NCBI GenBank assembly: GCA_004022145.1
Contig: RCNU01000002.1
Reading direction: 5' to 3' (one strand)
DNA length: 64,000 nucleotides
Source of the DNA: Paecilomyces variotii
Taxonomy: Eukaryota
In this document: positions 1 through 64,000 of the stretch, one piece after another
Layout of the letters: every line of letters begins with the position of its first letter
Position numbering within the stretch: position 1 is the stretch's first letter
Position numbers and translations under genes: made by a program
The notes under the pieces: generated by a model
What the model was told of the DNA's origin: nothing
Seen by the model: the letters and a program-made list of their open reading frames with translations, nothing else
Database searches by the model: none

Positions 1-3000
1 TGTCGTGAAGGAGACCAGTCAGCCACAGACCCTAGACAGAGATGATCCGTCAGTCTCCCTGCTACAGCACCTGCTAGACCATCTTCACCCTCGCCAGAAA
101 AGCGCATTACTTGCCAAGGACCTGTCGGGCCGTACACCCCTTCATTACGCTGCCCAGTACGGATTCAGGGTTGTCTGCGAAGTTATCATCGAGCATCTCC
201 AGGCATGGGATATGTTTGATGTTAGCGAGGGTATCGACGGACCTGCGTGGCAAGATAACGAAGGATGGGCGCCTCTTCACTTAAGTGTGGTGGGCGGACA
301 TCCACTTACCACTCGGACTCTGCTCGATGCAGAGAATTGGAAGGGCTCTTCCACGGAGAAGGCTGCTATCCGCAAGCACGTCTCCAAGTCAAGCGCCGTT
401 CTTGCGCTGGCAACCAAGGCGAATTTCGTTGATATTGTCCAGCTTCTGGTTGATGCGGGCGTTGACATCAACTATCAGGATGAGCAGGGTGAAACTGCTC
501 TTCATATTGCGGCTCGCTTCGGGCACGATGAATGTGCAAAGATCCTCCTGGAAGGCTCTAATGACCAGAAAGCAGACACTGAGCTTGCCGAGAACACCTA
601 TTCCTGGACGCCCCTGTTCATCGCCTGTGTTGATGGTTCACTCAGTGTGGTAGAATTGCTCATTGAGGCTGGTGCCGACCTTGAGCGATTAGATTCTTCC
701 GGATGGACGGCGAAGGAACATGCCTCTCTCAGAGGTCATCTTCCCATTGCTCGACGTCTTGCTGAGATTAACCCTACACCTGTTGTCACTGAATCGGAAC
801 CAGTCAATGTTCCTGTGCCGGCATCTTCTTCTCCGCCGCAGTCGTCGCTTATTGAGCGGAAGTCCAATTCCAACGTGAATTCTGCAAGCGGGAGTTCTGG
901 GACACGGAGTCCTGAGCCTATCAAGTCCTTCGGACATCGGTATCTTACCGATGAATCCATGATTTTGGTCAGCTTGGGCACTATGGACATGCGCAAATCT
1001 GTTCCCGCCGTCAGCCTCGATCAGATCCCCGTTTCCAGTGCCCATTCCACTCAACTTGACACCGCACTATCTATTGTCGTGTCGGCCAGTGGAGCTCACG
1101 GTGAACCGGAGCTGATCGATCTCCCCATCCAAGACAACATCTCTACGGAGCCCATAGTTTTCCACTCCGCAGATCCCACCAAGGTTAAGCTCCTGTTTGA
1201 TTTGATCCCTACATACGCTGGTTCGAAAGACAAGGTCGTCGGACGGGGTGTTGCTTTGCTTTCTAGTATCAGACCCAGCATCGGCTCTGATCGCATTAAC
1301 CTGAAGGGAGATTCAACCGTCCCCATCGTGGCCGCGAATACGCTGGAGGTCATCGGTTCTGTCACCTTCAACTTCCTCGTCATCACCCCGTTTAGCCACC
1401 CAAACATGTCGATCACTGAGAACCAGACGTATTGGAGAACAATGACTTCAACTATGGTTATCGGACATCGAGGTTGGCTTCCTATTTCTTTTCTATCCCT
1501 GCTTTCTCTCCTAACCCATAAATTTAAGGTCTCGGAAAGAACTTTGCCAGCCGGAAGTCTCTGCAACTCGGAGAGAACACTGTTCAGGTAAGATCCTCTA
1601 CACCAAACACCCGGGTTACTGATCTGACCATATCTACAGTCCTTCATTGCTGCGGCGAATTTAGGAGCATCTTATGTTGAGGTGAGTTCTCCATTCCCGT
1701 ATGAGGAGTATTCAAAAAAAGAAAACCGAAACGCTGACCAACAATCTCCAGTTTGGTACGAAATCGTAGCACTGCGCCTATTGCAAGAAGATAACTAATA
1801 CAGTAAAAAGATATTCAACTGACTAAAGATCACGTTCCCGTTATTTATCACGACTTTCTCGTCAGTGAGACTGGAATTGATGCTCCAGTTCATACGCTTA
1901 CCCTTGAGCAAGTATGTTTCCCAACATATATTTTTGCGGATATCGTCTGACTTGCGCAAGTTTCTCCATTTGAGCGAGGCACGTACCAGTCGTTCGTCTC
2001 GATCTGGCTCTCCTCAGAGTAGCGATCGTCTGGGGAATATTCGACACGCTACCTCCCGACAGCGATCAATGTCCGTTGGTGGTTCCGAGTATGACTCGTC
2101 AGATATGAACGAGAAGATGAAGCACACGCGTGACTTCAAGAAGAAAGGGTTCAAAGGAAACAGCCGTGGAAGCCATATCCAGGCACCTTTTGCAACGTTG
2201 GAGGATCTTTTCAGAAAGCTACCTAAGTCTGTTGGGTTTAACATGGAACTGAGTGAGTTGCCGCAACCCCCAAAAGGACAGTTACGCGATTATCTGACGT
2301 CGATCGCCAGAGTATCCCATGCTCCACGAGACTGAGGAGGAAGAGATGGATACTTACGCGGTCGAACTCAACTCTTTCGTGGACACTGTCCTTACGAAAG
2401 TCTATGAGATGGGCAAAGGTCGCAACATGCTCTTCTCAAGCTTTAACCCCGACTGCTGCCTGCTGCTTGCTTTCAAGCAGCCCTCTATCCCAGTGCTCTT
2501 CTTAACCGATGCGGGAACGTCTCCCGTTGGCGATATTCGTGCAAGTAGCTTGCAGGAGGCGGTTCGTTTCGCATCCAGGTGGAGTCTCTTGGGTGTCGTC
2601 TCGAGTGCCGAACCCCTTGTCATCGCGCCCCGTCTTGTAAAGGTCGTCAAGGAGTCTGGTCTTGTTTGTGTTTCTTATGGAACCCTCAATAATGACCCTG
2701 AGAATGTCAAGGTATGCCCATTCTTCCTATTTCTGTGCTTAAGAGAATTTGTTTGGCTGACGGATCTGTCACGATTAGCTCCAAGTAGCGGAGGGAATTG
2801 ACGCTGTCATCGTCGACTCTGTTCTTGCTATCCGGAAAGGTCTCACTGAGCATGACAAGCGCGAGACTCCCTCACCTTCTCCTCGCCCCAGCCCGCAAAG
2901 AGGCCCGAGCACTGAGAGTCTGAAAGACTCTATGACCATCCCTGTCCTGAACAATATGGAACACCAGGGCAACACCATACACGCGAATGCTCAAGCGATG

Positions 3001-3015
3001 GCTCAAGGAAAATAG
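1..3015 (+). CDS. GDE1: Glycerophosphocholine phosphodiesterase (ankyrin repeats + GDPD domain), 5' end outside window
   Basis: Ankyrin repeats (GRTPLHYAA, GETALHIAA, WTPLFIAC), then GDPD motifs after splicing: IGHRG-LGKN, ENTVQSF, YVEFDIQLTKD, FNMELKYP, FSSFNP. Introns 1473-1528, 1588-1639, 1682-1751, 1756-1810, 1912-1960, 2253-2310, 2712-2778; stop TAG 3013-3015. Confidence 0.93.
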
Positions 3016-3670
3016 ATACTGCGCAGACCCTATCTGGTCCTGCATTTATCACTGACGTTGTCTAATGCATGGCTCTCTTCCATGCTTGCTCTTTTTATTT
3101 TCCATCTCTTTTTTCTAATTTGTCGATGATTTTCTTTACTTCAACGACACAGTTCTGACAACTGTTCGCAAAATACTTGCGTGACATTTTTCCTCGCTTT
3201 TTGCTCTGAATACTTGAGAATAGATATCACCGTTATTCAACATGGCGATATCTCAATCGCATGCATTGAATTTAAAAAAATTCGGTTGCTATACTATATC
3301 ATGAGGTTAGACTCATGGTAGACAATTTACAATTAATCATAACGTCTATCTGGCCTAAGTGGGCTTCAGAAGAAGGGGTTCCTAAACCTTCAGCTAAATA
3401 TATTCTGGATATCGTGTCTGAATAGAAGTAAAGTAACCTTGCCTACGGAAACATAACATACTGGAATAGAAGGTCGGATATATAACGAAAAAGTCTAAGA
3501 TGCCAATGTAGGTAGACGTACGTGAGTGATAGACTAAAAAGGGACATTACTTGCTCTCTTGTCTGATATCTTGAACATTTTCTTGGATTCTTCCAAACCA
3601 CTCTTTTATTATCCTGAGAGGACTCTCCTCCTCCCCCACCGCCTCTGCATTAGTCCCATTCCGTTGCATC

Positions 3671-6547
3671 TCACATCAGACAAGCTTCCTTAATGCTCGA
3701 ATGCAAATCACTCATTCCGACCCGAACCCGTCGCCATCCTTCTTTCCGAAGCTGATCTTTGCTCTTGAATCGCGCGCTATCGGGACCTGGGGATGCCATT
3801 CGTGCCCCAGTCATGACGGGACTCGTGTAGCCTGTAGGAGAAGCGGGTGCCGCGATGCGCTCCAGGGCGAAGACTTCAACCATCCATTCGTACCATACTT
3901 TGCGGTCGTCTGTTTGGCGGTACATGGTAACGACGATTTGGCCGTTGTCAGGGACGTAGAGTGGGGTCTGTGTGTGTAGATATATAGTATTAGCCTTGGG
4001 AGAATGTTCTGTTATAGAAGAGTTTTCTTTTTTTTTTTTATTCGGTTGGGTTGTGTTGGGGTTTTACCTTCAAGGGAAAGAATATAGGGAACCAGCTGAT
4101 CATTCCTGAGCTCTTGGCGTCCATAGTGACTGGATTCGTGGACAGTTCGACGTCACGGTACAGAACAGTCTCGAAATAACCACCTAGACCATGGCAGACG
4201 CCGCGGTTCTGGCAGGGGAATGTCAATCGTGTCTGACGCACGTTATGTGCGTTGGAAAGGATGGAACTGCCTTGGGATGGAGGAGAAATGTTGTGGTTTG
4301 GATGCGAGAAGGACCATGCTGTCTGTACGATTGGAGTTGTTCCTTCGATAACTGGAGGAGGGGTGGATGTTGCAGATCGGCTTCCGCTGCTGTCCTTGGG
4401 GCCATTACCAGCGCCGCCGCCGCTTGAGGTGGGAGGAGGGCTAACGACTGAGACTGCCGGTGGGGTCGTGGAGAGATAGTCGATTGCATGCAGCATTACC
4501 ACGTAAGGCGTTTCAGGGGCCGCAGGGTTGGAGACGGTTTGAGCCGTAATATCTGCGTGAAGTTTCGGAGCAGATATGGGTGTCAAGTGTGCGGTGTAAG
4601 ACGCCGGAATCGAAATACCATGAACAGGGTTCAGGAGGTGGGTGACGCCATCGAGGCATTCGGGAGATAATTCGTTGTCTCCAAATGAGCCCAGAAGTTC
4701 CGAAACGAGTATATCGATGGGAGTATGGGTGAGCACAGAAGCTGGAGGGTTGGCGGGGGCCGTTGGCTGCTGTTCCTTGTTGCTCGTCTCTGAGACTTGA
4801 AGCGTCGAGCTGTCAGGGCTGATGGCCTGTCCAATGTATGACTCTCGCGGATTCTTCGGGGGCAGCTCTCTGCATGGGCCCTTCCAGCTGCGCATGTCCG
4901 ATTTGACCAGCTTGACTTCTCCGCCCCAGATATTCTCGTTGTGGCGTTGGAGAAGGACAAAGGCATTTTGATTCTTCTCTACTGCCCATACTTCGACACT
5001 GACTCCAGTTTCGGCACTGGCTCGGAGAGCACGAGTAACCAGGGGACCTCTTCCTGCGCCAACGACGGCGACAACAACGCGGCCGTCGGGACTCGACGTT
5101 GGCTTCTTCTGATCCACCCAGTCTCTGAGTGCCTTTGCGATGGCTTGCTCATACCACTCGTACTTGATAGGGTCCTTCTCGAAGACCTCATAGGTTATGC
5201 TCTCCAGATTGACCGTCAATGGCTGCAGGGGTGCTTGCAGATAATCCTGGTACCCAATTCCAAAGCGCTCGATAGGAGTGCGAGGCGGCTGTCTTTGCTG
5301 AAGGTTTCGGATATACGACAGATGAGGAGTTGGATCATGGTGCTTCTTGCTTTGTGCTACGGATTGGGCGAGAGTTGGATAGTTCGAACTGGCTGATATG
5401 GAAGGTTCGGTGGCCGTCTGAGAGTCTTCCGCGTCAACTCCATCCGACCCTGGGATAGGTCCAACATCGCAAAGAAGAATCCACGGTGGTGTGCGCAGTC
5501 GCATGAACTTGGCTATGAGAGCCTGGTGAGCCTTCGACAAGACGGGGTATCCTTTCTGGTTTTTGATGAATGAAGTGGCATTGATTGTGAGCAAATGGAC
5601 AGGCTCACAGTGCCACCTCGACTGGACGTGCAGCGCCGGGAGATGCCTTGGTAAGGACAAGGCTAGCAAGGGTTAGCAGCCGCATTCAGTACACTATATA
5701 AACTGCCGGTCTGGGATAGCGAGAAAAGAAGAACGCTTTCTATTCTTACCTACGAAAAGCCTCGTGTGGTATTTACATATTCTCCTGATGACTTCCCATG
5801 CATCCCAAGTCCCGAATGGATCCGCTTTGGGAACGCGCCCTTCATCTAGATCTTGGAGGAACTCTTCTCGCGCAAACGGAGCTAGATCACCTATCTCATC
5901 CACTTCGTGATCAGAGTTATCGGTCATCTTCATCCAGATGTGGAACTGAATGTACGGAGCGAGGTTGAGAGCTTCCTGGACGGCTCTTGCGTAATATATT
6001 AGGCCTTCTGAGTGGAGAGTTCCATGATGAAGCTTAGGTCCGGGAATGACCAGGTAACCGATACCGCAGAAAGCTGCATAGGCGACCTCTAGCATCAGAA
6101 TCTGCCTCGAAATATCCGCAATCAGAGGGTCTGGAGAACATAGATCTATCCATGTGCTAGTGACACCCATCAACTGACTTATGGAATCGTTAGGGGTCAA
6201 TGGTGTATCGACCGCTGACAAAGGAGGAACCGTCAAAGGTCGCGTATTCTGGGACGTCTCAAATGTGCCACTAACATCGTAAGATGGCGGCTGTGAATTC
6301 GATAGATGAGAAGAGAGCAGAGTGAGCACTCGAGAGTGGAAGTGAGGGGTCGTCACCGGGGTTGTCAACATGTCATACTGCGCAGGTGGTCAGCAACAAG
6401 TAACGAGTCGAGTATAGTGAAAGTACATACATTACTTTCATGGGCCCTTTGCACTAGCTCCGCAGTGACAGGCAGAGAGCGTTTACTCTCATGCTGGCCC
6501 ACACAAAATGAGAAGATCATATCTTCGCTTCCTGCTGTCGACGCCAT
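3671..6547 (-). CDS. HSL7: Protein arginine N-methyltransferase PRMT5/Hsl7/Skb1 (RmtC-type)
   Basis: YQDYLQAPLQPL, TYEVFEKDPIKY, VVGAGRGPL, VEKN, ILVSELLGSFGDNELSPECLDG, SWFPIFFPL, KVWYEW motifs across ORFs 5694-6371, 4038-5669 and 3671-3925, joined by GT-AG introns; ATG (MASTAGSE) at 6547. Confidence 0.95.
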
Positions 6548-7091
6548 TTTCGTTGCAGTTGGACGCGTCGATATCCGTTGAGAAGGATATATGGCCTGCT
6601 GAAGCAATCGCGACAAAGATACTGATTAGTTGTCGAAGGTAAGCTGGCTGTAAATGGTATTGTTTATATTGTTTATTTCATGAACATTCGTCCGAAATAG
6701 TATAGAAACAATGTGGGGGAAGTATGGCACATGGTCCGCTCAAGTCTCACTTCACTTCAGGCTGGTTCTGGCAGAGGTGAGTTTAAGAAACAAAGGCATC
6801 ACAGCCATTATGCAGAGCACATCATCCTTGAAGGGAGGAAAGGGGCAGACCCTTGATTGAATGGCACGTCAGCTGTAGCTGCTCTCCCTTGAGTCCGACT
6901 GCTATTATTTCAGCGCGGGATGCGTGTGTGGGCGGGTGAAGTTCCGGCAGAATCAAAGGCGGTGAGGCAGGATAGGCAAGCGTGGCGATAGCTCGGCAAG
7001 ATTGCCTATCGTACTTTTTTTCCGCGATATCTTCTTTAGCCACAACAAGCCTGTCGAAGAGACTGTTGGACCCCGCAGCACTCTCTAAATC

Positions 7092-9513
<2,422 letters not shown>

Positions 9514-10029
9514 AAAGGTTTTATGTTTCCCGTTGCGAATACTCTCATGAGACACATTGCGGCGGTTGAACCCTCAGCGGTCGTCAACATGTAGGGTGTA
9601 TCGAAGGTTCTGGTCTTCCATGCGACTATGTTTTTTCTCATTTTTCGGTTCCGGAGTCTGGTAGTTCTGCGTGCATTTAGGACTTGTGAGTCCTATTTAG
9701 TGGCGTCATCTAGGCCCCAGATTGGCCTTTATAGATCGTGCTTTCCATAGCTCTGTCAAAATCCGACGCGATGTATCTAAAATTTGTCCTATGGCATCTT
9801 TTTGTCTTTCTGTACACAGGCCTTTCCAGAGTGTACAGTCTCTCAGATCCTGAGATGAAAATATAATGAAAAAAGGAATTGATTTGACATCTTTAAATGT
9901 CAAATATTTGCATTATTTGCATTTTATCATTTCATTTCGCTCCAGAATGTACCACGTACATACAATTCCCTACCGGAAGTCATTAAATTCTCGCCCGTAT
10001 CTGGGTCGCCACGGTTGAATAATAAATAC

Positions 10030-10440
10030 CTAGCCACCACCGGACTATCAACATCGTCGATTCCAGCAGCCGGATTCCTCGCAAAACCCTCCCTCGAACT
10101 CTGCAAGAGGTTCAAACGCCACCTCACGAGGACAGAGACAGCATGATAATAGATGTCTCAGTTGGTGGGGGAGTCGCCAACGAGAAGAGGACCGACGAGC
10201 ACGGCGATGGCACGACGTCAGCGACGGCCGCAAATTGCTACTAACTATAACTAGACCATCTCTGACAACAAAGTTAATAGATAGCGAGTATATACTATAG
10301 GATTAGTTAATTAGCTATTCTTCTTACAAACCGAGACACATTAGCCAAGAGACAAAGGCGCATTCTAAAAGCTAATCTCGAGGACGAGGATAGGTAGACA
10401 AGGCCAAGTAGAAGACGGTTACAGAATACATTGATTTGAT
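10030..10440 (+). other. Degenerate, TpA-rich coding-like relic (possible RIP-mutated repeat remnant)
   Basis: One frame reads open from about 10035 (..TPPHEDRDSMIIDVSVGGGVANEKR..), hits six TAA/TAG/TGA stops in 10242-10310 where TpA is visibly dense, then resumes (LAILLTNRDTLAKRQRRILKANLEDEDR). No TIR/LTR or transposase motif recognised. Confidence 0.3.
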
Positions 10441-10780
10441 CGTGAGGACGTTTAGGCTTGTAGACGATTTCACGTGTACTCTGCAATCGAAGGAGGGGGG
10501 GAAAGGTCTGCCAGAGTCTGGGGTGCTCCTTCACATACCAACGATGCGTCACTCTTCTACCCACATACAATCACTCCTTTTCACTTCACTTTCAGATCTT
10601 CTTGCTACCAGACCACTATCATTGTCATAAAGATAGCCTCTTCTTGAATAGTCTGAATGACTTTCTCTGTCTCCGGAATAGAGAGAAATATTTCATACTC
10701 TATCACTTTCGGCCCAGAGGGCTGGTGTTCTCCCTTCTCAATCACTGGATCTATCTCTGTCCGTAACAAAAATCATCAAC

Positions 10781-11529
10781 ATGCATTAAAAGAAACGAGA
10801 ATGCAATGAGAAAGCCCTTAGATGTGATGCCATCAGAGAGGTAAGTAACCGTTTTCTTAATCTAGCATACCGAATTCGTCTAGATTTCCTTTGCTGCCTA
10901 GACTAACTCCGTCTACAGAAGTGGAATGTGGTCGTCCCAAGACGAGGCAGTTATATCCTCCCAAAGAAAGAATCCTAAGTCCAGACGACGTCGACATAAA
11001 CTCCAGGAAGAGATTCATCGGAAACAAGGACGGTATGAGTCTCTTAGAACGACTCGATCGCATCGAGTCAGAACTCGAAAGACAGAAATCCGAAATCAAG
11101 CACCTGCAGTCTACGAACGACATAATCATTCTTCGTGCAGCCACTCTCGATGACTGGAGTGGACAAAAAGTCTCAGAATGAAAAAGCATTATGATCAAAT
11201 TTAGGAGGACTGGTATAACGGGCCTTGATAATTTGATGTCTTGTATGACCAAATCACTCCCGGTAGGCAATTATACCTTGGTACGTATTCCAAGTGCTTG
11301 GGACTTTTATAAAGCCAGCTTTTGGGATTTCAAAGGTCATTTATTGGTACATCGCGACGCGATAAATCCTATGGGCGTAAAGTATGTACATGTACAAAAA
11401 TTCTCTCCAAATGAGGGAAGAACAGAGTGGGAGATGCGACTGGGAGAAAAGAAATGCAGGAGTTATCCGTACCATTGTCACAGGCCCGGTAAACTATTAT
11501 TCCGGAGCATGATAACTGAACGTCTATAG
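10781..11529 (+). pseudogene. Probable pseudogene of an unknown coiled-coil protein
   Basis: ATG in CAAC-ATG context at 10781 with TAA at codon 3; canonical intron GTAAGT(10841)..CTAAC..CAG(10918); ORFs 10891-11181 and 11191-11529 share a frame and are split by one TGA (11179-11181); heptad-like LLERLDRIESELERQKSEIKHL. Confidence 0.35.
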
Positions 11530-11669
11530 AGTAAATGACCCGTTTTCCACATACAAGAAGAGCGTCTCTATACTTGTTTCGTCGCATTATGGATGATGTT
11601 CACACATGGTGGGTTCAAGCAGCCGATATGAGGCCTTCGAAACGCTCGTTCTACTAAGTGGTGGACCTC

Positions 11670-13811
11670 TCAGTTTGCACCCGGACCTGACAAGATTGTC
11701 CGTACGACCATACGTTTTCGGCCTTCTTCCCGTACATGTGGTCGTGGTGTAACATCTTTGATGTGACCAGAACCTGGCGTGTAGGCAGTTCTGCGGGGTA
11801 TAGAGGCCTGCTCGGCGAGGTGAGCACCCGGCTGCGTGGGGGAGAAAGCCAGTTTCTCTGGTGTTTCGTGAGGGGCTTGGGATGCCTGTTCGTTTTGATA
11901 TAGCTGAGATACCATCGTCTTCAGTCGTGTGATTTCCTCTCTCAGTGCGTGCAGTTCTTCGCTGGAAGTAGTTGGAATACTGGAAACCATTACTTCAGCG
12001 CTGGGTACATTGACTGACGGTGCCCTCTTCCCGTCGACTGCGTTCCTCTTCTCTCCAGATTGGCATGCCTCGTTTATTTCATCCTCGACCAAAGCCGCGA
12101 ACGAGGAGCATTTTTCTGCTATATTTCGGTGCTGGAACGGCTCCCTTGAAATTTCAGCATCAGCGTTCCGCCACCGCTGGAAGGCAGGGTCGAAATCTGC
12201 AGAAATGTCATGCTGTCTGCGAGCTGCATTCCAGTCGAAACCGCTCCTTACAGCTGCCGCAATAAGAGTAGCAGAGACATCTTCTTGCGCGCAAGAATCG
12301 CAAAAGTGCACCATGTGTACAATTAAGCGCTCAATGCGTCTGGGTGGATGAGAGGTCGAAGACAGCATAAAGGCCACGGCCCTCTTCAATACATGTCGAC
12401 CTTTCTCCCAATTTTTCCTGATAGTGTAGAATCTCAAGAACGAACATAGGGTACTGAAGTCGTCCGTGAAACCAGCCGCCCGCCAAGCCTGCATCCAAGC
12501 CTCTGCTCTGTCAGGCTGGTCAAAACGGAGCGCTGCAGCAATAAGAGTACCATACATAACCGGATTGGAGGCGGCTACGGGAGGGACCACAATCTCTATT
12601 CCATTAATCACCTTCGACTTCCAACGAGCTGAAGGAGGGATATTGGCAGGGTATCCTTGTCCCATCAGCATTTCGAGAAACAAGTCGAAGTTTTTGAGAT
12701 CTTTCGATTTTCTAAAGTATGTCAGAACCGAAACGATCACCGAGGGGTTTAGTTCGAATTGATTTGGTAGCATTGTCCGCAGAACGAGATCAACCAGGTC
12801 ATTTTTGCGCGTTTTCGTAAAAGCCATGATCATCACCTGAAAGGCTCTAGGGCGATCCGGCTCCTTGCTTGCCATCAGATTATCCGAAATCCGTACAAGC
12901 AGTTCCGGCAAAGGCATTCTATTGCTTAGGTAAAGGTTGATATCATCCCGAAGGATCTCATCGAGCTTGCAACGCTCCGACCGCAGTTCGTTAAATGCTC
13001 GGATATGCATATCTTTTGCGAGATCGTCGAAAGCTTCATCCTCTCTGTATCTAAGAGCATAGATTCTGTTCTGCGTCATCCGCAATTGAGCCATCAGCTC
13101 TGTGACGTTTAATTTTGGTAAAGCCGAATCTGTCGGATAATCGAGAGGCAGGCCGGAATAGTTGGGAGCAACAACAGGGCGCAGCAATAACCGGATAGCT
13201 AACTGTCTCAATGCTAGTTTTTGAATTGCTTTAGTCCGAAGGGGATCGCCAGCTGTCCACGGCGTCTCGAAAGAAGTGAATATGTCATTTTCTTCCTCCC
13301 CATCTTCGTCAAACAGTGTCTCCTCCGCCTCCGGTTCGGGAGGAACCGCCGCTTCCGTAGTCTGAGATGGAAGCGATTCTTCGAATTTGTCGAATTGACG
13401 CTCCAGCGTGTATTTCTCTGGTCGCGGCGATTCAATGTTTGTTCGGAATCCAGCTGCAGTGCTGTATTGTCGTACTTGCATTTGCCGAGAAAACTGTCCG
13501 TTTCTCTTGCGTGAAGAAAGGGCCTCCAATATCCGTTTTTCCTCATCTACCAGTTCATTCACCTCCTCTTTCACTGCCGCTATTTTCTCTTCCCATTCAT
13601 GTCGACGCTTGTCCTTGACCCGCGCATCGGCTAATGCAGCTGCCGCAAAGATACTCGAGTATAGTGCTGTCACTGAATTTCCAATTCGGAGCCGTCGACG
13701 GCTCGCAGCAGTTGCTGCTCGTGAACTGATGCCGTTGGCAGCCGTACTTAGACAGGAAACGCAGCGACAGGCCGACTGCGACGAAGCGGCTCGAGACCAC
13801 AGACCCTGCAT
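11670..13811 (-). CDS. Probable mitochondrial PPR-like/alpha-solenoid protein
   Basis: Single long ORF; likely start MQGLWSR at 13811 with an Arg/Ser/Ala-rich presequence-like N-terminus; PPR-like helical segments (NPVMYGTLIAAALRFDQPDRAEAWMQ; FSTLCSFLRFYTIRKNWEKGRHVLK). Confidence 0.65.
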   Translation of the reverse strand: MQGLWSRAASSQSACRCVSCLSTAANGISSRAATAASRRRLRIGNSVTALYSSIFAAAALADARVKDKRRHEWEEKIAAVKEEVNELVDEEKRILEALSSRKRNGQFSRQMQVRQYSTAAGFRTNIESPRPEKYTLERQFDKFEESLPSQTTEAAVPPEPEAEETLFDEDGEEENDIFTSFETPWTAGDPLRTKAIQKLALRQLAIRLLLRPVVAPNYSGLPLDYPTDSALPKLNVTELMAQLRMTQNRIYALRYREDEAFDDLAKDMHIRAFNELRSERCKLDEILRDDINLYLSNRMPLPELLVRISDNLMASKEPDRPRAFQVMIMAFTKTRKNDLVDLVLRTMLPNQFELNPSVIVSVLTYFRKSKDLKNFDLFLEMLMGQGYPANIPPSARWKSKVINGIEIVVPPVAASNPVMYGTLIAAALRFDQPDRAEAWMQAWRAAGFTDDFSTLCSFLRFYTIRKNWEKGRHVLKRAVAFMLSSTSHPPRRIERLIVHMVHFCDSCAQEDVSATLIAAAVRSGFDWNAARRQHDISADFDPAFQRWRNADAEISREPFQHRNIAEKCSSFAALVEDEINEACQSGEKRNAVDGKRAPSVNVPSAEVMVSSIPTTSSEELHALREEITRLKTMVSQLYQNEQASQAPHETPEKLAFSPTQPGAHLAEQASIPRRTAYTPGSGHIKDVTPRPHVREEGRKRMVVRTILSGPGAN

Positions 13812-14162
13812 TATGTCGGCATTGCTGGAAGGGTCCGGAATTGGATAATATAGGGCGCTCCGGCGATCTAATTGAAACGCCCTAGGGCACAATGGCCACG
13901 ATAGAAGGGCGTGAGAAACGAGGGAGTCGGTGCAGTGGTGTGCAGCTCGCGGTTGTTCGAGTCGGCTTCGTTTTGCGTGGTCATCGGCGGACTTCCGGCT
14001 CCGGGCCGGCGGAATGCAAACGCTGCAAACAAGCTTCGTTCTGGACATTGACAATAAGGAGAAGATACTCGAGAGGCTGCCAGAGGGGTTGATTTGGAGC
14101 TCTTGGATATCAGGCTCCTCTTGTCATAGTATCCTACTAAGCAGGCTCTGTCGACTTCTACT

Positions 14163-14838
14163 ATGACGCCTGCGTTCATCAGTCTTGTCACGGCTCTGCT
14201 GGGTCTGACCAGCATTGCCAACGGCCACGGTTACCATCCACCGGCCACGCAGCAGGGCAACCTCGACTGGGCTACGATGCACATGCAAGGTAATTCAATT
14301 TCTGATCGGCGAAATTACTGATTCTTCGATCGCATTGCTAATACATTCAATAGAGGAGCATCATATCGACAACTTCGACGCTGCTTCCTTCTTTACCCTG
14401 CACGATTACGACGGTTCTGGCGCATGGACACCAGACGAAGTTCGCAAAACTTACGGTCTGGATGATGCTTCTACTGCAGGCGTCAGTGAAGACAAGAAGC
14501 AGGAAGTCGTCCGAGAAGTATTCACGCTCTTCGACCCCCTAAAATCGGGTGTTATCTCTTTCTCCGACTGGATGCGTCTCAACCAGGCTGGAAGGAAATT
14601 GCCAGATTTCGGCCTTGGTCCAGGCCACCATGGAGACATGGAATATGAATACGAGATCCATCACTTCGAGAAGTACCACGGTGACGATGCAACGGAGGAG
14701 GAGCTTACGCATCCTGAGGATATTGAGCACTTCCGGAAGCATGACGAGGAGGAGCTGGCCCAGGAACGGCTGGATCAGCTAGAGAAGATGCAGATTGTTG
14801 AAGCCAACATTCCGCAGAAATTCCTCCGACAGACATGA
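14163..14838 (+). CDS. SSP120: Secretory-pathway EF-hand protein Ssp120
   Basis: Signal peptide MTPAFISLVTALLGLTSIANG; intron 14290-14353 gives WATMHMQEEHHI; EF-hand LHDYDGSGAWTPDE; GPGHHGDMEYEYEIHHFEKYH; LTHPEDIEHF. Confidence 0.88.
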
Positions 14839-15020
14839 TCACGCGGCGGTTTTTTAATATGTATATATAAGATGATTTATGGTGTTTATCAAAAGACCGT
14901 AGACAACTGGTTACACGGCATTGCGCACGGATTTGGAGCTCATGAAATACTTGGAAGATCGTTATCGATTACATATCAGTTCAATCTAATGGTGCCACGG
15001 ATGATGTGTATTTGTATCCA

Positions 15021-16346
15021 TTAGGAATCCCCGAATATCAACTCAATGTCAAAAACGCAATGCATCACTCCTGGTGCGTAAGTCTTCACTTGCTCAACAT
15101 GTTGGCACTGCATGCTGGCCAGTGATCCAGGTGAGATGGACTTCTTATCCAATAGAGTTGAGAGCGACTGAAATTCCCCAAGAATGTTGTTTTTCTTCTG
15201 GTCAATTTCCCGAATGTCGACATTCTCATGCACATGAGCCCAACCGCCGTATCTTCGATCGAGGAGTCTGTAGGCACATTCATATGCCGGCTTTGACGTG
15301 GGTAGCAGACCGAGGTTCACATGCCGTACACTGTTCCATGATCCCCTAGGTTCCATGAAGTCCTTAACCTGTCCTAATATGTCCGCCGCGAATTTGTTGT
15401 CTCCGTGAAAGATGACAACCCTGTGAGCGTCACTAAGCTCGTCAACAAGCTTTTGTAACCCCCCTTCTAGTGTGCCGTCGTCGTGGATCTGTACAACTTT
15501 ACAGCCCCAGCCATTCTTTATACATCCCCTACGCAGTCCTTCCACTGACCACCCGTTAATCTCGAATCCCCAAACTCTCTTCACTCCTCTCTTGAGGTAC
15601 GAAAACACAAAGTACCCGATTCCGGCGTACATGTCGACAACACTAATATCCTGGACCTTCTCTCCTTTTAGGGTCCCTTCATCAAGACCATCGAATCTGA
15701 TACCTTGCCCTAATATCCGAGCCTTTTCCGTAATGTTACCGCGGGAGAACATAGTATGGAGAGGTGCCCAGGTCTGAAAGATCCCACCATTTTGGGAAGT
15801 GTGCACCCAGAATGCGGACGCAAAATCAGCAGATGTAGGCTGTTGCTCCTCTCTATCCCCCGATTGTGGAAAGGGACCAAAATCACCATACAGTGGTACC
15901 AGGCCTGTGGGACTCCGCATCCTGTTCTCCCTGCCAGTGTCGTTTCTGGCTTCGATAGGAGCATTTATTGCAACGTGAGTAACTCCCATACTGCTAAAAG
16001 CTGCAGCTATGGATGCATAAAGAGTCACTCGTTGGTCATTATCAAGGTCTCTGCATATAGTGCCCCATGCAGGAGGCGAGCTGAAGGCATTTGCTGGCAA
16101 TAGTAGAAGAGGCTGGTAAACAGTGAACCGTTTTGGGAGAGACGAAAATAGAGCCTCTCTTGTAATCCCATTGGCTGACAGCACAGATGATGATAGATTG
16201 TTTATCACAAAGTTCTGAATACCGGCTTGAAGTGGGTTCATGTGCTTTGGACGATCACGCTTGTTCTTTGCGCTAGAGGGTCTCTCAACCCGACGCTCTT
16301 TGCTGGTTTCTTCCAATCCTCCTCTGTGGCTATCATAAGTACTCAT
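15021..16346 (-). CDS. TYW2: tRNA wybutosine-synthesizing protein 2 (aminocarboxypropyltransferase)
   Basis: APLHTMFSRGNITEKAR, DMYAGIGYF, HVNLGLLPTS, HVHENV, VKTYAPGVMH motifs of the Trm12/TYW2 family; start uncertain (16346 or 16403); no intron needed. Confidence 0.85.
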   Translation of the reverse strand: MSTYDSHRGGLEETSKERRVERPSSAKNKRDRPKHMNPLQAGIQNFVINNLSSSVLSANGITREALFSSLPKRFTVYQPLLLLPANAFSSPPAWGTICRDLDNDQRVTLYASIAAAFSSMGVTHVAINAPIEARNDTGRENRMRSPTGLVPLYGDFGPFPQSGDREEQQPTSADFASAFWVHTSQNGGIFQTWAPLHTMFSRGNITEKARILGQGIRFDGLDEGTLKGEKVQDISVVDMYAGIGYFVFSYLKRGVKRVWGFEINGWSVEGLRRGCIKNGWGCKVVQIHDDGTLEGGLQKLVDELSDAHRVVIFHGDNKFAADILGQVKDFMEPRGSWNSVRHVNLGLLPTSKPAYECAYRLLDRRYGGWAHVHENVDIREIDQKKNNILGEFQSLSTLLDKKSISPGSLASMQCQHVEQVKTYAPGVMHCVFDIELIFGDS

Positions 16347-16898
16347 GTTGTGTATTTTGACTTTTGGTAAGGTGGTATCATAGAGAAGACCCCTCGGTCT
16401 CATCGAGAACTTTGTGACACTCGTGTAGGTCGATTTAGATTTCTCCCCATCATCATCACCATCTGTGTTTTGGGCAACTTAGTAAGTAGGGCGGTTAACT
16501 ATCCCCTGGACAGCTTTGTTATGCAACGCTGGTAGAAGCAAGCGTATTATTGCTAGATAGACTAACTGCCTAGTAACATGCATCATTTCTGCAGCGATCT
16601 AAGCTTGTGTGCACACGCCAAGGCAGCAAGGCAGACTGCAGCGATATCTCCGTGCTTAACTCCGACTCCCGTCCCCTCATTTCCATCGAGAGTTGGTTTG
16701 CGCATCGAACTCAGCGTATCAACCTGACTGAAATCACTCAAGATCATCTTCAGCTCTTGGCAATTGTGTTGGAGAATCGATCTCTATTCAATTAGCGACA
16801 GGGAAGAGCTTGCGAGGGAGCTCTTATCAAGTGGCACTCGACATCAAGTCTACTAAGTACCTATTAATATCAGCACTGTTTCGCAACCCTAGACAAAT

Positions 16899-17904
16899 AT
16901 GTCTTGCCCTCAATGCTTCAGTGGCTCAGTGCACGACGGCACTCCCAAGGGAAAGGTTGTCAAACTTCATGGGCTGGATGCGTACGTCTCCGAGCCTGAA
17001 GAAGGCAAGCCAGTCAAGGGAATCATCATTATTATCCCCGATGCGTTCGGATGGGAGTTTCCAAACAACAGAATCCTAGCGGACCACTATGCGGAGAAGG
17101 GCAGCTATAAAGTGTACCTGCCGGAATTCATGAACGGTAAGCTTCGTTACTGATCCCAGTGATATATGTACCCCGGTAGTAAACCGCGCATATCTGGTTG
17201 CGCATTGGACCCATGTAATCACGGATACTAATTTCTTACGATAGGAAATTCCGCACCTCACTGGATCCCAGGGATGCTGTACGGTCTCTTCGACACCGGT
17301 TCACTGTGGTCGTGGCTGCTTAAGCCGTAAGCGTCTCTCACTGACTCTTCAGAATCCATGTATGCTGACTATTTATGTCAGATACCAAGTCGGCTGGCTT
17401 ATTTATGGCATGGTCCCCTTTGTGATTCGCAATAGCTTCCCCAAGACCTGGCCGATCGTCAAGGATTTCTTCACTGCTGTGAGGGAGAATGAAGGCGCTC
17501 ACCTTCCCATCGGCGCTGCCGGTTTCTGCTGGGGCGCCAAGCACACGGTGAATTTGGCCCAGGGCTACGAAAGCAACGGGAAGCCTCTCCTTGACGCCGG
17601 TTTCACGGCTCATCCAAGCAACTTGGAGATCCCTGCTGAGATCGAGAAGATCAAGAAGCCCGTCAGCTTTGCAATTGGTGACAAGGATATCCAGGTCAAG
17701 GTGCCACAGATTGAGCAAATCCGACAGATTGTCGAGGCCAAGCCTGATGGTGAGAAAGGAGAAGTCAGGACCTACTATGGCGCAGGTCATGGATTCGCCG
17801 TTCGTGCGGATCATATCTTGAAGGATGCGGAGCGACAGGCGGAGGAAGCGGAAGACCAGGCTATTGACTGGTTCAACCGCCAATTCCAGGGAATTTCTTA
17901 CTAA
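16899..17904 (+). CDS. Dienelactone hydrolase family protein
   Basis: MSCPQCFSG..PKG, IPDAFGW..NNRILAD, GFCWGAK (nucleophile Cys), GDKD, GHGFAVR; two introns (about 17137-17245 and 17327-17381). Confidence 0.9.
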
Positions 17905-18140
17905 GGAGTTACGTTTTACTCCTGGATGTAATGTTTTGGTCACTAATAATCGGAGGGGTGGAGGCTAGGAGGACGATACTAGTATCAGCTACGAGCTTCA
18001 TATATTGGATACGCGATGAGAATGATAGTCGCTAGGTTATTTGAATTCTTTATGCTTTTAACATCGAACTATCTTCAGACTTCCTAGCTGCGGTAATTGA
18101 TTCCTCATGGTATAAATCAGCAGCATGACTAGTCCACCCG

Positions 18141-19964
18141 TTAAAAGTATTGTTGGCCTCTCCTCTGCCTATCACTTTTCGAACTAGCATACATGCCTGC
18201 TTTGGCCGTCTTGCTCCCCATCCTCACCAGACCGACAAGATGATGAACACCTGCAAGAACGCCATCGATTACCTGGACGTCCTCACCTACAGCTTCCTCG
18301 ACGGCAGGTTTCAGCATGGTCATTCCAACGCATCCCAGTGTCAATGTATCCGCTCCTTTGGCTACCAAGTCTTTGGCAACACCGCACATGATATCGAGAA
18401 CTTCTTTCTGAGGCTTGCTCTCAAGCTCCAGAACCCCCAGTCCACAGCTTCCAACACCGACACAGAAGTCACCGAAGCCGTAGTGCCTGATCGCATCCTC
18501 CGCCATTGGTTTTGATCTGTTCGATGTCGCAATCATTCCGAAGCGATTACCCAGCGTCCGCGCCGCGAAGAGACTTGCTTCCATGATCCCGATCACTGGC
18601 TTGTCTAGCTCCTCTCTCAGAGGCCTGATCAGAGAATGGTCGCTGTAGCAGGCCACGAGGAAAGCATCGTACTTGTCAGCCATGGGTATGATAGCCCGCA
18701 CAGCTGCCGCAGTAGACATGACACTGTCCATATGGCCTTCAATGGCGGTTGGCGCTGGAGTAGGTGCAGTGAAGCCATGAACTTCCACGTCTGGAGGTAG
18801 GGTTGGCTGAAGCATCTTAACGCAATTATCTGTCATGAACTTCGTCGCATTCGGGTTACAGAGAAGAATACGGATCTTCTTGCTTTCCTTAGTAGACGGC
18901 GATCCAGAACCAACAATGACATATTCTCCAGTATTAGGACTCGCGGATCCGTCTCTTTCGTTCAGCTTTGGAGGCTCAATGACTCCAGTCTGAGAAGTTA
19001 TCCTCCCATAATGCTCAATACGTCGATGTCTTGCGAAGTCGAATGTTCTCGTTTTCCCCGGCCTGCACTGATCGAGATCACAATCCGCAATGATCACTTC
19101 ATCATCCTTCGTCTTGCTCTCTGCGATGATCCGGCCCTCGGGATCGGTAATGCAAGATCCGGCTATCAAGTCATACTTCCCATCATCCAAGCCACATCTC
19201 GCAGCACTGACTGAGAATGTGGCATTGGTGTACGAATGCGCCTGCATGGAAAGCTTATGTTGGAAGATCGCCGTACGTTCTGCCTCCTCGGGGGATTCGT
19301 CTGCTGAAGAACCCCAGAGTTCAGGAGCCCATCCGGCGGTATTGTAACCACATAGGACGACTTCCACGCCTTGAAGGCCCAGAACACGCCATGACTCTGC
19401 CCACCGGCGGTCATTACAGATCATCATTCCGAAGATAGGATCCCCACGTTCGGGAGGGGATGTTGTCAAGTCAGGTACGCGGAAGGCTTGCCATCCTAGG
19501 TTTCCTGGCTTGAAATATCTCTTCTCCAGTTGATTTATGGCGTTGGGATCCGGCCAAGGCTCAAAGTCTCCTGGGAGATGGATCTTGCGATACTTCGAGA
19601 TGATAGAGCCCGTCTTAGCATGGTAGTAGATGCAGGTATTGTAATGCTCGCTGTCATCTGTCGCTTCGGCGAATCCCACGCAAATGTCAACTGCTAGCTG
19701 CTGTGCTTTATCGAACAAGGCTTTCGTGTTGGGAGCCGTCCGAATATCTCCGTGCTCAAACCACGACTCCAGTTCCTCTTCATCCGCGAAAAAGTATCGC
19801 GGAAAGAATGTTGTGAAAGCCGTCTCTGGGAAAACAACTAGCTGTGCGCCCTGCGATGCAGCATCATCCAGAAGCTTGAGCATTCGAGATAGAGTCTTCT
19901 CGCGGGGATCTGTAAGATGGGTAGAGCCCATCTGGGCCGCTGCGATGCGTATGATTCGAGGCAT
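18141..19964 (-). CDS. Fusion protein: N-carbamoyl-D-amino-acid amidohydrolase (nitrilase superfamily) + hydantoin/allantoin racemase (Asp/Glu/hydantoin racemase family)
   Basis: Intronless 607-aa ORF. aa 1-325: FPE47, YRK127IHLPG, LEKRYF, MIC183NDRRW, GYNT, FDFARHRRIEHYG. aa 363-607: ILLCNPN, DAFLVAC439YSDH, PVIGIMEAS, LTLGC545VGM, VIDGV. Confidence 0.88.
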   Translation of the reverse strand: MPRIIRIAAAQMGSTHLTDPREKTLSRMLKLLDDAASQGAQLVVFPETAFTTFFPRYFFADEEELESWFEHGDIRTAPNTKALFDKAQQLAVDICVGFAEATDDSEHYNTCIYYHAKTGSIISKYRKIHLPGDFEPWPDPNAINQLEKRYFKPGNLGWQAFRVPDLTTSPPERGDPIFGMMICNDRRWAESWRVLGLQGVEVVLCGYNTAGWAPELWGSSADESPEEAERTAIFQHKLSMQAHSYTNATFSVSAARCGLDDGKYDLIAGSCITDPEGRIIAESKTKDDEVIIADCDLDQCRPGKTRTFDFARHRRIEHYGRITSQTGVIEPPKLNERDGSASPNTGEYVIVGSGSPSTKESKKIRILLCNPNATKFMTDNCVKMLQPTLPPDVEVHGFTAPTPAPTAIEGHMDSVMSTAAAVRAIIPMADKYDAFLVACYSDHSLIRPLREELDKPVIGIMEASLFAARTLGNRFGMIATSNRSKPMAEDAIRHYGFGDFCVGVGSCGLGVLELESKPQKEVLDIMCGVAKDLVAKGADTLTLGCVGMTMLKPAVEEAVGEDVQVIDGVLAGVHHLVGLVRMGSKTAKAGMYASSKSDRQRRGQQYF

Positions 19965-20037
19965 CTTGCTGGACCGTAAATAGAGGGTTTTCTGAGACCT
20001 AATCCGATACCCCGTTTATACTTCAGAGATCCACCGG

Positions 20038-20230
20038 ATATATATACTTGAGCAAGGCTAAGTTGTGGTGCTGATAGACGGATCGGCCGATATCCTTATC
20101 AGCTTATCGGGCGACGATCCATTCGCAAAATTCCTCGATATGTCCTTATCACATTTGTAGCGGGGGAAAGGGTTAGTTTCTATGAGCAACTGGAAGGGTT
20201 CGTAACTAACGACTGAGGTGATATCTTATC
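20038..20230 (-). promoter_or_regulatory. Cluster of GATAAG (GATA-factor, AreA/NIT2-type) sites plus TATA-like element upstream of the carbamoylase-racemase gene
   Basis: CTTATC on + (GATAAG on the gene strand) at 20095, 20103, 20145 and 20225; further GATA cores at 20073, 20089 and 20137; ATATATATA at about 20038-20046; ATG at 19964. Confidence 0.6.
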
Positions 20231-20792
20231 AGGTAAAGTTCTAGTTAGTCGATTTAGTGTTGGAAAGCAACTTGGAGTTAACCACGACGTGGATGCCTTG
20301 CCTTTTATGCAAAATGCGATTAGGAGCAAGCATATTGAGAAAAACTGATGCTCTATGAGCTGTATTTATTGAAAGACCGCCGCACCTGCACGTTCTCGGT
20401 CCTACTGCACTGTGTCGAATCCTAAATGGCATGGAAACATGGTCTAGGATACCAAAGAACCTGCTGCAGACGGATGACTGACAGATCACCTGCACGTGCG
20501 CTTTGTACACCGACACACTGCTGTTCATCCAACCTGTAAGACATATTTTGAGCATGTACTTCTCCGTCGATTGTTGAATACAATTGCATTTATGGATATA
20601 TGTTCGCAATACGCACAACGATCAATGCCAGATAGGGTAGTATATTTAAGCAGATAAGAGTTCGTGTCAAAGATGCTTCGCCCAAAAAAGAGATGTTCGC
20701 CACTGTCACAATATGCAACACCACTTAGCCTGGGAATCAGTAATCAGAGTAAGATCCGCTAGAAACGAGAGTATAATGATATGGCTAGAAAT

Positions 20793-22362
20793 TCAATAAT
20801 CCATCACAGAAGAGCCGAGTTTGTCGTTCGAATCAAGAACTCTGAGTAACCAGATGATTAGTGATGTATTTCCGTCTGCGAAAGCAAGAAGAACTTACGA
20901 GTATTGTTTTGTCAGAGTACCCTCACCCCCCTTTGAGAGATCGATGTTGAAAACATAGAAGTTGCCTTCACTGGTCACCACCATAACCTGAGGAGTATTA
21001 TTACTCATTGCAACAACACTCCTTACTGGCCCTGAACCGCCAACTCCGCCGGATCCTTGGCCCGACTTAGGTAGTTTAATCCAGGCAAAGTCCCGTGCCG
21101 GCTCCCACATTTCACTCACGCCCTTTGGGAGATAACCGCCGACAGTAGCGGCAAAGGTATTCCCAACATTCTGCGATGTCCGTCTGATAATCCCCATGAA
21201 GGTGCCGTTGTGTTTTCTTGACGATATATCGGTTGGATCGTCATCACCGGTTGGTTCCTCGGATTCATATGGCAACCCGTAAGAACTCTGACTAGCTGAC
21301 CGATCACGGGAAGATGATGTGGAGGCGGATGCAGCTCCAGAGGGCTGGCCCTGATGGCTTAGTTTGAATATGTGGATTGTTTCAGTGGCCGAGGATACAC
21401 AGAGAAGGGTTGATGTCGTGTTGAATGACATGCTGTATATCCTCGAGGGCATCGAACCTCTGCGAAACTGATATAATTTATGACCATCAGGCACTGAGAA
21501 GACTCTGATGATCGTTCCTTTGTCAGATGCAGTAGCCAGGAGGGTACCCTCACTGTTCAAGGTAATGCAAGATAGGGGAGATCGATGCGCTTCAATAACG
21601 TTGATGGTCTCCAACTTCAGCGCATCGAATATCAACACCTCGCCGCTTGTCGGGGAGATGTGAGTGGCTCCTGGAGGAGCATGAGATGGAGGCGCAAATG
21701 AAGAAGGGGGGGCCTTCTGAGGAAGAGGGTATGCGAGATAGCAGCTGTCAGAGGAAGGCGACAATGCGCAGATAGCTGTGAAATATTAGAAACGCATCTG
21801 GTTGGAACGGGGGTGATAATATATGTCTCGCATGCTTACCGTTAGGGTTTGGCGACGTCTCGATAGTATGCAGAAGCTTCATGGTCTGAATGTCGTAAAG
21901 ATAGATTTGGTCCTCCAGTACTATCACTAATCGTTTCCGGTTCAGTCTGACCGCGAGCACGGTTGTCGGAAACGTCAGTTCACATATTGTGGATTGACGC
22001 TATGCAGAGTCCAGTGTCAATATATTGCAAGCTCAGTCATGCGAGAAATGCAGATAACAAGCCTGTAATACAGGCATCCTGACGGTTTCTAGGACATCTA
22101 CGGACCTTAGTATTCATGATCTGGAGACGTCGTGGAGATAGGATGAGGGCCACGAGAGATGTGGAAAATAGCATCTCCAGGATGGCAATGTTTCCTTCCT
22201 TGGTCTCATAGCTCTTGGAAAATGGGTCCGTCGTGAATATACGGAAACCCTTGGAGGTACCTGGGAGGTGTCAGTGGTCTAGAACGTGTCTCAATATTGG
22301 GATTTCATACCAACAGCTAGATAGCTGTAGTCTTGGTTGAAGGTCACAAAATTCATCGCCAT
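20793..22362 (-). CDS. ATG18: Autophagy WD40 PROPPIN Atg18
   Basis: [60 protein letters not shown] lipid-binding motif, [12 protein letters not shown]; four GT-AG introns; stop at 20793-20795. Confidence 0.95.
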
Positions 22363-22840
22363 CTTGCGCGATTTGATCAACCAAGCCCGGCTTATGTTTA
22401 CGAACAAAGTATTCCCTGTGTTCAAGGCAGATAAACCCCGGCCGTTTCAAGACGTACCCCGCTTCACCAATCAAAAGGTAGATGAGCAAGAACTGGCCAT
22501 AACAAGGCCTGTTCACCAGAAAACAGGAACTCGTGTACCACTCCGGTTATGTAGACGTGTCTGATCAAATAAATCCTTGTTTGTTTCGAAATGAAGGAAA
22601 ATACTTGATCAGACCGCAGGCATCATCGTAGGAATCAGTAAGCCGCGCAGGGTGTTCACGGGAACAGATGTTTGGAGGCGTCTCTATCGCTTGGCTGCCC
22701 GGGGAAGCGCGCGCCAAGCGACGGACGCTTGGACCACACCTTGATTGCCTTCCCGCTGAGCATGTCGGAATTTAAGAAAGAAGATTATTTCACACAATCC
22801 AGAGCATTCTTGCTTAGCCTCCAGCCAAAGCTCTTCAGCC

Positions 22841-25800
22841 ATGGCTCCAGTCAAGATACCGGCCATGGCCACTGCAAGTACAAAAGCGGAGAAGGAGGCG
22901 GACTTGGTGATGGGGGTAAGCTACTGCTACAATAGAGGTCTGAAATGCATACTGACGCATATTGAAATTTTTTGGTCTTGATCAGACGAACAATAGTAGT
23001 ATCGTATCCAAACGCAGCGTTGAACTCCTCTACTACCCCCAACCCCATTTCTTTCGATACTTCGTCAAGAAGCCGCAACGGCGTGCCCCACTAATAAATC
23101 GAGGATACTGGCTTCGCATGTATGCTATGACAGAGACAGTCCGCCGTTTCCTGGAGGAACCATCAGATAATCCAAAATCCGTGCTCAACCTTGGCTGTGG
23201 ATTGTGAGTCCGGATCTTGTAACTGAAGTTGTGCTGGGCGTAGGCTAAGACTGGGTGTCGTAGTGATCCTCTTCCCTTCCAATTGCTCAGCACAGAAGAG
23301 TCCCTGTGTAAAAATGCAACCTTTGTGGACATTGATTACGAAAAACTTATGATCAATAAGAGAAACGCCATCGAGAAAACCACAGAAATTTCGAGTCTAT
23401 TGAAGGATGTAGAGTTCCTTTCAGATGAAAATGCGGTGCTGATCCGGAGCAAGCATTATGTTGGCGTCGGCTGTGATCTCAAGAACCTGAAGAAACTGGG
23501 AGAAACTCTGAAGACGATTATTGGAGAGGGCCAGTGTTCGATTCTTTGCACTGCAGAAGTCTCACTCACATATATGGATGTCGAGTCAGCAGACGCTGTC
23601 ATCAAGTGGACATCTAGTCTCAGCCAAGGTTAGCCCGAGATAATCGTGTGCAGACTGTCGTAGCACAATGCTCACCTCAATAGATGTTCGATTTGCTTTG
23701 CTGGAGCAATTCTTCCCAGACGGCCCGGATCATCCCTTCGCTGCTACTATGATGAAACATTTCAACAAGTTGCGGGCACCGCTTCATTCGATCCATCACT
23801 ACCCCTCGCTCCACGACCAAGAAAGGCGATTCCTTGATGCTGGCTGGGGACGCGCACATGCAAGGAACCTGTGGGATCTGTGGAGTGATAACTCCTTCCT
23901 CAGTAGTTTCCGCAGAATGTCTCTCGACACGTACGAAGTATTCGACGAATGGGAGGAATTTGCACTATTTGCGTCCCATTATTTTCTCCTCACTGCCTCG
24001 ACGGGCAAGGAACCTCCTCGAAACGGAGAACAAAGGCAGGCTGGACCCCAAGACTCTGAACTCGCGCTTTCAAGCGCTTTCCGGCTGATTCCGTATTGCC
24101 CTCCTCGATTTAAAGGGCAACGACGCTATGGTGCGCTCATCCCGGACAATGATCGTCGCCTGGGTCATCATGGTGGACAGGGAGCCCAATCCCGGCTTTC
24201 GACTTCGGACATCTACACTCATTCTCCTGGCATCAAAGAGTCTGGAAGATCAATGCCGCCGAAGGATATTCCCGCGAGAATATGCCATAGCGTGACGAGT
24301 CTGAATGAGGAGGATTGTCTGCTTGTGGGTGGGCGAGCGGCACCAACAACAGTTTTCGGTGACTGTTGGCTAAGGAAGAACGGCACATGGAAGAAGACCC
24401 ATGACCTTCCAACTCCTCTGTACAGACACAGCTCAACCAGATTGACTCTTGAAGCTCTTGGTGACTGTGTTCTCGTTTACGGAGGCAAGTCAGCCAAAAG
24501 TGACGTTCTGGGTGAATGGACCTTGTGGAACTCTGAGATTGGATGGCAAACAGTTGAGCAAGTAGGCCACAGACCTGCCCCTCGATTTGGAGCATGCATG
24601 GCATGCGTGGACTCTTCTTCTGGAGTTCTCTTTGGTGGCATCACACAAGATGGTATAGTTCTAGACGACTTCTGGACATGGAAAGTGTCACAGCGCGACG
24701 ATGGATCCTTTTTCGTCGAACTGAGCGACCACACTGAAGATCTTCGGGCTGCATCGCCTCTATCCAAATTCATTGGACGATTTGGCGCTACGGTGAACGT
24801 GATTCCACGGGGACTGCTCATCATCGGTGGCATTTGCGCAAGAGAAATCATTCCTTCTCAGTACGAAATTCTGCTACTCAACGTGTCTGATATCTTCAGA
24901 GCCATCAACTACGAAAAATCGTGGGACAACAAGCTACTATCCTCCATTGGCCTGGGGGTCGAATTCAATGGCCCACGACCATTGCTCGCTGGTCATGTCT
25001 CCTGCACTCTTACTGAGAGTCAAACCTTGATTCTAGGAGGTGGAGCAGTATGCTTTTCTTTCGGCACTTGCTGGAACGAGGGCACGTGGCTCCTCCAGAG
25101 TGCTGACTCTGACAGCCAAAATACATGGTCCGTCATGCCTGAGGCAGAGGACAAATCACCGGATGAGACACAAGAGACTCCTAAGCGCCTTCGACGTGCA
25201 AAAGCTATGAATGGTGACCGGTCGATCCCGAGGATATCTGTGGAAACTTCTTCTGAATTTGAAAGGATCCTGGAGGCTTCCAGACCGGTCGTGATTCAAG
25301 GGACCGACGTTGGCCCATGCACGGAGCTCTGGACGAAGGACTATTTGACGAACACTGTCGGCAGTGATCGCAAGGTATCTCCCTCGTCCGCCCCGTTCCG
25401 TATGTGTTTAGACTAATCCTTTGCAGGTCGTAGTACATGAGGCTCAGACTGAGAATATGAACTTCCAAACGAAGAATTTCTCGTATGTCACCAAAGGATT
25501 TGGATGTTTCCTGGACGAAGTGCATGCCGGTGGGCGTCAATATCTCCGTTCCATTTCTTCTGAAAAGCCCACGAAGATGCCAGCAAACCTGGCAATTGAC
25601 TTTCCTCAATTGAAGGATGACTTCCGTCTTCCAGCTGAATTATCCTTTGTGACGGAGAACATGCACAGTTCTCCGTTGAGAATATCTGGACCGGTCACGA
25701 TGTGGCTCCACTACGATGTGAGGATCCTTCGAACTATATCAGATATTGCATATTCTCCAAGCTAAAATAGAGTGTACTGACCTATAACGTCTTCAGGTAA

Positions 25801-26258
25801 TGGCCAATGTCTACTGCCAAGTTCGCGGGCGGAAGCGAATGGTGCTGTATCCTCCTTCGGAAGTCCAATACCTCCAGCTCCCCCCTGGGGCTTCTAGCTC
25901 CACCATCGACATCTTCCAGAATGGCCCTGACGGACCGATTGTGTCTATCCCGTACACGTCGCCGCATGAAGTACTCCTGCAGCCCGGCGACATCCTCTTC
26001 ATCCCACCGCTATGGTTACACACGGCCGCTCCCATGGGTGAAGTGAGCATCGCCGTGAATGTCTTCTTCCGGAATCTCACCCAAGGCTATGCCCCGGGGC
26101 GAGATGTTTACGGGAACCGCGATCTCCAGGCGTATGAGAAAGGACGAAATGATGTGATCAAGATTGCTCGCGCTTTCGATGGACTGCCTCCGGATATGGC
26201 CCAGTTCTATCTTCTCAGGCTTGCCGACGAGCTTCGAGAGAAGGCAGAGCGCGATTGA
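22841..26258 (+). CDS. PPM2: tRNA wybutosine-synthesizing protein 4 (LCM methyltransferase + kelch repeats + C-terminal JmjC domain)
   Basis: Spliced [53 protein letters not shown]-containing kelch repeats; Jmj[31 protein letters not shown]; five introns. Confidence 0.92.
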
Positions 26259-28568
26259 AGAACAAAATCCAGGGATTAGCCGTCCCCTCAAGGATCAGTT
26301 GAGTATCCCAGCCAGGCTCATCTCTTTAGGGAGATTCGATTGCTTGTCTCCCGAATGCCCAGGAGCCTGCCATTGGTGGACCACAGCGGCGCACCCGATC
26401 GGGCAATTGGCCTGAGCGTGCGATAGCAAGAAGACCCACTTTCCTGTATATCTTCTCTTATGAGTATGATTATTATTATCTGGCAGGAAATAATACGAGT
26501 CGCCAGAGACATGCCATCGCCACTTTTTTAAACCCGACAGCATTGCAGCGCTTATTTAATCCTGAGCATTCCTATGTTATGGACACCAGGAGGATTTCCC
26601 ATTGTTGGAGGATGACACCACGGGATGGAGGGGCAGTTCTTCCCGCGACGAGCAAGACGTCATCCAAAGCTTGTACTTTTTAAGGTTCCAATGCCGAGTT
26701 CATGCGAAAAATCTACTGATTCGCAGAGAACATGGACAATAATGAGAGAAAGCACAGAACGAGCGACAGACGATGGTCAGCCTCGTCGCCCGTAGACGAC
26801 CATGACTGGAGAAGGGCAATTGTCCGTCCTAGAGTACCGTCCTCCACGAGTCCAGTCGAACTTCGTGGAGATCCTGCAAAGATTACGAGTTCGGGCAGCA
26901 AGTTTCCCACCTGGGAAATGCGCTCTGTGATTGCTTTTCTTTTGCAACAGCCACTTTTTCAGCTGAGCTGCGAGCCGGAAGTGATCGCGTGGCAGGCAAT
27001 GCATTGAGGAGAAGGGCTGGATTCCATGGAACGGCCTGGAGCCTTACAGCGTGGCAGCCTCTGGCGGAAGATAATAGACATCATAGGCAATAATAATGAC
27101 AAGGAACTGGGTTAACTGAAGAGTGCTCGTCGTCTCCAAATCTGGGAAATGGTCAGGGAGTCGCCGGAGACGGAGACCCGCTGCTCTGGTACGATCAGCT
27201 GTCAATTGATGTCAAACCGTAGCGCTGCTGATATCCCAGTGGGAACAGCACAGCGCTTGTTTTGGGCCACGCGAGAATGGAGTATCTAGTGACGGCTCAA
27301 TACCGCGACAGGTGGAATCGACGTTGTTTTGCCCCCAACTCCAATTTCCGCAGTCCATCTCGCGGGGGAGCAGAAAGATGACCGTCCGACCTGGATCATG
27401 GAGGGGTCAGCGAAACGGGGGGATGGATGTGGAATTGTGGATCCAGCTGCAAACGGACTTGCCACTCGACGGGGAAGGGTGTGGTGCTGTCTGATCCGCT
27501 ATTGGCCACAGGGCCGCACTAGCGCGACCGGGGAGCCACGGCTTGCAGCAGAGGGTGAGTGGGGCCGGGCGCGGGGGACGAGCCAGTGCCGGCGCTGGGA
27601 TCGCCGCAAGCAGCGTGCGGACGCATGGCCCGGCAGCTCAGCGCACCTCCCATGGGCTCGAGATGCAGCCGTGCTCTCCCCCTCCAAATGCAAGCAGCAG
27701 GGAAAAAGAGGACCAGGAAGAACACCAACCCCTCTCCGGCCATCCATCCCCCGAACCAGCAAAAGAACAACGAGAACTACGAGTTGGTTAATGAGGTACT
27801 TGGGGAGTATTAGTATTACTTACCATAGGCATTGTCCCCCCCCCAAATCGCTTTGTTCAAGGGGCATCCCATCTTATTCCAAGTTCTCTCTTATCTTTCC
27901 GCTAGTTAACTACTAGCCCGTGTCCTCGACTCTACTATTACTCTTCTCTGCCCCGCGAACTCCCCACTGGCGCTTAACTATCGTTCCTTATCGCTGTAGA
28001 TTCTGGACGCGTCCGGACAGGCCGTCTGTTAGTCCCATCCCCGCCCGCCTTGCGACCCGGGTCATATCTTGATCTCGAGAATCCGGTTCGCATGGCAGAT
28101 AATCTGCACCATCCTCGACCCTCATCTCACAGCCAGCATTGATTGCGGTTTGCAGTGTCGTTATCAAAGGTATACAATCTCATCTCTTAGCGCCCATCCC
28201 CTCTCCCTTTCTTTGTCCTCATCTGGCACTGGTGTAACACAGATCCTACTTGCTTCGTCCCTACTGCAATTGCTGATGACAGGAATACACAGTGCAGATA
28301 CCCGAATTTATTATTATCACGTCGTTATTGTCACGGTGGGCAATTGTGAAACCAATTGTGGTCATCGTGTGAATCACCACGCGGAAGTTCTGTGATTCAG
28401 ACTATCCGGAGCGCAAGCATATCTCACTTTATGCGGCCATCGCAAAGGATGTAATTGCAGATTATCATCTGCCATAGCAACGGATTACTTCGAACCCAGA
28501 TCGCCGACTCGCATGCAAGTCCAGCTGATCCCACCGAAAAGAAACAGAAACCGTGAAGAGACGCTGCA

Positions 28569-30895
28569 ATGGCGACAGTTGTGGTCCAGCAGCAGTCAAT
28601 TCGACATTCCTCCACACCTCCACCTCTGTCCCCGGTGCTGAGCCTCAACGCTGGCATTCGAACTCCCACTCCAGTCCCCAATAAACATCTGCCATTATGT
28701 CCAACTGGCCCGGCTCCGCTTGTCAAGGATATCGACCGATCCAAGACCAGCGCTTCCGGGCAGGTCACGTCGGTTCTTTATCCGCCAGACTGCTTCGATA
28801 AGCTATCTGATTCCCCCCCGATATATTCGATCGATGTGGACACATTGGCTGAGGCATTGGACCATCTATCCACGCAACCCCTGCCTGAGCCCAAGCACGT
28901 CTTCCCTTGGCTACATGGCCTCCATCCCGACAACCAGATCCAACTAGCGTTCTTTGCCAATCGAAAGAAGTCAGCACGTCGCCCACCAAAATGTCTGAGA
29001 GGAATGACTATTGTGAAAGTCGGTGGTGATCTCTCGAGGTCAAGACTCAAGGGAGCCGTGTCTCCCGGGGAGGTTCTCGCAGTTATGAGCTCGGATTTCC
29101 TGGAAGCCGACCCCGCAGAAGGCTTTTCAGTCCGCAATTTCCAGATCCAAACAGCCAAGATAGCGACTTTGTCAGACATCGTGGTGTACGGTGACGACAA
29201 TGTTCCGGAGACAGAAACTATTGCATTGGCGGAGCAGATGTCGCTGGCGCAGCAGAATTGGCGGTTGAGAAATGATCCCGCTCAGGAGATACCCTTGTTC
29301 AATACATTTGTCCTTTCGAGTAGGTCTTCAGAGCCTTTTTATTCTGGTTCATGTATCGTCTGACTCCTTGCAGGTACTTTTCGGGAGGTCGAGGAAAGGC
29401 ATCCTGATCTGATATGTGTGGATCGTCAGGGTCATCTGACTGGGCGTGTCATGGATTTCTGTGAGTAAATATCCATCTCTACATTATACCAGGCACTGAC
29501 ATAAATCTTCTAGTCCAGTGGGAGCGCCTAGAAATGTGCGCCATGTCTAAAGCCTCAGAAATCTCCAAAAATGTTTTCCAAGGCCCTACGCCAGACTTAG
29601 CAGCAGGACTAGGAGAGTTTCAGGCTGTGCATGAAGAGTACGATCTGTTCGTTGAAGCTAGCGAACTCGCTAGCATTCCAGGCCCGCGGTTTTTGGCTAC
29701 AGTAGATCGACAACTAAAGGATGGTCCCCAGCAAATTGAGTTCCCAGCTTCCGGAAGCATTTTGCCCCCGCCAACAACGGAGAATAGAGAGGTTGATGAC
29801 CTGATCACGACCGTACGATGGCTCTACTACCTTGCGAACCCGGAAGAACCAGAGGAACCGAACGAAGGACTCGATGCGGATGGCGATATACAAATGGCCT
29901 CCTGGACACACAAGCCACGGAAGATTCTCATCCACTGTGGAGATGGCTATACCGAAAGCTCTCTTCTTGCTTTGGCATACTTCATGTTTGCGGAAGGCGT
30001 GCCGGCACATGAAGCATGGCTAAGGCTCCATTGCGACAAGAAGCGCAACTTCTTTGCCTACCCATCCGATGTTGCTTTCCTCACGACAATACAGCACCGC
30101 TTGCTGCAGGCAAGCCCGGTCGCTCAAGGGCTGAACGTGTCTCGCTTAGCCGATCCTGCATGGCTTGGAAAGATGGACGGTTCTCTCCCTAGTCGGATTC
30201 TGCCTTATATGTACTTGGGCAATCTAACGCACGCCAACAACCCTGAACTGCTTTGGGCCCTTGGAATTAGGCGTGTTTTGAGCATTGGAGAACCCGTGGC
30301 TTGGAGTGACGCGGAGCTCAGACGTTGGGGCAAGAACAACTTGATGTTCATCGACCAGGTCCAGGATAACGGCATCGACCCATTAACACAGGAGTTCGAG
30401 CGATGCTTGGAATTTATTCGTATGTGCTACCCTCTCCTAGAATGTCGCAAAACAGGTGCTGAGTGAGAATCAACAATCAGGAAAAGGAAAATCAGACAGG
30501 AGCGCAACCCTCGTCCACTGCCGTGTGGGTGTTTCGAGATCGGCCACGATCTGCATTGCAGAGGTTATGGCCTCTTTGGATCTTACATTTCCTCGAGCAT
30601 AGTGGGTACCAGCACTCTCATCATTAATAAACGATAAAACTAACACAATTGCGAATAGTTGTTTTGTCCGCGCGAGACGGCTTAATGTAATTATCCAGCC
30701 GCATCTGCGCTTTGTGTAAGTCTCCATTGTATCTCTTTTCGACCGGTGCCATAGCTGACTGGGACTAGGTACGAACTCCTGAAATGGGAAGAGCTGCAAG
30801 GCATCAGACGCAACCGACCTTTGAGACGCGAACTGGAATGGGCCTCCGTTGCTCGAGAAATCGCGCTGATGAACAAGCCCTACTCGAGACAATGA
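28569..30895 (+). CDS. PPS1: Dual-specificity protein phosphatase Pps1
   Basis: VFPWLHGLHP, FSVRNFQIQ, LIHCGDGYTESS, GSLPSRILPYMYLGNL, VQDNGIDPL, catalytic VHCRVGVSRSA, RARRLNVIIQP; five introns; stop TGA 30893-30895. Confidence 0.92.
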
Positions 30896-31847
30896 GCAGG
30901 CTACAGCAGAGCTGCGCACGCTCACAGACGTTTCTACCATCATGTTTGGTCATCATAACGCTACCTTGCTTACCTCTGATGGGACTTCGATCTTGAGATT
31001 CAACAGAGACGGATTTACGATACGGTTAGGAAATGACGATAACGAATGGGCCTTTTTTTCTTTCTGGGCGTCATGGAGTTTTCAGGTCTTTTTTTTCTTT
31101 TTTTCTCTCTCTTTGTCTAGGTCCTGGGATTGGCTGGACCCTCCCTTTCTTTTTGTTTTTTATTCATCTTTTTATTTTTCTTTTCGCCTTTTACTTCTCC
31201 GGCGATACTCTTTCCGTTCTGGGTCAATGGTACTGTATGATGTGAAATCCTATGTGCGCCTTGTTCTCATACCTGGAGACGAACGAGTGTGATATTCCCT
31301 TAATATTGTCAACCCAACCCTTTCTATTCTTCCCTTTCGTTATTATTATTATTACATGCGGTCTCTAATAAACGAGTTCTATTCTATGGTCCTATATCTG
31401 GATTTTACGCGCCTTATATTTCATGCTCTTTGATTCCTGCCTATGTTTAAGTGTCATTGTGATGAAAGATTCTGTTTTTGCAGTACAGTACACGTACTTG
31501 ATATTTCGGTGTCGGTGTAGGGATCGAAGAATAACCTGCTGCGCCGTAGTTATATTGACATTGATATATGATATATAGGCGTAAAAATATGTTTGATCTT
31601 CAATCCTTTCTTTTTGGTCTTTTCTTTCTTGAATATATTCCCGCTATGGGTCTTCGATGTCTTGAAGCTCCTCGTAAGGACTATAGGATGTTAACCGGCT
31701 TCCTTTTTTCTTTTTTTCTTTTTTCTTTTTTGGTTGGTCAAAAGTTGGATATCCTTAGCTTTTGGATATGCTTCAGGACTGCGAAAGTGAGTTGGTTTAT
31801 GTGGGCAAGGCGGGATAAATCTCTATTTTGCCCTGGCAATATAACTT

Positions 31848-34285
31848 TCAGCATCGCTCAAAAACACGATATAGACCCTTCAAGTCCGCGACTTCCACGA
31901 CGCCCTGGAGAAGATTCGTCGTGGCGACTAGTCGCGCGCGTAGGGAAGGAAAGACAACATGTTCGAGCATCTGGCTCAGCTGTGCCCGTCGGGCGGTGAT
32001 GGATTCGTCTTCCTGATGCCCTGGCTGACTTCCGGCATCGTTGCCAGAGTCATCTTCCGTACTAGGACGAGGAGGCGGGGGTAATTGCTCCGGGGTATAG
32101 AATGCAGCAAGTTCTCTCAGGAACGTGCGGAAACATGCCTCTTCGGCCGTCCAGTTTACGTACGGGCCTAATCGGAGGAGGAAGCGTGGGAGTTTTGCGA
32201 GTGAGGGAACGTAGCCTTTCAGTAGAAGTGGGATGGAGATCAGATGTCCGTCTTCGGAGATTTCAAGGGAGAAATATTCGTTTAGCATATCTCGTCGATC
32301 GATCAGGGTTCTGGAGACTGTATCTGGCGCTTCAGCGAAGATTCTCTCGGCTTCCTCATTTCTGCTGGAGCTGGGATCCGCGTTCTGGCTGTTGCGTGCT
32401 TCGTGCTCCTCTCGTTCGACGTCTGCTGCGATCCGAAGCAGGTCGACTAGTTTTGGAGGAGGATCAAGCTTTATGGTGCCAAAGTTGCCAAAGTCTGTGA
32501 GTCCAAGCTGGTAGAAGTACTCGTTACAGGTCATTCCGTAATCGACGAGGTAGAGCTTCACGCCTGCTTGGATGGCTGCGATGCGTCGTCGTTCGTCAAC
32601 CAGTCCGACATATGTATGCGAGGCGAACATCTCCGTCAGTTCGTTATGCATCGACGCGCGGACAGCAGCGCGGAGGTTCTTGATGGAGGTGAGGCCGATA
32701 CGGAGCGGTTCACGATCCGTTCTCTCGTAGTGTAAGCCATCATCTACAACTGCGGTCCCGCCCTCTGCTTCTGCGCTAGACATCGGATGAGGCGTTGCGG
32801 ATGGGAGCATCGACGTGATCTTGCGGACTTTGGAATCAGTCCGGACAAGGTTATGCTCATAAGGCTTCTTCGTTGTTGATGGTGTCCGAGGCGGTGCTTT
32901 ACGACCTTCAAGCGCAGTACCCGAAAGCGACTCATCACCAGCTGGTTCGGGCGGTCTGATGCCAGGAAGAAGAGTTTGAGTCATGAACGTCCTGCTAGAG
33001 TCCACCTGTGCCAAATTGGTCCGAATTTGACTGCAGATACACTCAATGATTTCATCTTCATTGAGGAAGTTGACCTCTCGTTTCGTCGGGTGAACATTGA
33101 CATCCACACGCTGCGGCTCGATTTCCAGATCGATGTAGACAAACGGATGCCCACCCTTTGGCAAGAAGGTTGAATATGTCTGTTCCACTGCTCTCTTCAC
33201 AGCAGAAGATTCAACCGAGCGATGGTTAATGAAGAGTAGAATAACTGTTCGCTTGACGTGATAGTTTGCGTTTGTGACAAGACCAGATGCCCGGAAACCC
33301 CATTTCTTATCATCGATGCTAAACTCAACGAGTTCGTTAGCTACGGCACTGCCGTGAATTTGACGTATGCGATCAATGGTAGTTGCATTCGCTGCAGTTG
33401 AAATGCTCATTCCTGAATCTCCGTGTTTCTTGCATGAGAAGGCTACGCCGGTGCAATGGACAGCGTACCGGCCCACGACGTCGAGGATCTTAGCATACTC
33501 TTCGCTAGCAGATCGAAACGCTCGACGGCGGGTTGGGACATTGTAAAATAGGTCTTCAACCTGTCTGTATTGTCAGATTACTGCCTTCTGCGCTAGTATT
33601 GGATATATGCACACACCGTGATTTGAGTGCCACCTCTTCCAGCAGTTGCCTTTGGCTCGGCACTCTGGCCTGGCTTTGCAGGAACAAGCTTTCCGTCACT
33701 ATAGTGTGCTCTCCAGGCACAGCTAGAACCAGCAGTTTTGGTGGTAACCGTGAGGTGAGCGATATGGCTGATACTAGCCAATGCCTCGCCACGAAATCCA
33801 TACGTTCCTATGGAAGATAGATCCTCGAACGCTTTTAATTTAGAGGTCGTGAACCTTTCGCAAAGTATGGGGAGATCATCCCGCTGTGGCTGAAGTCAGA
33901 GGTTTGCTCACTTGTTTCTTTTGCATATCTGCCTTTGCGAGATACTTACATCTATGCCATGACCGTTGTCAGTGATCTGGAGAAGCTTGAGACCGCCATC
34001 TTTCACCAAGATCTCGATAGAGGTGGAACCAGCGTCGACAGCATTCTCTATCAGCTCCTTCAGAGCGTGCATAGGAGCGACGATGATCTCTCCTGCGGCG
34101 ATCTTGTTCACCACATCGGGATCCAGTGCCTGTTCGGAGATTCAGCCATGAGTGAATCCTTCTCTGATAGACAAGATGTAACTACTAACCCGGATCCTCC
34201 TTGGTGCTTCTGGCAGACCAGCTTCATTTGCGGTCCTCTTGGTTCCACGAGGCTCAGCCTCGACAATATCCATCTCATCAGCCAT
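31848..34285 (-). CDS. MLH1: DNA mismatch repair protein MutL homolog Mlh1
   Basis: [52 protein letters not shown]-terminal LYRVFERC; three introns. Confidence 0.97.
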
Positions 34286-34720
34286 GATCTCAAAAGAGAT
34301 ATCCTGTTGTTTCTGATGTTGGTACAAGACTCAAGCACTTTTAGGTCATCATGCAGCCGCTGTATTGCGTCTAACGCAGCCCGGATGAGAAACAACAGGT
34401 TCTAGACCGTTCTTAAATTCCCTTACTATATTTTCCGGGAGCCACTTGGCGTTGTTCCATAAGACTGCCCTGGAGTCTGCTGTCAAAGGGGACGATGCAC
34501 GAGTCAAACTAGTATGGGCGGTGGAGAGGAACGGTGGCTGCCGCAGAATCGCCTAAAGGAAGTACTGCGGCTGCTGATCCCGACGAGCTGACAAGCTCCC
34601 CCGCAAGCAACCGTCAAGCTCCAGGTAATCCTTACTTAGCGCACGGAACAGCATCGAGACCGCGGATGCGACAGCGCGTTTCTAGAGCTCCCTAGGAGGA
34701 GTCCGTCATATGTAGCCGAC

Positions 34721-36876
34721 ATGCGCATCTCCAGGAGAGCCTTCGCGGCCGACGAGGAGCTGGGAAAGAAAGATGATGACCACCGACCTGCTGCGAGAGC
34801 TCCATCCCTTCGTCCCGCATGGAAAGCTCCCCGTCGGCGGCGCATCGTGCTAGCCTTCGTGGGCTTTTACCTGCTCTATATATTCTTCAAGAATATGCCC
34901 ACCGATTTGACACCTGCTGTCGAACGATATAATCCTGAATTGGCGCAGCTGCGGCAGAAGGGCCGGACTCTTCAGTCATCGCTGGGCGCCATACCTCAAG
35001 CTGTCAACCCGCATCAACCTCCGCCGAGAGAGAACGACGATGCAAAGGACAATGCGAAATATTACTATGAAGGGAAAGTCAGATTCTATAATCTTGCAAA
35101 ATCGCTACGTCCCAACTCGCCATCAAGCCATCGTCGGGAACATGTTAGTCGCGCCGTACTTTTTGCTGGCGCAGACCTGAAGAGCGTTGCGGACCTGTTA
35201 CCACTTGCCTGCGAGATGGTCCGTCAGGGTACAAACGAAGTACACTTTGCGCTCATGGGAAGGGATGACGTGTCGATCCCGGGGATTCAGAAGGTCAATG
35301 GCATCAGTGACGAGGACTGTCCGATACAATGGCATGGTATGCTATAATTTCGGGTTTCTGGACAACGGGTCCTGCCATTGTGTATACTGACTTTCTTGAT
35401 ATGCAGACGCGCGCCCTGACTACGCTCCCTGGTCAACTGGACCACGTATGGAAAGGGCAGTTAGGTCCGGATTGGGCTATATCCGAGAGTACATAAATCC
35501 GCAGGTCGTGATAACGCATGGTGAATTCCGTGAGGAGTCGTTCTTCTGGAAAGCGATAAAACAAAAGACAGACGAGTTAGGGCTGGCACACATTCCTCTT
35601 TCACGGCCTGCGGTGGACCTCATGTGGCTATCGAAGTTAGACAGCGGCTCCTTGAAAGGTACGGAAGTTCAAATCTATCTTTTCTTCGGGTAGATGTCGT
35701 TTACTGACATGTTGCGCTAAAGTCTGGAACAAAATGCAAATCGAGATGCTGGTTCATGCGCCGTCGGAATCGTCGGGCTCCCTGATCAGACTCCTGAAGT
35801 CGCTCGAAGGAGCAGACTATCTCGACTCCGTCCCTAGCCTAACCATCGAGTTGCCTCCGCGCGTTGACCCAGAACTACTACGTTTCCTACAGAATACGAA
35901 CTGGCCTCCTCAGTCATCAAGTAAGGTAACTCTTCGTCGCCGTATTCCATCTCAGCGTATGACATCCGAGATGTCTTCTATTCGAACCGTCGAGGCCTTC
36001 TATCCAAGAGATCCAAACGTGACCCACGTCCTCGTTCTATCACCACAGACCGAGCTGTCGCCTTCATTCTTTCACTTCTTGAAGTATACAGCTCTCAACT
36101 ATAAACACTCTGTTTCCGCCATGAATGTGTCATCTGAGCTGCTTGGCATAAGTCTTGAACTTCCGTCGTCTAGGCCAACTGACAACGAGCCCTTCGCTCC
36201 ACCTTCGGAACCTATGGACGTGCCACAAAGCCACGATGGAGAGCAGTCTCCTTTCTTCCTTTGGCAAGTCCCGGACAGTAATGCTGCGCTCTATTTCGGC
36301 GATAAATGGGCCGAGTTTCACTCCTTCCTGTCTCACCGCCTCAGTGCTCCAGGTGATTCTCATGATCTTTCACCAAAACTTATATCCAAGAAATACCCCG
36401 CCTTTATGGAATACCTCCTTGAATTTATGCGCGTTAGGGGTTATTATATGCTGTATCCGTCTTTTTCGGGCAGGAACCACGTCTCATTGGCAACGGTGCA
36501 TAATGAGCTATACCACCCTCCAGAAGAGTTTGTCGCGGATTCGTCAAGCGCGCTTGCAGAGGCTGACAAAGACACCATTGAAGACCTGCCGGAAGTTCTA
36601 TCTCCCAGTTCTGACTTGGAGCTGGGATCCGTAGAAAGACCGCTTTTTCATGGTTCAACCGTGGAGATTCTTCTTCAACGGTTTCCAGATCATCTGCCGA
36701 AGCTCGAAGCTCTGCCTCTATTATCCTACAAGAGCGAGAAGCTCTCAGCACGGGATATCCAGCAGAGGACGAGTGAATTTGCAAGGGAGTTCAGAACCAA
36801 GGTTGGAGGCTGCAAAGCGTCAAATACCCCTGACGATGCCGGCTTTTGGAAAATAGGTGACTACTTTTGTCTCTGA
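34721..36876 (+). CDS. Uncharacterised type II membrane protein, glycosyltransferase-2-like
   Basis: RRRR followed by hydrophobic IVLAFVGFYLLYIFF; luminal GSLIRLLKSLEGADY, VEAFYP..HVLVLSPQTELSP; introns near 35337-35406 and 35659-35722. Confidence 0.65.
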
Positions 36877-37224
36877 TATCGCTGGTGGCGTCTTTTGGTT
36901 TTCAACTTGGGTTGCATTTGTACGGTATAGCTTGTCCTGCCGGTATGTATCGGTCTACGGGGGTTGGCGTTTTCGACAGGTTTCTTGGCAGCTGGGTTTG
37001 TGCTGCTATATAGAAGGCCTAATGGGGCTAATCTTTTCCCTTGGGTGCTTTTATAGCACTATTGACGTAGACAACGATGGTTTCTTGTCTTTTGTGCGGT
37101 TGAACGGCTAAGAAAGATGCAGGATCTGTTATCTACTGCTGAGAAGTGCCCTATCAACAGAAGAATTGATGCTGTTCATAAAACGGGAAGCCATTATTTA
37201 GCGGAGCGAACAAGAACATGTAGT

Positions 37225-37250
37225 TAATAATAATAATAATGATAATGATA
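37225..37250. repeat. Short (TAA)5 microsatellite with degenerate TGA/TAA extension
   Basis: taataataataataatgataatgata read directly. Confidence 0.6.
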
Positions 37251-37358
37251 TACCATATGTCTCGTCGATGCTCAGTTTCCGACGATGACGAGGCTGTTGA
37301 CTGCCTGATGGAAGTTCTTGGCGCTGGCAGCTGGAGACCGCCTTACATAAGCCGACGT

Positions 37359-37405
37359 AGCTCCACCGGAGCGCCTGCATCGCCTTGGACAGCAACGAAA
37401 GCTCC
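37359..37405 (-). promoter_or_regulatory. Candidate proteasome-gene (Rpn4-type) elements GGTGGAGCT / GGAGCT upstream of RPN1
   Basis: AGCTCCACC at 37359-37367 and AGCTCC at 37400-37405, about 175-220 bp upstream of the RPN1 ATG. Confidence 0.35.
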
Positions 37406-37578
37406 AGACGCCTCACATCCCAAGCTCATACACTCCCCGATACCTCTCTTTGCACGCAGTGCCAGGTCCGTCCGGTTATAGCTTGGCATCTGCTAGGACA
37501 TCCCACCTCCATATCTACCGCCACATCTGTTGATCGCCCACGGCCTTACTGGCCAGATACCCGTCAGAGTCTCTCGGA

Positions 37579-40556
37579 ATGGCGAAGGAAGACGAGCGGC
37601 AGGGTGCCGCAAACAAGGGAAAGGGCAAGGTCGAAGATGCCCGAGAGTTGAACGGAGGTGCAAAGAATGTTAAGGATGAAAAGACGAAGGCGAATGGGAA
37701 GAAGGACGAGGGACCCAAGGAAGGTAAGGGAGCATGTAGCAAGCAAGCACGCAAAGTGGTGCTTGTTTGCCTCCGCGGTTCCATGCTGTGGGTTGCAGCG
37801 CTAACTCGATAATTCTCACAGAGGAACTGAGCGAGGAAGACCAGCAGCTTAAGGGCGAGCTGGAGATGCTCGTCGAGAGACTAAAGGTGAGTTGACTCGT
37901 CGTGAATGTGCAGGAACGTCATTAATAATAATCCCTCGATACTAGGAACCAGATACCTCCCTCTACCGACCGGCTTTGGATGCCATCAAGACGTTCATCA
38001 AGACTTCTACTTCTTCCATGACTGCCGTGCCAAAGCCGCTTAAGTTTCTCAGACCGCACTATGAAGATCTTACGGCACTGTACGACAAATGGGAAGCAGG
38101 ACCTGATAAGGTAGGGCGCTTGTTAACTGTCCGCAAGATACTGGATTTGAGCTAAAGTTTCTCTAGGATTCGCTGGCCGATATGTTGTCGGTGCTCGGTA
38201 TGACGTACGGAGATGAGGAGAAGCTCGAGACGCTGAAGTGGCGCCTTCTTACTACATCGGAAGACCTTGGCTCCTGGGGTCATGAATACATTCGACATCT
38301 GGCGCTGGAGATCGGGCAAGAATACCAGAATCGGTTGACGGACGAGAAAGATTTCCAGGACCTGACAGATCTTACTCTATCTCTCGTCCCCTACTTCCTG
38401 AGTCACAACGCCGAGGCCGATGCTGTTGATCTTCTAAGCGAGCTGGAAATGATCGAGGAAATCCCCCGGTTCCTGGACGAGAACACATACTCCAGAGTGT
38501 GCTTGTATATGGTCAGCATGGTCAACTTGTTGACGTACCCCGAAGACCAGCAATTCCTTCGAACAGCTCACGACATCTACGTCCGCTACAACAAGTTGGC
38601 TCAAGCCATGGTCATCGCTATCCGCCTTAATGATATTGATCTCATTAAGAAGGATTTCAGTGCTACCGAGGACAAGGCACTAAAGAAGCAGTTGGCTTTC
38701 CTCGTTGCTCGGCAGCAAATCTGGCTTGATCTGCCTGAGGATGAAGAGGATCAGGACCTGCTTGACTGTCTTAACAACACCCAGATCCCGAATCACTTCA
38801 AGGCCTTGGCGAAAGAGCTCAACATTCTCGACCCGAAGATGCCGGAAGACATTTATAAGACACATCTAGAGAGCAGCAGGGGAGCCGGTCTGACGAACGT
38901 CGACTCTGCAAGGCACAACCTTGCCAGTGCTTTTGTGAACTCCTTCGCTAACGCCGGTTTCGGCAATGATAACATGATGCTGGTCGAAGGTGACAAGGGC
39001 CCCTGGGTTTGGAAGACCAAGGACGACGGTATGATGTCGACGACGGCATCTATGGGAATGCTCCTGCACAGGGATGTTGAAGAGGGCCTAGGGAAGATCG
39101 ACAAGTTCACTTATGCTCAAGAGGACCAGATCAAAGCGGGAGCTCTCCTTGCCATTGGTATTCTTAACTCCGGTGTCAGGATAGACTCGGATCCTGCTTT
39201 GGCCCTTCTGAGTGATCCGGACAACCTTGAGAACAAGAGTGTCCCGATGAGAGTGGCCTCTATCATGGGTCTGGGTCTGTCGTATGCTGGGTCCAACAAG
39301 GAAGAGCTTCTCGATATTCTACTGCCCATTGTTGAAGATGTCTCTCTCGATATGCAGCTGTCAGCGATGGCTGCCGTCTCGTTAGGTCTGATCTTCGTTG
39401 GATCTTCTAACCACCAAGTCAGTGAAGCGATCGCTACGACGTTGATGGATGAAGAACGACAGAAGCATCTTAAGGACAAGTGGACCAGATTCATGGCCCT
39501 TGGTCTGGCGCTTCTATACTTTGGTAAGCAGGAAGAGGTGGATGTCATCCTAGATATTCTCAAAGCAGTCGATCACCCTATGGCGAAGCCAACATCCGTG
39601 CTCGCTTCTGTCTGTGCTTGGGCTGGAACAGGTACTGTGCTGAAGCTGCAGGAACTCCTCCACATCTGCAACGAGTATATTGAGGAGAAGGAGGAGAGCA
39701 AGGGTGACGAGCTCGTGCAGTCGTACGCTGTTCTAGGTCTGTCGCTCATTGCAATGGGGGAGGAAGTCGGTCAGGACATGATCCTGCGCCAATTCGGCCA
39801 CCTGATGCACTACGGCGCCAGCAATATCCGAAAGGCAGTGCCCCTTGCAATGGGTCTTATCAGCCCCAGCAACCCTCAGATGAAGGTCTACGACACTCTA
39901 TCCCGATACAGCCACGACACTGACAATGATGTCGCCATCAACGCTATCTTCGCCATGGGTCTCCTTGGTGCTGGAACGAACAATGCTCGTTTGGCCCAAC
40001 TGCTGAGGCAGCTGGCGAGCTATTACCACCGCGACCAGAACTCGCTGTTCATGGTCCGCATTGCCCAGGGTCTCCTGCACATGGGCAAGGGTACTCTTAC
40101 GGTTAACCCTTTCCACACTGACCGTCAAGTGCTTTCCCGAGTAGCGGCCGCTGGACTACTCACTGTCTTGGTTGCCATGATCGATGCCAAGCAGTTTGTC
40201 CTCGCCGAACACCACTACCTCCTTTACTTCCTCATCACTGCCATGTACCCACGATTCCTGGTTACCCTTGATGAGAACCTCCAGCCCTTGACTGTCAACG
40301 TCAGAGTTGGACAGGCCGTCGATGTGGTCGCTCAAGCCGGTCGACCCAAGACCATCACCGGATGGCAGACACAGAGCACGCCAGTGCTCTTGGCATACGG
40401 TGAGAGAGCGGAGCTGGAAGACGAGGAGTATATCTCGCTCAGCAGCACTTTGGAAGGATTGGTAATCTTGCGCAAGGTATGATGTATAACTTCTATAGTG
40501 TCTGAACAGTGTGCTGATTCTCCGTACAGAACCCGGACTGGGAAGCCTCAGCATAA
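37579..40556 (+). CDS. RPN1: 26S proteasome regulatory subunit Rpn1
   Basis: EELSEEDQQLK, TSSMTAVPKPLKFLRPHY, SWGHEYIRHLA, HNAEADAVDLL, PEDIYKTHLE, PC repeats, VRVGQAVDVVAQAGRPKTITG; four introns; stop TAA 40554-40556. Confidence 0.96.
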
Positions 40557-40942
40557 AGTGCTCGGGCACTAGAATTTCTTAGATCGATGTTTGAGGGAGG
40601 TCGGCGGATCAGGGAACAAAACGGTTCTCGGGTATGGTCATGTCTCATGTAATAGGAACAGTCGCGGAATTTCGAATACACCTTATTCTCTTACTGCTCT
40701 CAGTAGCGTAGGCCCCGGCATTTGATCGATTGTACACTGCGGATGGGAGGAGGACTGACAGGACTTCTCTCATCGAAAGCCTAGGTAGAGACGCACTCTA
40801 TATGTCTGTGAATAGACTAAATCTGGAAGCATGTAGTGAAAAAAGAATATATATAATACTATGCAGATCAATAATTATCTAGAGTAGAGGCCTGTTGCTT
40901 ATCGTTATCTTGAAGTTCCCTGGGGACTTCTACATGCGGAAA

Positions 40943-40960
40943 CTAGGGCTTAGGGCTAGG
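40943..40960. promoter_or_regulatory. Tandem telobox-like TAGGGC repeats (AGCCCTAA/AGCCCTAG) upstream of RIO2
   Basis: ctagggcttagggctagg about 130-150 bp upstream of the ATG at 41092. Confidence 0.35.
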
Positions 40961-41091
40961 TGTATCCATAAGTTTTTCTTGCGCCCATCCGCAAGGTAGT
41001 AAGTCAATACAGCATCAACCCTACCGCCAACACGTTGTGTATACTTCAATTAAGTCCTTTTTCTGGTTGATAAAGGCCTCAGAAAGCAGTC

Positions 41092-42484
41092 ATGAAGCTC
41101 GACCCGAAGGCGATGCGATACCTCAGCTCGGAGGACTTCCGGGTGCTAGCTGGGGTATGCCCCTCCAGACCCCGCAGTCATTTACTTGCGCGATCTGGTT
41201 GTCTGACAGCTAACAAGGGAATTTGTAGGTTGAAGCCGGAAGCCGAAATCATGAGGTCGTTCCTACGCCGTTGATCGTACAACTATCCGGTCTGCGTGGT
41301 GGTAGCGGAGTTCACAAGTCCATTTCGACGTTGGCGAAGGTCAACTTGATCGCGAAGGTCAAGAATGCCAAATGTATGTGGATGGGATATTTCGTGGTTT
41401 TTTTCATCATTGTTGTCGGCGGTAGCTGATTTACATTCGCGATTCAGATGATGGTTACAGACTCACGTACGGCGGTCTCGACTACCTCGCCTTGAACACG
41501 CATCAGAAAAATAAGAGCGTTTACTCTGTCGGCAACCGCGTCGGTGTCGGAAAGGAATCGGATATTATCGTTGTCGCACACTCGTCTGGAGAGCAGAGAA
41601 TCCTGAAAATCCACCGTTTGGGACGGATATCTTTCCGAACAGTCAAGACCAACAGAGATTACCTGCGAAACCGGAGTACGGGTTCATGGATGTACATGTC
41701 GCGACTGGCGGCAATGAAGGAGTTCGCTTTCATGAAAGCTCTCAGAGAAAACGGCTTCCCGGTCCCCGAACCGATTGCGCAGAACAGACATACTATCGTG
41801 ATGAGTCTTATTGACGCCTTCCCTCTGCGACAGATCTCGAAGGTCCCGAGGCCGGCGGAGCTATACTCAGAGCTCATGGATATGATCCTACAGCTGGCAC
41901 GCTACGGCTTGATTCATGGTGACTTTAACGAGTTCAACATCCTGATCAAGGAGGAAGAAGATCCCAATGCAAAGGGCAAAGGGCGAGAATCCGAGGAGGT
42001 TGATGAAAGCATCAGGCTGGTCCCGATCATCATCGACTTCCCACAAATGATTTCCGTTGACCATCCGAACGCGGAGATGTACTTTGATCGCGACGTGAAC
42101 TGTATTAAGCGCTTCTTCCAGCGGAAATTCCACTTCACAAGTGACGTACCGGGACCGTTCTTCGCTGATGCGAGGAAGCAGCTTATTGAGAACCCAGGGA
42201 AGAGACTAGATGTTGAGGTTGAGGCATCAGGATTCTCGAGGAAGATGGCACGGGAGCTAGAAGCCTACATGAAGGAGGTTGGAGTCGATGGAGACGCCGG
42301 TGCCCCCCGAGAGGATGAAGACGAAGAGCGCGATGACGACGAGGAAGACGATGAAGAAGAATCGGGATCGGATGATGAGAATGAAGAGGAGGAGCAATCA
42401 GAACGTCAAGCAGACGAGGTCGATGAGAGCGCCAGCAAACTAGAAGACCTGCACGTGTCAAAACCTCCTGAGGAGCAAGCATAG
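41092..42484 (+). CDS. RIO2: Atypical Ser/Thr kinase Rio2 (40S maturation)
   Basis: DFRVLAGVEAGSRNHEVVP, YDGYRLTYGGLDYLAL, GVGKESDI, KIHRLGRISF, IHGDFNEFN, IIDFPQM, acidic tail; two introns. Confidence 0.96.
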
Positions 42485-42982
42485 GGTACTCCTCTTTGCA
42501 TAAAAGATTTATGACCTTTGTAATTAGAATGAACCTTTTTCGATGCATTTGAAACAATCACATAATTCGAGCACTCAGATGAAATATGGTAGTATTCTCA
42601 GTGTAGAAATAAAGCACTTGATAGTTACCATAACCGAGGCGACAGAATGCTGTCTTGTCTGTATTTCTTCTGATATGCAAGATACAAAAACAATTTTGTG
42701 CAGTTTATGTGCCACATAAACAGTACATCTTTAGAGTGCTCCAATAGTTTACTTCATCTCAATTTGCGAATGATAACTAGTTATGGTATGAGTATGAGCG
42801 AGGCATACTTAACATGCTACGGCAAGCGGAGCGGCCAAACGCGCAATTTCCTCCATTCAACACCAAAAAGTCCCGCGGAGCAGATCATCCGAAAGACGAA
42901 CGCCGACGACTCCATCGTTGTCATCTCTCCACGTGTCCATTTTCTTCCTTCTGTTCATTGACACCGGGAGAATTGCGACAAG

Positions 42983-43856
42983 ATGGTCCGCAAGTTCTCC
43001 AAGTTCCCCAAGAAGCCGGCTGGCTGGCTTCCTCCGTCGGCACCGCTGCATATGCGGAAGCAAGTATTTCTGTACGTTTTTCCCTACGATGATCTGCCGA
43101 AAGCGAATACATCTTTCCAGAAAGACTGCAATGTTATCAAGGGTGCTACTTCTGAAGAAATATTCATACATCCGCTCCACATACATATGCATTGATGCTA
43201 ATCCGCTACCGTTCTCTCTCTCTCTCTACAGACCCGATTTCACCATCGCTCTTATCCGCACTCCCTTCCTTCCGCCTCGATATGCCTCCTTCTACGTCCC
43301 GCTCCATTTCAACAAGCTTGATATTCGCGACTATCTGCAGCGCTTGTACGGAGTCAAGGTGCTCAGCGTGCGCAGTTTCGTCGAGCAGCAGAAGGTGACG
43401 CGAATGCGAAAGGATGGCAAACATGGATATGGCCGTCTGAGGAGGCCCCAGGCGAAGAAGAAGATGACTGTTGAGATGAAGGAGCCGTTCGTGTGGCCTG
43501 AGCCACCGAAGGATATGGCACCGTATGTGAACCCTTTTTCCCTTCCCAATTTTTTATCTGCCCTCTATGAAGAAAAGAAGTTCGTAGAGCTAATTTGCTT
43601 TTTTTTCCCCTCGGTTTTTTATAGATGGGAAAAGGATCAATTCTTCAAGGCCGCCCAATATCAGAAGGACATGCAGTCCAAGAACGACCCCCAGTCCGCT
43701 ATGGAACCGAACAAGCCCGAGCGAGAGGCATTCGAGAAACAGGCCAAGGAACTGCTGGAGGGCAAGCAGACATGGAGACCAACCTGGCAGGCTCTGGGCC
43801 TGAACTATGACCGACCGGCCATTCCGACCGGTAAGGGATCCTCGACACGGTCATGA
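42983..43856 (+). CDS. MRP20: Mitochondrial large-subunit ribosomal protein uL23m
   Basis: KQVFLPDFTIALIRTP, FYVPLHFNKLDIRDYLQRLYGV, KKMTVEMKEPFVWP; introns about 43072-43230 and 43523-43624. Confidence 0.88.
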
Positions 43857-44337
43857 GGGGGCTCAACTTCGTTTCGGCGCTTTGTTCTTTTGTCTCCCAG
43901 GGTCTAACTGCGACCTTTTTACTGTCATTGTATCATATGGTTTGTGCTGTAGTATAAAATTGCCTGGCGTGGCGATGTACGGACCTGGTATTATCATCTT
44001 GCCGATTTTTCCTTTTTAGCTTAGTTTTTTTACAAAGACATAGACTCAACAGGTCAATGAATGGATTATCTCTATCATGTAGCTATGCTGGAAGAAGCAA
44101 AGAAAGATTATATTTGCAAATTAATGTCTGCTGTGTTGATAGGAAATGCTCATTTTGCACGTAATATAAGTAAGCATGCTAGAATATATAACATCAGGGG
44201 ATGTCCAAAGCTAATAGACAAAAGTGACGATCAAAAAAAAAGAACTAAGGGTAGAAAACAACTCCAAAAGCAACGCTCCCGTTATGTACAATCTGCGCGT
44301 TATCGTATACGGGAACCACAATGATGTTCTTTCGTAT

Positions 44338-47252
44338 TTATAGTCTGCTCTCGAACATGTTCATGTGGTGCTGGCCTGGCCAGTGGGCATCAGGCCAAAT
44401 GTGTCTAATGGCTTCCCAGATATGCCTGTTTGGATGTTAGTATAACTATTTCATCGCGGGAAAGGGCAGATACGAGGGTGACTTACTTAACGTAGATGAT
44501 TTCCAAGCCATCCTTGACCTCCTGCGGAACCTCCTTGACTTCCTTGTAGTTGTGCTGAGGCAGGAGGACGGTCTTGACGCCAGCACGCAGAGCACCGATG
44601 AGCTTCTCCTTGATACCTCCGACGGGCATGACTCTGCCTCTGAGGGATACTTCACCCGTCATGGCAATCTGCGGAGGCACAGCCTTGCCAGTAAACAGCG
44701 AAATCAAGGCAATTGTGTGGGCGAGACCAGCAGAGGGTCCATCTTTGGGAATAGCACCGGAGGGACAGTGAACGTGCAGGCTGCGGTTCTTCATAATGTC
44801 CTCATTAGGGTCCTGGGTCAGGCCAAGCTCGCAGGAGTGAGCTTTGACCCATGTCAGCGCAACCTCGACCGACTCTTTCAGGACATCACCAAGCTTTCCG
44901 GTCAGCTGTACGCGGCCATTTCCAGGCATGTCTGCTACCTCAATAAACAAGATGCTGCCCTGACCACCAGTGGAGTATGCCACGAGGCCAGTAACAATAC
45001 CAGGTCGAGCCTCCTTCTCGGCTATCTCCTCGTCATACCGTTCGATGCCGAGGATCTCTTCCAAATCATCCACAGTCACGGTTGGGTTATATGTTTCTGG
45101 TTTGCCTGCATCCTTGGCATCCGCATACTGCACGGCCTTGTAGCGACACACTGAGCCGATCTCGCGTTCCAAATTGCGCACGCCAGACTCCCGTGTGTAG
45201 CAAGTAATTATCTTTTCAACAACTTCGTCAGACATCTCAACCAGACCATCAGAAAGTCCGTTAGTCCTAATCTGCTTCGGAATGAGATGTCTTCTGGCAA
45301 TATGTCTCTTCTCAACCGTTGTGTAACCAGAGAGGGCGATCGTCTCCATCCGGTCCAGCAACGGTGGTGGAATAGTGTCCAGCGAATTAGCCGTTGCGAT
45401 AAAGAGGACCTTGCTCAGGTCGATAGGAATGTTGATATAGTGGTCCGAAAAGTTGTGATTCTGCTCTGGGTCAAGGACTTCAAGCATGGCCGCCGAAGGG
45501 TCGCCATGGAAGTTCGAGCCGCCAACTTTGTCTATCTCGTCAAGCAAGAAGACCGGGTTGGCAACACCAACTTTCTTCAAACCATTGACAATCAAACCAG
45601 GCATAGCTGCGACATACGTTCTTCGATGGCCCCTGATCTCAGCCTCGTCTCTGACACCTCCGAGAGAGATCCTGTGGAATTTGCGACCCAGAGATGCGGC
45701 GACAGATCTGGCAAGGCTAGTTTTGCCGGTTCCAGGGGGCCCAACTAGCAGAAGGATTGGAGATTTGTCCACCATGCGCTTCGACTTCAGCACCTGCAGT
45801 TTAGTCTCGAGTGCATCATTATCAGTCTCAGAGACAGACTCCTTATTCTTCGCTTCATCTTCAGTCGAATTATTGAGCTCTGCCGTGATCTTCGATATCT
45901 GGCTTTCCACATCCTTGTTCGTGGACTGCTTCAGCTTAAGCACTGCAAGATATTCAAGAAGGCGCTTCTTGATCCCTTCGAGACCATAGTGGTCGTCATC
46001 CAGTTGCTGTCTGGCTCTCTGAAGTGTGTCGGCACCCAGCTGATCTTCAGTTACTTTGGTCCATGGAATCTCTGCGAGGTTCTCGAGATAAGTCCGGCAT
46101 ACTCCGTATTCAGCGTTGACCGGATTCATCTTTCGTAGTCGCTTGAGCTCTCTATCCGCAACCTTTCTGGCCTCCGGACTTAGTTGCGCCTCATCAAGCT
46201 TCTGCTGCAGTTCGTCAATCTCGTTTGGCTCTTTATCGTCCGAATCATCCCCCCTACCAGCCATTCTGGGAGGAGTCAGTCCGTTGAGCCCTGCTAACGC
46301 ACGTCTAGCCAGTAACTCGCGCTGTCGTGGGTCCTGAGAGATATCTATACCCGAATTTGGCGGAAAGCTGGTGGTCATGATGGACGTGATTTTGACGCTG
46401 TTTTTGATAGATTGGACCTGTCTGCTCAACAGCTCCAACACTCTCTCCAGTCTGTACTTGAGATCCAAGGCAGCAAGCACACGTAGTTTCTCTTCAAAGC
46501 TAGCCTCCACCATGTCTGCCATGAAATCGGCAAGGCTGCCTGCCTGTGTGACATCCTTTTTCGCTATGAAGGCCTCGAAACGCCGTGCAATGATTGGGGA
46601 CAGACTCGTCGATGAAGAAGGCAAGAGAGAAGAAAGCCTCAACAATGTGAGCAACTCTCGTGAAAGCTGTTTCAACTGCTTAAATAATTCCGGCACTTCG
46701 TTGTCTTTGGATGACGGAACTGTAAGATGATGCTGTCAGTGGGTTGATGAATGTTGGTATACGTAGAAATGTAGCCCTACCTGGCTCATCATGAAGAATA
46801 ATTTCGCCTTCCATAAAAGGTCTCTCTTTCAGAACCCTTGCGACCGTAAACCTTCGGACACCTTCGACTAGGAGGTATGGATCGGCGTAAACTCGGCGCT
46901 GCACACCGATAACCTTGGCCATGGTGCCATAGGTGAACAGATCCTCCTTTCTTGCCTGACCAGGGTCTACAGCCTCATATTCAGGCTTCTGAGAGTCTTC
47001 AGAAGCCCCGTTCTCTATTAGATGTCTTCCATCTTTGCTCAAGTATGGCGAGCTCAGAGGAACACAGCCAAGTGCGATCGAGTTGCCCTCCCGTTTCACA
47101 GCAGTTGTCCGGTTCAGATAAGAGGATAGCAGGTTGGAGATGTCCGGACGGTTTGTCAGGGATATCCGCAGTGTGACGCCTGGCAACAGGACAGAGTCCT
47201 TGGGCAAGGGGATGAGGGGAAGTTTCGTTGTCTTGCCGTTGCTGGAACCCAT
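44338..47252 (-). CDS. LONP2: Peroxisomal Lon protease (LONP2/Pln-type)
   Basis: Lon N-domain [13 protein letters not shown]+ [16 protein letters not shown], protease KDGPSAG and GGIKEK; last exon ends FESRL-stop (PTS1 SRL) at 44338; two introns. Confidence 0.94.
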
Positions 47253-47964
47253 CGTTAGCTATGACGATGCGTTGTCACAAGTATTCAAGTGGTCTGTGAT
47301 AAAGAGCTCGGGGATGGATCGGGCTCAGGATGCCCCCGGATTTGATGGAATAGTGACAGTAGATATAGCACGAATGAGGGGAACCAAAGGGTTAATATAC
47401 TAGCATCGGGGTTGACTAGGGAGATGTTCCAGAACCGACACGAGGGCCAACGGCGCCAGAAAGCTGGGGTGTCAAGCGGTGATCCGCCCCGGTTCCGATG
47501 CCGAGGTTAGGCTACGTCAGTGTTGGAGATAGATAATTGGAGATCTGACCTGGCACGGTTGACATGGCAGTCTTCAGGGATGTAGATCAGTCTCCATCTT
47601 CTGGATGATTCTCACTTGCGCCTTACTAGGGCTTGTATGCGAGAGTATCATTGGGGAGTATTTCTACGGTGCTCTGCTGGTTCCATGTGGCGATGTGGCC
47701 AGGTACTTATGTTACATACATACTTACTATGGTACTTACTTGATGAGGGTCCCGTGATCTCTCGCCATCTTCGGAGCTGCGAGGAATCTTCCGCCCGCCA
47801 TATGGGATCTTGCGGATAAGCACCAGGTATCCCCCAGGTATCTGTGCCATTTACGGATCTTTTCCGTTAAGCTCTCAAGAAAGTCACTCTATATCCAGTC
47901 TTCGCTGCGTCCACGTACTCACAAGCAGTATCCCGTCTCTGCTTTGCTTGGTCTTCTGACCGCA

Positions 47965-49063
47965 ATGGCATCTGCCCCGCCTTCTGTGCCCCCCACCCAG
48001 GGGGGATCGCTCAAGAAGAAGTTCAACATTGGCACGCGCAAATCGAAATTGGCGCTACTTCAGACGGACATTGTCCTGGATGCATTAAAAAAGGCCTGGC
48101 CGGAGTACGAATTTGAAATCCACTCCAAGGAGACGGCGGGCGACCAGAACACAAAGATTGCGCTTCGAGAGTTCACCACCAAAAACCTATGGACGCAGGA
48201 ACTAGAGGATTTGATGCTTGCGGGGCATCTGGACCTCATCGTTCATTCCCTGAAAGGTATCTGACGCTCTTACTGATCTCAGAGTTTACCATTTCCCTTT
48301 CTGATCTGACTATTTTTATTATCTAGATGTGCCTACCCTTCTTCCTCCCACATGCGGACTTGGCGCCGTTATGGAGCGGGAAGACTCCAGAGACGTCCTA
48401 GTTATGAAGCAGGGGTTGCCCCCTAAGACACTTTCAGAACTACCTGCAGGCTCCGTCGTCGGAACGTCGTCCATACGAAGGACCGCACAGCTTGCTAGGA
48501 AATACCCCCATCTGAAGGTCCTCGATGTTCGGGGAAACATTGGCACACGACTATCTAAACTCGACGCAGAAGACAGTCCGTTTACCTGTCTTATTCTCGC
48601 CGCTGCAGGTCTCTTGCGTCTAGGTCTGGGAGACCGCATTACGCAGTACCTGGACTCCAAGAATGGTGAAATGCTGTACGCCGTTGGACAAGGTGCAATT
48701 GGCATTGAGATCCGCAAGGATGACAAAGATGTGATTGAAATGTTGAACAAAATCGGGCATAGGGAGACCACGCTTTCCTGCTTGGCTGAGAGGAGCCTGC
48801 TAAAGACCTTGGAAGGCGGTTGCAGCGCCCCATTAGGCGTTGAGACTGAATGGGTGCAAGGGTCTAACGGAGCGCAGAAGCTCAGGATGCGCTCTATTGT
48901 CGTCAGTGTAGACGGCAAGGAGAGTTCCAGTGTGGAGATCGATGGTGATGTGAACTCGCCTGAGGAGGCTGAGGCCTTTGGTGTCAAGGTTGCTCAGGAG
49001 CTTGTGGCCAAAGGAGCCGACTTGATTCTTCAAGTTATCCAACAAAACAAGCAGACATCATGA
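47965..49063 (+). CDS. HEM3: Porphobilinogen deaminase (hydroxymethylbilane synthase)
   Basis: IGTRKSKLAL, LWTQELE, VHSLKDVPT (across intron 48258-48327), VGTSSIRR, RGNIGTRL, AVGQGA, LEGGCSAPLG. Confidence 0.96.
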
Positions 49064-49889
49064 AGTATTTATTTCGCATATGTTTCAGATGAAAGACATT
49101 TATCTTGCCCAGCCAAATTCCCAACTGTGACTGGATGTTCGCGGGATGCGGGTCCTCTCTCGGCTTCCAGGTGGGGAAATACATACTGACATGGATAGAT
49201 ACATAGATACTTCCACATTTATATCATGGGTGAACCCCTCATGTTCAGATTTATACCATAGTTGCAAAGAGGGTGGAGCCAGCCACTTCAATGATATGCT
49301 GGCTAAAGACAGCCCACAGAGATGCACTAAGCTCCATCAAATATCGTGCGCATCAGTGTTCACATAGATAAATCTATGGCTTATATTGTAATCGATGACG
49401 ATTCTCATAGTCTTTGGGTACAATTGCTACCACAGCCACAGAAATAGCAGCACTCATCTCGAGACGACCAATGACCAAGTGAAACTGTTGAATATTGAAT
49501 CGCAGCACGGAAGCATAGTCTGACCTGAGCACCTTGAGTTGCTTGCTTGCTTCTAGTTCTAGGGATTTGAGCCCGTACTTACTTGTATAGGTATACAAAG
49601 AATCTAGTAATCAAGTAATCTGGTGGATTCTATCCTATAATCAGGATTAAAAGAACCTGCCGCAAACGGATGTTGACAGATCACCTGGCGTTCGCTTTGT
49701 GCGCCGACAGAGACCCTGTATACATCGGCCGAGATTAGCCTTCAAGTTTTATCCGTAATATAGAAGGAGAGGAAAAGCACCTACGCGGCCACGGTTCCAG
49801 ATGTGCCACAGAAAATACCCTTTCTGAAGAAGTCGCGGACAAGAGAAGATAAAAGCTGGCTCGCAAAGAGGTTGTGATTTAAAGATAGG

Positions 49890-50014
49890 GCAGAACATAC
49901 TTCAGGATGGCATGTTTTCATGAGAAAGGTGTTTCCTCTTGTTATAATCATTTTAGGATGACCTATTTTCAAAGGAGAAGGTGCGTTTCGTAATGTCATA
50001 ATCATTTTAGGATG
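49890..50014. repeat. Degenerate direct repeat, about 51-54 bp period
   Basis: Exact 17-mer ATAATCATTTTAGGATG at 49944-49960 and 49998-50014, each preceded by GAGAA(A)GGTG..TTTC; third partial unit ending AGGATG at 49909. Confidence 0.6.
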
Positions 50015-50293
50015 CTAATATTGGACAAGGCCAACTGGCACCTCGTTTCTGAATTGCTCCACCTCATAAGAGTGAATTGACCAGAGATTTCACCGGAGTT
50101 ACACTCATTCATGGGAGAGATACCAGGCGGAGATATGGCACATATTTCTCGGGGCGTGAGGAGAGAGCCGCATAAGCCATTGCGTAGGCCCATACCCAAC
50201 AGTGACTCTTTGCTTTAGCTTTGTCTATGCAGGAAAATGCGGAAATGCATCGTGTTCGGTGGGAGAATTGGGACACTCAGAAAACACCAGATT

Positions 50294-51478
50294 TCATCCC
50301 CGGTTCAGCGTGTTTCCAGATCCCCTTGGATTCTCTTCCTTGAATTCATCCCACGCCCTTGCTTTCATGGTCTCTTCATCAGCTTTCTCCAGGTTGTCCT
50401 CATCAGGCTCTGGAGCAACGCCTGACTGTTCCCCTCCTTCAATTATGCCGCCTCGTCTCTTTTCCTCTTCAAGATAGTCTTCAATTGTCATAGTAGGCAA
50501 ATTGTGGCTTGGTTTGAAAACACCTTGTCTAAGTTGCGTCCGGCGATCAGTAAGCGTGAATGGTTGTAGTGGTTTGCCGTCTCTGCTCAATAACGGCCCA
50601 GCTCTACCGTTCTGTAACAACTGAGCCAGCGAAGGATCCAACCGGTCCGAATAACCTGTCTTGTCCGCATCGTTCCTTTTTCGGGGGTCATCACTGTGCT
50701 GGCTTTCCGCTGGTTTCGGCGCATTGCGCATCATCGACAGCATTGAGAGCTCCTGCACTAGCATATCCAATGACTGGAATGTGTGGTGAACGTAGAGTTG
50801 GATTTCAGCTAAATAGAGCTGTCGTGGGATATCGTCATCGTTCTGCAGTCGGCTCTGGTTTTGCGATAGGTACTTCGGCTGGTATCAGTATATGGCCAGG
50901 ACTATTATAGAGATTAAATACGGGATAACTGACCTCAAGTTTTTGTTTGAGCTCTTTTTCCTCCCTAAATCTGTTGACTTTCACTTCTCTCCGGGCAGCC
51001 GCATCGTTCATGGGCGCCAATGTGAAAGACTTCGGGTCCTCCGCGTATCGCTCGTAGAGCTTCTTATCACTGGGTGACAACAAATCATAGTCCTCCAAGC
51101 GCGCTAAAAATGACTCGTAGTATTGCAGTGCTCGACGAAGAAGGGCCTCACGGTCAGAGCTATAGGATCGCTGGAGCAGTTCCGCGAGAAGGTAGTCAAC
51201 GGTCAGGTACCTAAGAAACAAATTAGCTCTCTGTGTCGGTGTCTACATGGAAGGGGTAGTTACTGTAGGTCTCCTGTAGCGACGTCGTCCAAAGACTCGT
51301 TGCGACTGAATAACGACAGCTGACTGACGAGTTGCCGGCATTCTTCGAATTTCGCGATCGCCGCATTGACCTCGCTGCGATAGGAGTCGGTGTTTGTCTC
51401 TGCTGCCGATTCTAGCGCCTGTTTGGTCGCCTTTGCATCCTCGAAAAAAGCCCGAAGACTCTGAGGTTGGTCTGCCAT
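50294..51478 (-). CDS. TAP42: PP2A-associated TOR pathway protein Tap42/TapA
   Basis: LSLFSRNESLDDV, YLTVDYLLAEL, RREVKVNRFREEKEL, VFKPSHNLPTMTIEDYL, KARAWDEFKEENPRGSGNTLNRG; two introns. Confidence 0.94.
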
Positions 51479-52063
51479 TGCGTAGAGGGGTTTGTATCTC
51501 GCGAAGTGATCTACCGTCAGCTCCAGGTATGACACCAGCATGCCGGTTTACAGAACTTAACTAAGATACTTTATTTAGTGCGCGGGGCTAGGCTCCGCAA
51601 TCTCTGTACTTCTCGGCGTTTCCCCAATGACTATTTATGGAAATCAGTGAAACTTCAAATATGAAATTCGAGGCACTACCTGTATATTATTCACAAGCCT
51701 TGATGTATGTATATTAGAAGTAGAGTAGGCGGTATGCAGGCGGTCAGTTTTGCGGTAATTCCCCTCTTTGGGGTTGCTGGGGACAATGCACCTGCTTTCA
51801 AGCAAACAAACGCTTGAGACGTGTCAATGAATGCCTGCTGGTCTCTCACCTGGCCCTTCATTCAACTGCTCAAGATCGACGTCCATAAGTTCTCAACCTT
51901 ACTTCTTCTTGTAGTCGTCCCACCCATCGAACCGTGACCCTCATCCGACATAAGTGTCTGACTTGGTATCTTACACCACTGAGATCCTGCTCTACCTCCA
52001 TCTAACTCTCATTCTTTACTATCTCAGCTCTTTTGTTACGTCCATGCTGAGAATTAATATGGG

Positions 52064-55000
52064 ATGATGGAGCACCTGACAATAAAGGACGCCATCCCTG
52101 GCGAAGCAGTTAATAGCTCAGAGGCTTCGATTACTACAGTTCCACCTGCTGTTGGCCCTGTTGAAGATGAAGATCATGCCTCATCAGATTCAGAATCTGA
52201 GGATCATGATCCAGCATCCGCTCAGCAGGATATCAAGCAGCAACGACGAGCGCAGAAGGCCAAATTTGAGGACTTGTATGCTCATCAAAGTCTCCACCAG
52301 GGCATTTCAAAACGCTGACCTGCCTGTGTATCAGATTAGCGAAACATGTAACTTCAGTAACTGCTGAAGAGGTCAAAGCAGCCATCAAATGTGTTCCTGA
52401 TGCCCAGCTCTCGACGGCAAGCCTGATAGCAAAGCAAGATTTTGCTGCAACCATCACGGATCCGCGAGAGTATCAAATCGAGCTCTTCGAGAGGGCAAAG
52501 GCTCAGAACACCATTGCAGTGTTAGATACTGGTAAGATGGATGTTCATGATAAAATATCTCAGATGACTAACATCATCATTAGGTTCTGGAAAGACGCTG
52601 ATTGCTGTGCTTTTATTGAAACACATCATTCAGCAAGAGCTAGTGGATCGAGGGATGGGAAATCCTCCCCGCATATCCTTTTTCCTGGTATGCACGCCGC
52701 ATCTTCAATGATAAGTCTATGACTGAATATTATTAGGTGGACAGTGTGGCTTTAGTCTTCCAACAGGCCGCCGTTCTACGAAACAACATCGATCAGAAAG
52801 TTGCACACCTCTACGGCTCCATGGGAACAGATATGTGGAACAGAGAGACGTGGGAAGAGCTCTTCTCTAATAACATGGTGATAGTTTGCACAGCGGAGAT
52901 TGTGTATCAGTGTCTACTCAATTCTCATATCAAGATGGACCAAATCAACTTATTGATCTTCGATGAAGCTCATCACACGAAAAAGGACCATCCTTACGCT
53001 AGGTTTGTCCGCCTCTAGGATCCCTGTGGACTTCATCTGACGGCGCTTCAGAATAATCAAGGACTCTTATCTCAGGGAGCAGCCATCGAATCGACCGAGG
53101 ATATTCGGAATGACAGCCTCTCCTATTGACGCCAAAGGCGATATTGCAAAAGCAGCCACGTAAGTCCTTTTATATACAGAATATTAGAGTATCTGACAAT
53201 GTATAGAATGTTGGAGACGCTCCTGGACAGTCGCATCGCAACAACATCAAATCTCACACTTTTACGACAAACCGTGAGCCGACCGACGGAGGAGGTGTGG
53301 ACATACCGTCGACTACAGCAACCATTTGAAACGACGCTTCACAGGATGCTGAAGTCTCGTTTTAGCAATCTCAGCTGTCTCGAAAAGACATTCCGATATT
53401 CTTTGGATGCCAGTTCTGAACTTGGTAGCTGGTGTTCCGACCAGGTTTGGAAGTATGCGTTGTCAGAGGAAGTGCTCCCACGCCTAGAAAGCAAGATCAG
53501 CAGAGGCTTCATGAAGAATTACGGTCATAAAAAGCGTGCGAGGCTAGAACACGAAACAAAGTGCGTCCAGGAAGCATGCGACTTAGTGAAGAACTACGTC
53601 TTCAACAGCCCAAGTCTTTCACATCAACTAAGCCCGAAGGTACAGCTTCTCTGCAACGAGATCTCAAAATATTTCGAGCTTCCGACAGGCACGAAATGTA
53701 TTATATTCGTGGAAAAGCGCCATACTGCTCGGGTCCTCGGGGACTTATTGACGGCAATTGGAATTGCGCATTTACGTCCTGGAGTTCTTATTGGTGTAAG
53801 GGCTGGCGACGACGCAGGAATGAAATCGACCTTCCGCCAGCAGTTTATGGCTTTAGCGAAGTTCAGAACAGGCGAACTCAACTGTCTCGTGAGTATGCTA
53901 TGTGGGTGAGGAGAGCATAAGTTCCTCGGCTAACACCGCCTAGGTGGCCACCTCTGTTGCAGAAGAGGGTCTCGATATACCGGACTGTAACCTTGTTGTC
54001 AGGTGATGTCTAAACGGGTAAATCTTCAGTGTATCGGTACTGATAGTGTTCAAGGTTCGATTTATATCGTACGCTCATACAGTATGTGCAAAGCAGAGGC
54101 CGCGCTAGACATACAAACTCAACGGTACGTTCACCGCGCCTTGTCATTTATTACATCTGACGATGTCCCTATACAGTATGTGCATATGGTCGAGGAGAAT
54201 AACCTTGAGCACGAAACGCTCCTGGAGGAAGTTAGACATGCTGAGGTGATATATCCCAATATTCCGCAGTTATCATCAACTCATCAACTCACTTATTTGC
54301 CAAGGGACTTATGCGCAATTTCTGCGAGACGTTACCCGAAGATCGCATTCTTCATGGAAATGGCACCGATATGGATTCCATTCTTGAAAAGGAGATTGGG
54401 AAACGGACGTACAGGATTGAAAGTACTGGTGCTACGTTGACTTACCACTCGTCCCTGGCTATCCTAGCGCGGTACGCTAGCTCTTTGGTGAGGACTATGC
54501 CCCATACTCCCCTGGTGTGATAAAAGCTAAGTTAAGCAGCAATATGAAAAAGAGACATCGGCGCATGTTACTTACGTAGTGCTACCAAGCAAAGACGCCT
54601 ACGTATGTGAGGTGATCTTACCAGAGAAATCACCCGTGAGAGGACTGATTGGTAAACCTGCTGCCAGAAAGTCCCTTGCGAAGCAATCTGCCGCATTTGA
54701 CACATGTTGCTTGCTCCGAAAGAACGGCCTATTGGATGATCGATTCAACTCCATTTACCATAGAAGGTTACCTGCTATGCGAAATGCGAAGCTGGCTATC
54801 ACTTCAAAGAAGACCAACCAGTATGACATGCTGACGAAGCCTTCGTTCTGGAGAAAAGCATCAGGGACAATTCCCGAAGTCCTTTATATTACTGTGATCG
54901 TGATGCTTCCCTCAAAACAGCTCAGCAGAGAGTACCAAAGCATAGCTATCCTGACCCGAGATAAGCTCCCCGCATTCCCGAAGTTCCCATTGTTTCTGGA

Positions 55001-57445
55001 AGATGATGTTGAGACGGATATCATAACCTTACCGATGAAGGATGTCCTTAGGATTGGAGATGCAGACCTGGAGCTCTTCACTACGTTCACACTCCGCGTT
55101 TTCCGTGACATATTCCATAAGACTTACGAACGCGAAACGGCAGCAATGCCTTATTGGCTTGCTCCGGCTACTGTTTGCTATGAGGATATCTCTGCGTCAC
55201 TGGACTCGAGATGTGTGATTGATTGGGGCGTATTGAAGGAAGTACAGGATAATGAGGACTTACCCTGGTCTGTGGAAACGCCAGCAGCGTACGTTCTTGA
55301 TCGCTTCGTTTTCGACAAGTGGGATGGGAGATACCGATACTTCACCATGGCAATCGAAAGCGGACTTCGCCCTTCCGACCCGCCGCCATCTTTCATGCCT
55401 CGTCGTAGACACATGGGCAGCATTATGGATTATTCTTTGAGCATGTACAAGAATGCCCGCGCAAAATTTCTTGAGAGATGCAACTGGGACCAGCCAGTCG
55501 TTAGAGCAGAACTAGTCCGTTTACGCAGGAACCTTCTGGAGAAGATGACGGAGCAGGAGCGAAATATTGAAACGAGGTGTGTTATTTGCCTGGAGGCTCT
55601 TAATATCTCTGCGGTAAGTCAGGCAACCATATTCCATCAGACTTGATCTCTAATATTTACTAGATACCTGCCTCTGTTGCTATTTCCTGTTTATCATTCC
55701 CAGCAATCATTAGCAGATTGGAGTCCTATCTCATTTCGCTGGAGTGCTGTGAAGACCTGGGCCTTGTTGTCAAGACAGAATACGCTCTAGAAGCGTTGAC
55801 GAAAGACTCTGACAACACCGAAGAACACCGTAGTGAACAGATCCATTTCCAAAGAGGAATGGGAAAGAATTACGAGCGTCTTGAGTTTCTCGGTGATTGT
55901 TTCCTCAAGATGGGGACATCTATCTCCTTATTCGCACAGAATCCGGACGATAATGAGTTCGACTACCATGTGAACAGAATGGTATTGATATGCAACCAGA
56001 ACCTATTCAATACGGCCAAGGAGCGAGCTCTTTACAAGTACATAAGAAGCAAGGGCTTTTCCAGGTATGTCCCTGTCTGCCACTATTACGGATGAACAGC
56101 TAACGGCAGCCAGACGAGCCTGGTATCCTGACGGATTGAAGTTGCTTCAAGGCAAAGGTCATGACAAGTCAGGATCTTCTGAGTCTAAACACGCACTTGG
56201 AGAGAAGACTATCGCGGATGTCTGCGAAGCACTGATAGGAGCTTCGCTTCTTTCCGGAGGTCCCGAGCACCGGTTCGATATGGCAGTCAAAGCAGTGACT
56301 GCTTTCGTTGGTAGTGCCAGCCATAACGTTTCTAGCTGGAAGGAATACATGCGTCTATATTCTCGACCTTCGTATCTCGTCCAAGAGGCAGACGGATTTG
56401 AGATAGATCTAGCTCAGCAGGTTGAAGCAAAGCTAGGTTACCATTTCAAGTACCCCAGGTTACTTCGGTCTGCTTTTACTCATCCTTCTATGCCTTCCGC
56501 ATGGTCCAACGTTCCCTGTTACCAGCGCCTCGAATTTCTTGGAGATTCGCTTCTTGATATGACCTGCGTGGAAGATCTGTTTGCTCGGTTTCCAGATCGT
56601 GACCCGCAATGGCTTACCGAACATAAAGTATGTTGCTATCTAGAGGCCTTGCATGATTCTACTAATTTTGCTGACGAATCTCAGATGGCAATTGTGTCGA
56701 ATAAATTCCTTGGGGCTTTCGCCGTTAGTGTCGGGCTGCATAAGCACCTGAAGTATTTCGGCGGTCCCCTGCAGAGTCAGATAACTGAGTACGCTGAAGA
56801 GATCCAGACAGCACAGCAGGAAAGTGATGGGGCAAAAGATTTTTGGACCGCCACCAAGGATCCGCCCAAGGTATAGTATTAGTTTCCCTCCAGCTGTGTT
56901 ACATACACTGAATGTATGGTTCCTTTAGTGTCTACCGGATATGGTGGAAGCGTACCTGGGGGCTGTGTTCGTTGATTCCGATTTCAATTTCGAGGTCGTC
57001 GAGGCATTCTACCGGCAGCATATCAAGCCCTATTTTGAAGACATGTCTATTTATGACACTTTTGCTAACAAGCATCCAACTGTATGATCAATTCCCCGGT
57101 TATTTTCAGTCGAGCCCAGCTAATTCTTGTCATCAGACGCACCTGCACAACCGGTTGACGAACGACTTCGGGTGCATGAACTACTGCCTCAAGGCAGGAG
57201 AGGTCCCTGCAGCCGACTCATCGCCTGTGACAGTGCTGGCAGCGGTGATTGTGCATGATTCGGTTGTCGCTCAGGGAACGGCTTCTTCCAGTCGCTATGC
57301 GAAGATCAAGGCAAGCGAGGCAGCATTGGCTAGTCTCGAAGGTCTTCCGCCATTCAGATTCCGTGAGCTCTATCTGTGTGACTGCCAAACAGTGAGAAAA
57401 GGAGACGTCGCAATTGACCATACAGAAGTGGGGACGGCCGTATGA
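52064..57445 (+). CDS. dcl1: Dicer-like protein 1
   Basis: [52 protein letters not shown] helicase; Dicer dsRNA-binding fold; PAZ; RNase IIIa YERLEFLGD; RNase IIIb [10 protein letters not shown]-terminal dsRBD with CDC; about 15 introns. Confidence 0.95.
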
Positions 57446-57519
57446 CAACGGACATCTGCAGGCTTGCAGTAGCTAGGCACGAAGGCGCAGGAACAGGACC
57501 TGGCCCTTTCCAAATTTCC

Positions 57520-57528
57520 AAAAAAAAA

Positions 57529-57574
<46 letters not shown>
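57520..57574 (+). repeat. A11 tract followed by perfect (TCAA)11 microsatellite
   Basis: Poly-A 57520-57530 and TCAA x11 at 57531-57574, about 75 bp after the dcl1 stop. Confidence 0.95.
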
Positions 57575-57578
<4 letters not shown>

Positions 57579-57802
57579 CCTAGATGATTCGTTGATATTG
57601 CCGTTATTTACGGTTATCAGGTAGTTCAGAGAAAATACAAGCAGATTTCATCCTCCCACCTAGTTATTACATCGTTTTCTCCGGTGGTCATCGTTAATAT
57701 GGAGATGGAGGATCGTCTGTCCCACCTAAGTATCTAAGTACGGGCTAAAAGACGCCTTTTGGCTGGAACGGTTCAGGAACCCGCGCGGAGCCATGGTTGA
57801 GC

Positions 57803-57849
57803 ATCACGTGAGCCTCAGCATTTCGCGGTGAGTCCCGAGATCACGTGAT
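57803..57849. promoter_or_regulatory. Pair of TCACGTGA E-box palindromes upstream of dynein heavy chain
   Basis: ATCACGTGAG at 57803-57812 and ATCACGTGAT at 57840-57849. Confidence 0.45.
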
Positions 57850-58207
57850 AGTTCACCCACATCTAGACTAGCGCGGCCCCCTGAGTCCCACCGCCTTCCA
57901 GTCCCGTGATTGTGGTTGACACGCCTGCCGCGTCCCGCAGCATTGACGGGCGAGAGATCAACGGACAACAGGCATTATTGTTCATGATCTGGCCTGTCTT
58001 TCTCCAGTCCATCGTCGCCTCCGATTCATTAATTTACCACCATCACCACTCCCGCTCCTTCCATTTACCTCTTCTGTCCCCTAGAAATAGCGGAATACGC
58101 ATCTACGACCGCCGCGCTCCCGGTCGATAAACACCACGCCTTCCAGAAAAGTGATCCGCGTGGATTCTCCATGATTTCGGCGTATACTCGTCCATAAATT
58201 CCTAGTC

Positions 58208-61200
58208 ATGGAGGTTGCCTCCGCGGGGGTGACGAACGGGCTCGCCGCGCCAAACCAGGTGGCTTTGGCGGATCCTGCGATCATTGTACGATACTTGACG
58301 GATGTTCTTCAGGTAACTCTGGGGGCTTCGAGAACGGATCTAGAAAGCGCTGGGAGCTTGCTGTGCAAAGCCAAATACTCGGAGACCGTGCAGAGATGTA
58401 CGCGTTTCGCGTCCGAGTCGCAGGTGGCTCTCTATGTGCAGAAGGATCTTGTAGCAGCGGAGGAGACGAACGGCACGGATGAGGGATCACGTAAGTGTCT
58501 GGCAAAGCTCTGGAATATATCTGTTCGTTACAGCTAATAGGATGTCATAGCGGCGCCAGCACAATACGTGTATAGTCTGTCATCCGAACTCTCGTTTTCA
58601 TCTACCACCGTCGCATCTGTGGCCTTTATCAAGCGCCCTGTTGCGATCGACCCCAACGTCCCCATACCTTCTCAGATCCAAGTCCTTAATCTTCCCGGTA
58701 TCGCCTCTCTCAGCAATGCAGAGTCGCAACAAAGCGCGACTATCTCCCCGTATGAGGTTTTGCACTCTCTTCTCCACAATGCCCTCGGTCCATACTTTGA
58801 GGCGTATACTCGGAATCACGACCTGGCAAACGGCGCCAAAACGAGGACGGATACAGAGGCGAAAACCGGTGTTCCAGGAACAAAGAAGCGGTTCGCAGAG
58901 CTGGAGCTCAGTCTCCTGCACCTGCAACAGAATGTGGAGATTCCGACTCTCAATCTTCCACTGCACGAGATCGTCCAGGCTGCTCTGGACGAAGCGGAAG
59001 CACGGGGTGTAAAGCCTTCGGTCGACCTGGTCCCACCAGCTGCGCTGGAGAGCAGCACGGTTCTAAACAGCATCCAAAACACCGTGAATGGGTGGATCAA
59101 GTCTATTCAGGCGATCACGAAGATGTCCCGCGACGCTGACAGTGGCTCAGCAGCACAGGAGATCAACTTCTGGCTATCTATGGAAACTGCTCTGGAGGGT
59201 ATCGAGAACCAGTTGCGCGGAGATGGCGTCCAGTTGACTATGGATATTCTGCGACACGCGAAGCGATATCAAGCGACACTTAGTTTCGTTGCGGATACCG
59301 GACTCCGGGAGGCTACTGACATGGTTCAGAAGTACAACCAGCTCATGCGAGACTTCCCGCTCGATGAGCTTCTGTCTGCGACCTCTTTGCAGAAGGTACA
59401 AGAGTCTTTGGGCTTGATCTTCAATCACCTGAACAAAAAGCTGAAGATATGCCCGTACCCCATCAAACGAGCTCTTGCTCTCGTCGAGGCTATCTCTGGC
59501 GACCTGGACTCCCAGATTCATCAGTTACTTCATGGCCGGACGATAATGCATCTGGACTATCGTGAATTCCGTTCGTTGATGAAGACTGCCGGTGCTATCT
59601 GGCGTACTTGGGATGAGAACTCGAAGGAATTTACCAACGTCGCCCGTGATGCGACCAGGCGTAGGAATGAGAAGTTTATCCCTATCAAGATCACCCCAAG
59701 GCACCTCAAAACCCAGGAGCGATTGAAGTATATAAACACCTTCAGGGTCAACCATGAACAGTTGCAGCGAACGATCGTGAACGTCCTCGGGCCCAAATCA
59801 TCATCAGATGGGGTCGCTAGTGGCCCCGGCTCGGACGGTGCTGTGATTGTTGAAGAAATTGGAGATGTCGACGCTGTTGAAGAAGTGTCTCAAGCCTATG
59901 CTGCATTGAAGGATGTTGACGTACTTGATGTGTCCGACCTGGGCACTCAGATCTGGATTCAAGCCGAGATTTCTTACAATGAGCGTACCTCCCGTGTGGA
60001 GAACTCCATCATTGCTCGACTCAGAGACCGTCTTGCCACAGCTAAGAACGCTAATGAGATGTTCCGCGTTTTCTCGAAGTTCAACGCCCTCCTAGTCCGG
60101 CCGAAGATCCGCGGTGCCATTGGTGAATACCAGACCCAGCTCATCGACAATGTCAAGCATGACATATTGATGCTGCACGAACGGTTCAAACAGCAGTATG
60201 GCCATTCGGAAGCCCATGCGATGGCCCAGTTGCGCGATCTGCCCCCCGTGTCGGGAGCAATTGTCTGGGCGCGTCAAATCGAGAGGCAGCTCAACGGCTA
60301 CATGCGGAAAGTGGAAGACGTTCTCGGAGAAGACTGGCATCTGCATTCTGAAGGCCAGAAACTCCAAGCTGAGAGTAATATGTTTCGGAAGAAGCTTGAC
60401 ACGAGACCCGTGTTCGAGTCATGGTTGCACGACGTACAAAGGCGACACATTACGATATCAGGTCGGCTTTTCAACATTAATCGCAACCGTGCCGCCGGAA
60501 ACTCTTTGGAGCTGAATGTCAATTTCGACGCCCAGATAATTGCTCTATTCAAGGAAGTAAGGAACCTGATCTGGCTGAATTTCCAGGTCCCGCATGCAGT
60601 CAGCAACATATCCAAAGAGGCCAAACGCGTGTACCCTTACGCCATCAGCTTGATGGAGAGCGTGCGGACTCTATTGCAGACGTATCGTGCCATCTCCTCG
60701 ATGACTGAAGTGGCTATTTTGCTCAGCGGATACCAGAACGATGCACAAGCCATGATCACCAAAGGTATACCACTCAGATGGGAGTCCTTCGTTCACTCAT
60801 ATGAGTTACATGTCAAGCAGTCAACCTTGGCCAATGGCGCTATTGATCCCTCTGTGCCAGCGCGCGGCGAGAGCAAGCATGTCCAGTTCGTCCGAGAATT
60901 TGCCGTTTCTGCCTCCGTGCTGCAGTCGAAGACCGCGACATTAACCTCCATCAATGAAAACATCCAGAAGGCCATTCTTGAGATCAAGACGTGTCCCTAT
61001 GATGCCACAGCTTTCAAGCAGCGTCTGGATGTTATCCAGGTGGCTGTTGACAAGCTCAACCTGGAAAACTACGTAAATCTGGGGTACTGGGTTACGGATT
61101 TAAATAACAAGATTCAGTCGATCCTTCGCGAGCGGCTTCGTCGAGCCATCCGTGAGTGGATCTCGTCCTTCCAGGAAGCGAAAGAAGAGCGGCCTAGCAA

Positions 61201-64000
61201 GAAGATCTCGTTCCAGGTTCAACCTTCTCCTGATGAACCCGAGGCAGAGGTTTATAACATTGCATTCCCCAATTTGATCCATGAGATATCAATGCGCAAC
61301 CAAGTGCTCCACCTCGACCCTCCTTTGCAATTTGCAAGGGCAAGCTGGTTTGCGCACTTCCATCAGTGGCTAGGCGTCATTTGCAACCTCGAGAAGATCA
61401 AGTCCTCCCGTTACCAGATCTCAATTGACGTGGAGAAGCCTCAACCTTCAGAAACTCACTTCGTGGAACTCCCACAATACTGCACTGATGAATTGACGGA
61501 AGTTTACAATGCCGTGGAGTCTAGGCTACAAGAAATATCTGAGTACGTGGATAAATGGCTGCAATTCCAGTCCCTTTGGGATCTCCAATCTGCGCAGGTA
61601 TATGATATTCTGGGAGATGATCTCTCTCAGTGGCTGCAGCTCCTTCAGGAAATCCGAAAGAGCCGTGCGACTTTCGATACCTCCGAAGTTGCTCGATCTT
61701 TTGGAAACATCAAGATCGATTATGAGCAAGTCCAGACCCGCGTCAACGCGAAGTACGATCAGTGGCAGCATGAAATCCTCCTCAAGTTCGGTTCCAAGCT
61801 TGGTGGTCGGATGAGGGAAGTCCATTCCGAAATTGCTGCTGCACGAAGAGATCTGGAGGGCCAGACTCTCGAGGCATCCTCCACCGCGCATGCGGTTTCC
61901 TTCATCACCATTGTCCAGCAATGTAGACGTAAGGCGAAGGTCTGGGAACCTGAGGTTGATCTTTTCAAGCAAGGTCAGACCACTCTTGCCCGCCAACGTT
62001 ATCAATTCCCAAGCGACTGGCTTCACGTTGAGAATGTCGATGGCGAGTGGGCGGCTCTGAATGAGCTTCTTGCACGCAAGAGTAAGATTGTCCAGGATCA
62101 AACAGAGGGTCTGCGCGCCAAGATCATCGCCGAAGACAAGGTGATTGGCGATAAGATCACCGAAGCTATCGCGCAGTGGAACGATGAGAAACCAGTCTCA
62201 GGAACAATACCTCCCGAGGAAGCGTCTCGGACCCTTAGCTCGTTCCAATCACGCTTGGAGGGGCTTCAGTCTGAATTCGAGATGGTGTCGAAGGCCAAGG
62301 AGGCCCTTGATATTCCGGCTAGTGCAGAATCCGCACTGCCGGCTATATTGGAAGAAGTCCAGGATTTCATGTCTGTCTGGGCAGCCCTATCAACGATATG
62401 GAAGAGTCTGAACGAACTTCGAGACATGCTCTGGACCAGTGTCCAGCCAAGGAAACTTCGTCAATCCCTCGATGGCTTGATCAAGATGACGAAAGAAATG
62501 CCCAGCAGGATGCGTCAGTATGCCGCGTTCGAGCATATCCAAAACGTTTTGCGACAACTCTTAAAGGTCAACCCCTTGCTCTCTGACATGAAATCGGAAG
62601 CGGTAAAAGAGAGACACTGGCAGAAGATCTTCAAAGCTCTGAGACCAGGTAAGAGATTCTCTCCGGTGTCGCTGACGCTTGGAGATGTCTGGGATCTGCA
62701 GCTTGTGTCGAGTGAGACAGTCATCCGTGATATCATCGCCCAGGCTCAGGGTGAGATGGCCCTGGAAGAGTTCTTGAAGCAAGTTCGTGAAACCTGGCAG
62801 AACTATTCCCTGGACCTTGTCAACTACCAGAATAAGTGCCGTCTTATCCGCGGCTTCGATGATCTATTCGCGAAGTGCAGTGAAAACCTGAACTCTCTTC
62901 AGGCAATGAGACACTCGCCTTACTACAAAGAGTTCGAGGAAGAGGCTACTGCTTGGGAAGACAAGTTGAACAGAGTTCACGTTCTCTTCGATGTCTGGAT
63001 CGACGTCCAGCGACAATGGGTGTATCTCGAAGGTGTCTTCACGGGTAACGCTGATATCAAGCATCTCCTTCCTCTGGAATCCGGTCGTTTCCAGAACATT
63101 AACTCTGAATTCTTTGCTGTCATGAAGAAGGTCTACAAGTCTCCATTCGTCTTAGATGTCCTCGCTATCAATGGTGTTCAGAAGTCTTTGGAGAGACTGG
63201 CAGAGCTGCTGAACAAGATTCAAAAGGCTCTTGGTGAATATCTAGAGCGAGAACGTGTCTCTTTCCCTCGCTTCTATTTCGTCGGAGACGAGGACCTGCT
63301 TGAGATTATTGGTAATAGCAATGATACACTTCGCGTGGCCAAGCATTTCAAGAAGATGTTTGCTGGGTTGTCAGGTCTCCTGATGGACGATGATAACAAC
63401 ATCGTTGGCTTCACCTCGAAGGAAGGCGAAGAAGTTAGACTGAAGAAGGAAGTCAACCTTGTCAAGACGCCTAGGATCAACGATTGGCTTACTGCTCTTG
63501 ACAACAATATGAAGTTGACCTTGGCCGAGCTGCTTTCAGAAGCAGTTGAACAATTCGAGTCGATTTACAATGCGGCGGAGATCGATCGAACTGCGTTCAG
63601 TGACTACCTTGCGAACTATCCTGCGCAGATCGTGGTTCTTGCTAGTCAAGCCGTCTGGACAGACTCGGTACAAAAGGCCTTGGAGAACGAAGGCACCGGT
63701 CTTCAGGCATTGTATGACGCAGAGGTCAGGGTTCTAGAATTACTTGCGGCCATCGTTCTTGGAGAGCTCGATCAGATCACCAGGAAGAAGTGCGAACACA
63801 TGATAACGGAGTTCGTTCACCAACGAGATGCCATCTCGAAGCTGATAAAGTTCAACGCTACTAGCCCTACTCACTACTTGTGGTTGCTTCAGATGCGCTA
63901 TGTGTACAAGAATGAGGGTGACTTCTTGCAACGGTTGCATGTACATATGGCAAACGCCAAGCTGGACTACGGATTCGAGTATCTAGGTGTCCCTGAACGC
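58208..64000 (+). CDS. nudA: Cytoplasmic dynein heavy chain (tail and linker; 3' end outside window)
   Basis: Exon 1 58208-58490, intron to 58550, then a frame running off the window (absent from the ORF track because no stop is included): [62 protein letters not shown], ending [11 protein letters not shown] just before AAA1. Confidence 0.97.

Follow-up and report, generated by a model that had tools for sequence, protein, structure and literature searches.

The window, a stretch of 64,000 nucleotides of Paecilomyces variotii DNA, contains on its minus strand an open reading frame (ORF) in which a D-carbamoylase-type domain is joined through a linker to an allantoin/hydantoin-racemase-type domain (Table 1). 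The ORF listing and the translation agreed on the single intronless frame of 607 amino acids that the original prediction had stated; its start is the first ATG, and it lies within a stop-to-stop frame of 18141..20015. The product is 99% identical to a P. variotii protein over 100% of its length. The neighbors of the gene are housekeeping genes only, and no permease or regulator gene was found within the window.

Table 1. Features of the fusion gene, in window coordinates.
Feature	Position	Strand	Evidence
Fusion protein CDS (607 aa + stop)	18141..19964	-	ORF, translation; intron-free
D-carbamoylase-type CN-hydrolase domain, residues 1-334	18963..19964	-	Pfam, phmmer, Foldseek, conservation
Inter-domain linker, about residues 335-362, Ser/Pro/Gly-rich	18879..18962	-	Conservation, pLDDT, dN
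Allantoin/hydantoin-racemase-type domain, residues 363-607	18141..18878	-	Pfam, PDB matches, conservation
Probable 5' untranslated region	19965..20050	-	Apparent transcript 5' end near 20050

The presence of the gene in RNA libraries showed that it is expressed. RNA-library (metatranscriptome) contigs, which cannot reveal transcript ends, span 18286–19940 and 17900–19506 and run over the carbamoylase and racemase domains unbroken, with no splice joint. In run X1, which was taken to be RNA by guess, a contig with a depth of 622 stops at 20050, beyond which the depth drops to 4, hinting at a 5' untranslated region and a transcript end near that position. Five HGATAR nitrogen-regulator sites at 20072–20231, directly upstream of the apparent transcript start, were considered as evidence and rejected: of the 300 shuffled windows, 104 contained clusters of at least five sites per 200 bp, and the real window has them at three places, so the upstream cluster carries no weight.

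The gene was also shown to be under purifying selection. Strain comparison listed 31 differences within the CDS, made up of 22 synonymous and 9 non-synonymous changes. Compared with a Thermoascus-like orthologue, the N-terminal domain has a dN of 0.072 and a dS of 2.16, and the C-terminal domain has a dN of 0.123 with saturated dS; the linker has a dN of 0.39, against 0.07 and 0.12 for the two domains.

The two enzyme domains and the linker

A scan with the two Pfam models suggested as a check matched both, CN_hydrolase (PF00795) at residues 6–302 with an E value of 1.4e-45, and Asp_Glu_race (PF01177) at residues 366–575 with an E value of 2.1e-54. In a phmmer search of the PDB, the N-terminal domain matched N-carbamoyl-D-amino-acid hydrolases over residues 1–328 (E 2.6e-73 to 2.7e-65), whereas the next branch of the nitrilase superfamily reached 1.4e-15 at best. 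The Drosophila β-ureidopropionase 2vhh gave only 3.4e-6, so that β-ureidopropionases are not the best match of the N-terminal domain. Foldseek with an AlphaFold2 model placed D-carbamoylases at ranks 1–19 (E 2e-32 to 1.5e-29; TM-score 0.84–0.87, normalized to the target), in agreement with the α-β-β-α fold of CN-hydrolases. No NCBIfam equivalog cut-off was reached, the top model being aguB, for which the 101.5 bits obtained fall short of the cut-off of 410. The solved bacterial D-carbamoylases (EC 3.5.1.77; 6le2/6lei from Nitratireductor indicus, 1erz/1fo6 from Agrobacterium) have the same fold and 40–42% identity, with tail homology extending to about residue 328, but they are not fused to a racemase.

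The residues predicted for catalysis were located by alignment. A passage of PMC11503299 gives the D-carbamoylase triad as Glu47/Lys127/Cys172, with Asn173, Arg176 and also His144 contacting the ligand. The triad (Agrobacterium/Pseudomonas numbering) aligns to E47, K127 and C183 of the fusion (C183 codon, 19416–19418), and N184, R186 and R187 align to the carboxylate-binding residues Asn173, Arg175 and Arg176. E147 aligns to Glu146, the second catalytic glutamate. All seven residues are kept in 121/121 fusions, and the string C183-N184-D185-R186-R187 is invariant in the 121 fusions, in 15/15 stand-alone fungal homologues and in 23/23 bacterial ones. The equivalent of His144, in contrast, is Gln145 in all 121 fusions and all 15 stand-alone fungal homologues, whereas the bacterial homologues have His in 21 of 23 cases and Gln in two. 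Compared with the bacterial enzymes, the fungal protein also carries additional loops that follow residues about 160 and about 210. The original prediction had placed E47, K127 and C183 in the context of LEKRYF, ICNDRRW and GYNT and had called the enzyme Agrobacterium-type; each residue and motif was found where it had been placed, and both the PDB matches and the invariant Arg-Arg pair agree with that identity. Closeness to characterized enzymes supports the assignment of the N-terminal domain, as a predicted enzyme, to the D-carbamoylase branch of the nitrilase superfamily.

The two bacterial carbamoylases with the fungal-type Gln lie in heterogeneous gene contexts that offer no clue to the substrate. 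One is found with an ABC transporter and a bicupin (L059), the other with a LysR regulator, another amidohydrolase, TctC and a second CN-hydrolase (L095).

The C-terminal domain has an NPN motif at residues 370–372 and two putative catalytic cysteines, C439 in VACYSDH (codon 18648–18650) and C545 in LGCVGM (codon 18330–18332), all at the residues originally given. Its assignment to the hydantoin/allantoin racemase type held up as well: the best solved relatives are the allantoin racemases 5lfd (E 1.4e-27) and 3qvj (E 2.4e-22), with homology from residue 364 onwards and a match of about 230 residues that covers their full length, compared with E about 1e-6 for glutamate racemases. C439 and C545 lie opposite the cysteine pair of 3qvj that the mutant entry 3qvk replaces by Ser, and are retained in 121/121 and 120/121 fusions, respectively.

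Four positions are described for the racemase subfamily, Asn/Asp12, Met17, Thr/Ser118 and Thr119 in KpAllR numbering (PMC12661438). When these were mapped onto the fusion using an inferred offset of 2 between the chain index and the numbering of the paper, the equivalents were N372 (121/121), M377 (118/121) and T480 (98/121); the equivalent of Thr/Ser118 is Ala479, and this position is A in 101, V in 17 and S in 3 of the 121 fusions. The fungal domain has the two-Cys motifs and the NPN in common with allantoin/hydantoin racemases and, by this mapping, appears to keep the Asn12, Met17 and Thr119 equivalents, but it would differ at position 118 and lies C-terminal to a carbamoylase. Because of the His144 to Gln and Thr/Ser118 to Ala changes, the substrate specificity of the fusion may differ from that of the bacterial enzymes. 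The oxepinamide biosynthesis enzyme OpaE (PMC12661438) is likewise fungal and belongs to the same allantoin–hydantoin racemase subfamily, with two catalytic cysteines. Unlike the fusion, it is a stand-alone protein from a secondary-metabolite cluster, and in OpaE-like enzymes hydrophobic residues occupy the pocket positions at which the fusion, like the racemases of ring ureides, retains polar Asn and Thr. The nearest stand-alone relatives of the C-terminal domain are fungal "hydantoin racemase family" proteins of Polychaeton, Saitoella and Schizosaccharomyces octosporus, whereas its identity to the racemases neighboring the closest bacterial carbamoylases is only about 30%. By sequence comparison, the racemase half belongs to this fungal lineage and is not derived from the bacterial hyu-type racemases sampled.

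The linker was placed at its position in Table 1 because the D-carbamoylase homology covers residues 1–328 and the racemase homology begins at 364. It is the least conserved stretch of the protein, with a mean column identity of 0.19 at residues 341–360, against 0.6–0.9 elsewhere in the alignment of 121 fusions. The pair of Pfam matches agrees with the predicted architecture of two complete domains on one chain with a Ser/Pro/Gly linker. The AlphaFold2 model has pLDDT below 50 over residues 303–361, including the linker; with this low confidence and a pTM of 0.51, it is uninformative on contacts between the domains.

Distribution of the fusion and its bacterial counterparts

The architecture search proposed with the original prediction showed that the fusion is widespread in fungi and not rare. 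All of the 120 best homologues of similar length are fusions of about 600 residues, from Ascomycota and two Basidiomycota. After clustering at 50% identity, the best 150 representative matches included a single full-length fusion representative and no longer triple fusion. Public databases already annotate such proteins by domain, for example as "carbon-nitrogen hydrolase, asp/Glu/hydantoin racemase"; given this annotation and the wide distribution, the fusion is not peculiar to this genome. Searches of the full-text literature found no study of a fungal carbamoylase–racemase fusion, in line with its description as uncharacterized. PMC5169069 describes numerous transfers into fungi of genes for Asp_Glu_race proteins, and its text has neither the word "carbamoyl" nor a domain fusion, while in PMC4782317 a gene of the racemase family appears only in an expression table. 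The passage of PMC13534542 that contains the word "dihydropyrimidinase" concerns an auxotrophy and is unrelated.

No single-chain fusion was found among 47 prokaryotic genome loci. As predicted, the bacterial counterparts are distinct genes, located in hydantoinase-containing clusters (L023, L060–L064). In L023, a gene for a 244-residue racemase lies directly upstream of one for a 308-residue carbamoylase, with a divergent dihydropyrimidinase gene (TIGR02033, 578.6 bits) and, in the vicinity, genes for a DAO-family oxidoreductase and an aminotransferase. All three homologues occur within the examined stretch in nine of the 47 loci (L060–L064, L066, L097, L099 and L101). Four metagenome and three genome loci with a match over residues 1–573 have two separate stretches, racemase then carbamoylase; in L023 and L043 only, translation or an ORF listing confirmed that these stretches are two neighboring genes.

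A neighboring hydantoinase gene in other fungi

No hydantoinase homologue was found in the 64-kb window by tblastn or by Pfam analysis of 16 neighboring ORFs, which upholds the absence noted originally. The accompanying suggestion that the middle step is supplied elsewhere gains support, as other fungi were shown to have the fusion in physical linkage with a gene for a hydantoinase. In the metagenome locus L017, a fusion gene with 66% identity is divergent from a dihydropyrimidinase gene 534 bp away. The product of this neighbor passes NCBIfam TIGR02033 for dihydropyrimidinase (415.8 bits; cut-off 393.25) but not TIGR03178 for allantoinase (200.5 bits; cut-off 357.85), and its best solved match is yeast dihydropyrimidinase 2fty (E 1.4e-114). 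Fusion and dihydropyrimidinase have consecutive locus tags in four genomes: Aspergillus terreus (HFD88_010637/010636), Diplodia seriata (SLS55_008934/008935), Colletotrichum jinshuiense (EsH8_III_001426/001427) and Aspergillus nanangensis (FE257_005704/005703). By a hand count from the listings, the two proteins are listed with a longest contig of equal length in at least 12 further species, and a JGI contig of 12,564 bases is the longest listed for both fusion P0004 and dihydropyrimidinase P0413. A dihydropyrimidinase partner likewise accompanies stand-alone fungal homologues of the carbamoylase (L019, L032 and Bogoriella, M1820_002398/002397). In a tree of 50 dihydropyrimidinase sequences, all fusion-linked copies fall in one clade of 22 rows. 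The original interpretation thus stands in its fusion identity, separate bacterial counterparts and hydantoinase link elsewhere, to which the widespread architecture is added.

Among the 12 fungal fusion loci examined at the DNA level, a hydantoinase gene lies within the examined flanks in L017 only, and the four Eurotiales loci that share synteny with the window have none in the examined flanks. A Paecilomyces dihydropyrimidinase was found only in P. variotii No. 5 and P. lecythidis; it belongs to a paralogue group distinct from the fusion-linked copies, and the many fusion-carrying strains of P. variotii are all absent from its 90% cluster. Among the 120 best dihydropyrimidinases listed, none of the fusion-linked type came from Paecilomyces or Thermoascus. 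No purine-catabolic gene is linked to the fusion in the window or in the seven fungal loci scanned. Among the ORFs of at least 170 residues in those seven loci, there was likewise no linked NCS1 permease or Zn2Cys6 regulator.

The alphaproteobacterial hyu-type clusters (L023, L060–L064) contain the same three enzyme families, and their hydantoinase gene is divergent beside the carbamoylase gene, as in L017. They differ in having three genes, with the racemase before the carbamoylase, whereas the fungi have two genes and a fused chain in the opposite order. The clusters hold a hydantoinase gene, but the fusion in this window is unlinked from any.

Possible function of the fusion protein

The industrial "hydantoinase process" for D-amino acids uses three bacterial enzymes, made as separate proteins, whose natural substrates are still debated. 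We somewhat favor the interpretation that the gene encodes a cytosolic bifunctional enzyme that would be the fungal counterpart of this bacterial hydantoin-utilization route. We infer the activities, the substrates, the order of the steps and the identity of the partner hydantoinase in this strain. The two-cysteine C-terminal domain would racemize a 5-substituted cyclic ureide of the hydantoin type, and a separately encoded dihydropyrimidinase/D-hydantoinase would open the ring of the D-form to give an N-carbamoyl-D-amino acid. The Glu-Lys-Cys amidohydrolase domain would then strip the carbamoyl group as CO2 and NH3, so that ring compounds could be used as a nitrogen source. Several points argue against this: the gene stands alone among housekeeping genes here, a hydantoinase gene lies in the examined flanks of only one of 12 fungal fusion loci, the one Paecilomyces dihydropyrimidinase found is of another paralogue group, the changes to Gln and Ala may alter the specificity, no NCBIfam equivalog cut-off is attained, and the fused activities would be the non-consecutive steps 1 and 3, an unusual reason for fusion.

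Fusions usually join consecutive steps, which would be the case if the racemase domain acted on the open-chain substrate or product, converting N-carbamoyl-L- to N-carbamoyl-D-amino acids for the carbamoylase domain, or converting the released D-amino acid; no hydantoinase would then be needed. Consistent with this, the gene is kept and expressed in the Paecilomyces/Thermoascus lineage and subject there to strong purifying selection, where a hydantoinase is unlinked and none of the fusion-linked type appeared among the best listed, and subfamily Thr/Ser118 appears to be changed to Ala. Nevertheless, we consider it unlikely: the C-terminal domain is far nearer to allantoin/hydantoin than to glutamate racemases, it appears to retain the ring-binding Asn12, Met17 and Thr119, many other fungi have a hydantoinase gene linked to the fusion, and we know of no N-carbamoyl-amino-acid racemase in the Asp/Glu racemase family. 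Similarity of the linked fungal gene to the yeast pyrimidine-catabolic enzyme 2fty and its passing TIGR02033 would instead suit a β-ureidopropionase-like N-terminal domain acting, together with dihydropyrimidinase, on N-carbamoyl-β-amino acids from dihydrouracil or dihydrothymine, with the racemase acting on chiral 5-substituted dihydropyrimidines. The fungus-specific features around the active site (Gln in place of His144, and the two loops) would fit, but the N-terminal domain groups with D-carbamoylases and not with 2vhh, an outgroup of five more distant CN-hydrolases lies on a branch of length 1.57, and the Asn-x-Arg-Arg that would bind an α-carboxylate is invariant. Moreover, the main pyrimidine substrate, dihydrouracil, is achiral and would not call for a racemase, and this role seems quite improbable.

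The C-terminal domain might also be an allantoin racemase, with the N-terminal domain hydrolyzing an open-chain ureide from that pathway, such as allantoate or ureidoglycine, and freeing ammonia instead of urea. We know of no D-carbamoylase-type enzyme in ureide breakdown, and the conserved neighbor is a dihydropyrimidinase/hydantoinase, not an allantoinase, with no purine-catabolic gene linked at the loci scanned. In favor of such a role, the two best solved relatives of the C-terminal domain are allantoin racemases, fungal proteins named "hydantoin racemase family" are the stand-alone sequences closest to it, and passages in PMC3646786 and PMC13751858 call yeast DCG1 a probable allantoin racemase, by similarity only. 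On balance, we regard it as distinctly improbable. Least likely by far is that the single ORF is accidental and that an internal start or processing at the linker yields two separate proteins. Transcript ends are not visible in the contigs, but there is neither a stop codon nor a splice joint between the domains, the single chain is kept in all of the best 120 homologues across fungal classes, and the linker stays in frame despite its sequence drift.

Returning to the hydantoinase-process interpretation, fusion and dihydropyrimidinase may represent an old two-gene module of Ascomycota and two Basidiomycota that has become uncoupled, yet strongly conserved, in Paecilomyces and Thermoascus, where the fusion may work alone, its racemase feeding N-carbamoyl-L-amino acids to the D-specific carbamoylase. 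This extended scenario is speculative, and we think it unlikely as a whole. If it is true, the natural substrate of the module could reveal the natural role of D-hydantoinases and D-carbamoylases, and stand-alone working would imply a racemase activity not described for the Asp/Glu racemase family. The gain is smaller for this window, where the gene is unpaired and orthologous to many domain-annotated proteins. The fusion and hydantoinase pair in Aspergillus and Colletotrichum would offer tractable eukaryotic genetics for the scavenging of ring compounds, and a natural carbamoylase–racemase fusion, kept across fungal classes, could serve as a ready-made scaffold for a bifunctional biocatalyst.

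Structure and transcription of the fusion gene

Translation gave a single ORF counted from the first ATG, its stop-to-stop frame extending just 17 more codons upstream, and both expected Pfam domains were found in it. The motifs and residue numbers of the original prediction were every one correct, as judged from the translation and an alignment of 121 fusions. Within that alignment, residues 341–360 had a mean column identity of only 0.19. An AlphaFold2 model of the fusion (mean pLDDT 77.4, pTM 0.51) had a low-confidence segment at 303–361, which includes the linker. Codon 546, directly after that of the second catalytic cysteine, encodes Val in the window strain and Ala in 120/121 fusion homologues, as well as in the related strain represented by the RNA-library contigs.

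Features of the fusion gene, its surroundings and homologous loci
Feature	Sequence	Position	Strand	Remark
Fusion ORF	window	18141–19964	−	607 codons
CN_hydrolase	fusion protein	residues 6–302		Pfam E 1.4e-45
Inter-domain stretch	fusion protein	about residues 335–362		lowest conservation in the protein
Asp_Glu_race	fusion protein	residues 366–575		Pfam E 2.1e-54
Codon 546	window	18327–18329		
Dienelactone-hydrolase gene	window	16899–17904	+	between fusion and TYW2-type methyltransferase gene
HGATAR sites	window	20072–20231		five in 160 bp
Equivalent gap	L001, Thermoascus-like	11816–12387		about 570 bp
Fusion ORFs	L017, fungal metagenome	9986–11071; 11083–11892		
Inter-domain region	L017	11029–11158		two domains in different frames
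Carbamoylase-homologue cluster	L072, Alphaproteobacteria MAG chromosome	2800–13000		

Transcription was checked with contigs from four public runs over 17900–20300. In two metatranscriptome RNA libraries from a related strain (95–99% alike), single contigs spanned 18286–19940 and 17900–19506. A depth-622 contig from a run with the same species label, whose RNA nature is only a guess, spanned 17900–20050, beyond which depth dropped to 4. No joints were reported in the contigs of the four runs over this region, so there was no sign of an intron or a break in the linker. A full-length mRNA across the fusion is well supported but not proven, since contigs cannot prove transcript ends. HGATAR (GATA-factor type) sites are clustered immediately upstream of the apparent transcript start, at most a slight pointer to nitrogen regulation, since 104 of 300 shuffled windows also contained a cluster of that size.

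Identity of the two halves

The best solved relatives of the N-half were all N-carbamoyl-D-amino-acid hydrolases, matching over residues 1–328 with E-values of 2.6e-73 to 2.7e-65, compared to 1.4e-15 for the next nitrilase-superfamily branch and 3.4e-6 for Drosophila beta-ureidopropionase, bearing out the proposal that this domain is of the D-carbamoylase type and not a beta-ureidopropionase. In a Foldseek search with the model, D-carbamoylases occupied ranks 1–19 (E 2e-32 to 1.5e-29; 39–43% identity; target-normalised TM-score 0.84–0.87). Residues E47, K127, E147, C183, N184, R186 and R187 were present in 121/121 fusions, matching the catalytic triad and the Asn173/Arg176 contacts named in PMC11503299. 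The fungal proteins differ consistently at one position: His144, which contacts the ligand in bacterial enzymes and is found in 21/23 bacterial homologues, is replaced by Gln145 in all 121 fusions and in 15/15 stand-alone fungal homologues.

A bacterial protein of 718 aa from a Granulosicoccus MAG (P0264), named diaminopropionate ammonia-lyase, joins a PLP-dependent (PALP) domain to one of the D-carbamoylase type that shares 45% identity with the window N-domain. Judged from sequence, PALP is a different natural fusion partner of the same carbamoylase branch, and P0264 hints that some branch members may act on ureido-diaminopropionate-like compounds.

For the C-half, the best solved relatives were the allantoin racemases 5lfd (E 1.4e-27) and 3qvj (2.4e-22), with glutamate racemases at about 1e-6. 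The two 3qvj cysteines that mutant entry 3qvk replaces by serine align with C439 (kept in 121/121 fusions) and C545 (120/121), in support of the two-Cys hydantoin/allantoin-racemase assignment. The subfamily positions N372, M377 and T480 are retained and the fourth, 479, is Ala, by a mapping inferred from an offset; position 479 is A in 101, V in 17 and S in three of the 121 fusions.

Distribution and origin of the architecture

All of the 120 best near-length homologues had both Pfam domains, at ~590–660 aa and 64–99% identity. Named sources included Eurotiomycetes, Dothideomycetes, Sordariomycetes (Colletotrichum) and the basidiomycetes Neolentinus and Gloeophyllum, so that the suggested search placed the fusion in several Ascomycota classes and two basidiomycete genera. 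The 99% match was a Paecilomyces variotii protein, whose 90% cluster has 23 members drawn from many strains. When 1.84 billion representatives were searched exhaustively with HMMER, one representative at 50% clustering was a full-length fusion, with no triple fusion in the best 150 matches, and no single-chain fusion was seen at 47 prokaryotic loci. That the architecture is already annotated by domain can be seen from database names, for example "carbon-nitrogen hydrolase" or [quoted passage not shown]. Full-text searches of openly accessible articles turned up no account of the fusion, nor of a hydantoinase–carbamoylase pair in fungi. What is uncharacterised is the two-gene form of fungi with its fusion; the enzyme families and pathway logic are known.

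The closest prokaryotic carbamoylases (38–52% identical) came from Alphaproteobacteria (among them Hyphomicrobiaceae, Acetobacteraceae, Tardiphaga, Bosea and Devosia) and Actinomycetota. The bacterial counterparts are separate genes near a hydantoinase, as had been stated: at the alphaproteobacterial locus L023, a 244-aa racemase gene directly precedes the 308-aa carbamoylase gene and is divergent from a gene for dihydropyrimidinase (TIGR02033, 578.6 bits), while an aminotransferase and two oxidoreductases, one of the DAO family and one GMC, lie upstream. All three homologues lay within the stretch analysed at 9/47 genome loci. The bacterial cluster racemases are only 28–34% identical to the fungal C-domain, on a 2.15-long branch of the C-domain tree, and the nearest stand-alone relatives of the C-domain are fungal (Polychaeton, 62%; Saitoella, 49%; a Schizosaccharomyces octosporus "hydantoin racemase family protein", 42%). 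By these comparisons, the racemase half is of different origin from the sampled bacterial cluster racemases. Moreover, the bacterial order is racemase then carbamoylase, whereas the fungal chain has carbamoylase then racemase; the fusion therefore did not arise by reading through an operon that had been transferred. In a quick tree of 65 N-domain rows, fungal carbamoylase domains formed one clade (SH-aLRT 94) with stand-alone fungal forms nested among the fusions, and bacterial rows formed a separate clade. Branching order in this and the FastTree trees is provisional, as the root was an unidentified outgroup or the midpoint.

The L072 cluster is of a different type, in which a D-carbamoylase homologue occurs with another Amidohydro_1 enzyme, a creatininase-family protein, a class IV aminotransferase, HpcH aldolase, MmgE/PrpD, a 2-hydroxyacid dehydrogenase and an arylmalonate-decarboxylase-family (Asp/Glu racemase superfamily) protein.

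Hydantoinase partners and proposed role

Pfam matches of 16 neighbouring ORFs in the window were all of the housekeeping type (DEAH helicase, TYW2-type methyltransferase, dienelactone hydrolase, PROPPIN, Kelch, JmjC, dual-specificity phosphatase and Mlh1), and no hydantoinase came up there when dihydropyrimidinases of fungi and bacteria were used as tblastn queries, in agreement with the original prediction. Four Thermoascus-like metagenome loci with an 83% identical fusion share this synteny, also without a hydantoinase. The window gene is an ordinary orthologue, alone at its locus.

Elsewhere, the situation differs. In L017, a fusion 66% identical to that of the window is divergently adjacent, across 534 bp, to a 486-aa gene that passed NCBIfam TIGR02033 (dihydropyrimidinase/D-hydantoinase; 415.8 bits, cut-off 393.25). 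Among solved structures, the gene product matched yeast dihydropyrimidinase 2fty best (E 1.4e-114), and it is 41% identical to the L023 hydantoinase. The linker of the L017 fusion probably holds an intron, given the change of frame, unlike the intronless window gene. A search with the L017 dihydropyrimidinase, its names compared to the fusion homologue listing, gave fusion/dihydropyrimidinase pairs with consecutive locus tags in Aspergillus terreus (HFD88_010637/010636), Diplodia seriata (SLS55_008934/008935), Colletotrichum jinshuiense (EsH8_III_001426/001427) and Aspergillus nanangensis (FE257_005704/005703). In at least 12 further species, including Gloeophyllum, Neolentinus, Saccharata, Phyllosticta, Penicilliopsis, Colletotrichum siamense and six Aspergillus species, both proteins list an identical size of longest contig, by a non-systematic hand comparison of two listings; fusion P0004 and dihydropyrimidinase P0413 likewise share a JGI contig size of 12,564 bases. 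Adjacency is not universal, being seen only in L017 among 12 fusion loci examined as DNA. The proposed pathway gains support from the hydantoinase that adjoins the fusion in other fungi; neither the window nor its syntenic loci have such a neighbour.

Stand-alone fungal carbamoylase homologues (about 300–330 aa, 48–62% identical) are also paired with dihydropyrimidinases, in the fungal loci L019 and L032 and in Bogoriella (M1820_002398/M1820_002397). The fungal dihydropyrimidinase/hydantoinase homologues P0406–P0526 split into four or more paralogue groups with good support; the fusion is accompanied by one of these, and stand-alone carbamoylases by a second. In a FastTree of 50 sequences, every fusion-linked copy fell in one starred clade of 22, and those linked to stand-alone carbamoylases in another. 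Some fungi, such as Coleophoma, have two groups together; in Colletotrichum, the second type was seen in a species that is not among the carriers of the fusion-linked type. A dihydropyrimidinase 62% identical to that of L017 occurs in P. variotii No. 5 and P. lecythidis, on a contig separate from the fusion's; it belongs to a distinct paralogue group (5 rows, starred), and its 90% cluster consists of those two members, whereas the fusion cluster has many P. variotii strains. Among the 120 matches listed, the fusion-linked group had no representative from Paecilomyces or Thermoascus, suggesting that this type may be absent from the window's species.

The best-supported reading, which we hold with moderate confidence, makes the protein a bifunctional enzyme in a route by which fungi scavenge hydantoin-type cyclic ureides: the racemase domain would act on the ring, a separate hydantoinase would open it, and the carbamoylase domain would free NH3 and CO2. 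The solitary locus in Paecilomyces would also suit a self-sufficient enzyme, racemizing and then hydrolyzing N-carbamoyl amino acids, but this is unlikely given the hydantoinase linked to the fusion in other fungi. A role in pyrimidine breakdown together with dihydropyrimidinase would fit the yeast match of the L017 partner; with the N-half so far from beta-ureidopropionase, we consider it rather improbable. Likewise, the allantoin racemases heading the C-half matches would accord with a purine-ureide role centred on that activity, which appears improbable with a dihydropyrimidinase/hydantoinase, not an allantoinase, as the conserved neighbour. That the gene yields two separate products, for instance by processing at the linker, is very improbable, as neither a stop codon nor a splice joint separates the domains. 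The substrate assignment is tentative in view of the fungus-wide His144-to-Gln change, the Thr118-to-Ala change (position 479) and the loss of hydantoinase linkage in Thermoascaceae.

Compared to the Thermoascus-like orthologue, dN was 0.072 and dS 2.16 for the N-domain, dN was 0.123 with saturated dS for the C-domain, and linker dN was 0.39. Of the 65 strain differences, 40 were listed; 31 of these lie in the CDS, and 22 of the 31 are synonymous. By these values, both domains are maintained in a lineage without a linked hydantoinase. The dienelactone-hydrolase gene seems absent from the otherwise syntenic L001 contig, where the equivalent gap measures only about 570 bp.
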